From Patescibacteria group bacterium (lineage in GTDB: Bacteria > Patescibacteriota > Patescibacteriia > 2-01-FULL-39-33), in assembly GCA_041662745.1 (NCBI GenBank), contig JBAZRV010000005.1, positions 30,001 through 62,000 of the forward strand: DNA of 32,000 bases, read 5' to 3'. Position 1 is the first letter of the stretch. The number at the start of each line of letters is the position of its first letter. Positions 1 to 32,000 of the stretch are shown piece after piece. The notes under the pieces were generated by a model. The model saw only the letters and a program-made list of their open reading frames with translations, searched no databases and was not told where the DNA came from. Made by a program: the position numbers and the translations under genes.

Positions 1-1091
1 TCGGGATCTTTGCCGCTGGGAATGGTAATGACTTTGGAATTATAATTCAGGGCCGGATCAATGAACTGCGACAGCTTGCCGTGCCTGTCAAGGGAACTGA
101 CAATCCTGTCTTCCTTCTCAATATCCCGAACCAGCTCTTCGCCGCGATCGGTGGCTTTCTGGCCGGCCGAATCGGCGTCCAAAGCGAAATAAATATTATT
201 AGTGTAACGCTTGAGCAATTGCAACTGATCTTTGGTCAAAGCCGTACCCGAAGAAGCGACCGTGTTTTTGAAACCGTATTGATGGCAACTGACCGCATCC
301 ATTTGGCCCTCCACCACCACGGCGCAGTCCTGTTTTCTGATTTCATTCTTGGCTTGATACAAGGCAAAGACGATGGCGCTTTTGTTGTAAATATCGGTCT
401 GAGGCGTATTGACGTATTTGGCCGGCTCGTCTTTGGACAATGTCCGGCCGGTGAAACCGCAGACTCGGCCGTTGTGGTCAACGATGGGAAACATGATGCG
501 ATTCCGGAAACGGTCATAATACCCGCTTCCCCGATCCTTCCTGATGGTAAACCCGGCGGAAAATATTTCCTGTTCGGCGAACCCCCGCTTCCTCAAAAAC
601 TCAAACAGATTGCTCCAGTCGTCAATGGCATAACCGATTTTAAAATTCTCCATCGTTTCTTCACTGACGCTCCGGCCGGCCAGATAATCGCGCGCCGTTT
701 GCGCCCGCGGAGATTCTTGCAACACTTTCTGCCAATACCGGGCGGCCAAATCGCAAACATCGTACAGATTGTTTTTTCTGCTGGCGATTTCCGGCCGATG
801 GCGCGACAAAGTAACGCCGGCTTTCTGCGCTAAGATTTTCAAGGCTTCGGGAAAATCCATGTTTTCCAGCTTCATCAGGAATTCAAAAATATCTCCGCCC
901 GCACCGCAACCGAAGCAATGCCAACTGCCCCGGGCCGGCGAGACCATTAGCGACGGCGTCTTCTCATTATGGAAGGGGCAGAGCGCTTTGTACGCTCCCG
1001 CGCCGGCCGGCACCAATTTCAAGTATTCGCCGAGGAGCTCGGCGACGTCAATCTTGGCTTTGATTTGTTCTATTTCGGGACTGGAAGACAT
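1..1091 (-). CDS. dnaG: DNA primase DnaG, N-terminal ~363 codons (3' end lies beyond the window edge)
   Basis: Absent from the ORF track because it runs off the edge. Manual minus-strand translation from ATG 1091 gives MSSSPEIEQIKAKIDVAELLGEYLKLVPAGAGAYKALCPFHNEKTPSLMVSPARGSWHCFGCGAGGDIFEF..., the CHC2 primase zinc finger. Further downstream are RNRIMFPI and the TOPRIM-like VVVEGQMD...YFALDADSAGQKAT. Confidence 0.93.
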   Translation of the reverse strand, partial: MSSSPEIEQIKAKIDVAELLGEYLKLVPAGAGAYKALCPFHNEKTPSLMVSPARGSWHCFGCGAGGDIFEFLMKLENMDFPEALKILAQKAGVTLSRHRPEIASRKNNLYDVCDLAARYWQKVLQESPRAQTARDYLAGRSVSEETMENFKIGYAIDDWSNLFEFLRKRGFAEQEIFSAGFTIRKDRGSGYYDRFRNRIMFPIVDHNGRVCGFTGRTLSKDEPAKYVNTPQTDIYNKSAIVFALYQAKNEIRKQDCAVVVEGQMDAVSCHQYGFKNTVASSGTALTKDQLQLLKRYTNNIYFALDADSAGQKATDRGEELVRDIEKEDRIVSSLDRHGKLSQFIDPALNYNSKVITIPSGKDP

Positions 1092-1137
1092 ATTATTACT
1101 TAGATATCATACAATAAATACGCCGGTTTAAGCAATA

Positions 1138-1167
1138 TTGACAAGAGGCGCTTAAAAATGATAATAT
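1138..1167 (+). promoter_or_regulatory. sigma70-type promoter of the 1241-2932 operon
   Basis: TTGACA (1138-1143), then 18 nt, then extended -10 TGaTAATAT (1159-1167). It sits about 70 nt upstream of ATG 1241. Confidence 0.5.
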
Positions 1168-1240
1168 CCGACATTAGAGTTCTTTACAACTGAACAGAAA
1201 AACATAAACAAAACCGCCCACGGGCAAGAAGGAGAAAAAC

Positions 1241-1807
1241 ATGGATTTAATGTGTAACGACGCAATCAGGGCGACGCTTGGGTCTTTTGCGGATGTGAGA
1301 TATAAATATTTGGACTGGGGCTTGTTCCTTATCAGTGGTCCAAACAGTGCTGAAAGAGCTGAGATTCTGGCCAAGATAAAACGCCAGCTTCAATTTAATT
1401 TGGATCAAACCTTGATAATTACCGCCATGACGCAATTTTCAAACGGTCAACTGTTAGTCAATTTTGATTCTGTTACCGCTCCAGCCAACCCCTCCATCAA
1501 TCTTTCTGCCGATCCTCCGGCCGGTCCTTCCGTTGATCTTCCCGCCTGTCCTTCCACCAATCTTCCCGCCGAAAATAAAAAAAGGATTTTTCTTTACCAC
1601 GCCTATGATAGCAGTGGCAGAAAACCGGAACAAGGGACGATAATGGTTATCGCTACCGATGTAAACGCGGCTGATGAAACTTTAGCCGCCGCCGGGAAAA
1701 AATTAGCACTCTCTACGAATAGTATCTGCTGGGGTTGCGAGCTTAATGGCGTTGCCCTGCAAGAAACAAACGGCAATATCATCGCCTTGTTACCGCCATC
1801 GTATTAA
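1241..1807 (+). CDS. hypothetical protein, 188 aa, two halves joined by a Pro-rich repeat linker
   Basis: AAGGAG lies 6 nt upstream of the ATG. No TM segment or signal peptide. The linker PSINLSADPPAG-PSVDLPAC-PSTNLPAE is encoded by 24-nt tandem units (1524-1547, 1548-1571). No family recognised. Confidence 0.6.
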   Translation: MDLMCNDAIRATLGSFADVRYKYLDWGLFLISGPNSAERAEILAKIKRQLQFNLDQTLIITAMTQFSNGQLLVNFDSVTAPANPSINLSADPPAGPSVDLPACPSTNLPAENKKRIFLYHAYDSSGRKPEQGTIMVIATDVNAADETLAAAGKKLALSTNSICWGCELNGVALQETNGNIIALLPPSY

Positions 1808-1837
1808 GTTGAGGCAAAAAAACGAAGGGAGGAAGAA

Positions 1838-2293
1838 ATGAAAAACCATACAAGCGAAGCCAAGGATGAGCAGGGTACTCTCGGACAATTGTTGCGGGAA
1901 AAAGTCAAAGCCGGCAAACAAGCAAGGGAAGCTAAGGAACAAGAAGAACAACGCAAACGACTGGAACCGTTTATTAGCCGAGCTAACGATCTGATCAAGG
2001 AATTGCCCCGGATACTGGCAGAACGGGCGGATGAAGGAGCAACCAGTCACAACTTTCAATTCATTATCTTGCGTGATTTATTAAAAGATGAAATTAGCAG
2101 ACTCGGCGATGAACGCCACCAACCGCCCATAGATCAACGAATTATTGATTTATTCCGAAATGCTTATCTAACGCGATTTGTGCCTACTGCCGGAAAATTG
2201 CTTGGGGATTTCTGCAAGGATAATGATTTGGAGTACGATGATACATTACAAGAAACCCTCGGTCAAATCAGCGTTATCATCAGTTGGAAATAA
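1838..2293 (+). CDS. hypothetical protein, 151 aa, charged coiled-coil N-terminus plus globular C-terminus
   Basis: GGGAGG lies 5 nt upstream of the ATG and the gap to the previous ORF is 30 nt. The N-terminus is K/E/Q-rich (EKVKAGKQAREAKEQEEQRKRLE). No family recognised. Confidence 0.6.
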   Translation: MKNHTSEAKDEQGTLGQLLREKVKAGKQAREAKEQEEQRKRLEPFISRANDLIKELPRILAERADEGATSHNFQFIILRDLLKDEISRLGDERHQPPIDQRIIDLFRNAYLTRFVPTAGKLLGDFCKDNDLEYDDTLQETLGQISVIISWK

Positions 2294-2323
2294 AAACCCG
2301 CCAAAGCGGCAGGAGAATAAACT

Positions 2324-2932
2324 ATGCCTGAAGAAACGCCGAAGAACAAGCTTTATGAATTCCGTTGCTTCAGCCAAGTAACGGCCACCCAGGTAATAGC
2401 AATTGTGGCCGTTAATCTACAAACAGCTGTGGCAACCATGCTGAAGCACGGCTACCAAGTCGGTGGCGCTGACTTCTGGCTGGAACGAATCTATGACAAG
2501 GTTTTTGATCAAATCATCGTTACCGCTGAATCGGCGGAGTTATCCCCCGAGGACGCGGGATTGTCATCGCGGATTGAAAAAAACATCATCGAGCGATTGG
2601 AAGAATACCAAATAGAAAATCTAAAAAAAGAATTGCAAGCGCAGACGCTTAAACAGTTCGCCGATTTCTTGGCTGGCGCGAAAAACAAAACACTGAAATG
2701 CCATCCAGGGCTTTTGATGTTTGTCAGCCATCTAAAAACAAAGTCTGCTAATTGTTTCCCCGTCACCCTGGAACAAGTGCTGGCCTTGCCCCAATACAAA
2801 GAACTTGATTCGTTTTGCCAAAATAACGGCTATCGGTTAGAGGTTGATTTAAGGAATGAGCCGCTGATTAACGAGGGATTGGATTTTCAAATTCTCTATG
2901 TTGGCGTAAAACGGAAAACACTGATAGACTAA
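2324..2932 (+). CDS. hypothetical protein, 202 aa
   Basis: AGGAG lies 8 nt upstream of the ATG and the gap to the previous ORF is 30 nt. A terminator hairpin follows. No family recognised. Confidence 0.6.
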   Translation: MPEETPKNKLYEFRCFSQVTATQVIAIVAVNLQTAVATMLKHGYQVGGADFWLERIYDKVFDQIIVTAESAELSPEDAGLSSRIEKNIIERLEEYQIENLKKELQAQTLKQFADFLAGAKNKTLKCHPGLLMFVSHLKTKSANCFPVTLEQVLALPQYKELDSFCQNNGYRLEVDLRNEPLINEGLDFQILYVGVKRKTLID

Positions 2933-2961
2933 AAAAAATCTTTGTTAGCACCTTAAACAAA

Positions 2962-2992
2962 ACCGCCACCCGGAAAGGGAGGCGGTGTTTTT
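2962..2992. terminator. bidirectional rho-independent terminator between convergent operons
   Basis: ACCGCCaCCC-GGAAA-GGGaGGCGGT hairpin. It is followed by TTTTT on the plus strand and by TTTTGTTT on the minus strand. It lies between stop 2932 (+) and stop 3014 (-). Confidence 0.7.
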
Positions 2993-3013
2993 ATTATTTT
3001 GCGCGACAGGAAA

Positions 3014-3415
3014 TCATTTCTTCCACAAGCCGTGCAGATTGCAATAAGCGCGGGCGGTAATGTTTTCTCCGCTACGATTGAACTCCGCTTCGGGAGCATC
3101 GCCCGGCTTCAAATACCGGCGATCAACCCGACCACCTGCCTGCGCTGAAGCTCCGGTAGGCGGGTCAACAATAATCTCAATCCACTCAATATAGTGAACT
3201 TCTTCCATGGGGTGGAGCGTGGCGCCGATTTTGACTTTTACTCCTGTTTCGGTTTTTTCAATCACCGGCACATGTTTCTCCAAGGAAGCATCAACCGAGT
3301 TTTCCGTTTGCAAAATCATGTCTTGGCCGCAACAGACCAATACTCCTCCGCCGACATGAACGACTTCCACGATATTGCCGCAAACCGAACATTTATAAAT
3401 TTCGTTTAGTTTCAT
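3014..3415 (-). CDS. dfx: desulfoferrodoxin (2Fe superoxide reductase)
   Basis: N-terminal desulforedoxin-like [12 protein letters not shown]...[11 protein letters not shown] core EKHVPVIEK...[13 protein letters not shown]...[10 protein letters not shown]...YCNLHGLWK. Confidence 0.9.
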
Positions 3416-3464
3416 AGTTGTTAGTAATTAGTTATTAGTTGATAGTTTTGAAGTCATTTATTAA

Positions 3465-4049
3465 CTAGTAACTTTCGCACTTTAATTGATAAAACGCTTG
3501 AGCGTGGTTGCAGGATGGACATTCCTTAGGCGCTTCTTTGCCGAAATGCACATAACCGCATTCGCGGCATACCCACCAAACATCTACGTCTTTCTTGAAT
3601 ATGGCGCCATCTTCCACCTGTTTTAACAATTTAATATACCTTTCTTCGTGATGCTCTTCGGCCCTGGCTATGGCTTTAAGCCGCGTGGCAATCTTATCAT
3701 AACCCTCTTCCTCGGCTTTGGCGGCAAACTCGGGATACATGGTAACATGCTCCCAATTCTCGCCGGCAATGGCCGCCTTAAGATTGTCCGCGGTCGCACC
3801 GTAAGCCGTCGGCGCCTCGGCTTCAACTTTAATCGCCGCCAAATCCTCTTTGGAATGCTTTTTCAGCTTTTGGATTTCCTCAAACAGCTTGGCGGCATGC
3901 TCGCGTTCATTGTCCGCCGTAATCAAGAATATTTCAGCGATCTGCTCAAAACCCTCCTTTTTGGCGACTTTGCTATACATGGTATAGCGGTTTCTGGCCT
4001 GCGATTCGCCGATGAACGCTTTGGCCAGATTCTTAATGGTTTCCGACAT
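3465..4049 (-). CDS. rbr: rubrerythrin
   Basis: Diiron four-helix-bundle motifs (GESQARNRY, NEREHAAK, GENWEHVTMYPE, ARAEEHHEERY) plus a C-terminal rubredoxin-like CRECG...CPSC. Confidence 0.93.
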   Translation of the reverse strand: MSETIKNLAKAFIGESQARNRYTMYSKVAKKEGFEQIAEIFLITADNEREHAAKLFEEIQKLKKHSKEDLAAIKVEAEAPTAYGATADNLKAAIAGENWEHVTMYPEFAAKAEEEGYDKIATRLKAIARAEEHHEERYIKLLKQVEDGAIFKKDVDVWWVCRECGYVHFGKEAPKECPSCNHAQAFYQLKCESY

Positions 4050-4056
4050 AAAATTT

Positions 4057-4087
4057 AGCTTATGGCTTATAGCATATAGCTTATAGC
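4057..4087 (-). promoter_or_regulatory. direct-repeat candidate operator/promoter region upstream of rbr-dfx
   Basis: Minus strand reads GCTATAAGC-TATAT-GCTATAAGC-CATAAGC. It fills most of the 47-nt gap between the ATPase stop (4097) and the rbr ATG (4049) and contains -10-like TATAAG/TATATG boxes. Confidence 0.3.
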
Positions 4088-4096
4088 CGATTAAAA

Positions 4097-6139
4097 TTAT
4101 CTGCTTTGCCTTATACTCATAATATCTTCCACCTCTTCATCAGCCGGCGGATTGTCCGGCAGAGCGGCAGAAAGAGTGTCCAATCCCCCACTTAAATCCG
4201 GCGGCGGAATCAATGGCTGGCGCGGTTCCAGTGATGACAAACTCAAAGGCGGGACGCTATCGTCCTCGTGGCGCACCAATTGCTCCAGCATCCTAATCGC
4301 CGGTTCGCGCGCCGGCGCCGGCTTGCGTCGTTCGTCTTTGACTTTCTTAAAACAATCATTGCAATATACCGGCCGGCCCTTTTCCGGCTGAAAATTCAAC
4401 TTGAACATCTTGCCGCACATGGAGCATTTGGCGTCAAACTTGCCGAACTCGCGACGTTCTCCCTGATCTTTTCTGGCGGGCGGGTCAGCAGCATACCGCG
4501 GCTCATCAACGCGCCTGTCATCCCGGCGTTCCGCCCTGCTTTCTGTACCGGCGGATCCGGCATCATCGCGCAGATCGCGATCGTCGCGTCGGGGCGGCCG
4601 GTCATCGCGTCGGGGCGGGCGGCTGTCCGGCCGGTCATCGCGACTGAAAGAACGGCTTTCGCGTCGGGGCGGTCGATCATCGCGCTTGGGCCAAACCATC
4701 GGCCGAGGCGGGGTCGGCAGCAAAGTGCCGGTGCCCAAAGCCGACAAAGAAATGGTCGGGCCGGCTACCGGCTCTTTCATCGGCACCACTTCACCCATTC
4801 TTAATTCGCCCTTTTCAGCATGAGCGGCGATATCGCCCATGCGCGTACTTAAATCAGCGGAGCTCCAACGATTGATCTTGTCTTCCACCACGGCGCGCGG
4901 ATTGGCGTATCTCTCGCGGGAAACATAAGTTACTTTTTCGCTGTTGTTAGTGCGGTATTCTTCAAATAACGGTGGCAGAGTGGCGGCGGAAAAAGGATCG
5001 GAAGAAACGCCGTCAATCATCAGTTTAAGGTAAACGGCAAAGGCCGGCAAGTTGACCAGATCTTCTTCGGTAAAAAACGGCGCGAATTCCAAAACCAGTT
5101 TCTCGGCATCAGCGGCGCCGACACGGAAACAAATCAATGTGCCGACGTTGCCGAATACGGCTGCCGCTACCTCTTCCGGCAACTGTTCAATATATTGATG
5201 CGCCACAATCAGATTGAGACGGTATTTTCTGGCTTCGGACAGGATATTGGCAAAACTTTCCGTAGCGAAGTTCTGAAATTCATCCACATAAAGATAAAAA
5301 TCGGGGCGGTCTTTCTCTAATATGTCCACCCGGCTCATGGCCGCCAAGTACAGCTTGGTCACGATCATGGAACCCAAAAGCTTCATGGTATCTTCGCCGA
5401 TCTTGCCTTTGGCCAAATTCAAAATCAAAATCTTCTTGTTATCCATGATTTCCCGCAAATCAATGGTGGAAGTCACCTGGCCGACGATATTGCGGATCAG
5501 AAAATTAGACAAGAATTGGCCGACTTTATTCTGGATGGGCGAAATGACTTCTTGCAAGGTCTTTTCATTCCATTTGGAATATTCATTAACCCAAAAACTG
5601 CGCACCACCGGGTCCTTGATTTTGGCCACGACTTTTTCGCGATAGTCCTTTTCCACCAGAATGCGCATGATGCCCAAAAGCGTGGAGCCGGGATAATCCA
5701 ACAACGACAAGATCGTATTGCGTAAAATATATTCCAAACGCGGGCCCCAGGAATCGGCCCAAAGTTTTTTGAAAACGGAAATAAGGCCGGAAGCGACGAA
5801 ATTCTTGTTGATTTCATCCACCGCTTCCAAAACGTTAAAGGCGATGGGAAACTCGGCATCGGCCGGATTAAGGTAAATCACGTCATTAATGCGGTGAGGC
5901 GGAATAAAGTCCAGCAATTTTTCGGCCGTATCGCCGTGCGGATCAATATAGCAACAGCCTTCGCCGTTTAAAATATCAGAAATAATAAGATTTTCCAGCA
6001 GGGTGGTTTTTCCCATGCCGGTTTTACCGATGACATACATGTGGCGGCGACGATCATCGCGCTTAATGCCAAAAGACCTGCGCGCATTGCGGTAGTTGGT
6101 TTCGCCAAAGATTGTTACGTTATTGTTTGGTTCGGGCAT
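4097..6139 (-). CDS. VirD4/TraG/TraD-type (type IV coupling-protein-like) P-loop ATPase lacking an N-terminal TM domain, with an Arg/Asp-rich repeat and CxxC-x17-CxxC zinc-ribbon tail
   Basis: Walker A GKTGMGKT (6005-6028). YIDPHGD motif. Walker B / TraG-D_C-like FYLYVDEFQNF...ARKYRLNLIVAHQYIEQL. Tail from aa ~485: RDDRPPRRESR...RPPRRDDRPPRRDDRDLRDD, then C572-x2-C575-x17-C593-x2-C596. Confidence 0.75.
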   Translation of the reverse strand: MPEPNNNVTIFGETNYRNARRSFGIKRDDRRRHMYVIGKTGMGKTTLLENLIISDILNGEGCCYIDPHGDTAEKLLDFIPPHRINDVIYLNPADAEFPIAFNVLEAVDEINKNFVASGLISVFKKLWADSWGPRLEYILRNTILSLLDYPGSTLLGIMRILVEKDYREKVVAKIKDPVVRSFWVNEYSKWNEKTLQEVISPIQNKVGQFLSNFLIRNIVGQVTSTIDLREIMDNKKILILNLAKGKIGEDTMKLLGSMIVTKLYLAAMSRVDILEKDRPDFYLYVDEFQNFATESFANILSEARKYRLNLIVAHQYIEQLPEEVAAAVFGNVGTLICFRVGAADAEKLVLEFAPFFTEEDLVNLPAFAVYLKLMIDGVSSDPFSAATLPPLFEEYRTNNSEKVTYVSRERYANPRAVVEDKINRWSSADLSTRMGDIAAHAEKGELRMGEVVPMKEPVAGPTISLSALGTGTLLPTPPRPMVWPKRDDRPPRRESRSFSRDDRPDSRPPRRDDRPPRRDDRDLRDDAGSAGTESRAERRDDRRVDEPRYAADPPARKDQGERREFGKFDAKCSMCGKMFKLNFQPEKGRPVYCNDCFKKVKDERRKPAPAREPAIRMLEQLVRHEDDSVPPLSLSSLEPRQPLIPPPDLSGGLDTLSAALPDNPPADEEVEDIMSIRQSR

Positions 6140-6144
6140 ATGGA

Positions 6145-7920
6145 TTAAGCGAAAGGCAAATTGGGCGGCGGAGCGCCTTTTCTTGAGGGCACAGTTCCTG
6201 GGCCCGAATTATCGGGTGGCGCATAAGCCGGCTGGGACGGCGGGTATTGCGATGGCGGCCGATAAGCGGGTTCTGCCGGCAATGAAGAAGGCATTGCCAT
6301 ATCAGGCAAAGGCGGAGCCAGCGGAGGCACGCCTGTCGCCGGTTCATAAGACGGTTCTTCAATAGGTGATTGATAAGCGGGCATTACAGGCGGAGGAGCG
6401 AACATTTGATCGGGAGAAACCGGAGCGGCGGGAGCAATGGGACGGCTATAAACCGAACGATCTTCTCTTTTAGCCGGACCGACACGCTGTTCATAGGGCA
6501 GGCGCGTGGGCGGAGCCGCTTTTTTGCTTTGAATCATGCCGACTTCCGTCGCCTTAACCGTCATTACCGGGAAGTGCCAAATAGTGGCCAACTCTTCGGG
6601 ATTAAGATAGGTGATCTTTTCGTTCACATTGCTCTCGCCGTACCAGGCATGGCGTTTGGAAAACCAACGCAGGATGCGATTCTGCTTCTCAGCGATGCGA
6701 TGATTGACAAAAAAATAATCAGCGGCGGTTTTGGTGTAAGAACCGGGCTTGAAACCGTTGGCATTTGTGGTATTGAATTGGTTAATGGCGCCAGTGATGC
6801 CGGTAACGCCGCGGCCCTTGGCAAAAACTTCCTTCTTGGCCAGATAAATCATGCGATACTTGACCTTGAATTGATGCTTGGAAAGTTTCTTTTCCACCAT
6901 TTCCAGAACCGTACGCTCGCCGGGCGACATCTTGAACATTTTCCATTGGTCTTCTTCCTTCTTCTTATCGGCGACCGCGCCAAGTTCCAAACCGATGGCG
7001 TGCCCGACTAAGCCCATGCCCCAATCAAGAGCGCCACCCAAGGGCTTGTTGATGATGTCGGCGGGATTAAAGCTTTCCGGCGCTTTATAAACCTCTTTCT
7101 TAAGTTCGGTCAAAACCTTTTTCACCGTTTCCGATTTCCAATAAGGAGCACCCTGCGGTTGGACAATGACCTGAATCCAAGTCTGTTCGCCCGGGCCAAG
7201 CCGGCTCATATTCTCTAACAGATTGGACATCGGATCCAAAAAGGCCTGGCTCAAACGATGTTCAAATTCTTCATAAGTTTTAATGGGGAAAGGATACTTT
7301 CTGGTCAAAACAAATTCCGCGCCCCACATGTTATACAGCTTATTGGGAAAATGCAATTTTGAAAACGGGATGGGCTGACCGGTTTTGGGATCAACATCTT
7401 CCGAATCGTAATTGGTGTAATCGTCAACCTCGGTGATTTCCGCGTCCGGATACTGGGAATAAAGCGCGGCTTGGATAAAATCAAGAAAATGCGCCGGGGT
7501 GCGGATAAAAAATCTAGTGTGGCCCTCAATGGACACCAATTCAAACGAAAAGCTCTCGGTCACCTTACCGTTCCAATACTTGTCAACTAAATTGGAGGAA
7601 GTAAAAACACCGGCTAAAGCGGCAAAAATATTCTCCACGGCTTTGGGCGTTTGTTCGTTGTTCTTGGGGATGTCTATCGCCAGAAAACGCCATTTCCATT
7701 TGCTCTGGAACCGGCCGGACTGATTCTCCAAAAAAATATCCTTGTAAGAACGCCACATGAACATCAAAACAAAAAGCACCCAGCCACCGTGCCAGAAGAA
7801 ATACCAGCCGATTTGCGCCGGATCCATTTGGCTGAATTGCAAAAACCAAGCTAAAAACCCCTCCCACAGATTGTTGTTGGCCAAGGAATACAAAATATTG
7901 TCGTAAATGTTCGGTTGCAT
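6145..7920 (-). CDS. membrane-anchored hypothetical protein, 591 aa, with a ~120-aa Pro-rich C-terminal tail
   Basis: N-terminal hydrophobic segments (LWEGFLAWFLQF, IGWYFFWHGGWVLFVLMFMW), a large soluble body, and the last 123 aa (6148-6516) P/A/Y/S-rich. Its stop is 5 nt before the ATPase ATG, so the two are probably co-translated as an operon. Confidence 0.6.
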   Translation of the reverse strand: MQPNIYDNILYSLANNNLWEGFLAWFLQFSQMDPAQIGWYFFWHGGWVLFVLMFMWRSYKDIFLENQSGRFQSKWKWRFLAIDIPKNNEQTPKAVENIFAALAGVFTSSNLVDKYWNGKVTESFSFELVSIEGHTRFFIRTPAHFLDFIQAALYSQYPDAEITEVDDYTNYDSEDVDPKTGQPIPFSKLHFPNKLYNMWGAEFVLTRKYPFPIKTYEEFEHRLSQAFLDPMSNLLENMSRLGPGEQTWIQVIVQPQGAPYWKSETVKKVLTELKKEVYKAPESFNPADIINKPLGGALDWGMGLVGHAIGLELGAVADKKKEEDQWKMFKMSPGERTVLEMVEKKLSKHQFKVKYRMIYLAKKEVFAKGRGVTGITGAINQFNTTNANGFKPGSYTKTAADYFFVNHRIAEKQNRILRWFSKRHAWYGESNVNEKITYLNPEELATIWHFPVMTVKATEVGMIQSKKAAPPTRLPYEQRVGPAKREDRSVYSRPIAPAAPVSPDQMFAPPPVMPAYQSPIEEPSYEPATGVPPLAPPLPDMAMPSSLPAEPAYRPPSQYPPSQPAYAPPDNSGPGTVPSRKGAPPPNLPFA

Positions 7921-7959
7921 GTTGTTGTCTGTCCGATTATGGCAATCGGATATGAATTA

Positions 7960-7989
7960 ATTATAACATAATTCAGTCGGCGGCGCCAA
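7960..7989 (-). promoter_or_regulatory. candidate promoter of the membrane-protein/ATPase operon
   Basis: Minus strand: TTGGCG (7989-7984), then 18 nt, then extended -10 TGtTATAAT (7968-7960). The ~33-nt leader contains the hairpin TCCGAT-n7-ATCGGA (7932-7950). Confidence 0.4.
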
Positions 7990-7991
7990 AT

Positions 7992-8030
7992 CAAAAAAAA
8001 TAAATACCCGCCCTAAGCAGGTATTTATTT
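7992..8030 (-). terminator. rho-independent terminator after the sigma-region-4/HARE-HTH gene
   Basis: Perfect 11-bp inverted repeat AAATAAATACC / GGTATTTATTT with an 11-nt loop, followed by a T-run on the minus strand (A-run 7992-8000 on plus). Confidence 0.7.
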
Positions 8031-8051
8031 AATGGATAATTTCCTTATCCC

Positions 8052-8107
8052 GTCATTCTCGAAAATTCGCAACGAGCAAATGCGAGCTGGAATTTATCGG
8101 GAATCAC
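8052..8107 (+). repeat. 56-nt hairpin repeat, copy of the GTCATTCY...GGAATC family
   Basis: GTCATTCTCGAAAATTCGCAACGAGCAAATGCGAGCTGGAATTTATCGGGAATCAC. Ungapped comparison with 18956-19011 gives 40/56 identical positions by my count. The arms are self-complementary. Confidence 0.7.
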
Positions 8108-8129
8108 ACGCCTGAATTGTAATTAATGT

Positions 8130-9326
8130 TTATTCCGCGTCAGCCACTTTTTCCAGAATCTCTTCGGCCTTGGCTTCAACAGCGCTTCCATCGGCCAAGA
8201 AATACTTGCCCTTGTCGTTGCGCTTGATATTGTCATGATTCATTAAGGCCAAATAAACGGTGGAGCGTTTGACATTGCGGCGTTCCAAAACCTTATCAAT
8301 GACTTGATCCTTGGCCAGGGGGCCTTCTTCTTTTAAAATATCAATAATAACGTCAGCTACATTGCCCGGGCGGTAACCCCATTCAGACAGGGCATAAATG
8401 CCGCGGCCGACCAAAACGTATTTCGGATCAAGGATTAATTCATTGTGAACGGTCGGAGCGTAAGCGATTTTGCCGTCAAAAGCATTCTTGTTTATTTCTG
8501 AAGCGATTTCAGTGAAATGCATAGGACGACCGGCCTTCTTCAGGGTCAAATAAATCTTATCGTTGATCTTCTTCGGCTTGACAATGCCCCAAGAGATCAA
8601 GCCCCAATTGTCAAAAATATCCTGTTGGATTTTTCTGGAAGCGCGCAAATAGCTTTCCAAAATCTTGTCAATATCCTCATCGGTAGCCTCTAACATGGTA
8701 GTCAAAGACAAAATCCGATCCTTGTTTTCATTATAGAAGCCGGAGTTCTTAAAACGATTCAAGAGTTCGATCAAACTGACGGGTTCTCCGTTTTTCTCAA
8801 TAATGCCGACCAGCTCGCTGATAACGCGTTTTAAAAAGTCGGTATCGGCAGAGCCTAAACGCCATAAATGATTGAATTCTTTATCCTGACCGACTTTATT
8901 AATGCGATCGGAAAAGATATGTTCAGCCAAAAACAACAAAGAATTCTCACTCTCCGGATGGGCGTTTAAATAATTAAGGACGTTTTCCAAGAAAAAAGCT
9001 TCTTCCATGACACCGCCGTATTGTTCCAAAAGCTGGGAAACTACGCCTTCGGCCTCGCGAATCTCATCCTTAAGATCGCGCAAATCCTTGAGCTTTTTGA
9101 TAGACAGGTTTTCAATCTGTCTGACGCGCTCGCGGGTAATGCCGTAAACCTGGCCGATTTCTTCCAGGGTATGCTTTTTATCAACGCCTAAGCCAAAGCG
9201 CTTTCTAACAACGTCCCGTTCCTTTTCGGACAGGTTATTGAATAAGGTGTTGATCACATCGACCGGATTAAAGGCGGATAAACCGTCCTTAAACTTGTTT
9301 TTTCTGACTTGATCCAAGATGGACAT
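8130..9326 (-). CDS. sigma-70 region-4 HTH protein fused to a C-terminal HARE-HTH/winged-helix region (not a complete sigma factor)
   Basis: N-terminus LSEKERDVVRKRFGLGVDKKHTLEEIGQVYGITRERVRQIENLSIKKLK is sigma region 4. I see no region-2-like segment. The C-terminal part PMHFTEIASEI...VHNELILDPKYVLVGRGIYALSEWGY fits the HARE-HTH pattern. The ORF track starts at TTG 9362. I prefer ATG 9326 because a consensus promoter sits at 9344-9372. Confidence 0.7.
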   Translation of the reverse strand: MSILDQVRKNKFKDGLSAFNPVDVINTLFNNLSEKERDVVRKRFGLGVDKKHTLEEIGQVYGITRERVRQIENLSIKKLKDLRDLKDEIREAEGVVSQLLEQYGGVMEEAFFLENVLNYLNAHPESENSLLFLAEHIFSDRINKVGQDKEFNHLWRLGSADTDFLKRVISELVGIIEKNGEPVSLIELLNRFKNSGFYNENKDRILSLTTMLEATDEDIDKILESYLRASRKIQQDIFDNWGLISWGIVKPKKINDKIYLTLKKAGRPMHFTEIASEINKNAFDGKIAYAPTVHNELILDPKYVLVGRGIYALSEWGYRPGNVADVIIDILKEEGPLAKDQVIDKVLERRNVKRSTVYLALMNHDNIKRNDKGKYFLADGSAVEAKAEEILEKVADAE

Positions 9327-9343
9327 ATGATAATTAATATTGA

Positions 9344-9372
9344 ATATTAAACTAATCGCCAATTATTGTCAA
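9344..9372 (-). promoter_or_regulatory. proximal sigma70-type promoter
   Basis: Minus strand: TTGACA (9372-9367), then 17 nt, then TAATAT (9349-9344). ATG 9326 lies 17 nt after the -10. Confidence 0.55.
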
Positions 9373-9473
9373 TGGGAGTAATTTGATTAATTACTTTATT
9401 TTAGCGAAAATTCAATCATTTGTTTTTACCTAAAATTAGCTAAAATTTGACTATAACTGATTCTTATGCCTTA

Positions 9474-9502
9474 ATTATATCAAAAATATTGGTAATTGTC
9501 AA
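9474..9502 (-). promoter_or_regulatory. distal consensus sigma70-type promoter
   Basis: Minus strand: TTGACA (9502-9497), then 17 nt, then TATAAT (9479-9474). Both hexamers match the consensus perfectly. Confidence 0.6.
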
Positions 9503-9507
9503 TAGTG

Positions 9508-9543
9508 TAAAAAAATAAACCCCGAAAACCAACTTCGGGGTTT
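9508..9543 (-). terminator. rho-independent terminator after mltG
   Basis: AAACCCCGAA-n7-TTCGGGGTTT hairpin followed by a T-run on the minus strand, 20 nt after the mltG stop. Confidence 0.75.
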
Positions 9544-9562
9544 ATATCCAGCTCTCTTCCGC

Positions 9563-10561
9563 TTAATTCTCCAAATACTTGACAATATTCTGCTGATGCT
9601 CGGCGTAAGTCCGGCCGAAATGCGCGCGACCTTCGCTGTCAGTCAAAAAATAATAGTACTGATTGGGTTGGGAATAAATCACGGCGTTAAGAGAAGCCAA
9701 ACCGGGATTAGAAATCGGTCCGGGCGGCAAACCGCGGTACTTATACGTATTATAAGGGCTGTTGATTTGCAAATCGGCGTAAGTCGGGCGCGGAGATTTT
9801 TTGCCGGTAGCGTAATTAACGGTGGCGTCAGACTGCAAACCGATTCCCTGTTTCAAACGATTAAGAAAGATCGCGGCAATAACCCGGCGATCATCGTCAA
9901 ACAACGCTTCACGCTCCACAATTGATGCCAAAATCAAAGCGTCATAAAAACTGGCATTATCCTTGGGCGCGTCAAAGCGCATCTGCGCCGTGACCTGGCG
10001 GTCAAAGTTATCCAGCATTTTCTTAATGGCATCTTCCGGCTTGGCATCGCTAAAAATCCGATAAGTATCGGGAAACAAAAATCCTTCCAACGACTTGATG
10101 CGCTTATCCTGCAGAAAAACATATTGGTCGCGCCAATTGTCTATGGCGCTGGCAGAAGCAAACGCCTGTTCATCGGCGATCCCCCGCTCCTTAAAATAGG
10201 CGGCGATGTCCTTAATTTTCCAACCCTCAATAATGGTAATGGTAAGTTCGCGGTCAATATTAGTGTTACTGGTCAATTGGCGAATAATGGATTTGATGGA
10301 GGAATGCGCTTCAACTTGATGCGTGCCGGCCACCAAACGGCTGTCCGCTTTGGTCAACTTGGCATACAGCCTAAAAGTAAAAATGCTGGCTATCAATCCC
10401 CGACTCCGAAGCGTTTGAGCGATTTCACCAGCGCCGACGCCGGATTCAATTTTAACGGTCGTTGCCTGCGCCAAGTCATTATGACGGCTAAAGGAATAGA
10501 AAAACCATGAAACCGTTAAGACAATAACAACCAAAAAAGCAACGATTGCCTTCTTTAACAT
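9563..10561 (-). CDS. mltG: endolytic murein transglycosylase MltG (YceG family)
   Basis: N-terminal TM anchor and YceG-type motifs: ILASIVEREA, LQSDATVNYA, SPYNTYKYRGLPPGPISNPG. Confidence 0.9.
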   Translation of the reverse strand: MLKKAIVAFLVVIVLTVSWFFYSFSRHNDLAQATTVKIESGVGAGEIAQTLRSRGLIASIFTFRLYAKLTKADSRLVAGTHQVEAHSSIKSIIRQLTSNTNIDRELTITIIEGWKIKDIAAYFKERGIADEQAFASASAIDNWRDQYVFLQDKRIKSLEGFLFPDTYRIFSDAKPEDAIKKMLDNFDRQVTAQMRFDAPKDNASFYDALILASIVEREALFDDDRRVIAAIFLNRLKQGIGLQSDATVNYATGKKSPRPTYADLQINSPYNTYKYRGLPPGPISNPGLASLNAVIYSQPNQYYYFLTDSEGRAHFGRTYAEHQQNIVKYLEN

Positions 10562-10644
10562 AATAAATAATTGATTAATAATATTTGATATTGTAACAAA
10601 AACAACGGCTTAAGTCCATGCCTTTAGTCTTGAACCGGCAATTA

Positions 10645-10653
10645 TGATATAAT
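10645..10653 (+). promoter_or_regulatory. extended -10 element, possibly giving a leaderless CAP-protein mRNA
   Basis: TGaTATAAT with the TATAAT at 10648-10653, followed by 7 nt and then ATG 10661. No SD and no good -35. Confidence 0.35.
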
Positions 10654-10660
10654 TATCTTA

Positions 10661-11548
10661 ATGAAGGCGAACAAAAAACAATTAATCTTGCTTGGAGCGG
10701 CGATAGCTATCGGCGTCGGTTATTTGGCTTTAAGCGGCGTCATGCGGCTGGGCAAAGCCGTCCAGGCCGAAGAAAACCCGGCGGCGGCCCAAGAGATAGT
10801 CCAGCTGACCAATACTTATCGCCAGAGCTTGGAGCTTAACGATCTCAGCGTCAATCCCCGCTTGACCCAAGCGGCCATTGATCGCGCCAAAGACATTCTG
10901 GCCAAACAATACTTCGGCCATATTTCGCCGGACGGAAAAAAATTCTCCGATTGGGTCAAGGATACGGGCTACAAATATTTTTATGTCGGTGAAAACTTAG
11001 CGATTGACTTCAATAACAGCCAGGAGGTGTTTGAAGCTTGGCTCAAAAGCGACGGCCATCGCCAGAATCTGGAACGCGGAGAATACCAAGAAATCGGAGT
11101 GGCCAGCCTGCGGGGCGAGTTCAAGAACCAACCGACCTCGGTAGTCGTTCAGCTGTTCGGTTCGCGCGTGCTGGGAGCTAATGAACTGAATTTGCCCAAT
11201 ACTGCCGGCGCGGACAATTATTTTCCCGTAGCGCGCAGCTGGTCCATTGAACGGGTCCTGATGGCGATTGATTTTTTCCGCTGGTGGCTTAACTGCCTGA
11301 TTGTCATTATTGTTTTATTGTTGCTTTTGACTTTTTTGCAAACTCCGCCAAAAGACAAAAAAATTATTCAAAAAAAGATTATCCAAAAACCCTCGGCCAA
11401 CTTGGATCGGCCGAAGGCGAGAATAATCAAGGCCAAAAAAATTACGGCTAAAAAACCAGCCAAAGCAAAATCAAACCGGCCAAAATCACCCGGTACCAAG
11501 CGAAAACACCAAGCGAATGGTCAAGCAGATACTTCAATAAGAATTTAA
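10661..11548 (+). CDS. CAP/SCP (PR-1-like, YkwD-type) domain protein with N-terminal anchor, C-terminal TM and Lys-rich tail
   Basis: CAP motifs: LSVNPRLTQAAIDRAKDI...YFGHISPDG...VGENLA...AWLKSDGHRQNL...EIGVA. C-terminal LIVIIVLLLLLTF, then KKIIQKKIIQK...AKKPAKAK. Confidence 0.75.
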   Translation: MKANKKQLILLGAAIAIGVGYLALSGVMRLGKAVQAEENPAAAQEIVQLTNTYRQSLELNDLSVNPRLTQAAIDRAKDILAKQYFGHISPDGKKFSDWVKDTGYKYFYVGENLAIDFNNSQEVFEAWLKSDGHRQNLERGEYQEIGVASLRGEFKNQPTSVVVQLFGSRVLGANELNLPNTAGADNYFPVARSWSIERVLMAIDFFRWWLNCLIVIIVLLLLLTFLQTPPKDKKIIQKKIIQKPSANLDRPKARIIKAKKITAKKPAKAKSNRPKSPGTKRKHQANGQADTSIRI

Positions 11549-12266
11549 CGGCAAAATAACCGCTAACGGCGGCGGTAACAAATCCGACGGCCAGCAAGGG
11601 CCACTCCGCAACAGTCAATGATTCAATTTGTAACAATGATTTGACGCCGGCGCCCAAAACTACGGGCAAAGACAACAAAAAAGAAAATTTCGCCGCCTGT
11701 TCCCGGGTTAACTTCAACATCAGACCGGCGCAGATGGTAATGCCTGAGCGGGAAGTGCCGGGGATCAAAGCTGTGGCCTGAGCCGCGCCGATAATCAATG
11801 ACTCCCACCACTTTAGCGACTCAGCCGCCCGCAAGCGTTTGGCGTATTTCTCCAGCAACCAAAACAAAACAGCGACGACTATCAGCATAATAGCCACGAC
11901 TAAGGCGGCGGATCTGCCCTCATGAAACACTTGCTCAATAAAATCATTAAAAAAATAACCGGCCAGCACGGCGGGAATCGTACCGATGATAATCAACCAA
12001 GCTAAGCGCTGATTGCTGTCGCCGTTTAAATTCCATTTAACCAAGCTGGAGAAAAACCCCTTGATCAAGCGAATGATATCGCGCCAAAAAAATACCAACA
12101 GCGACGAAAATGTTCCCAAATGAAGCACGACGTCAAAAGTCAGATTGTCCGGCAGATTAAACCGCAAAATTTCATGCAGTAAAACCAAGTGGCCGGAACT
12201 GGAAATGGGCAAAAATTCCGCCACGCCCTGAATCAAGCCGGCCAAAATCGCTAATAAATAATTCAT
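11448..12266 (-). CDS. uppP: undecaprenyl-diphosphate phosphatase (BacA/UppP)
   Basis: AEFLPISSSGHLVL near the N-terminus, PGTSRSG motif, multi-TM profile, 272 aa. Confidence 0.9.
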   Translation of the reverse strand: MNYLLAILAGLIQGVAEFLPISSSGHLVLLHEILRFNLPDNLTFDVVLHLGTFSSLLVFFWRDIIRLIKGFFSSLVKWNLNGDSNQRLAWLIIIGTIPAVLAGYFFNDFIEQVFHEGRSAALVVAIMLIVVAVLFWLLEKYAKRLRAAESLKWWESLIIGAAQATALIPGTSRSGITICAGLMLKLTREQAAKFSFLLSLPVVLGAGVKSLLQIESLTVAEWPLLAVGFVTAAVSGYFAVKFLLKYLLDHSLGVFAWYRVILAGLILLWLVF

Positions 12267-12306
12267 AAAACAAAAAACCTAATAATAATTTATTAATAAT
12301 AATTTT

Positions 12307-12738
12307 ATGTACCTGCTAATCATTATCCCCGTACTGGCCGCGCTTATCGCCCAAGTTGTCAAATTAAGCATTGACGGCATCAACCGCAATCTTAATTGGC
12401 GCCACATGTTTGCCGATTACGGCGGTATGCCCTCTTCCCATGCGGCTTTTGTTTCCGCCCTGGCTACGGTGATAGCGCTTCGCGAGGGTTTGGATTCCGC
12501 CGTTTTTGCCGTGGCTCTGGTTTTAACGGTTATAGTATTGCGCGATGCCATCGGCTTTAGGCGGGAAATCGGCAAAAACGCCACCCTGACCAACACCATC
12601 GCCAAAGAAATTTTTCCGGAAAATCCGGAAGTGCTGATACGTGAACGCATCGGCCATACCGCACTGGAAGCGGCTGTCGGTCTGATTTTCGGCGTTATCT
12701 TGGCGCTGATTCTTTATGCTCTTCTCGCTACGGCTTAA
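12307..12738 (+). CDS. divergent PAP2-like membrane protein (DUF212, acid phosphatase/vanadium haloperoxidase-related)
   Basis: GGMPSSHAAFVSALAT and LRDAIGFRRE...GHT motifs, ~4 TM segments, 143 aa. Confidence 0.7.
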   Translation: MYLLIIIPVLAALIAQVVKLSIDGINRNLNWRHMFADYGGMPSSHAAFVSALATVIALREGLDSAVFAVALVLTVIVLRDAIGFRREIGKNATLTNTIAKEIFPENPEVLIRERIGHTALEAAVGLIFGVILALILYALLATA

Positions 12739-12753
12739 TTTCGTCGCGCCAGC

Positions 12754-12782
12754 TTGACATTATTAAAATACCATATTAATAT
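12754..12782 (+). promoter_or_regulatory. sigma70-type promoter of the zinc-ribbon gene
   Basis: TTGACA (12754-12759), then 17 nt, then TAATAT (12777-12782). Confidence 0.5.
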
Positions 12783-12839
12783 GAGTCGAGCAAACCGCCG
12801 GAACATTCAAACTTAAAAAACCAAACAGGAGGACAAATC

Positions 12840-13124
12840 ATGGCTTTAGTGCGAGAGTGCAGTTTCTGCAATATGGATAAGGTGATTATGGATCATGAAC
12901 TGAACCTTTGCAGTGCTTGCTGTGAGCTGGTAAGCAAACGAAAGAAAGCTGAACTGGCAGTATATCTATATTGTTTTTGCCGTCTCTGCAGAAAATCCAT
13001 CACCAAGGAGGACAAGCACTTCGCTGTTTGCAAGTCCTGCGCCAAAAAAATCAGAAAAAACCGGAAAAAGATATTGCGCCGGGCAGCTAAAGACAAAAAA
13101 CAAGGTAGAATGAGATTCGCCTAA
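12840..13124 (+). CDS. small basic protein with two tandem CxxC-x13-CxxC zinc-ribbon units
   Basis: AGGAGG lies 7 nt upstream of the ATG. C7xxC10-x13-C24xxC27 and C47xxC50-x13-C64xxC67, each followed by a K/R-rich stretch. 94 aa. Confidence 0.65.
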   Translation: MALVRECSFCNMDKVIMDHELNLCSACCELVSKRKKAELAVYLYCFCRLCRKSITKEDKHFAVCKSCAKKIRKNRKKILRRAAKDKKQGRMRFA

Positions 13125-13223
13125 AACAAAAACTTGAAACGGGAAGAAGGCCCGGAGATGAGTAAAGAAAAATACGTTCAGCCGGAACAACCCCCGATCA
13201 ATAACACACACCATCGCACCTTT

Positions 13224-13254
13224 ACACATCCTGACGGGATGTGTTTTATTTTTG
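13224..13254 (+). terminator. rho-independent terminator
   Basis: ACACATCC-TGACG-GGATGTGT (8-bp stem) followed by TTTATTTTT. It overlaps the mutM stop codon (13246-13248) on the other strand. Confidence 0.7.
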
Positions 13255-14106
13255 GCAACCGGGGCAGAAATGCGTGCCGCGGCCGCCCAACCTAATCTTA
13301 TGAACCGTTCCGCCGCAACGCCGGCATTTCTTCCCGGCTCGCCCGTAAACTTTCAAAAACTTCATCATGCCACCCTCTGCGCCGGAAGTCGTCACGTAAG
13401 TATCGGCAGAAGTGCCCTTTTTACTAATGGATAATTTGAGGATGCGGGGTATGGCCTTAAATAAATCCTTGATTTCTTTTTCCGTCAATTTGTTGGCCGG
13501 ACGAGTCGGCAACACCTTAGCCGCAAAACACACTTCATCAGCATAAATATTGCCTATGCCGGCAATAAGCGCCTGATCCATCAGCAATTGTTTGATTTTG
13601 CGATTAGGATAACGTTTTAGTTTTTCCTTAAAAGCCGAGAAAGTAAAATCCTTAGACAACGGTTCCAGTCCATACTTGCCTGTTTCACTTTCATACAATT
13701 TTTTGTCAGCAAACTTAATCCAGCCGAAGCGACGGATATCATTAAAAAACAAATGGCTTTTATCGGTGAACTCAAACATCGCCCGGGTAAACTTGGTAGG
13801 CAATTCGCCCCGAAAAGCAATGGGATGACCGCCGGCCAAACCCTTGCCGCGACGATCGCGAAACACCAGTTGTCCGGTCATCTTAAGATGGATCAGCAGA
13901 TGCTTATCGCCGCTAAGATTGATGATGATCATTTTGGCGCGGCGAGCCACGCCTAAAATTTTCTTGCCTTTAACCGACTGAACAAATTTTTTGTTCATCG
14001 GCCGGACCGACTTGTATTTAAACACTTGGACGCTTTTAATCGTCTTGCGTTTTATCTTCTCATTCAGTTCGCTGACAATGGTTTGCACCTCGGGCAATTC
14101 GGGCAT
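13246..14106 (-). CDS. mutM: formamidopyrimidine-DNA glycosylase (Fpg/MutM)
   Basis: N-terminal MPELPEV, H2TH region, C-terminal zinc finger CRRCGG...FCPGCQK. Confidence 0.92.
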   Translation of the reverse strand: MPELPEVQTIVSELNEKIKRKTIKSVQVFKYKSVRPMNKKFVQSVKGKKILGVARRAKMIIINLSGDKHLLIHLKMTGQLVFRDRRGKGLAGGHPIAFRGELPTKFTRAMFEFTDKSHLFFNDIRRFGWIKFADKKLYESETGKYGLEPLSKDFTFSAFKEKLKRYPNRKIKQLLMDQALIAGIGNIYADEVCFAAKVLPTRPANKLTEKEIKDLFKAIPRILKLSISKKGTSADTYVTTSGAEGGMMKFLKVYGRAGKKCRRCGGTVHKIRLGGRGTHFCPGCQK

Positions 14107-14114
14107 AAAATTAT

Positions 14115-14142
14115 TTTATATCGTCAGTTTAACATTTTTCAA
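14115..14142 (-). promoter_or_regulatory. candidate mutM promoter (near-leaderless geometry)
   Basis: Minus strand: TTGAAA (14142-14137), then 16 nt, then TATAAA (14120-14115), then 8 nt to ATG 14106. No SD. Confidence 0.4.
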
Positions 14143-14144
14143 CT

Positions 14145-14179
14145 AAAAACAAAAGTCGCTTGCTACTGTGGAAGCGACT
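14145..14179 (-). terminator. rho-independent terminator after the NUDIX gene
   Basis: AGTCGCTT-n10-AAGCGACT (8-bp perfect stem, 14154-14179) followed on the minus strand by TTTTGTTTTT. Confidence 0.7.
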
Positions 14180-14196
14180 GTATTGTACGATTATTT

Positions 14197-14667
14197 CTAA
14201 CTCAGCAACCTGCGTTGCCAGACTTCCTGAAGGCACTCCGCCTCATCCGGCACCAAGTCGGAACGCTTCAAGGCATCTGCTACCGGCAGCCAACGCCACT
14301 CCGTATGTTCGCGTTGATTAAGCAGTGGAAGCGGAGATTCCTGATCCTTGGGCCATTCGGCAGAAAACGTAAAATACAAAAAATCATAATCCGGATACCG
14401 GACGAAACGCGGTCCCAAGCAATACATCCGACTGCTTATGTCCGCTGGAAGAACTATGCCGGTCTCTTCTGCCAATTCCCGATTAAGCGCTTGAATAATG
14501 CTTTCACCGGAATCCATCTTGCCGCCGGGCACGCACCACAAACCTCCATAAGGTTTAAGGGGGTGGCGTTTAAGCATCAAGACAAGCTTGCCATAAAACA
14601 AATAACAACCGACGACTGCGAACTTGGGCTTGAAATTGAAAAGATCTTCCAAGGACTTAATAATCAT
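14197..14667 (-). CDS. NUDIX hydrolase
   Basis: Nudix box GGKMDSGESIIQALNRELAEETGI. AGGAG (14679-14675) lies 7 nt upstream of ATG 14667, so the GTG 14673 start in the ORF track is unlikely. Confidence 0.85.
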   Translation of the reverse strand: MIIKSLEDLFNFKPKFAVVGCYLFYGKLVLMLKRHPLKPYGGLWCVPGGKMDSGESIIQALNRELAEETGIVLPADISSRMYCLGPRFVRYPDYDFLYFTFSAEWPKDQESPLPLLNQREHTEWRWLPVADALKRSDLVPDEAECLQEVWQRRLLS

Positions 14668-14785
14668 GGACACTCTCCTTCTTGCCTTATTGCTATATTT
14701 AAAATCCTATTAGTTTTAATACCTTAATCAAATCTCGGCCGGATGTCAACAAAATTAAGCTATAATTGCAATTACATTTTATTTA

Positions 14786-14814
14786 TTGACAAAAGTCTTA
14801 CGGCATGCTATAAT
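14786..14814 (+). promoter_or_regulatory. consensus sigma70-type promoter of the 14886-15649 operon
   Basis: TTGACA (14786-14791), then 17 nt, then TATAAT (14809-14814). Confidence 0.6.
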
Positions 14815-14885
14815 ACTATGAATAGTTTAATACCAAATGCAGAATATGGCAGAATTAGCTGAAAAATGAACAAAAGGAGAAAGCG

Positions 14886-15386
14886 ATGCTCTTTAAAATC
14901 GACCAGTGGCTATTAGGACTCTTTGAACGCAACAGTAATGCCCTAACCCGATTAACGGGGAAAAATAATTACTTCTGGGCGCGGGTCGTGCTATTTTTAT
15001 CGACCGTAATGGTCTTTTTCGCTGTCAATAACAGCGACTACGAGAAATTCTCGTTAATTTTTATTGTATCTTTTTCCGCATCAATAATTGAGATTTATTG
15101 GCTAGAGCGGATAGCCTTGAGTAAGATTTCACCGAATATTGCCAACCCCCTAAAGATCGGCGACTTTGCCTGCTTAAGGATTGTGGCCGGATTGTTATTA
15201 CTATTGACGCTGTTTATGGCTCTAGTGGAGATGTCGTCAACTAACCGTTTGGATGACCCGATACTAACCTGCGGTCTTTGGCTGTTTCTATGCTCTCTGT
15301 GGGTTTTTCTCTACCTCGTTTCCTGCGACTGCGACGCCGCAGTAAGCGCCATTTCCCCCGAATCCGAACAAACGGAAAGGAAATAA
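14886..15386 (+). CDS. hypothetical integral membrane protein, 166 aa (~4 TM)
   Basis: AGGAG lies 6 nt upstream of the ATG. Hydrophobic segments: VVLFLSTVMVFFAV, FSLIFIVSFSASII, IVAGLLLLLTLFMALV, LWLFLCSLWVFLYLV. Confidence 0.6.
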   Translation: MLFKIDQWLLGLFERNSNALTRLTGKNNYFWARVVLFLSTVMVFFAVNNSDYEKFSLIFIVSFSASIIEIYWLERIALSKISPNIANPLKIGDFACLRIVAGLLLLLTLFMALVEMSSTNRLDDPILTCGLWLFLCSLWVFLYLVSCDCDAAVSAISPESEQTERK

Positions 15387-15391
15387 CAGTT

Positions 15392-15649
15392 ATGAAAAAT
15401 CGGCTGGTAATTTGGCTGGGTGTGTGGATCGCGTTCATGGTCTTGTTGTTTACAATCATGAAATTGGATCTTTGGTCCAATCCTTGGCTCTACGAGATAG
15501 TAGATCAATGGAAGTGGTATAATTTTATTACTTCGCACCACGGCCTAACAGCGCTTTATATCCAGCACAATTCAGTCTGGCTGGTAGTGTTCCCTGCATC
15601 AACACTGCTATTCTCGGGACTGGCAATACTGGATTGCCAGAGAAAATAA
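15392..15649 (+). CDS. hypothetical small membrane protein, 85 aa
   Basis: ATG 15392 lies 5 nt after the previous stop, with GGAAAGGAA upstream. MKNRLVIWLGVWIAFMVLLFTIM... The track start at 15278 overlaps the preceding gene and is unlikely. Confidence 0.5.
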   Translation: MKNRLVIWLGVWIAFMVLLFTIMKLDLWSNPWLYEIVDQWKWYNFITSHHGLTALYIQHNSVWLVVFPASTLLFSGLAILDCQRK

Positions 15650-15668
15650 ACGCACAAACAAACAAACA

Positions 15669-15697
15669 ACCGCCCGGCTTAAGGCCGTGGCGGTTTT
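15669..15697. terminator. rho-independent terminator between convergent genes (membrane operon and secA)
   Basis: ACCGCCCGGC-TTAAG-GCCGtGGCGGT hairpin followed by TTTTCATTTT on the plus strand. The flank on the minus strand is T-rich (TTGTTTGTTTGTTT). Confidence 0.65.
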
Positions 15698-15776
15698 CAT
15701 TTTCCATACAATTTCTTCGTTACTGGGACATCCCAATCAGACTTTTTAAAATTTTTGAAAAAATATTGTATCCGCA

Positions 15777-18518
15777 TTATTTACCGTGGCAGTCCTTATA
15801 CTTCTTTGGCTTGCCATCCGGATAGGTTGCGCCGCAAGGACAAGGATCATTACGGCCGATTTTATCGCCGTTATAATGCGCGCTGTCTTTTAGTATTTTA
15901 TCAACTTGGCGTTCGGTCAATCCGGAATCTGATTCCATGGGCGACTTCAAAGACGATTGATCGCTGGCGCCCTTAAGCTGAATATTTTTCGGTTTATTTC
16001 CCGCCTGGTCCATTTCTTCCGGCGACACAAAACCGATTTTATAAATACTGTAAGCCAGCTGATGATCAATCATTGCCACCAGCTCCTTAAACATGCGCAG
16101 GGATTCTTTTTTGTATTCCACTAACGGATCGCGTTGGCCATAGCCGCGCAAACCGATGCCGGTGCGCAGGTACTGCATCGTATCCAAGTGTTCAATCCAT
16201 AAAGTGTCAATGACGCGCAGAAACATGCCGCGTTCCACTTGGCGCATGGCCGGCAACCGGCCTTCATCCGTCGGCAACATGTTTATCTTAGCCTCCAATT
16301 CATTATATTCTTCCACGGCGAGCTTTTTCAGATAACCGGAAATCATTTCGCGCGACATCTGATCTTCCTGATTATTCCCCGCCTCTTGCCTTAATTCTTC
16401 CAAAGTCTTGCGCGCTTCCGGCTTAATCCGGAAAATCAAACTGACTGCCTCATAAATTTCTTCCAGTTTCCACTGGCTTTCGTCATTATCCTGAGTCGCC
16501 AGCATTACGGCTGCATCAACCTCTTTTTCAATGGCGCCAAGGGCCGACTCCTTGGTTCCTTCACCGGCCAAAATCTGCCGGCGTTTGCGATAAATCGTTT
16601 CGCGCTGTTTATTCATGACATCGTCATATTCCACTAAATGCTTGCGTATATCAAAATTGTGAGTTTCCACTTTTTTCTGCGCCTGTTCAATAGACTTGCT
16701 GATCATGCCGTTTTCAATCGGCATATCATCCGGTACGCCCAAAGTCGTCATCATTTTCTTCATTCGTTCCGACCCGAAAATACGCATCAAATCGTCGTCC
16801 ATGGAAATAAAAAACAACGATGAGCCGGGATCACCTTGGCGTCCGGCGCGGCCGCGCAACTGATTATCAATACGGCGGGACTCATGGCGCTCCGTACCGA
16901 TCACGCATAAGCCTCCGGCGGCAACCACCTTTTCATACTCTTCTTGATTAAACGGATAACCGCCCAAAATAATATCCACGCCGCGGCCGGCCATATTGGT
17001 GGCAATGGTCACGGCGCCGACTCGGCCGGCCTGCGCGATAATATGCGCTTCCTTTTCATGATGTTTGGCATTCAAAATTTGGCACGGGATGCCGGCGCGA
17101 TCAAACAATTCGGACAGCAGTTCGTTCTTTTCAATGGAGACGGTGCCGATTAAAACCGGTTGGCCGTTTTTGTACCTAACCCTGACTTCCTCAATCAAAG
17201 CGTTGTACTTGCCCTGCTCGTTTTTATAAATGCGATCATTCAAATCCTTCCTGACCATCGGCCGATTAGTCGGTATGGTGGTAACTTCTAAACTGTAAAT
17301 CTTGGAAAATTCTTCGGCTTCAGTGGCGGCCGTACCGGTCATACCGGATAACTTGGCATACAAACGGAAATAATTCTGAAAGGAAATCGTGGCCAGCGTA
17401 ACGCTTTCCTTTTGAACCTTAACGCCTTCCTTGGCTTCAATAGCTTGATGCAAACCTTCGCTGTAACGACGGCCGAACATCATGCGGCCGGTAAATTCAT
17501 CAATAATAATGATCTCGCCATCCTTAACCACGTAGTCCTTATCGCGTTTGAACAACGCCTGGGCTTTCAAGGCCTGTTCAATATGATGGACATCGGCAAT
17601 GCCGCGGTCAGTATAAATATTTTCCACGCCCAGCGCCTTCTCCACTTTAGCGATGCCCGCCTCGGTCAAGGTGGCGGCGCGTTGTTTCTCATCAATAGTG
17701 TAATCATCAGTCTCCGCCAGCGTCTTAACGATTTGCGAAAATTGGAAATACTTGTCTGTCGATTCCATATCCGGCGCGGAGATAATCAACGGCGTTCTGG
17801 CTTCATCAATCAAAATGGAATCAACCTCATCCACGATAGCATAAAACAAATCGCGTTGAACCATGTCTTCCGCCCGCGTCACCATGTTATCGCGCAAGTA
17901 ATCAAAACCGAATTCATTATTTGTGCCGTACAGAATATCGCAAGCATAAGCCTCGCGGCGAGTGCAAGGAATCAGATTCTGCACGTCCAAAACCGGATCG
18001 CCTTCTTGGCGCTGATGTTGCTTATCAAATTTATAAGAGGTGTTCTGTTGCTGGATGCAACTGACCGAGAGTCCCAAAAAATCATAAATCTGCCCCATCC
18101 AATCGGCGTGAATGCGCGCCAAATAATCGTTAACGGTAACCAAGTGCGCGCCCCGGCCGGCTAAAGCGTTCAAATACATCGGCGCAGTGGCAGTCAAAGT
18201 TTTGCCTTCACCGGTCCGCATTTCCGCGATATGCCCCTGATGGAGGGCAATGCCGCCCATCAATTGAACGTCAAAATGCCGCTGGCCGATGACGCGTTTG
18301 GCCGCTTCGCGAATAGTGGCGAACGCTTCAGGCAGAATATCGTCCAAAGTTTTATCCTTAGCCAGTTCGGCTTTCAGTTTGGCGGTCTGGGCCTTTAAAT
18401 CCTCATCGGATAAGGCCGAGATCTTCGGCTCAAAAGCGTTGATGGCATCAATTGTTTGTTGGAATCCGGCTAATACTTTTTTATTGGGATCGCCGAATAT
18501 TTTGGTAAAAAATGACAT
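15777..18518 (-). CDS. secA: preprotein translocase ATPase SecA
   Basis: 913 aa. MRTGEGKTL Walker A, DEAD-like DEVDSILIDEARTPLIIS, C-terminal zinc-binding CPCG...CHGK. Confidence 0.97.
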   Translation of the reverse strand: MSFFTKIFGDPNKKVLAGFQQTIDAINAFEPKISALSDEDLKAQTAKLKAELAKDKTLDDILPEAFATIREAAKRVIGQRHFDVQLMGGIALHQGHIAEMRTGEGKTLTATAPMYLNALAGRGAHLVTVNDYLARIHADWMGQIYDFLGLSVSCIQQQNTSYKFDKQHQRQEGDPVLDVQNLIPCTRREAYACDILYGTNNEFGFDYLRDNMVTRAEDMVQRDLFYAIVDEVDSILIDEARTPLIISAPDMESTDKYFQFSQIVKTLAETDDYTIDEKQRAATLTEAGIAKVEKALGVENIYTDRGIADVHHIEQALKAQALFKRDKDYVVKDGEIIIIDEFTGRMMFGRRYSEGLHQAIEAKEGVKVQKESVTLATISFQNYFRLYAKLSGMTGTAATEAEEFSKIYSLEVTTIPTNRPMVRKDLNDRIYKNEQGKYNALIEEVRVRYKNGQPVLIGTVSIEKNELLSELFDRAGIPCQILNAKHHEKEAHIIAQAGRVGAVTIATNMAGRGVDIILGGYPFNQEEYEKVVAAGGLCVIGTERHESRRIDNQLRGRAGRQGDPGSSLFFISMDDDLMRIFGSERMKKMMTTLGVPDDMPIENGMISKSIEQAQKKVETHNFDIRKHLVEYDDVMNKQRETIYRKRRQILAGEGTKESALGAIEKEVDAAVMLATQDNDESQWKLEEIYEAVSLIFRIKPEARKTLEELRQEAGNNQEDQMSREMISGYLKKLAVEEYNELEAKINMLPTDEGRLPAMRQVERGMFLRVIDTLWIEHLDTMQYLRTGIGLRGYGQRDPLVEYKKESLRMFKELVAMIDHQLAYSIYKIGFVSPEEMDQAGNKPKNIQLKGASDQSSLKSPMESDSGLTERQVDKILKDSAHYNGDKIGRNDPCPCGATYPDGKPKKYKDCHGK

Positions 18519-18622
18519 AAGTTATAGTTTAAATCAAGATTGGATTAGTTTACAGTATTTTATGGTTTTTGGCAATCCGCCATCAATCAGCCGGCGGATC
18601 AAACCAATCCTGCAATATTCAG

Positions 18623-18925
18623 CTAATCACGCAGGGTTTCTTTGTATTTCATGATTTCCACTTTCATTTTATCCTTGGCTTCATTAATTGATTTGTATAA
18701 ATCATCAGACTCGGCCTCGGCGCGAATGACTTTCTTCGGCACCTCCAAATTTACCTCGGCCCGAAAAATGTCGCCTTTATGGTGATGCTCGGTGGTTTTG
18801 GCCACTTCCACCTCGCAACCGATAATATTATCAAAATATTTGGACAAGCCGCCGATTTTTTCATTAATTGCCGCTTCAATGCCCGGCGTAAGTTCGATTT
18901 TGGTTCCCTTGATTGAGATGTTCAT
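18623..18925 (-). CDS. hpf: ribosome hibernation-promoting factor / RaiA family (short form)
   Basis: 100 aa. MNISIKGTKIELTPGIEAAINEKIGGLSKYF...AEVNLEVPKKVIRAEAESDDLYKSINEAKDKM fits the typical HPF/YfiA pattern. Confidence 0.85.
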   Translation of the reverse strand: MNISIKGTKIELTPGIEAAINEKIGGLSKYFDNIIGCEVEVAKTTEHHHKGDIFRAEVNLEVPKKVIRAEAESDDLYKSINEAKDKMKVEIMKYKETLRD

Positions 18926-18955
18926 AAATTATAATTTAGATAATAACAATATCCT

Positions 18956-19013
18956 GTTATTCCTGAAAATTTGCAGCGAGCCTTAGCGGGCTAAAATTTA
19001 TCAGGAAACCAGG
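18956..19013 (+). repeat. 58-nt hairpin repeat (long form) of the GTCATTCY...GGAATC family
   Basis: GTTATTCCTGAAAATTTGCAGCGAGCCTTAGCGGGCTAAAATTTATCAGGAAACCAGG. Arms TTCCTGA/TCAGGAA, AAATTT/AAATTT and AGCC/GGCT pair. About 71% ungapped identity to 8052-8107. Confidence 0.7.
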
Positions 19014-19057
19014 TTAATTAATAATTATAAAATAACAAAATAAATATAACTGCCACA

Positions 19058-19085
19058 CCTGGATTCCTGCTTTCGCAGGAATGAC
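19058..19085 (-). repeat. 28-nt hairpin repeat (short form) of the same family
   Basis: Minus strand GTCATTCCTGC-GAAA-GCAGGAATCCAGG. Its ends match the ends of the 18956-19013 copy (GTyATTCCTG ... CAGGAAwCCAGG). It is inverted relative to that copy and starts 10 nt after the murB stop. Confidence 0.7.
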
Positions 19086-19095
19086 AAAACAAAAA

Positions 19096-20064
19096 TTAAA
19101 ATCCCAAATATTGGACTTCCTCCATTAATTGCAAGCTGAATTTGCTTCTGACCTTCTGCTTGATTGCTGATGCTAACATTAGCACATCGCTGGCCGTCGC
19201 GCCACCGGCATTGATGATTATTCCGGCGTGCCGGTCGCTGACTTTGGCGCCGCCGATCTGCCGGCCGCGCAAACCGCATTCATCAATCAGCCAGGCGGCG
19301 GGAATTTTCTGCCAAGCGATGAATTGTTCGGGGATTTCCGGCTGCCGGCTTTTAAGTTCCGCGGTCTCTGCCGACGTTAACGCGATATTGCGAAAAAAAC
19401 TGCCGGCGGACGGCCCCTCGCTGAATTTAACGCCGCGCTCCGCCGTAATCTTTGCTATTTTTTCTTTGGCCGCGGCAATTTCTTCCGGCGTACCAATTTT
19501 CAATTTCAAGGCAACCGACAAAATAATATCCTTATTGCCGTCTTTTTTAAACCGACTCTTGCGATAGCCGAAATCGCAAGCGCTGCTCGGTAATTCAATA
19601 ACGGCATTTTGCTTCAAAATTTTTACGCTGGACACGTTTTGAGACATCTCTCCGCCGTAAGCGCCGGCATTGCCGCAAACGGCTCCGCCAATCGTCCCGG
19701 GTATGCCCATGGCCCACTCCAAACCAATTAACCCGGCTTTCAATGATTGCGCCAGCGTCAAAGCCAAGGAAGCGCCGGCATCAACAATCAACTGATCGCC
19801 GTTGATTTTTATTTCGCCACCGTTTATTTTTATCACCAGACCATCAAAACCGTCATCGCTGGCCAAAATATTACTGCCTCCGCCCAGCACCGCATAATCA
19901 ATGCTCTCCGCTTGCGCTTCAGCAATCAGTTGTTTTATTTCCTCGGCGTCTTTGGCCAAAGCTAAAAACCTGGCCGGACCGCCGATCCGCAAGGTGGTAT
20001 GATTAGCCAATGACTCATTTTCCTTGAACCTTTTACCGAGATTTTTTCTGGCTTGCTCTAACAT
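19096..20064 (-). CDS. murB: UDP-N-acetylenolpyruvoylglucosamine reductase MurB
   Basis: NHTTLRIGGPARFL, FAD-binding VLGGGSNIL, C-terminal AGSFFRN...AAWLIDECGLRG...GGAKVSDRHAGIIIN. Confidence 0.93.
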   Translation of the reverse strand: MLEQARKNLGKRFKENESLANHTTLRIGGPARFLALAKDAEEIKQLIAEAQAESIDYAVLGGGSNILASDDGFDGLVIKINGGEIKINGDQLIVDAGASLALTLAQSLKAGLIGLEWAMGIPGTIGGAVCGNAGAYGGEMSQNVSSVKILKQNAVIELPSSACDFGYRKSRFKKDGNKDIILSVALKLKIGTPEEIAAAKEKIAKITAERGVKFSEGPSAGSFFRNIALTSAETAELKSRQPEIPEQFIAWQKIPAAWLIDECGLRGRQIGGAKVSDRHAGIIINAGGATASDVLMLASAIKQKVRSKFSLQLMEEVQYLGF

Positions 20065-20160
20065 AATATTTGCTTAATTCTAAAGCTTTCTTTTGCGCCG
20101 CAAAACCGGGTGTCTTTTTAACCCTTTTCCGCTTGCGCGGCTGTTCGGCTTTTTGTTGAA

Positions 20161-20189
20161 TTTTATATAAATCTACCGGCATATTGACA
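20161..20189 (-). promoter_or_regulatory. candidate murB promoter sharing its -35 region with the divergent cassette promoter
   Basis: Minus strand: TTGTCA (20189-20184), then 17 nt, then TATAAA (20166-20161). This -35 overlaps the plus-strand TTGACA (20183-20188). Confidence 0.4.
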
Positions 20190-20211
20190 AGGCTGATTAG
20201 CTGTGATATGT
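20183..20211 (+). promoter_or_regulatory. sigma70-type promoter of the 20290-20958 cassette
   Basis: TTGACA (20183-20188), then 17 nt, then TATGTT (20206-20211). Confidence 0.5.
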
Positions 20212-20289
20212 TAATAAATCAATTAAGTTCTTTTAACAACCAGATGTTTTAGTAAATCAATATTCAACCAAGAAAGAAAGGGAAAGGCA

Positions 20290-20508
20290 ATGAAATACTG
20301 GTTTGTTTCTTACGCTATATTCCGGGAACATTTTGACCAAGACTTCAATAACACATTTCTGGCATCTGAAAAAGAATACTTTCCAATAGTTGAAGCAACA
20401 AGGGAAATCGGTAACTCTCATAATGGCGGCATACGTAATAACAGCACGCGGATAGTTATTTTGTTTTTTCAGGAAATATCTGAAGAAAGCTTTAAGGAGG
20501 GATTATAA
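20290..20508 (+). CDS. hypothetical small protein, 72 aa
   Basis: Purine-rich GGGAAAGG upstream. Visibly more AT-rich than its neighbours. Its stop is directly followed by the next start (TAAATG). No family recognised. Confidence 0.5.
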   Translation: MKYWFVSYAIFREHFDQDFNNTFLASEKEYFPIVEATREIGNSHNGGIRNNSTRIVILFFQEISEESFKEGL

Positions 20509-20958
20509 ATGTCTAAACCAGTACAATTTCCTGATGGTTCAAAAGAACCTAAAACGACAAAGAAGCAAGCGATGACTGAATACAAGTGCCCCTTAACGGC
20601 CGAGCAATATGAAGCAGCCATGAAGCCCTTTCCCTACGAGTCACTCCAGCGGTTAACAGAGTTAGTGCTTAATCTGCGCGCCGCAATGAGAGAATCGGGC
20701 GATCTAATGACTACCCTTATGGCAGTCTTGTGGGGCAGCAACTCCGCATACGAAGAACATAAAACCCTCTCCGCTCCCCGACTGCCGGAAATTGTCGCAG
20801 AAATCCGTTCCCTGCTTTGGCTGGAAGTTAACCATAGCGCTCCTCCGACAAATAAAAGCGAGATCAAGAATAAGATTCAATTCCTTTATGAATATCTGGA
20901 ACATCCCGAACGATTTTCTTTTGCATGTAACGTCGCAATCGGCAGGAAACCTTCCTGA
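20509..20958 (+). CDS. hypothetical protein, 149 aa
   Basis: AAGGAGG lies 8 nt upstream of the ATG. Soluble and predicted helical. No family recognised. Confidence 0.6.
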   Translation: MSKPVQFPDGSKEPKTTKKQAMTEYKCPLTAEQYEAAMKPFPYESLQRLTELVLNLRAAMRESGDLMTTLMAVLWGSNSAYEEHKTLSAPRLPEIVAEIRSLLWLEVNHSAPPTNKSEIKNKIQFLYEYLEHPERFSFACNVAIGRKPS

Positions 20959-20983
20959 TTTATGATTTTAAAAGTTCTTTACC

Positions 20984-21013
20984 AACACCGGCAATTCGTC
21001 GGTGTTTTCATTT
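20984..21013 (+). terminator. candidate terminator of the cassette
   Basis: AACACCG-n9-CGGTGTT followed by TTCATTT. It abuts the murC stop (21008) on the other strand. Confidence 0.45.
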
Positions 21014-22453
21014 CACTAAATTTTTCGCCAATTCATAAACATCACCGGCACCCAATATCAGAATCACATCAAAATCATCAGCTAACATTCTTATCAATTT
21101 TTCACTCTCCGCCAGCGAACCGCCATAGAGCGTCCTAACTCCCTGAGCTGCAATCGCTTCAGCCAGTATCTTGGAGTCAACAGCAAAATCCTCGGGCTTC
21201 TCCCGGCCGGCGACATAAAAGATATCGGGAATGATCACCTGCTCCGCCGAGCCGAAGGCCGTCACAAACTTATTGAACAAATTTTTTGTTCGGGAGTATT
21301 GATGCGGTTGAAACACGATCAAGATCTTTTTACCCGGATAGAATTCCTTAGTCGCGCTGATAACTTGAGCGACGGCATCAGGCGTATGGGCGTAATCGGC
21401 AATGACTTCGGCTTGGCCCAGTCGGCCGAGCCGTTCAAAACGACGCCAGGTGCCGGTAAAGCCGGCCAAAGACTGTCGAATAATTTCGACATCAATTCCC
21501 AAGGTACGGCAAACGGCAATAGCGCATAGGGCGTTATAGACATTATAACGGCCGGGCAGAAGCAAAGAGAATTGACCTAAACTCCGGCCTCGTTCAGTAA
21601 CGGAAAAAGTTTGCCTGTTTTTGTCATCCTGAGGCAGAGCCGAAGGATCTAAAGTTAAAACTTGAGATTCTTCACTACGTCCGTCAGTCAGCGGACTTCC
21701 GTTCAGAATGACAGCTTTATAGTCAGCTTCTCCGGTAATGCCGAAAGTTACTTTGTTCGCCTTAAGCTTCGGCGCGAGTTCCATTGAATTGGGATCGTCG
21801 GCATTAAGCACCGCATACCCTTCCGCCGGCACATGCGACAAATAATTGCCAAAGGCCGATTTGATTTCGGCCAAATCTTTATAATAATCTAAGTGGTCCT
21901 CACCGATGTAGGTGACGGCGGCAATCTGCGGGTAATAATTATCAAAAGCTCGGCGATACTCGTCGCTCTCAAAAACAAAATATTCGCCCCGGCCGGATCG
22001 GGCGTTACCGGACAAAAAATCAGCTTTAGCGCCCAAAACCACGCTTGGATCCTTATCCGCATCAATTAGAATCTTGGCGATCATGGCCGTAGTGGTAGTC
22101 TTGCCATTAGTGCCGGACACGCTGATGCCGAATTTATCAGCCAGCAATAATTGCAAAAACTGCGGGTAGGTCATCTGCTCTATGCCCAATTCCTTTACGC
22201 GCATCCGCTCCGGGTTAGCCTCCGGCGCGGCCACGGTATAGACCGCCAGATCAGCGTCAGTCGGCACGTTTTCCGCCCGTTGAGGCACTTTGACATCCAG
22301 ACCCAGCGACCGCAAATCATCAACCACTTCACTGATCTGCGCATCACTGCCGGAAACGATTATCCCCCGATCCCGCGCCAAGCGAGCTGTGGCCGAAATG
22401 CCGATGCCGCCGATGCCGATAAAATGGATTTTTTTTATTTCCAGTAAATTCAT
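21008..22453 (-). CDS. murC: UDP-N-acetylmuramate--L-alanine ligase MurC (carries a 30-codon repeat-derived insertion)
   Basis: IHFIGIGGIGISATA, GTNGKTTTTAMI, DEYRRAF, LPGRYNVYNAL, ADYAHTP. ATGA overlap with the murG stop. Confidence 0.93.
   Translation of the reverse strand: MNLLEIKKIHFIGIGGIGISATARLARDRGIIVSGSDAQISEVVDDLRSLGLDVKVPQRAENVPTDADLAVYTVAAPEANPERMRVKELGIEQMTYPQFLQLLLADKFGISVSGTNGKTTTTAMIAKILIDADKDPSVVLGAKADFLSGNARSGRGEYFVFESDEYRRAFDNYYPQIAAVTYIGEDHLDYYKDLAEIKSAFGNYLSHVPAEGYAVLNADDPNSMELAPKLKANKVTFGITGEADYKAVILNGSPLTDGRSEESQVLTLDPSALPQDDKNRQTFSVTERGRSLGQFSLLLPGRYNVYNALCAIAVCRTLGIDVEIIRQSLAGFTGTWRRFERLGRLGQAEVIADYAHTPDAVAQVISATKEFYPGKKILIVFQPHQYSRTKNLFNKFVTAFGSAEQVIIPDIFYVAGREKPEDFAVDSKILAEAIAAQGVRTLYGGSLAESEKLIRMLADDFDVILILGAGDVYELAKNLVK
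21623..21712. repeat. inverted pair of GTCATYCT hairpin repeat units lying inside the murC reading frame
   Basis: Plus-strand unit: GTCATCCTGAGGCAGAGCCGAAGGATCT (21623-21650). Minus-strand unit: GTCATTCTGAACGGAAGTCCGCTGACTGACGGACGTAGTGAAGAATCTC (21712-21664). The 90 nt equal murC codons 248-277. Confidence 0.7.
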
Positions 22454-23523
22454 TTTTTCTTTTTAATTAATTGCAAAATAATATCCGCCACTGCTCCAGC
22501 GCCGTTTTGCGGCATCATTTTTCTAATATTCTTTGACAGCTTATCAAGTTTGTCGTCGCTTTTGATCAATTCGCTAATAACGTCGGCCAACATCTTTTTA
22601 TTCAACGAGACTTCGGATAAAACCACGGCGGCGTTATGCTTCTGGAAATAATTGGCGTTGTCCTCTTGGTGCGTCCGATACATCGGAATAATGATTGACG
22701 GTTTGCCACAGTAAGATAACTCCGACAAAGTGGACAGTCCGGCACGCGTTACCACCAAATCGGCTACGCACAAGGCCTCGGGCATCTCATGGGTTATGAA
22801 TTCAAATTGGCGGTAATTATCAGCGGAAAAATTTATCTTTTTGCCCTTGCCGGTAACATGAATCACTTGGATGAATTTCATCAGGTCAGGCAGAGCTTGA
22901 TCCAGTATTTTATTGACCGTGGCCGCGCCCGTACCGCCTCCGGTAAAAAACACTATTGGCACGTCCTTCTTCAGACCGAATAATTCACGGCTTTTCTCCT
23001 TATCGCAATGGCTGAATTCTTCCCGAATGGGATTGCCGGTTAGAGTTGCTCGGCCGCGCTTGAAATCGCGCAGAGAAATATCAAAGGATACGGTGATTTT
23101 TCTGGCCACCGGCGACATTAAACGATTGGCCAAGCCGACTTCAATATCTTGCTGATGGATTAGGATGGGAATGCGCAACAGCCCTGCCGCCCAAGCTAAA
23201 GGCACACCAACATAAGCGCCGGCCACCATCACTAACTGTGGACGAAAAGCAAGCAAGATTTTCAGGGATTGCAAAAATCCCCAGATAATTTTAAACGGAT
23301 CAATAAAGTTCTGCCAAGAAAAATAACGGCGGAACTTTCCTGAAGTAACGGCTAAGAAGGGTATCTTATAGCTTTCCACCGCTGATCGTTCCGGACCGTT
23401 AGCGGTGCCGACAAACAAAAACTCCGCTTCGGACTGACGTTTTTTGATTTCCTGATAAACGGCGATAAGCGGACTGACCGAACCCATGGTACCGCCGCCG
23501 GATAATAATATTTTATATTTCAT
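22450..23523 (-). CDS. murG: undecaprenyldiphospho-muramoylpentapeptide beta-N-acetylglucosaminyltransferase MurG
   Basis: N-terminal LLSGGGTMGSVSPLIAV, C-terminal FFTGGGTGAA...VTRAGLSTLSEL, position within the dcw cluster. Confidence 0.92.
   Translation of the reverse strand: MKYKILLSGGGTMGSVSPLIAVYQEIKKRQSEAEFLFVGTANGPERSAVESYKIPFLAVTSGKFRRYFSWQNFIDPFKIIWGFLQSLKILLAFRPQLVMVAGAYVGVPLAWAAGLLRIPILIHQQDIEVGLANRLMSPVARKITVSFDISLRDFKRGRATLTGNPIREEFSHCDKEKSRELFGLKKDVPIVFFTGGGTGAATVNKILDQALPDLMKFIQVIHVTGKGKKINFSADNYRQFEFITHEMPEALCVADLVVTRAGLSTLSELSYCGKPSIIIPMYRTHQEDNANYFQKHNAAVVLSEVSLNKKMLADVISELIKSDDKLDKLSKNIRKMMPQNGAGAVADIILQLIKKKK

Positions 23524-32000: not shown

What the first reader, a model, noticed from the sequence alone, without database searches (positions are those of the whole stretch)
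1138..2992. Self-contained three-gene orphan operon whose proteins appear to share shuffled modules
The operon has its own TTGACA/extended -10 promoter, three strong SD sites (AAGGAG, GGGAGG, AGGAG), 30-nt gaps between genes and a bidirectional terminator. I recognise none of the three soluble proteins (188, 151, 202 aa). By eye they look modular. The ORF1 C-terminal half (KKRIFLYHAYDSS...TIMVIATDVNAADETLAAAG) resembles the ORF3 N-terminus (KNKLYEFRCFSQV...QVIAIVAVNLQTAVATMLKHG). The ORF2 C-terminal ~90 aa (SHNFQFIILRDL...LLGDFCKDNDLEYDDTL...ISVIISWK) resembles the ORF3 C-terminus (CHPGLLMFVSHL...ELDSFCQNNGYRLEVDL...FQILYVGVK). In both ORF2 and ORF3 that module follows a charged coiled coil. 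ORF3 therefore reads like a fusion of an ORF1-C-like and an ORF2-like protein. That pattern is typical of subunits that assemble together. The function is unknown.
Basis: partly seen in the sequence, partly recalled or inferred. Interest (0 to 1): 0.6.

Follow-up and report, generated by a model that had tools for sequence, protein, structure and literature searches.

The report
Fast-evolving modular small-protein cassette
Three real genes of an ultra-small groundwater bacterium encode small proteins built from three shuffled building blocks found in almost no other organism; the block sits in a slot that related strains fill differently or leave empty, it evolves far faster than its neighbours, and its function is unknown.

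Summary
Window 1138-2992 is a promoter-to-terminator unit with three SD-led genes, in a ~1.0-Mb Candidatus Buchananbacteria (Patescibacteria/CPR) genome, lying between dfx and dnaG.

The "shared modules" idea fails pairwise tests (shuffle P 0.15-0.24) but gains moderate support once relatives are added. There are three modules:
- **N:** ORF1 residues 1-80.
- **A:** ORF1 113-188 and ORF3 1-60.
- **B:** all of ORF2 and ORF3 75-202.

ORF2 and the C-terminal part of ORF3 have the same order of secondary-structure elements in AlphaFold models. They share 9 of their top-50 PDB neighbours and give hhalign P = 4e-4. Module A also occurs as a stand-alone 83-aa gene in the same slot elsewhere (BLASTP E = 8e-6 to ORF1-C). 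N-B and chimeric B proteins exist in other genomes.

The slot holds 0 to 5 such genes in relatives, behind a conserved strong promoter. The cassette evolves quickly: dN/dS is 0.35-1.2, against 0.03-0.08 for dnaG and dfx. All three proteins are acidic.

No Pfam, NCBIfam, PHROG, PADLOC, PDB, AFDB or viral match is significant. My best reading is a set of mutually binding subunits of a lineage-restricted accessory system, possibly conflict-related. Assembly and function are inferred, not shown. Another window of this scan noted the same stretch.

The parts
1138..1167 (+). Sigma-70-type promoter: TTGACA, 16-18 nt spacer, TG-extended -10 (TGATAATAT)
   Evidence: 11/12 match. The same TTGACAAG...TGATAAT promoter precedes the differing cargo of this slot in G001, G002, G003, G008 and L041, with a variant -10 (ATGCTAATAT) in G006.
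1170..1240 (+). Leader with a conserved 5' part (ATTAGAGTTCTTTACAACTGAAC), the first copy of the boundary repeat (1205-1228), a small hairpin and SD AAGGAG (1229-1234)
1241..1480 (+). ORF1 module N (residues 1-80). Family motif: G-hydrophobic strand, helix, h-x-h-T-A-M strand, h-h-h-N-F-D strand
   Evidence: Alignment A6 of 8 members. Found only in this slot, in 5 of 9 genus genomes, and also on metagenome contigs L028 and L045.
1509..1571 (+). 24-bp tandem repeat, 2.6 copies, encoding the Pro-rich linker of ORF1 between modules N and A
   Evidence: family D2.
1577..1807 (+). ORF1 module A (residues 113-188) plus the stop codon
   Evidence: BLASTP E = 8e-6 to the stand-alone 83-aa gene L041:4725-4973. 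hhalign to ORF3-N gives P = 0.0015, with 0/200 column shuffles reaching it. dN/dS is 2.4 against a close strain, based on few changes.
1838..2293 (+). ORF2, a stand-alone module B: long helix 15-65, strand, short helices, helix 98-128, beta-hairpin. F125-C126 and W150 are conserved
   Evidence: AlphaFold2 pLDDT 89, pTM 0.74. 15-member alignment A4. 14 clusters at E < 1e-10 in 1.84e9 representatives.
2324..2521 (+). ORF3 module A (residues 1-66): strand, strand, helix, strand
2546..2932 (+). ORF3 module B (residues 75-202) plus the stop codon, with the same order of secondary-structure elements as ORF2
2954..2998 (.). Second copy of the boundary repeat (2954-2977), running into the bidirectional terminator hairpin (2964-2986) and its T-run

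Best explanation
The three genes form one highly expressed accessory cassette in a strain-variable slot between dfx and dnaG of a Candidatus Buchananbacteria genome. Their products are small, acidic, cytoplasmic proteins made from three lineage-restricted alpha/beta modules.

- **N:** ORF1 residues 1-80.
- **A:** ORF1 113-188 and ORF3 1-60.
- **B:** all of ORF2 and ORF3 75-202.

Module B is a long helix followed by a three-stranded sheet backed by a second helix. The modules are recombined by gene fusion, fission, tandem duplication and partial gene conversion, and the set evolves much faster than the flanking genes.

The most likely way it works is that N, A and B are partners that bind one another to form a hetero-oligomer, through the free face or edges of their small sheets and the long helix of B. 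The complex would serve a dispensable, fast-diversifying function, most plausibly in a genetic conflict (phage, mobile element or host interaction) rather than in housekeeping.

Shown here: the genes are real, the architecture is modular, the slot is variable, and evolution is rapid. Inferred: physical assembly and any conflict role.
For: **The genes are real**
- Strong promoter, SD sites and terminator.
- The ORFs are intact in every relative examined.
- ORF2 folds with pLDDT 89 from a 15-sequence alignment.
- dN/dS is below 1 for ORF2 (0.39-0.71) and ORF3 (0.35).

**Module B is shared by ORF2 and ORF3**
- hhalign P = 4.2e-4, and the register matches the models. The ORF2 helix end at 128 and strand start at 132 map to ORF3 167 and 171, and the ORF3 model has helix 156-167 and strand 170-181.
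- Nine identical PDB entries appear in both top-50 VIA-align lists (2ln3, 1ug8, 3hz7, 3k10, 8b0j, 9crn, 8xb8, 2eh1, 2guk), where about 0.05 would be expected by chance.
- One AFDB cluster is shared.
- A [F/L/I/Y]-Cys pair is conserved at the aligned helix position in both families.
- The G006 135-aa protein matches the ORF2 N-half (P = 7e-4) and the ORF3 C-end (P = 1.4e-5).

**Module A is shared by ORF1 and ORF3**
- It occurs as a stand-alone 83-aa gene before an ORF2-like gene in the same dnaG/dfx slot.
- Profile match to ORF3-N has P = 0.0015, with 0/200 column shuffles reaching it.

**Rosetta-stone fusions**
- N-A is ORF1 and A-B is ORF3.
- N-B is seen on L045.
- N+B gene pairs are seen on L028 and in G002.

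**The slot is variable**
- It is empty in G004 and G005, and holds 2 to 5 genes in G001, G002, G003, G006 and G008.
- The promoter and leader are conserved whatever the cargo.

**Evolution is rapid**
- Flanking proteins are 87-96% identical between G000 and G001/G002, against 41-60% for cassette proteins.
- dN/dS is 0.03 for dnaG and 0.08 for dfx, against 0.35-1.19 for the cassette.
- The two tandem ORF2 copies of G001 are 100% identical over 233 nt and then about 55% identical. The break falls exactly at the end of the long helix.
Against: - No interaction was tested, and no multimer prediction was possible.
- ORF1 has no model.
- Module similarities are short (33-34 columns), with hhalign probabilities of only 17-35%. 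The empirical P for ORF2/ORF3-C is about 0.02.
- Solo B genes exist without N or A nearby (G011, L025, L040), so B can function, or at least persist, alone.
- G008 was found with N only.
- No match to any defence or toxin-antitoxin model, and no phage homologues.
- No RNA data hold the locus.
- dN/dS near or above 1 in ORF1 could simply mean loss of constraint.
Confidence: 0.5

Rival explanations
1. Small nucleic-acid-binding proteins with a fold like R3H, IF3-C, Alba or SirA. They would act on RNA or DNA, perhaps in connection with the neighbouring primase gene.
Confidence: 0.12
2. A toxin-antitoxin-like addiction module. A small N or A protein would neutralise a B protein, which would explain the recurrent pairing of an ~80-aa gene with a ~150-aa gene and the patchy distribution.
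For: Pairs of an ~80-aa gene followed by an ~150-aa gene recur: N+B in G002 and L028, A+B in L041/L042. The unit has its own promoter, its presence varies between strains, and it evolves quickly.
Against: No match to any toxin or antitoxin family in Pfam, NCBIfam or PADLOC. B occurs alone in several genomes. N-B and A-B fusions would tie toxin to antitoxin covalently. Neither model shows a nuclease- or kinase-like fold.
Confidence: 0.15
3. The module resemblances are chance or convergence between unrelated small alpha/beta proteins. On this view the cluster is just three unrelated lineage-specific genes.
For: Pairwise tests are not significant. hhalign probabilities are 17-35%. Four of 200 column shuffles reach the ORF2/ORF3 score. 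Two-layer alpha/beta sandwiches are common.
Against: Scores rise as sequences are added (and 29 to 97). The alignment register agrees with independent models. Chimeric and fused relatives link the families. The Cys is conserved at the aligned position.
Confidence: 0.13
4. Decaying or non-functional reading frames kept open by chance in a permissive intergenic hot spot.
For: ORF1 dN/dS is 1.19 overall and 2.4 in its C-module. The linker was made by a tandem DNA repeat. The families are tiny.
Against: The frames are intact in all strains. Consensus SD sites sit at the correct spacing. The promoter is conserved and strong. The ORF2 model is confident. dN/dS is clearly below 1 for ORF2, ORF3 and ORF1-N.
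Confidence: 0.05

Closest known systems
R3H / IF3-C-like / SirA(TusA)-like two-layer alpha/beta sandwich domains (e.g. PDB 1ug8, 2ln3, 3hz7)
   Different: There is no sequence match. Module B lacks the R-x3-H motif and the CPxP cysteine of TusA, is one strand short of the IF3-C fold, carries an extra ~50-residue N-terminal helix, and is acidic rather than basic.
Strain-variable accessory gene slots (hot spots) between conserved core genes, such as defence islets and toxin-antitoxin hot spots. This is from general knowledge and was not tested as a family.
   Same: Fixed flanking core genes (dfx, dnaG) with 0 to 5 variable small genes between them, fast evolution, duplication and mosaicism.
   Different: There is no recombinase, no known defence or TA domain, and no phage homologue. 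The cargo is always drawn from the same three private module families and is always driven by one conserved promoter.
[quoted passage not shown]
   Same: The families are genus- to family-restricted with no known domains. That study lists 54,343 such clusters in the phylum, 6,987 of them at genus level.
   Different: Here three such families are shown to be linked by fusions, to share a slot and a promoter, and, for one of them, to have a confident predicted fold.

Membership tests
R3H domain (PF01424) | Sequence match to the family model with the conserved Arg-x3-His motif | tested here: not met
   No Pfam hit for the three proteins or for any of the 15 ORF2-family members. The semi-conserved R-H-x-P-P lies in a loop and has different spacing.
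R3H domain (PF01424) | Three-stranded sheet with two helices, seen as a strong structural match | tested here: inconclusive
KH domain | GXXG loop between two helices, plus a match to a KH model | tested here: not met
   Most ORF2-family members have GGGK before the F-C helix, but the window's ORF2 has PTAGK. The model shows one continuous helix 98-128, and there is no Pfam KH hit.
Type II toxin-antitoxin systems | Recognisable toxin or antitoxin domain | tested here: not met
   No significant hit in Pfam, NCBIfam or PADLOC. No toxin-like structural neighbour.
Type II toxin-antitoxin systems | Obligate two-gene pairing | tested here: inconclusive
   Pairs N+B and A+B recur, but solo B genes and fused N-B / A-B proteins also exist.
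Known anti-phage defence systems (PADLOC-DB 2.0) | Match of any component to a defence model | tested here: not met
   Zero families at E <= 1 for six cassette proteins.
Type IV pilins | Hydrophobic N-terminal helix with a prepilin cleavage motif | tested here: not met
NUMOD / IENR-type helix-turn-helix of homing endonucleases | Match to the family model, with helix-turn-helix after the F-x-x-x-N-x-L motif | tested here: not met
   The only link is repeat protein P0024 (E = 3.8e-4, summed over 4 repeats), whose own NUMOD-like hit is E = 0.0045, below the cut-off. The ORF2 model has beta-strands, not a second helix, after the motif.
TusA/SirA sulfur carriers | Cys-Pro-x-Pro motif at the start of helix 1 | tested here: not met

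The most novel reading that the evidence does not exclude
The slot is a dedicated expression site: one conserved strong promoter and leader, a terminator whose 5' arm is duplicated at cassette boundaries, and gene cassettes built from three private modules that are swapped, fused and diversified. Together they would encode a previously undescribed, rapidly diversifying hetero-oligomeric conflict system (defence-, addiction- or host-interaction-type) specific to these ultra-small bacteria.
Probability: 0.2. Interest if true: 0.7.

Novelty: categorically new. Interest (0 to 1): 0.45.

Why it matters
Patescibacteria carry tens of thousands of lineage-specific gene families with no assigned role (PMC9132574). 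This locus is a tractable example. Three such families are tied together by fusions, a shared slot and one promoter. One of them has a confident predicted fold, and the set shows the marks of an arms-race locus: presence/absence variation, mosaic paralogues and high dN/dS.

If the proteins do assemble and act in conflict, this would be a first handle on how reduced, host-dependent bacteria diversify small accessory systems without recognisable mobile-element machinery. If they do not, the locus is one more set of orphan genes, and the value is limited to three new family definitions.

The "categorically new" label means only that no described family or system could be matched. It is not evidence of a new function.

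Tried and rejected
**Family and database searches, no significant hit**
- Pfam, NCBIfam, PHROGs and PADLOC scans of the proteins and of whole alignments.
- PDB sequence profiles.
- Foldseek against PDB and BFVD; Foldseek against AFDB clusters gave only unnamed or uncharacterised models at E about 7e-4 with TM by query below 0.5.
- ESM Atlas: nothing usable, and no Atlas model exists for ORF1.
- tblastn against phage genomes: no match.

**Comparisons that gave nothing**
- Module N against module B or ORF3 by hhalign, so I do not claim that N is a miniature B.
- G003's 158-aa slot protein against the ORF2 profile, although it looks B-like by eye.

**Leads rejected**
- P0024 / NUMOD: rejected as described in the membership test.
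- ORF1-C against the RNase PH domain of PNPase: recurrent but weak (E 0.008-0.15 per genome, all orthologues of one protein), so I treat it as not significant.

**Other dead ends**
Full report
**1. What is there**

The window is contig C5:30001-62000 of a 1.02-Mb, 98%-complete genome. The names that sources give to homologues place it in Candidatus Buchananbacteria / Patescibacteria.

On the + strand lie ORF1 (1241-1807, 188 aa), ORF2 (1838-2293, 151 aa) and ORF3 (2324-2932, 202 aa). Both intergenic gaps are 30 nt. Each start codon is preceded at 5-8 nt by AAGGAG, GGGAGG or AGGAG.

A near-consensus promoter starts at 1138: TTGACA, a 16-18 nt spacer, and a TG-extended -10. A G+C-rich hairpin at 2964-2986 has T-runs on both strands.

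The block is transcribed divergently from dnaG (minus strand, 3-1091). It converges on dfx (3014-3415) and rbr (3465-4049), also on the minus strand. So the operon description is confirmed.

**2. Are the proteins related to each other?**

Taken as single sequences, no. BLASTP finds nothing.

With relatives the picture changes. I collected three families:
- 15 ORF2-family proteins (A4).
- 7 ORF3-family proteins, including three that consist only of the C-terminal part (A5).
- 8 ORF1-N-family sequences (A6).

It improves with depth, from P = 0.0038 to P = 4.2e-4. With column-shuffled targets, 4 of 200 reach the observed score.

AlphaFold2 models give independent support:

| Protein | Confidence | Elements in order |
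|---|---|---|
| ORF2 | pLDDT 89, pTM 0.74 | helix 15-65, strand 70-77, short helices, helix 98-128, strands 132-138 and 143-149 |
| ORF3 | pLDDT 73 | small N-domain (strands 9-15 and 23-29, helix 32-41, strand 51-57), then helix 75-126, strand 132-138, short helix, helix 156-167, strands 170-181 and 186-197 |

The ORF3 C-terminal part therefore has the same order of elements as the whole of ORF2. The hhalign register maps the ORF2 helix end and next strand (128, 132) onto ORF3 167 and 171, which agrees with the ORF3 model.

Further points agree:
- The two models share nine identical entries in their top-50 lists from a 48,161-chain PDB search, where about 0.05 is expected by chance.
- Both families keep a hydrophobic-Cys pair at the aligned helix position.
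- A 135-aa protein in the same slot of G006 matches the ORF2 N-half (P = 7e-4) and the ORF3 C-end (P = 1.4e-5, probability 80%).

I conclude, with moderate confidence, that ORF3 75-202 is an ORF2-like module. I call it module B.

*ORF1-C and ORF3-N.* ORF1-C has only one close homologue as part of a full-length ORF1 (P0008). It also has a stand-alone relative. This is an 83-aa gene immediately upstream of an ORF2-family gene (P0018), in the same dnaG/dfx slot, on two metagenome contigs. BLASTP to ORF1 114-156 gives E = 8e-6.

Adding it to the profile raises the match to ORF3-N from P = 0.042 to P = 0.0015, in the same register. None of 200 column shuffles reaches that score (max 17.5 vs 21.7). 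This supports a shared module A, but it rests on 33 columns.

*Module N and further fusions.* ORF1 1-80 is a third module, N. It occurs as ~80-aa genes in G002, G003, G006, G008 and L028.

In ORF1 it is joined to A by a Pro-rich linker. A 24-bp tandem repeat at 1509-1571 encodes that linker, which looks like a recent fusion.

On contig L045 an N module is fused to an ORF3-C-type B module (P = 1.8e-4 and 2.3e-4).

The architectures seen are N, A, B, N-A, A-B and N-B.

**3. The locus in relatives**

| Genome or contig | Content of the dfx/dnaG slot |
|---|---|
| G004, G005 | only one terminator hairpin (~65 nt) |
| G002 | N, B, A-B |
| G001 | B, B, A-B |
| G003 | N, B(ORF3C-type), B, a 158-aa variant, B |
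| G006 | B(ORF3C-type), chimeric B, N |
| G008 | a 170-aa protein ending in N, then N |
| Close strain | same order as G000 |

The promoter (TTGACAAG...TGATAAT) and the first ~25 nt of the leader are conserved in all filled slots, whatever gene comes first.

Outside the genus, ORF2-family genes occur alone in other contexts: between pyrG and rpmA in G011, and next to a methyltransferase on L040.

Distribution is very narrow:
- The ORF2 family gives 17 proteins at E <= 0.001 (14 at E < 1e-10) in 1.84 billion representatives.
- The ORF2 family was found in 2 of 401 sampled class genomes. The ORF3 family was also found in those 2, plus two marginal hits at E about 1e-3.
- N was found in 5 of 9 genus genomes and in no other genus of the family.

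**4. Tempo and mode**

Against a close strain (contigs L046 and L048), Nei-Gojobori dN/dS values are:

| Gene or part | dN/dS |
|---|---|
| dnaG | 0.03 |
| dfx | 0.08 |
| ORF3 | 0.35 |
| ORF2 | 0.39-0.71 |
| ORF1-N | 0.50 |
| ORF1-C | 2.4 (about 16 amino-acid changes against about 2 synonymous changes; not significantly above 1) |

Between G000 and G001/G002, the flanking proteins are 87-96% identical and the cassette proteins 41-60%.

The two tandem ORF2 genes of G001 are identical over 233 nt, from the SD to codon ~68. After that they are about 55% identical. The break falls at the end of the long helix.

The exact 14-mer TAAACAAAACCGCC occurs only twice in the genome: just before ORF1's SD and just after ORF3's stop. 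The second copy is the 5' arm of the terminator, which is conserved in relatives. On L041 a degenerate copy and a full copy bracket a 46-aa ORF. This may be a recombination scar, but I did not test that further.

**5. What it is not**

- No significant match in Pfam, NCBIfam, PHROGs or PADLOC.
- None in PDB sequences, nor with Foldseek against PDB and BFVD.
- The best AFDB cluster hits are unnamed or uncharacterised models, at E about 7e-4 with TM by query below 0.5.
- No phage homologues.
- All three proteins are acidic, pI 4.9-5.7, which argues against simple nucleic-acid binding.
- There is no signal peptide or hydrophobic segment.

**6. Most likely mechanism**

Shown: a strongly signalled cassette, three private modules that are fused in different pairs, a variable slot, and fast evolution with mosaic paralogues.

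Inferred: the alternative fusions N-A, A-B and N-B suggest, by Rosetta-stone logic, that the modules work together and probably bind each other. The B model leaves one face of its three-stranded sheet and a ~30-residue charged helix free, which suits partner binding or dimerisation.

The presence/absence pattern, duplication, partial conversion and high dN/dS are what one sees in conflict loci. So I favour a dispensable hetero-oligomeric accessory system, possibly conflict-related.

| Claim | Confidence |
|---|---|
| Modular partner-subunit reading | about 0.5 |
| Conflict role specifically | about 0.2-0.3 |
| Rival: TA-like pair | 0.15 |
| Rival: resemblance is chance | 0.13 |
| Rival: nucleic-acid binder | 0.12 |
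| Rival: decaying frames | 0.05 |

**7. Novelty and score**

None of the three families is described. No known system could be matched after the tests above, hence the label "categorically new". The caveat is that genus-level orphan families are very common in this phylum: 6,987 genus-level clusters are listed in PMC9132574.

What lifts this locus above the average orphan is the demonstrable module shuffling, the fixed expression slot and the evolutionary tempo. What holds it down is that nothing is known about function. Interest: 0.45.

Another window of this scan noted the same stretch (e1-866547). Earlier notes supplied context on SD usage, nearby MITE-like repeats and the adjacent ATPase pair.

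Noticed in passing
window 1205-1228 and 2954-2977: An imperfect 24-nt direct repeat brackets the three coding regions. Its exact 14-mer core, TAAACAAAACCGCC, occurs nowhere else in the 1.0-Mb genome. The 3' copy is the 5' arm of the terminator, and the terminator's 3' arm (GGGAGGCGG) is itself SD-like. On L041 a degenerate copy and a full copy flank a 46-aa ORF. This may be an insertion or recombination scar.
   Followed up: partly
window 1509-1571: A 24-bp tandem repeat (2.6 copies) encodes the Pro-rich linker joining the two modules of ORF1. This suggests a recent gene fusion through repeat expansion.
   Followed up: partly
L003:2080-3100 (G001): Two tandem ORF2 paralogues are 100% identical over 233 nt (SD to codon ~68) and then drop to about 55% identity. 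The break is at the end of the long N-terminal helix. This points to partial gene conversion or a 3'-half swap.
   Followed up: partly
L002:2885-3275 (G002) and L020:2497-2830 (G006): Hairpin-rich inserts of about 150-200 nt (GTCATTCCGACCGGAAGT... and GCTGTCATCTCGACCGAAATGG...GGTCGGAATGACAAC) lie between dnaG and the cassette promoter.
   Followed up: no
window 1092-1137 and the equivalent stretch in relatives: ATCATACAATAAATAC is conserved upstream of dnaG in all relatives with a filled slot. Read on the minus strand it gives TTGTATGAT, an extended -10-like box, probably part of the dnaG promoter placed back to back with the cassette promoter.
   Followed up: no
G000:C6:14372-14521 (L039:2373-2522) and orthologues: ORF1 residues ~130-182 give recurrent weak hits (E 0.008-0.15 per genome) to one segment of the first RNase PH domain of polynucleotide phosphorylase. 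This is probably a similar strand-helix-strand pattern and is not significant.
   Followed up: partly
L015:4925-5227 (G003): A 100-aa GIY-YIG-type gene (N-terminus YYVYITTN...LYIGVTNDL) is inserted between dfx and rbr in G003 only.
   Followed up: no
L015:3406-3882 (G003): A 158-aa slot protein ends in FYWERLGFDVKIQ...IVLQIVIGW. By eye it looks like a module B in which Trp replaces the conserved Cys, but hhalign finds no match to the ORF2 profile.
   Followed up: partly
window 2297-2313: A small hairpin (CCGC-CAAA-GCGG) lies in the ORF2-ORF3 spacer and abuts the ORF3 SD. It could modulate ORF3 translation.
   Followed up: no

What the first reader, a model, noticed from the sequence alone, without database searches (positions are those of the whole stretch)
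4097..7920. Stand-alone membrane protein plus TM-less VirD4/TraG-like ATPase pair with no other T4SS or conjugation genes nearby
The ATPase has Walker A GKTGMGKT, YIDPHGD and a TraG-D_C-like FYLYVDEFQNF...AHQYIEQL block. Those motifs match type IV coupling proteins, but the N-terminal transmembrane anchor those proteins normally carry is missing. Immediately upstream, with a 5-nt gap, is a 591-aa protein with N-terminal TM helices and an unrecognisable soluble body. That protein could supply the membrane anchor in trans. Both proteins end in long low-complexity tails, Pro-rich in one and Arg/Asp plus zinc ribbon in the other. No relaxase, VirB4/B6, pilin, integrase or plasmid genes occur in the window. 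The pair sits among housekeeping genes and has its own promoter and terminator. This looks like a chromosomal two-component translocase or motor, with nucleic acid as a possible substrate, rather than a conjugation remnant.
Basis: partly seen in the sequence, partly recalled or inferred. Interest (0 to 1): 0.72.

Follow-up and report, generated by a model that had tools for sequence, protein, structure and literature searches.

The report
Split type IV coupling ATPase pair
These two adjacent genes are the two halves of one known kind of membrane-anchored motor, a type IV secretion "coupling protein", split into an anchor gene and an ATPase gene; the pair is conserved across the tiny Patescibacteria at least as strongly as core housekeeping genes and lies away from any secretion-system genes.

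Summary
ORFs 6145-7920(-) (591 aa) and 4097-6139(-) (680 aa), 5 nt apart, encode a single-pass membrane protein and a TM-less VirD4/TrwB-type ATPase, and every annotatable gene in the window is housekeeping.

The "unrecognisable" body of the membrane protein is Pfam DUF8128. It is homologous (hhalign prob 100, E 3e-43) to the N-terminal 420 residues of ~850-aa Patescibacteria proteins in which it is fused directly to the same ATPase. That fused architecture also aligns end to end with the coupling proteins of conjugative T4SS/relaxase clusters on an Embleya plasmid and a Bacillus subtilis plasmid (E 5e-50 and 3e-35). The pair is therefore a split T4CP of a monoderm class. Its N-domain has VirB4 N-domains as its only significant PDB fold match.

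The ATPase follows the anchor gene in 66 of 80 species-level genomes. Its core is more conserved than SecA (67% vs 55% identity).

In published S. epibionticum Tn-seq data, the counterpart in the same gene neighbourhood is dispensable, and a second paralogue is essential.

The anchor-in-trans idea is supported. Independence from a T4SS is undecided. I class this as a new variant of a known kind, of moderate interest.

The parts
6145..7920 (-). Gene for the anchor half: a 591-aa single-pass membrane protein with a cytoplasmic DUF8128 domain
   Evidence: ORF. More than 1,494 homologues, nearly all carrying PF26449. hhalign against the fused-family profile: prob 100, E 2.7e-43, residues 41-480.
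7750..7812 (-). Transmembrane segment (residues 37-57, IGWYFFWHGGWVLFVLMFMWR), predicted N-out/C-in
   Evidence: Highest hydropathy window in the protein, with 0 K/R before it and 5 K/R after it. It falls inside a long helix, 34-73, in the AF2 model. In the fused relatives no TM segment lies between this domain and the ATPase.
6556..7698 (-). DUF8128 core (residues ~75-455), including the invariant EELAxxWHFP motif (442-451)
   Evidence: pLDDT is mostly above 90. Invariant columns are listed. The only significant PDB fold matches are TrwK/VirB4 chains, at E 1e-4 to 8e-4 and TM 0.25-0.32.
6172..6513 (-). Disordered Pro-rich tether (residues ~470-583)
   Evidence: 29.5% Pro. pLDDT is below 55. 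Length and sequence vary among homologues.
6148..6171 (-). C-terminal peptide PPPNLPFA (residues 584-591), a proposed docking motif
   Evidence: L588 and P589 are invariant, and P584, P585 and N587 are at least 90% conserved. The motif is present at the extreme C-terminus in 62 of 75 species representatives. It repeats the KKAxPPTRLPY junction that precedes the ATPase domain in the fused relatives.
4097..6139 (-). Gene for the motor half: a 680-aa TM-less T4CP-type ATPase
   Evidence: ORF. Pfam hits are TrwB_AAD_bind, T4SS-DNA_transf, TraG-D_C and zf_Tbcl_2. The only PDB sequence matches are TrwB and DotL.
4850..6139 (-). ATPase core (residues 1-430): P-loop domain plus inserted helical region. 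Walker A at 6005-6028, Walker B at 5276-5299.
   Evidence: Many invariant columns across 31 homologues. Median identity to species representatives is 67%. The 41-43% identical domain of the fused paralogue superposes on TrwB at target-normalised TM 0.64-0.66.
4439..4732 (-). Arg/Asp/Pro-rich disordered linker (residues ~470-567)
   Evidence: Composition. Not conserved in length or sequence. A 33-nt imperfect repeat lies at 4595-4657.
4337..4438 (-). CxxC-x17-CxxC zinc ribbon (residues 568-601; C572, C575, C593, C596)
   Evidence: PF23477 at 45 bits and TIGR04272 at 42.8 bits, both above cut-off. All four cysteines are invariant.
7960..7989 (-). Sigma-70-like promoter match (TTGGCG-18-TATAAT, TG upstream) 40 nt before the anchor gene's start codon
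   Evidence: Consensus scan, 10 of 12 matches. Sequence read. This is a pattern match only.
8130..9362 (-). Conserved upstream neighbour: a sigma-70 region 4 + HARE-HTH protein. Its membership of the system is not established.
   Evidence: Pfam hits. The same cluster lies directly upstream in 52 of 80 loci. A gene with the same domains lies directly upstream of a fused T4CP homologue in S. epibionticum (SEML1_0294/0293). A terminator-like hairpin at 7998-8030 separates it from the pair in this window.

Best explanation
The two genes encode one type IV coupling protein (VirD4/TrwB family) that has been split into two polypeptides.

The ancestral single-chain form is an N-terminal membrane helix, then a ~400-aa cytoplasmic DUF8128 domain, then the P-loop motor with its helical insert. 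This form is the coupling protein of conjugative T4SS clusters on an Embleya plasmid and a Bacillus subtilis plasmid, and it also survives as a fused paralogue in Patescibacteria.

In this lineage the break lies just before the motor domain.
- The 591-aa protein inserts N-out/C-in and keeps the DUF8128 domain on the cytoplasmic face. It ends in a flexible Pro-rich tether carrying a conserved PPxNLP(F) peptide.
- The 680-aa protein is a complete motor with a disordered Arg/Asp-rich linker and a zinc ribbon.

Inferred steps:
1. The 5-nt gap gives coupled translation of the two halves.
2. The anchor recruits the motor to the membrane through the DUF8128 domain and the terminal peptide, rebuilding the single-chain protein.
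3. The motor forms a ring, as TrwB does, and uses ATP to recruit and feed a substrate into a membrane channel. The zinc-ribbon tail plays the substrate/adaptor-binding role that C-terminal tails play in other coupling proteins.
4. The most likely channel is the chromosomal T4SS that most Patescibacteria encode elsewhere, with this copy handling a conditionally dispensable cargo.

The identity, homology, split and conservation are shown. The assembly, the ring, the cargo and the channel partner are inferred.
For: Identity of the motor:
- Pfam T4CP families score above their cut-offs.
- TrwB and DotL are the only PDB sequence matches, both for the single sequence and for the profile.
- Walker A/B and the other motifs are invariant.

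The split:
- ORFs of 852-856 aa in loci L016, L020 and L067 carry a TM segment, a DUF8128-like domain and the ATPase in one chain.
- That fused family has 1,473 scored members, and the 120 listed carry PF26449 plus T4CP domains.
- The anchor profile aligns to residues 22-418 of the fused form (prob 100, E 2.7e-43).
- phrog_5156 matches both window proteins in the same order.

Membership of a true T4CP class:
- The fused profile aligns over 688 columns with the 812-aa T4CP of an Embleya plasmid cluster (TrbL-like, PrgI, VirB4-like, T4CP, replication-relaxation, NlpC/P60; E 5e-50).
- It aligns over 647 columns with a 913-aa B. subtilis plasmid protein that lies next to replication-relaxation, TcpE and ATP-binding (VirB4-type position) genes (E 2.8e-35).

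Linkage: the ATPase lies immediately downstream on the same strand in 66 of 80 species genomes, often with a gap of 10 nt or less.

Selection: the ATPase core has a median identity of 67%, against 55% for SecA and 39.5% for MurB in the same loci.

Topology: positive-inside rule, and no TM segment before the motor in the fused forms.

Context in the literature: 5,713 VirD4-type homologues in 2,918 of 3,035 Patescibacteria genomes, only 148 of them near virB4, and VirB4 itself in 2,417 genomes (PMC12102498).
Against: - No T4SS gene lies in this 32-kb window or within 10 kb of the fused paralogue. The proposed channel partner is therefore an assumption.
- In S. epibionticum the T4CP homologue next to the sigma-r4/HARE-HTH gene (SEML1_0293) tolerates transposon insertions, while the T4SS genes are essential. 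This copy therefore cannot be the sole coupling factor for the essential T4SS function. The orthology rests on gene order alone.
- By the published counts, T4CP homologues occur in more genomes than VirB4 does.
- The docking role of the PPxNLP peptide is inferred from conservation and position. No complex model was possible, and 13 of 75 representatives lack the motif.
- Some genomes keep the anchor gene without an adjacent ATPase. Five loci share a different downstream gene set.
Confidence: 0.55

Rival explanations
1. The pair is the same split T4CP-type motor, but it works without a T4SS. It would be a self-standing membrane-associated translocase or remodeller for nucleic acid, possibly acting with another channel such as the competence pore. 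This would make it a housekeeping machine exapted from conjugation.
For: - The pair is unlinked to T4SS genes here and almost everywhere (148 of 5,713 near virB4).
- T4CP homologues are found in 2,918 genomes against 2,417 for VirB4.
- The ATPase core is more conserved than SecA, which is unusual for plasmid-type coupling proteins.
- The gene order with SecD/SecF and an essential sigma-r4/HARE-HTH gene is stable.
- The Arg/Asp-rich linker and zinc ribbon are compatible with nucleic-acid binding.
- The authors of PMC12102498 state that exaptation cannot be ruled out.
Against: - One TM helix per subunit is unlikely to form a conduit, so some channel is still needed.
- The two full-length non-Patescibacteria relatives whose surroundings were examined sit in T4SS/relaxase clusters.
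- The excess of T4CP over VirB4 detections may partly reflect two paralogues per genome in incomplete assemblies.
- The counterpart by gene order is dispensable in S. epibionticum, which argues against an essential housekeeping role there.
Confidence: 0.3
2. The pair is a split VirB4-type assembly ATPase and not a coupling protein. The DUF8128 protein would be the VirB4 N-domain (with a VirB3-like helix), and the ATPase would be the VirB4 C-domain.
For: - The eight best Foldseek matches of the anchor model are all TrwK/VirB4 chains, seven of them at E 1e-4 to 8e-4.
- The fused paralogue aligns to full-length TrwK over ~900-950 columns at E 8.6e-14.
- The motif at the junction aligns with the stretch just before the ATPase domain of the VirB4-like protein of the Embleya cluster.
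Against: - TM-scores to VirB4 are only 0.25-0.32. The motor half matches TrwB much better (target-normalised TM 0.64-0.66, rmsd 5-6 A).
- Sequence profiles hit only T4CPs in the PDB.
- TIGR00929 VirB4 scores 22 bits against a cut-off of 643.
- In the Embleya cluster a separate VirB4-like gene sits next to the DUF8128-type T4CP.
- Patescibacteria have their own VirB4 clade.
Confidence: 0.08
3. The pair is a remnant or cargo of a mobile element (a decayed conjugative element or prophage), or an anti-phage defence ATPase.
For: - PADLOC mad8 matches at E 1e-19, with weaker HerA hits.
- A PHROG family matches.
- A 395-aa stand-alone relative (40.8% identity) sits beside a recombinase and transposases on a Sulfitobacter plasmid.
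Against: - The pair sits in a housekeeping setting wherever it was examined, and the same SecD/SecF and sigma-r4/HARE-HTH block lies upstream in most of the 80 species genomes.
- It is under stronger conservation than SecA.
- The window holds no integrase, other defence gene or tRNA.
- IMG/VR holds no relative of the anchor protein, and the plasmid collection holds none either.
Confidence: 0.03

Closest known systems
TrwB (R388), VirD4 and DotL: canonical type IV coupling proteins
   Same: - P-loop motor with Walker A/B and the TraG-D_C block.
- A helical insert covered by the TrwB_AAD_bind profile.
- These are the only PDB sequence matches.
- The paralogue's motor domain superposes on TrwB at target-normalised TM ~0.65.
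- As in other T4CPs, there is a C-terminal extension that could bind cargo or adaptors.
   Different: - The canonical proteins carry their own two N-terminal TM helices and no DUF8128 domain.
- They are usually encoded with a relaxase and/or T4SS genes.
- Here the anchor is a separate protein, the tail is a zinc ribbon, and there is no T4SS linkage.
Single-chain DUF8128-type T4CPs of monoderm conjugative elements (Embleya plasmid NZ_CP108778 WP_331738717.1, 812 aa; B. subtilis plasmid NZ_OX419568 WP_213380696.1, 913 aa)
   Same: They show collinear homology across both the N-domain and the motor to the Patescibacteria family (hhalign E 5e-50 and 2.8e-35; BLASTP 26% identity over ~690 residues). 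A counterpart of the EELAxxHFP junction motif is present.
   Different: - Each is one polypeptide.
- They are embedded in clusters with VirB4-like, PrgI/TcpE, VirB6-like, replication-relaxation and cell-wall hydrolase genes.
- They share only 27-34% identity with the window ATPase.
Fused Patescibacteria paralogue (for example P0388, 856 aa) and S. epibionticum SEML1_0293 and SEML1_0142
   Same: - They have the same domains in the same order.
- They occur in the same genomes as the split pair (L016, L020, L067).
- SEML1_0293 lies directly downstream of a sigma-r4/HARE-HTH gene, as the window pair does.
   Different: - They are single-chain proteins with no zinc-ribbon tail.
- The motor is 41-43% identical to the window's.
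- The ABY1-type fused copy sits next to a small ~160-aa protein and DnaX.
- In Tn-seq, SEML1_0293 is non-essential and SEML1_0142 is essential.
- Orthology to the window genes is inferred from gene order only.
VirB4 (TrwK) with VirB3
   Same: - VirB4 chains are the only significant PDB fold matches of the DUF8128 domain, and the fused form has a comparable N-domain + ATPase layout.
- From general knowledge, not tested here: VirB3 and VirB4 occur either as separate proteins or fused, which parallels an anchor supplied in trans.
   Different: - No sequence-level similarity was found in the N-domain (0 Pfam/NCBIfam hits; no PDB profile hits at E up to 10).
- The motor is T4CP-like, not VirB4-like.

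Membership tests
Type IV coupling protein (VirD4/TrwB/TraG-TraD family) | P-loop NTPase domain recognised by the family profiles, with intact Walker A and B | tested here: met
   PF10412 scores 38.3 bits (cut-off 20.5), PF02534 25.4 (20.1) and PF12696 26.7 (22). GKTGMGKT and DEF are invariant. TrwB and DotL are the only PDB sequence hits.
Type IV coupling protein (VirD4/TrwB/TraG-TraD family) | All-alpha domain inserted in the nucleotide-binding domain | tested here: inconclusive
   The TrwB_AAD_bind match spans residues 27-345. The 41-43% identical paralogue has a helical block at 517-646 and matches whole TrwB at target-normalised TM 0.65. The window protein itself was not modelled.
Type IV coupling protein (VirD4/TrwB/TraG-TraD family) | N-terminal transmembrane anchor in the same polypeptide | tested here: not met
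   The ATPase has no TM-like segment. The anchor lies on the separate upstream protein, which is homologous to the N-terminal part of single-chain family members.
Type IV coupling protein (VirD4/TrwB/TraG-TraD family) | Genomic association with a relaxase and/or mating-pair-formation (VirB4, VirB6...) genes | tested here: not met
   None was found in the 32-kb window or within 10 kb of the fused paralogue. The rest of the genome could not be searched.
Type IV coupling protein (VirD4/TrwB/TraG-TraD family) | Hexameric ring, ATP hydrolysis, and substrate recruitment to a T4SS channel | not testable with these tools
   This needs biochemistry, multimer modelling or genetics.
DUF8128 (Pfam PF26449) | Match to the family profile | tested here: met
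   A precomputed hit is recorded on the window protein, marked weak, and on nearly all homologues. The local Pfam copy returned nothing. hhalign to the DUF8128-bearing fused family gives prob 100.
VirB4/TrbE/CagE ATPases | Family profile match, and the VirB4-type N-terminal domain recognisable by sequence | tested here: not met
   TIGR00929 scores 22.2 bits against a cut-off of 643, over residues 279-360 only. No CagE_TrbE_VirB or TraC hit on the anchor protein. Only a low-TM fold resemblance was found.
Anti-phage defence ATPases (MADS mad8, HerA-type) | Profile match together with the other genes of the system | tested here: not met
   mad8 matches at E 1e-19, but no partner genes are present, and the pair sits in a conserved housekeeping context.

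The most novel reading that the evidence does not exclude
Patescibacteria keep two ancient, vertically inherited descendants of a conjugative coupling protein as core cellular machines. The copy seen here is split into anchor and motor, sits next to an essential sigma-r4/HARE-HTH gene, and carries a zinc-ribbon tail. In this reading it acts independently of any T4SS, as a membrane-tethered nucleic-acid (DNA or RNA) translocase or exchange motor tied to the epibiotic lifestyle.
Probability: 0.25. Interest if true: 0.75.

Novelty: new variant of a known kind. Interest (0 to 1): 0.5.

Why it matters
Patescibacteria depend on other cells, and their T4SS is essential in the one genetically tractable species. 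What that system moves, and what feeds it, is unknown.

Published work notes about two unlinked "T4CP homologues" per genome and leaves their role open. This analysis adds four things:
1. The homologues belong to a class of coupling proteins with a large DUF8128 N-domain, shared with Gram-positive conjugative elements.
2. One copy is split into an anchor gene and a motor gene, with a conserved terminal peptide.
3. The motor is under stronger constraint than SecA.
4. By gene order, the two copies correspond to a dispensable and an essential gene in the S. epibionticum Tn-seq data.

Together these give concrete targets for experiments: deletion, interaction and localisation. They also assign DUF8128 a defined context. 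If the resemblance to the VirB4 N-domain holds up, it would bear on how T4CPs and VirB4 diverged.

Tried and rejected
- Family scans. Local Pfam, NCBIfam and PADLOC scans of the anchor protein returned nothing. A PDB sequence-profile search with alignment A1 returned nothing at E up to 10.
- Exact-sequence lookup. Looking up the anchor protein by exact sequence found no record. The ATPase lookup did work.
- Direct comparisons. hhalign of the anchor profile against the Embleya N-terminal half alone was weak (prob 19). The link became clear only through the fused-family profile. hhalign of the fused profile against the VirB4-like protein of the Embleya cluster aligned only the junction and the ATPase, not the N-domain.
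- Other collections. tblastn of the anchor protein against plasmids found nothing. IMG/VR held no relative.
- Literature. Searches for DUF8128, TrwB_AAD_bind together with CPR terms, and CxxC-x17-CxxC found no description of the pair.
- pLS20. The T4CP of pLS20 is described as 786 aa with two TM helices and sits in a different gene order, so the B. subtilis plasmid hit is not treated as pLS20.
- FtsK replacement. I considered this idea and set it aside, because papers on Saccharibacteria TM7x mention FtsK (those papers were not read further).
- Defence or mobile-element readings. Rejected on gene context and conservation.

Full report
**1. What is in the sequence**

The two ORFs are exactly as reported: 6145-7920(-), 591 aa, and 4097-6139(-), 680 aa, separated by 5 nt.

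The downstream protein has Walker A GKTGMGKT (residues 38-45), YIDPHGD, Walker B DFYLYVDEFQNF (280-291) and AHQYIEQL. It scores above the curated cut-offs of three T4CP Pfam families (TrwB_AAD_bind, T4SS-DNA_transf, TraG-D_C) and of the CxxC-x17-CxxC zinc-ribbon families. A hydropathy scan finds no TM-like segment in it.

The upstream protein has one aromatic-rich hydrophobic segment (residues 37-57). No K/R precedes it and five follow it, which predicts an N-out/C-in orientation. Its last 120 residues are 29.5% proline. Residues 470-567 of the ATPase are 25.5% Arg and 17% Asp.

Every gene in the window that could be annotated is housekeeping: desulfoferrodoxin, rubrerythrin, YceG, BacA, Fpg, NUDIX, SecA, HPF, the mur/ftsW/mraY cluster and Wzy_C. 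There is no tRNA, integrase, relaxase or T4SS gene.

A promoter-like site (TTGGCG-18-TATAAT) follows a terminator-like hairpin just upstream of the pair. No terminator-like site separates the ATPase from rubrerythrin 47 nt downstream.

**2. The membrane protein is the detached N-terminal half of a coupling protein**

Its homologues number more than 1,494 clusters at 90% identity, and 3,283 representatives at 50% identity reach E up to 0.001. Every homologue that a source names is labelled Patescibacteria, one of its candidate phyla, or just "bacterium". Almost all carry Pfam PF26449, DUF8128. The window protein itself has only a weak precomputed hit.

An AlphaFold2 model is confident over residues ~30-450 and disordered beyond.

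In three of the 80 species-level loci fetched, a second gene 7-9 kb away encodes an 852-856-aa protein. It consists of a TM helix, a DUF8128-like domain and, with no break, a T4CP-type ATPase 41-43% identical to the window's.

That fused family is itself large, and the 120 listed members carry PF26449 together with PF10412, PF02534 or PF12696. The profile of the stand-alone membrane protein aligns with residues 22-418 of the fused form at probability 100 and E 2.7e-43.

Independently, the library profile phrog_5156 (824 positions) matches the membrane protein at its positions 74-130 and the ATPase at positions 402-804.

The break lies at a conserved junction. The fused consensus reads ...HFPLPxTETPNIxWLxARKAPPPVNMPxEGxILGxNxYRG.... 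The split proteins read ...WHFPVxTVKAPxVEKxxSKKAxPPTRLPY...[variable Pro-rich linker]...PPxNLPxx-COOH, followed by the ATPase N-terminus (M + 7 variable residues)ITxFAETNFRN....

The terminal PPxNLP peptide repeats the junction motif. It is present at the extreme C-terminus in 62 of 75 species representatives.

**3. The single-chain form is a genuine T4CP of monoderm conjugative elements**

tblastn of the ATPase core against plasmids found 590 records.

On an Embleya plasmid, the hit is the C-terminal half of an 812-aa [quoted passage not shown]. Its neighbours are a TrbL/VirB6-like protein, PrgI, a VirB4-like ATPase, a replication-relaxation protein and an NlpC/P60 hydrolase. It aligns with the Patescibacteria fused profile over 688 columns, N-domain included (prob 100, E 5e-50; BLASTP 26% identity, E 3e-60).

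A 913-aa B. subtilis plasmid protein does the same over 647 columns (E 2.8e-35). It lies next to replication-relaxation, TcpE and ATP-binding (VirB4-type position) genes.

So DUF8128 is the N-domain of a class of real coupling proteins, and the window pair is a fission product of that class.

In the PDB, the only sequence relatives of the ATPase are TrwB and DotL. The motor half of the fused model superposes on TrwB at target-normalised TM 0.64-0.66.

**4. Fold of the N-domain**

The eight best Foldseek matches of the membrane-protein model are all TrwK/VirB4 chains from R388. Seven have E 1e-4 to 8e-4, with probability 0.99-1.0 but TM of only 0.25-0.32. Everything else has E of at least 0.1.

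The fused model aligns with full-length TrwK over 900-950 columns at E 8.6e-14.

**5. Linkage and selection**

The ATPase lies immediately downstream on the same strand in 66 of 80 loci. Of the 14 without a clear adjacent ATPase, about three (L032, L037, L080) run into or close to the contig end, so adjacency there cannot be judged. Five share a different downstream gene set.

A recurring order is [HPF-SecA]-SecD-SecF-(sigma-70 region 4 + HARE-HTH protein)-anchor-ATPase. The sigma-like gene is directly upstream in 52 loci.

Against the window's proteins, median identity in these genomes is 67% for the ATPase core, 55% for SecA, 39.5% for MurB and 39% for the DUF8128 core. This rules out a decaying remnant.

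No relative of the anchor protein was found in IMG/VR or in the plasmid collection.

**6. What is already published**

Quinonero-Coronel et al. 2025 (PMC12102498) report 5,713 VirD4-type homologues in 2,918 of 3,035 Patescibacteria genomes. Only 148 are near virB4, and VirB4 itself is in 2,417 genomes. They remark that exaptation of t4cp cannot be ruled out.

I found no description of the DUF8128 partner, the split or the fused paralogue.

The supplementary tables of Wang et al. 2023 (PMC10633639) list two long T4CP-like genes in S. epibionticum.
- SEML1_0293 is 2,766 bp, with TrwB_AAD_bind at residues 402-719. It is non-essential and lies directly downstream of SEML1_0294, an essential protein with Sigma70_r4 and HARE-HTH domains.
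- SEML1_0142 is 3,060 bp, with a P-loop domain at residues 381-800. It is essential and is preceded by a small essential hypothetical gene.

By gene order, the window pair corresponds to the dispensable copy. The ABY1-type fused paralogue, which is likewise preceded by a ~160-aa protein, corresponds to the essential one. I could not check this with sequences.

**7. Mechanism**

Shown:
- the pair is a T4CP-family motor plus its detached membrane/N-domain half;
- the gene pairing is conserved;
- the catalytic motifs are intact;
- purifying selection is strong.

Inferred:
- the two halves are translated together and reassemble at the membrane;
- the terminal peptide serves as a tether or dock;
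- the motor forms a ring like TrwB;
- the zinc-ribbon tail recognises cargo or an adaptor;
- the motor delivers into a channel.

I favour the chromosomal T4SS as that channel, with this copy serving a dispensable cargo. The reasons are that the two full-length relatives outside Patescibacteria whose surroundings I examined are T4SS components, and that one TM helix per subunit is a poor conduit.

The T4SS-independent reading remains substantial (about 0.3), because of the lack of linkage, the wider distribution than VirB4, and the Tn-seq result.

**8. Verdict**

- The anchor-in-trans idea is supported.
- "Rather than a conjugation remnant" is supported.
- "A distinct two-component translocase independent of T4SS" is not established.
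- This is a new variant (a split form) of a known kind. Interest is moderate.

Noticed in passing
window 8130-9362 (-): A 410-aa protein with sigma-70 region 4 at the N-terminus and a HARE-HTH further on lies directly upstream of the pair. The same gene cluster is directly upstream in 52 of 80 species loci. In S. epibionticum a gene with the same two domains (SEML1_0294, essential in Tn-seq) lies directly upstream of a fused T4CP homologue. Whether this is a functional link or just old synteny is open.
   Followed up: partly
L016 1524-4094; L020 75-2633; L067 1059-3617; L085 10001-12580: A second, fused DUF8128-T4CP paralogue occurs in the same genomes, preceded by a small ~160-aa protein and followed by DnaX or other housekeeping genes. 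The similarly arranged S. epibionticum gene SEML1_0142 is essential. The published remark that the Patescibacteria t4cp is non-essential therefore appears to cover only one of the two paralogues.
   Followed up: partly
window 4056-4087: A 7-nt tandem repeat (TAGCTTA x4.6) fills most of the 47-nt spacer between the ATPase stop codon and the rubrerythrin start codon. No terminator-like hairpin was found there, so rubrerythrin and desulfoferrodoxin may be co-transcribed with the pair.
   Followed up: no
window 23513-24607 (-): A 364-aa ORF with no Pfam hit sits inside the cell-wall operon, between murG and ftsW.
   Followed up: no
L081 7986-9173 (Sulfitobacter mediterraneus plasmid NZ_CP081110): A stand-alone 395-aa ATPase is 40.8% identical to the Patescibacteria ATPase core. 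This is the closest relative found in the plasmid collection. It lies next to a recombinase and transposases, with no anchor gene nearby, and may reflect horizontal transfer.
   Followed up: no
window 1241-2932 (+) and 81-833 (+): Four ORFs of 151-250 aa gave no Pfam hit. According to the gene calls on the matching ENA contig, DnaG runs off the left end of the window on the minus strand.
   Followed up: no
L004, L009, L014, L019 and many others (genome contigs record titles): Many contigs that carry this Patescibacteria-specific pair and the matching gene order are titled "uncultured Gammaproteobacteria bacterium". This looks like a placeholder or wrong taxonomy label in those records.
   Followed up: no
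ATPase residues ~620-680 and homologues (alignment A3): Beyond the zinc ribbon, the ATPase tails share short conserved motifs: an (I/V)SLxxAL-like stretch and, in many homologues, a terminal KPGQVVKF-like peptide. These suggest further docking peptides.
   Followed up: no

What the first reader, a model, noticed from the sequence alone, without database searches (positions are those of the whole stretch)
21623..21712. Hairpin-repeat pair inserted in-frame inside the essential murC gene (exactly 30 codons)
The inverted pair of repeat units spans 90 nt. It starts on the first base of murC codon 248 and ends on the last base of codon 277, encoding VILNGSPLTDGRSEESQVLTLDPSALPQDD with the frame intact. 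It sits between ...GEADYKA and KNRQTFSVTERG...LPGRYNVYNAL. From memory of MurC sequences, that region is a short connector of roughly a dozen residues or fewer, so this looks like a ~30-aa extra loop of repeat origin. In-frame survival of palindromic elements in coding genes is known for Rickettsia palindromic elements. I am not aware of an equivalent report for this repeat type or lineage.
Basis: partly seen in the sequence, partly recalled or inferred. Interest (0 to 1): 0.68.

Follow-up and report, generated by a model that had tools for sequence, protein, structure and literature searches.

The report
Hairpin repeat translated inside murC
A 90-base palindromic repeat, related to the hairpin motifs that flank small GIY-YIG (Ssn-type) nuclease genes in many bacteria, sits in frame inside the single cell-wall gene murC of an ultra-small (Patescibacteria) bacterium. 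It is predicted to be carried as a floppy 24-residue surface loop, a new example of the "selfish DNA inside genes" known from Rickettsia and Wolbachia.

Summary
Window 21623-21712 is exactly codons 248-277 of murC (21008-22453, minus strand). It is an imperfect palindrome made of two inverted hairpin units with GTCAT ends pointing outward.

Two other full copies lie in intergenic DNA of the same 1.0-Mb genome. A profile built from those two copies alone finds the murC copy at E=5e-9.

None of 40 relatives' MurC, 41 database homologues or the solved MurC structures has the segment. The net gain is 24 residues, not 30, because the element's first six codons (VILNGS) replace six native beta-strand codons. 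AlphaFold models the enzyme confidently (pLDDT 91.7) apart from residues 253-276.

Only one of the element's six frames is open, and that is the frame in use. An independent JGI metagenome contig carries the same insert with one SNP.

The units resemble the published NTS/SRM hairpins that flank Ssn nucleases (Chenal 2025), but they do not match that paper's search pattern. Related units also sit in frame in polA and two reverse-transcriptase genes of this genome.

Earlier notes of this scan report similar in-frame hairpins in other CPR genomes. Verdict: real, and a new member of a known kind (like RPE/WPE).

The parts
21008..22453 (-). murC (UDP-N-acetylmuramate--L-alanine ligase), 481 aa, the only murC in the genome, lying between murG (22450-23523) and murB (19096-20064)
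   Evidence: ORF listing; Pfam; TIGR01082 at 396 bits against a 335 cut-off; search of the own genome finds no second MurC; all 50 invariant alignment columns are kept
21623..21712 (-). The 90-nt palindromic element (an SRM-like hairpin doublet), equal to murC codons 248-277
   Evidence: homology to the two intergenic copies; absent from all orthologues
21665..21712 (-). 5' unit in mRNA sense: GTCATTCTGAACG...AGTGAAGAATCT (TCT-type). It encodes VILNGSPLTDGRSEES, and its first 18 nt replace six native strand codons
   Evidence: 13/13 and 12/12 nt blocks identical to the C3 copy; alignment with the G001/G002 DNA; residues VILN are modelled inside strand 245-251
21679..21696 (.). Nested 18-nt mini-palindrome GTCCGTCAGTCAGCGGAC inside the loop of the 5' unit. 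It is absent from the C3/C4 copies and holds the only SNP against contig L202 (21684 T>C)
   Evidence: Alignment of the copies; DNA fold; SNP position
21651..21664 (.). Central spacer/loop of the doublet (AAAGTTAAAACTTG), shared with the C3 and C4 copies and therefore part of the element rather than native murC
   Evidence: Alignment
21623..21650 (+). 3' unit in mRNA sense, read here on the + strand: GTCATCCTGAGGCAGAGCCGAAGGATCT (CCT-type hairpin, stem ATCCT/AGGAT, inner stem GGC/GCC). It encodes DPSALPQDD on the murC strand
21626..21697 (-). Codons 253-276: the net 24-residue gain, predicted to be a disordered loop at the tip of a beta-hairpin of the middle (ATP-binding) domain
   Evidence: AlphaFold2: the only segment with pLDDT below 50; the only 24-column block unique to this protein among 42 sequences
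18955..19085 (.). Intergenic inverted pair of sister-subfamily units downstream of murB: a degenerate long-loop unit at about 18955-19015 and GGATTCCTGCTTTCGCAGGAATGAC at 19061-19085.

Best explanation
The 90 nt are a gene-less doublet of two inverted hairpin units (GTCAT-stem-loop-stem-ATC, with the GTCAT ends outward). It has the same architecture as the hairpins that bracket small single-domain GIY-YIG (Ssn-type) nuclease genes, minus the nuclease gene, so it resembles a REPIN or MITE. One copy entered murC after this lineage split from its nearest sequenced relatives. The event overwrote 18 nt (six codons of a beta-strand) with the element's own first 18 nt and added 72 nt. The element's VIL(N) now stands in for the native strand, and 24 extra residues bulge out as a disordered loop at the tip of a beta-hairpin in the middle domain. 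The copy survives because, in this orientation and frame, it has no stop codon and a length divisible by three, and because the site tolerates a loop. The insert is carried passively and translated; no function is needed to explain it. Shown here: repeat homology, absence from orthologues, open frame, intact and conserved MurC, predicted disorder, and presence in a second assembly. Inferred: that the segment is translated, that it is neutral, that the Ssn-type nuclease is what spreads such doublets, and how the insertion happened.
For: Repeat identity:
- Two other full copies in the genome and a non-circular HMM hit at E=4.8e-9.

The segment is an insertion:
- 40/40 relatives' MurC lack it; the closest is 83% identical outside the insert.
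- The DNA alignment shows 27 nt in G001 where G000 has 99 nt.
- 41/41 homologues have 9 residues between A247 and Q281.
- PDB alignments break at that point.

The enzyme is intact:
- It passes TIGR01082 and keeps all invariant residues.
- The AF2 model has pLDDT 91.7 and pTM 0.91, with the only poor segment at 253-276.
- TM-score is 0.89-0.93 to H. influenzae MurC 1P3D.
- It is the only murC copy.
- Against contig L202, 46 of 64 differences in murC outside the insert fall at third codon positions.

Frame and assembly:
- Only 1 of 6 frames of the element is open, and it is the one used.
- JGI contig Ga0172379_10064678 (L202) carries the same junctions and insert with 1 SNP.

Family context:
- GTCAT-hairpin-ATC units lie within 150 nt upstream of 17/30 and downstream of 18/30 small GIY-YIG genes in this class (both sides in 13/30), against 1/30 and 0/30 in control windows.
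- The genome's own cassette is at C6:37827-38204.
- This matches the published NTS-ssnA-NTS architecture (PMC11893778).

The phenomenon recurs:
- A canonical NTS unit lies in frame in the polA linker, with independent unit insertions in relatives' polA.
- Units lie in frame in two RT paralogues.
Against: - No read-level check was possible.
- L202 is 99.3% identical to the window over its first 272 nt (which include the insert) and about 90% identical afterwards. It may therefore be a chimeric contig end or a recombination tract rather than an independent lineage.
- There is no target-site duplication (sequence read directly).
- The genome holds no nuclease gene with the same (YCT-type) units; its one Ssn-like gene is flanked by TCC-type units.
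- The murC units do not match the published degenerate SRM pattern.
- Translation of the loop and enzyme activity are untested.
- Single units fold only weakly as DNA (z = -1.4 and -0.9).
Confidence: 0.8

Rival explanations
1. The insert has been co-opted. One version: the embedded hairpins mark murC DNA for an Ssn-type ssDNA nuclease and so modulate recombination or transformation at the cell-wall gene cluster, as NTS-gene-NTS does in Neisseria. Another version: the mRNA hairpin tunes murC translation, or the loop has a protein-level role.
For: - Ssn nucleases cleave ssDNA next to NTS/SRM hairpins and lower the integration of NTS-bearing DNA in N. meningitidis (PMC11893778).
- The insert and its flanks show 2 differences in 272 nt against L202, where the rest of murC shows about 10%. 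That could reflect constraint or a recombination tract.
- The mRNA hairpin is strong (-34.9 kcal/mol).
Against: - The insert is present in only one lineage of 40 or more.
- The loop is predicted to be disordered.
- The genome's own nuclease has different flanking units.
- The low-divergence tract extends into ordinary coding sequence and ends at a contig end, which fits an assembly chimera or plain recombination.
- In Neisseria the NTS is rarely inside genes (2%).
Confidence: 0.1
2. The 90 nt are not translated as part of MurC. They would be skipped by ribosomal bypassing or removed at the RNA or DNA level.
For: The segment is a strong hairpin. Mobile-element-borne coding gaps that ribosomes bypass are known, for example T4 gene 60 (bioRxiv 10.1101/2022.08.31.505936, listed).
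Against: - The frame is open and the length is a multiple of three, which bypassing would not need.
- There is no stop codon after a take-off codon and no matching take-off/landing pair (sequence).
- Removing all 90 nt would also delete six native strand residues that every homologue has.
- There is no Rfam match.
Confidence: 0.04
3. Assembly artefact: a repeat copy was wrongly placed in murC, or two strains were merged into a chimera.
For: The genome is a metagenome-assembled genome. Reads could not be inspected. The protein is a singleton in the 5.8-billion-protein collection.
Against: - A separately assembled JGI contig contains both junctions and the full insert, with one SNP inside it.
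- The insert differs substantially from the other two copies in the genome, including a private 18-nt nested palindrome, so it cannot have been copied from them by an assembler.
- The insert is perfectly in frame within a 106-kb contig.
Confidence: 0.03
4. A native, lineage-specific loop expansion that resembles the repeats only by chance.
For: MAFFT can align SQVLT in the insert with SQIET of the nearest relative.
Against: - Profile E-values are 5e-9 and 5e-6 on the two strands.
- There are 13/13 and 12/12 nt identical blocks and a shared central spacer with the intergenic copies.
- The sequence has palindromic symmetry that a native loop has no reason to have.
Confidence: 0.02

Closest known systems
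Rickettsia palindromic elements (RPE; Ogata et al. 2000, 2002, as summarised in PMC10969869) and Wolbachia palindromic elements (WPE)
   Same: A palindromic repeat of about 100 nt, present in both intergenic and coding DNA, inserted in frame in housekeeping genes. It is translated in one permissive frame and sits where the host protein's fold tolerates it.
   Different: There is no sequence relationship at the protein level: the insert peptide hits no NCBIfam family, RPE/WPE models included, even at E up to 10. The phylum is different (Patescibacteria). Copy number is very low (3 full copies, against 44 RPE insertions reported in R. conorii). The units belong to the GTCAT-hairpin family linked to GIY-YIG nucleases. 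The insertion replaced six native codons rather than simply adding sequence.
NTS / dRS3 / SRM hairpin repeats with Ssn single-domain GIY-YIG ssDNA nucleases (Chenal et al., Nat Commun 2025, PMC11893778)
   Same: Hairpin units of 20-50 nt with a conserved, orienting 5' GTCAT. The units flank small GIY-YIG genes on one or both sides (17/30 and 18/30 here; 71% and 42% in the paper). They occur across many phyla. A canonical NTS (TGTCATTCCCGCGAAGGCGGGAATCCAG) is present in this genome, inside polA.
   Different: The murC units (GTCATYCTGA...GAAGRATCT, with tandem G-A mismatches and a GCGAAGC-like inner hairpin) do not match the paper's degenerate SRM pattern. The paper reports NTS as rarely inside genes (2%) and does not describe in-frame translated copies. 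A search of its text found no mention of Patescibacteria. Cleavage of this variant by any Ssn is untested.
REP/REPIN doublets and their RAYT (IS200/IS605-like Y1) transposases
   Same: Two inverted short hairpins separated by a short spacer form a longer hairpin (a REPIN-like doublet). A single-copy gene flanked by the same hairpins is the presumed mobiliser.
   Different: The genome has no Y1 transposase (PF01797); the associated gene is a GIY-YIG nuclease. There is no GTAG/CGTC head. REPINs are almost entirely extragenic.
Bacterial MITEs (for example the Correia element, Nezha)
   Same: A short, gene-less element with terminal inverted repeats that can fuse in frame with host ORFs.
   Different: No target-site duplication, no parental IS with a transposase, and very low copy number.
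Zn-ribbon insertion in the middle domain of archaeal pseudomurein ligase pMurC (Mfer336, PDB 6VR7; PMC10117817)
   Same: [quoted passage not shown] This indicates a permissive site.
   Different: It is a folded, conserved zinc-binding module, not repeat-derived. The positional equivalence is estimated from alignment offsets only and was not checked by superposition.

Membership tests
MurC (UDP-N-acetylmuramate--L-alanine ligase, TIGR01082) | Full-length match above the curated equivalog cut-off, with the three Mur ligase domains | tested here: met
   396.4 bits against a 335.1 cut-off; PF01225, PF08245 and PF02875; TM-score 0.89-0.93 to 1P3D
RPE / WPE (protein-coding palindromic elements) | Palindromic repeat present in several genomic copies, with at least one copy in frame in a conserved gene and absent from orthologues | tested here: met
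RPE / WPE (protein-coding palindromic elements) | Sequence homology to the described RPE/WPE families (conserved encoded peptide) | tested here: not met
   The insert peptide with its flanks hits no NCBIfam family at E up to 10. Nucleotide consensus sequences of RPEs were not available to test.
SRM/NTS hairpin repeats of Ssn nucleases (PMC11893778) | Hairpin of 20-50 nt with a conserved orienting 5' flank (C)GTCAT | tested here: met
   Both units start with GTCAT at their outer ends and fold as stem ATYCT/AGRAT plus an inner stem
SRM/NTS hairpin repeats of Ssn nucleases (PMC11893778) | Match to the published degenerate search sequence HGTCWYN(0-2)YYVSBRHN(0-5)WNVSBRGN(0-2)RNCYNB | tested here: not met
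   Neither murC unit nor the C3/C4 units match. The polA unit and C1:126507 do match. The whole genome gives 4 matches, against 2-8 in shuffled genomes.
SRM/NTS hairpin repeats of Ssn nucleases (PMC11893778) | Units flank single-domain GIY-YIG (ssnA-like) genes | tested here: met
   Units of the same YCT type flank GIY-YIG genes in L049, L173, L182, L193, L197 and L198. Overall 17/30 upstream and 18/30 downstream, against 1/30 and 0/30 in controls. This is not so in G000 itself, whose cassette has TCC-type units.
SRM/NTS hairpin repeats of Ssn nucleases (PMC11893778) | Cleaved as ssDNA by the cognate Ssn nuclease; the nuclease belongs to CDD cd10448 | not testable with these tools
   No CDD library is on hand. 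The G000 protein matches Pfam GIY-YIG and no NCBIfam family.
REP/REPIN-RAYT | An associated Y1 HUH transposase (RAYT) in the genome | tested here: not met
   PF01797 gives no match in a 98%-complete genome; the control search hits 6 of 14 reference genomes
MITE | Terminal inverted repeats plus target-site duplication, and a parental IS encoding a transposase | tested here: not met
   TIRs are present, but no direct repeat flanks any of the three copies, and the only associated gene is a nuclease

The most novel reading that the evidence does not exclude
GTCAT-hairpin doublets are REPIN-like non-autonomous elements spread by Ssn-type GIY-YIG ssDNA nucleases. In this reading they enter genes not by cut-and-paste but by templated patch repair at sites that resemble their own end. 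That end, GTCATYCTGA, reads Val-Ile-Leu, so the element end can overwrite a native hydrophobic strand or motif and stay in frame. Two observations point this way. In murC the element's first 18 nt replaced six native codons. In a Bacteroidales sigma-54 activator the units overwrote native sequence starting at the conserved AVILS motif: the left unit replaced exactly 27 nt, the native spacer between the units was kept, and the right side gained 15 nt; 21-nt (7-codon) in-frame tandem copies of the element end sit next to it. If true, this would be an undescribed insertion mechanism that makes this pan-bacterial repeat family a recurrent source of protein loops.
Probability: 0.15. Interest if true: 0.75.

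Novelty: new member of a known kind. Interest (0 to 1): 0.45.

Why it matters
The finding extends the "selfish palindromes translated inside essential genes" phenomenon from Rickettsia and Wolbachia to the ultra-small Patescibacteria. It also ties the phenomenon to a repeat family, the NTS/SRM-like hairpins of Ssn GIY-YIG nucleases, that was characterised only in 2025 and was reported there as rarely intragenic.

The practical consequences are modest. Annotators and structure predictors should expect repeat-derived disordered loops in CPR core enzymes. MurC position 252/253 is flagged as a permissive insertion site. The replaced-strand geometry, together with the alleles with and without the hairpins in polA and in a Bacteroidales sigma-54 activator, gives natural material for working out how these hairpins move.

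Tried and rejected
- **More copies in the window.** I looked for further copies of the exact element and found none. Only a sister-subfamily pair is present at 18955-19085.
- **Rfam.** No match at gathering threshold or at E up to 1, so the element is not a catalogued RNA.
- **Phage records.** No match.
- **Strict GIY-YIG regex.** My first regex missed the nuclease genes next to the motif. A looser regex and then a protein search corrected this.
- **SQVLT as native sequence.** I considered that SQVLT in the insert might be retained native murC sequence, since it aligns with SQIET of G001. I rejected this because the same spacer occurs in the intergenic copies.
- **A new nuclease/hairpin association.** I first took the GIY-YIG/hairpin link to be new, until earlier notes of the scan pointed to Chenal et al. 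2025. It is in print.
- **Literature searches for the motif.** Full-text searches for the motif itself and for its typical spurious peptides found nothing.
- **Distance from the active site.** Model coordinates are not exposed, so the distance of the loop from the active site could not be measured.
Full report
**1. What is there**

The window lies on contig C5 (30001-62000) of a 1.02-Mb, 10-contig, 98%-complete genome. The closest MurC relatives are labelled Patescibacteria or Candidatus Buchananbacteria.

murC is the 481-aa ORF at 21008-22453 on the minus strand, between murG and murB. It carries the three Mur-ligase Pfam domains and passes the NCBIfam murC equivalog.

Bases 21712 to 21623 are exactly codons 248-277 and read VILNGSPLTDGRSEESQVLTLDPSALPQDD. 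The segment has 11-nt terminal inverted repeats. It folds into a long hairpin better than shuffled sequence, both as RNA and as DNA.

**2. Anatomy of the element**

Read on the mRNA strand, the element has three parts:
- a 5' unit, GTCATTCTGAACG[..]AGTGAAGAATCT;
- a 14-nt spacer;
- an inverted 3' unit, AGATCCTTCGGCTCTGCCTCAGGATGAC.

Each unit is itself a small hairpin. It has GTCAT at the outer end, a stem ATYCT/AGRAT, tandem G-A mismatches, and an inner mini-hairpin of the GCGAAGC kind. The 5' unit also carries a private nested 18-nt palindrome.

**3. Repeat origin**

The genome holds two other full copies, both intergenic: C3:34202-34290 and C4:47160-47249. The C4 copy lies between parA and parB. 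The two share a further 20-nt tail.

A profile built from those two copies alone finds the murC segment at E=4.8e-9 and at 5.5e-6 on the opposite strand. BLAST gives 90% identity over 40 nt.

The window contains no second copy of this element. It does contain an inverted pair of sister-subfamily units just downstream of murB, at 18955-19085.

**4. It is an insertion, and the net gain is 24 residues**

- All 40 relatives searched have MurC, and none has the segment. The nearest (G001, G002) are 83% and 80% identical over the first 248 residues (about 80% on both sides of the insert), with open frames of 454 and 458 aa.
- Among 41 homologues from a 5.8-billion-protein collection, every one has exactly 9 residues between the alanine equivalent to A247 and the glutamine equivalent to Q281. 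Only this protein has the extra block.
- Alignments to solved MurC structures stop at residue 247/250 and resume at 273/280.
- At the DNA level, G001 has 27 nt where G000 has 99 nt.

The element's first six codons (VILNGS) therefore occupy the place of six native strand codons (SQIETV in G001). The event was a replacement plus an addition, not a clean 30-codon insertion.

**5. Consequence for the protein**

AlphaFold2, run with the 42-sequence alignment, gives pLDDT 91.7 and pTM 0.91. The only segment below 50 is residues 253-276. Residues 245-251 (YKAVILN) are modelled as a strand paired with residues 281-287.

The model superposes on H. influenzae MurC with substrates (1P3D) at TM 0.89-0.93. 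All 50 invariant columns of the family are kept, and there is no second murC in the genome.

Against the related contig L202, 46 of 64 substitutions in murC outside the insert are at third codon positions. The gene is therefore under purifying selection.

The archaeal pMurC enzyme carries a folded 50-residue Zn-ribbon insertion in about the same part of the middle domain (PMC10117817). That suggests a permissive site. I could not superpose the structures or measure the distance to the active site because model coordinates are not exposed.

**6. Frame**

Of the six reading frames of the murC copy, five contain stops. The one open frame is the one in use. This is what selection on an essential gene would leave behind.

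**7. Is the assembly right?**

The protein is a singleton in the protein collection.

An exact 40-nt search across the left junction found one JGI metagenome contig, Ga0172379_10064678 (L202, 3051 nt). It aligns to window 21561-24611 at 93.6% identity. It contains both junctions and the whole insert, with a single SNP at 21684 inside the nested palindrome.

One caveat applies. The first 272 nt of that contig differ from the window at only 2 positions, and after that divergence is about 10%. The contig end may therefore be a strain chimera or a recent recombination tract. Either way, a second assembly supports the junctions.

The murC copy is also too different from the other two copies to have been pasted in by an assembler.

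**8. What the repeat family is**

The 26-nt core GTCATYCTGARCRAAGYGAAGRATCT occurs in at least 120 contigs. These come from Acidobacteriota, Bacteroidota, Chloroflexota, Nitrospirota, Firmicutes, Gemmatimonadota, Omnitrophota, Saccharibacteria and others. It often appears as inverted doublets around a variable spacer, and sometimes with 21-nt tandem copies of its outer end.

I searched 60 genomes of the class with the genome's own 97-aa GIY-YIG protein and examined 30 loci. A GTCAT-hairpin-ATC unit lay within 150 nt upstream in 17, downstream (inverted) in 18, and on both sides in 13. Control windows 750 nt away gave 1 and 0. Stems differ between loci while staying complementary. G000's own cassette (C6:37827-38204) has this layout, plus 21-nt tandem arrays on both outer sides.

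Earlier notes of this scan pointed to Chenal et al. 2025 (PMC11893778), which I read. That paper makes these points:
- The units are the NTS/dRS3/SRM hairpins. NTS is defined as CGTCATTCCCGCGMAVGCGGGAATCYRG.
- The small nuclease is the Ssn family, a site-specific ssDNA endonuclease that cuts next to its hairpin.
- 71% of ssnA homologues have an SRM nearby, and 42% have one on both sides.
- The NTS-ssnA-NTS layout is noted to resemble an insertion sequence.
- NTS is "rarely inside genes (2%)".

The hairpin/nuclease association is therefore already known. The murC-type units do not match the paper's degenerate SRM pattern, whereas a canonical NTS elsewhere in this genome does. I therefore file the murC element as an SRM-like variant, not as a proven member. 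The genome has no RAYT transposase, and none of the three copies has a target-site duplication.

**9. The phenomenon recurs**

- **polA, this genome.** A canonical NTS unit (VIPAKAGIQ) lies in frame in the linker between the 5'-exonuclease and Klenow-like parts of polA (C6:26695-26718).
- **polA, relatives.** The same linker carries the orthologous unit in G001, tandem multiplied units in G002, and a YCT-type doublet (VILSQSEGS...QAQDDEK) in G003. G004, G005 and G007 have nothing there.
- **Reverse transcriptases.** Two reverse-transcriptase paralogues carry an inverted unit in frame, DSCFRRNDK and DSRLRGNDK.
- **Outside the CPR.** A rumen Bacteroidales sigma-54 activator family exists as alleles with and without a YCT doublet. 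The units start at the conserved AVILS motif and overwrite native sequence. The left unit replaces exactly 27 nt, the native spacer between the units is kept, and the right side gains 15 nt. Some alleles add in-frame 21-nt tandem repeats, VILSDSP.
- **Earlier notes of the scan.** These report similar in-frame hairpins in other CPR genomes, for example a 72-nt palindrome in ychF that shares words with this element.

**10. Mechanism and verdict**

The best explanation, at confidence 0.8, is that a gene-less doublet of Ssn-type hairpins landed at the tip of a middle-domain beta-hairpin of MurC. Its Val-Ile-Leu-coding end took over the native strand, and the rest is carried as a disordered, translated loop with no function needed.

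How such doublets move is unknown. The overwritten-sequence geometry in murC and in the sigma-54 activator suggests templated repair at sites resembling the element's end, but that is inference.

Co-option, non-translation, assembly artefact and chance resemblance are each considered unlikely, for the reasons given under the rival explanations.

Relative to what is known, this is a new member of the RPE/WPE kind of event, involving a variant of a recently described repeat family in a new phylum. Interest is moderate.

Noticed in passing
Genome contig C6:37600-38300 (outside the window): The genome's one Ssn-like GIY-YIG gene (97 aa) is bracketed by inverted GTCATTCC...GGAATCC hairpins. On both outer sides it also has five tandem 20-21-nt repeats. 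The downstream repeats each end in GGAATGAC, the terminal 8 nt of the unit, as if the element end had been copied repeatedly.
   Followed up: partly
Genome contig C6:25711-28548 (polA); loci L203-L211: The polA interdomain linker is a hot spot. G000 and G001 have one NTS unit in frame, G002 has about four tandem units, G003 has a YCT-type doublet, G006 and G008 have other hairpin-like peptides, and G004/G005/G007 have none. The last residues and the stop codon of G000 polA (SPLSFRP*) also come from another hairpin element at C6:28533-28613.
   Followed up: partly
Genome contigs C2:162527-163588 and C4:57737-58879: Two paralogous reverse-transcriptase (RVT_1) ORFs each carry an inverted hairpin unit in frame (NLDSCFRRNDK / NLDSRLRGNDK) at the same position within the RT domain.
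   Followed up: partly
Genome contig C4:53600-54300: A second small GIY-YIG ORF sits between a duplicated tRNA 5' half (GCCCGAGTGGCGGAACTGGTAGAC...) and the intact tRNA, next to the 20-nt palindrome CCTGCCTGCCGGCAGGCAGG. The same palindrome is nested in the loops of several hairpin units (C3:60111, C4:46988, C6:13294, C6:28533). This matches earlier scan notes on tRNA-linked GIY-YIG cassettes.
   Followed up: no
L069:1645-2997, L217, L218 (rumen Bacteroidales sigma-54 activator): Alleles at 85-88% identity differ by the presence of hairpin units at two linkers. At the AVILS motif the units replace native sequence (the left unit replaces exactly 27 nt), the native spacer is kept, and the right side gains 15 nt. 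Some alleles have in-frame 21-nt tandem repeats (VILSDSP x2-3). The receiver-AAA+ linker shows CHPERSEGS or SAKGLRMT units in some alleles and none in others.
   Followed up: partly
L202 against window 21561-24611: Divergence between the two assemblies jumps from 2 differences in the first 272 nt (which include the insert) to about 10% afterwards. This is either a chimeric contig end or a recombination tract carrying the insert allele.
   Followed up: partly
window 4557-4696: Six 21-nt tandem repeats lie inside a 680-aa ORF (4097-6139, minus strand) that begins with a P-loop ATPase-like region. They encode a low-complexity DDRPPRR-type stretch in frame.
   Followed up: no
window 20509-20958: A 149-aa ORF on the plus strand occupies the gap between murB and murC, which are otherwise a minus-strand cell-wall gene run. 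It was not examined.
   Followed up: no
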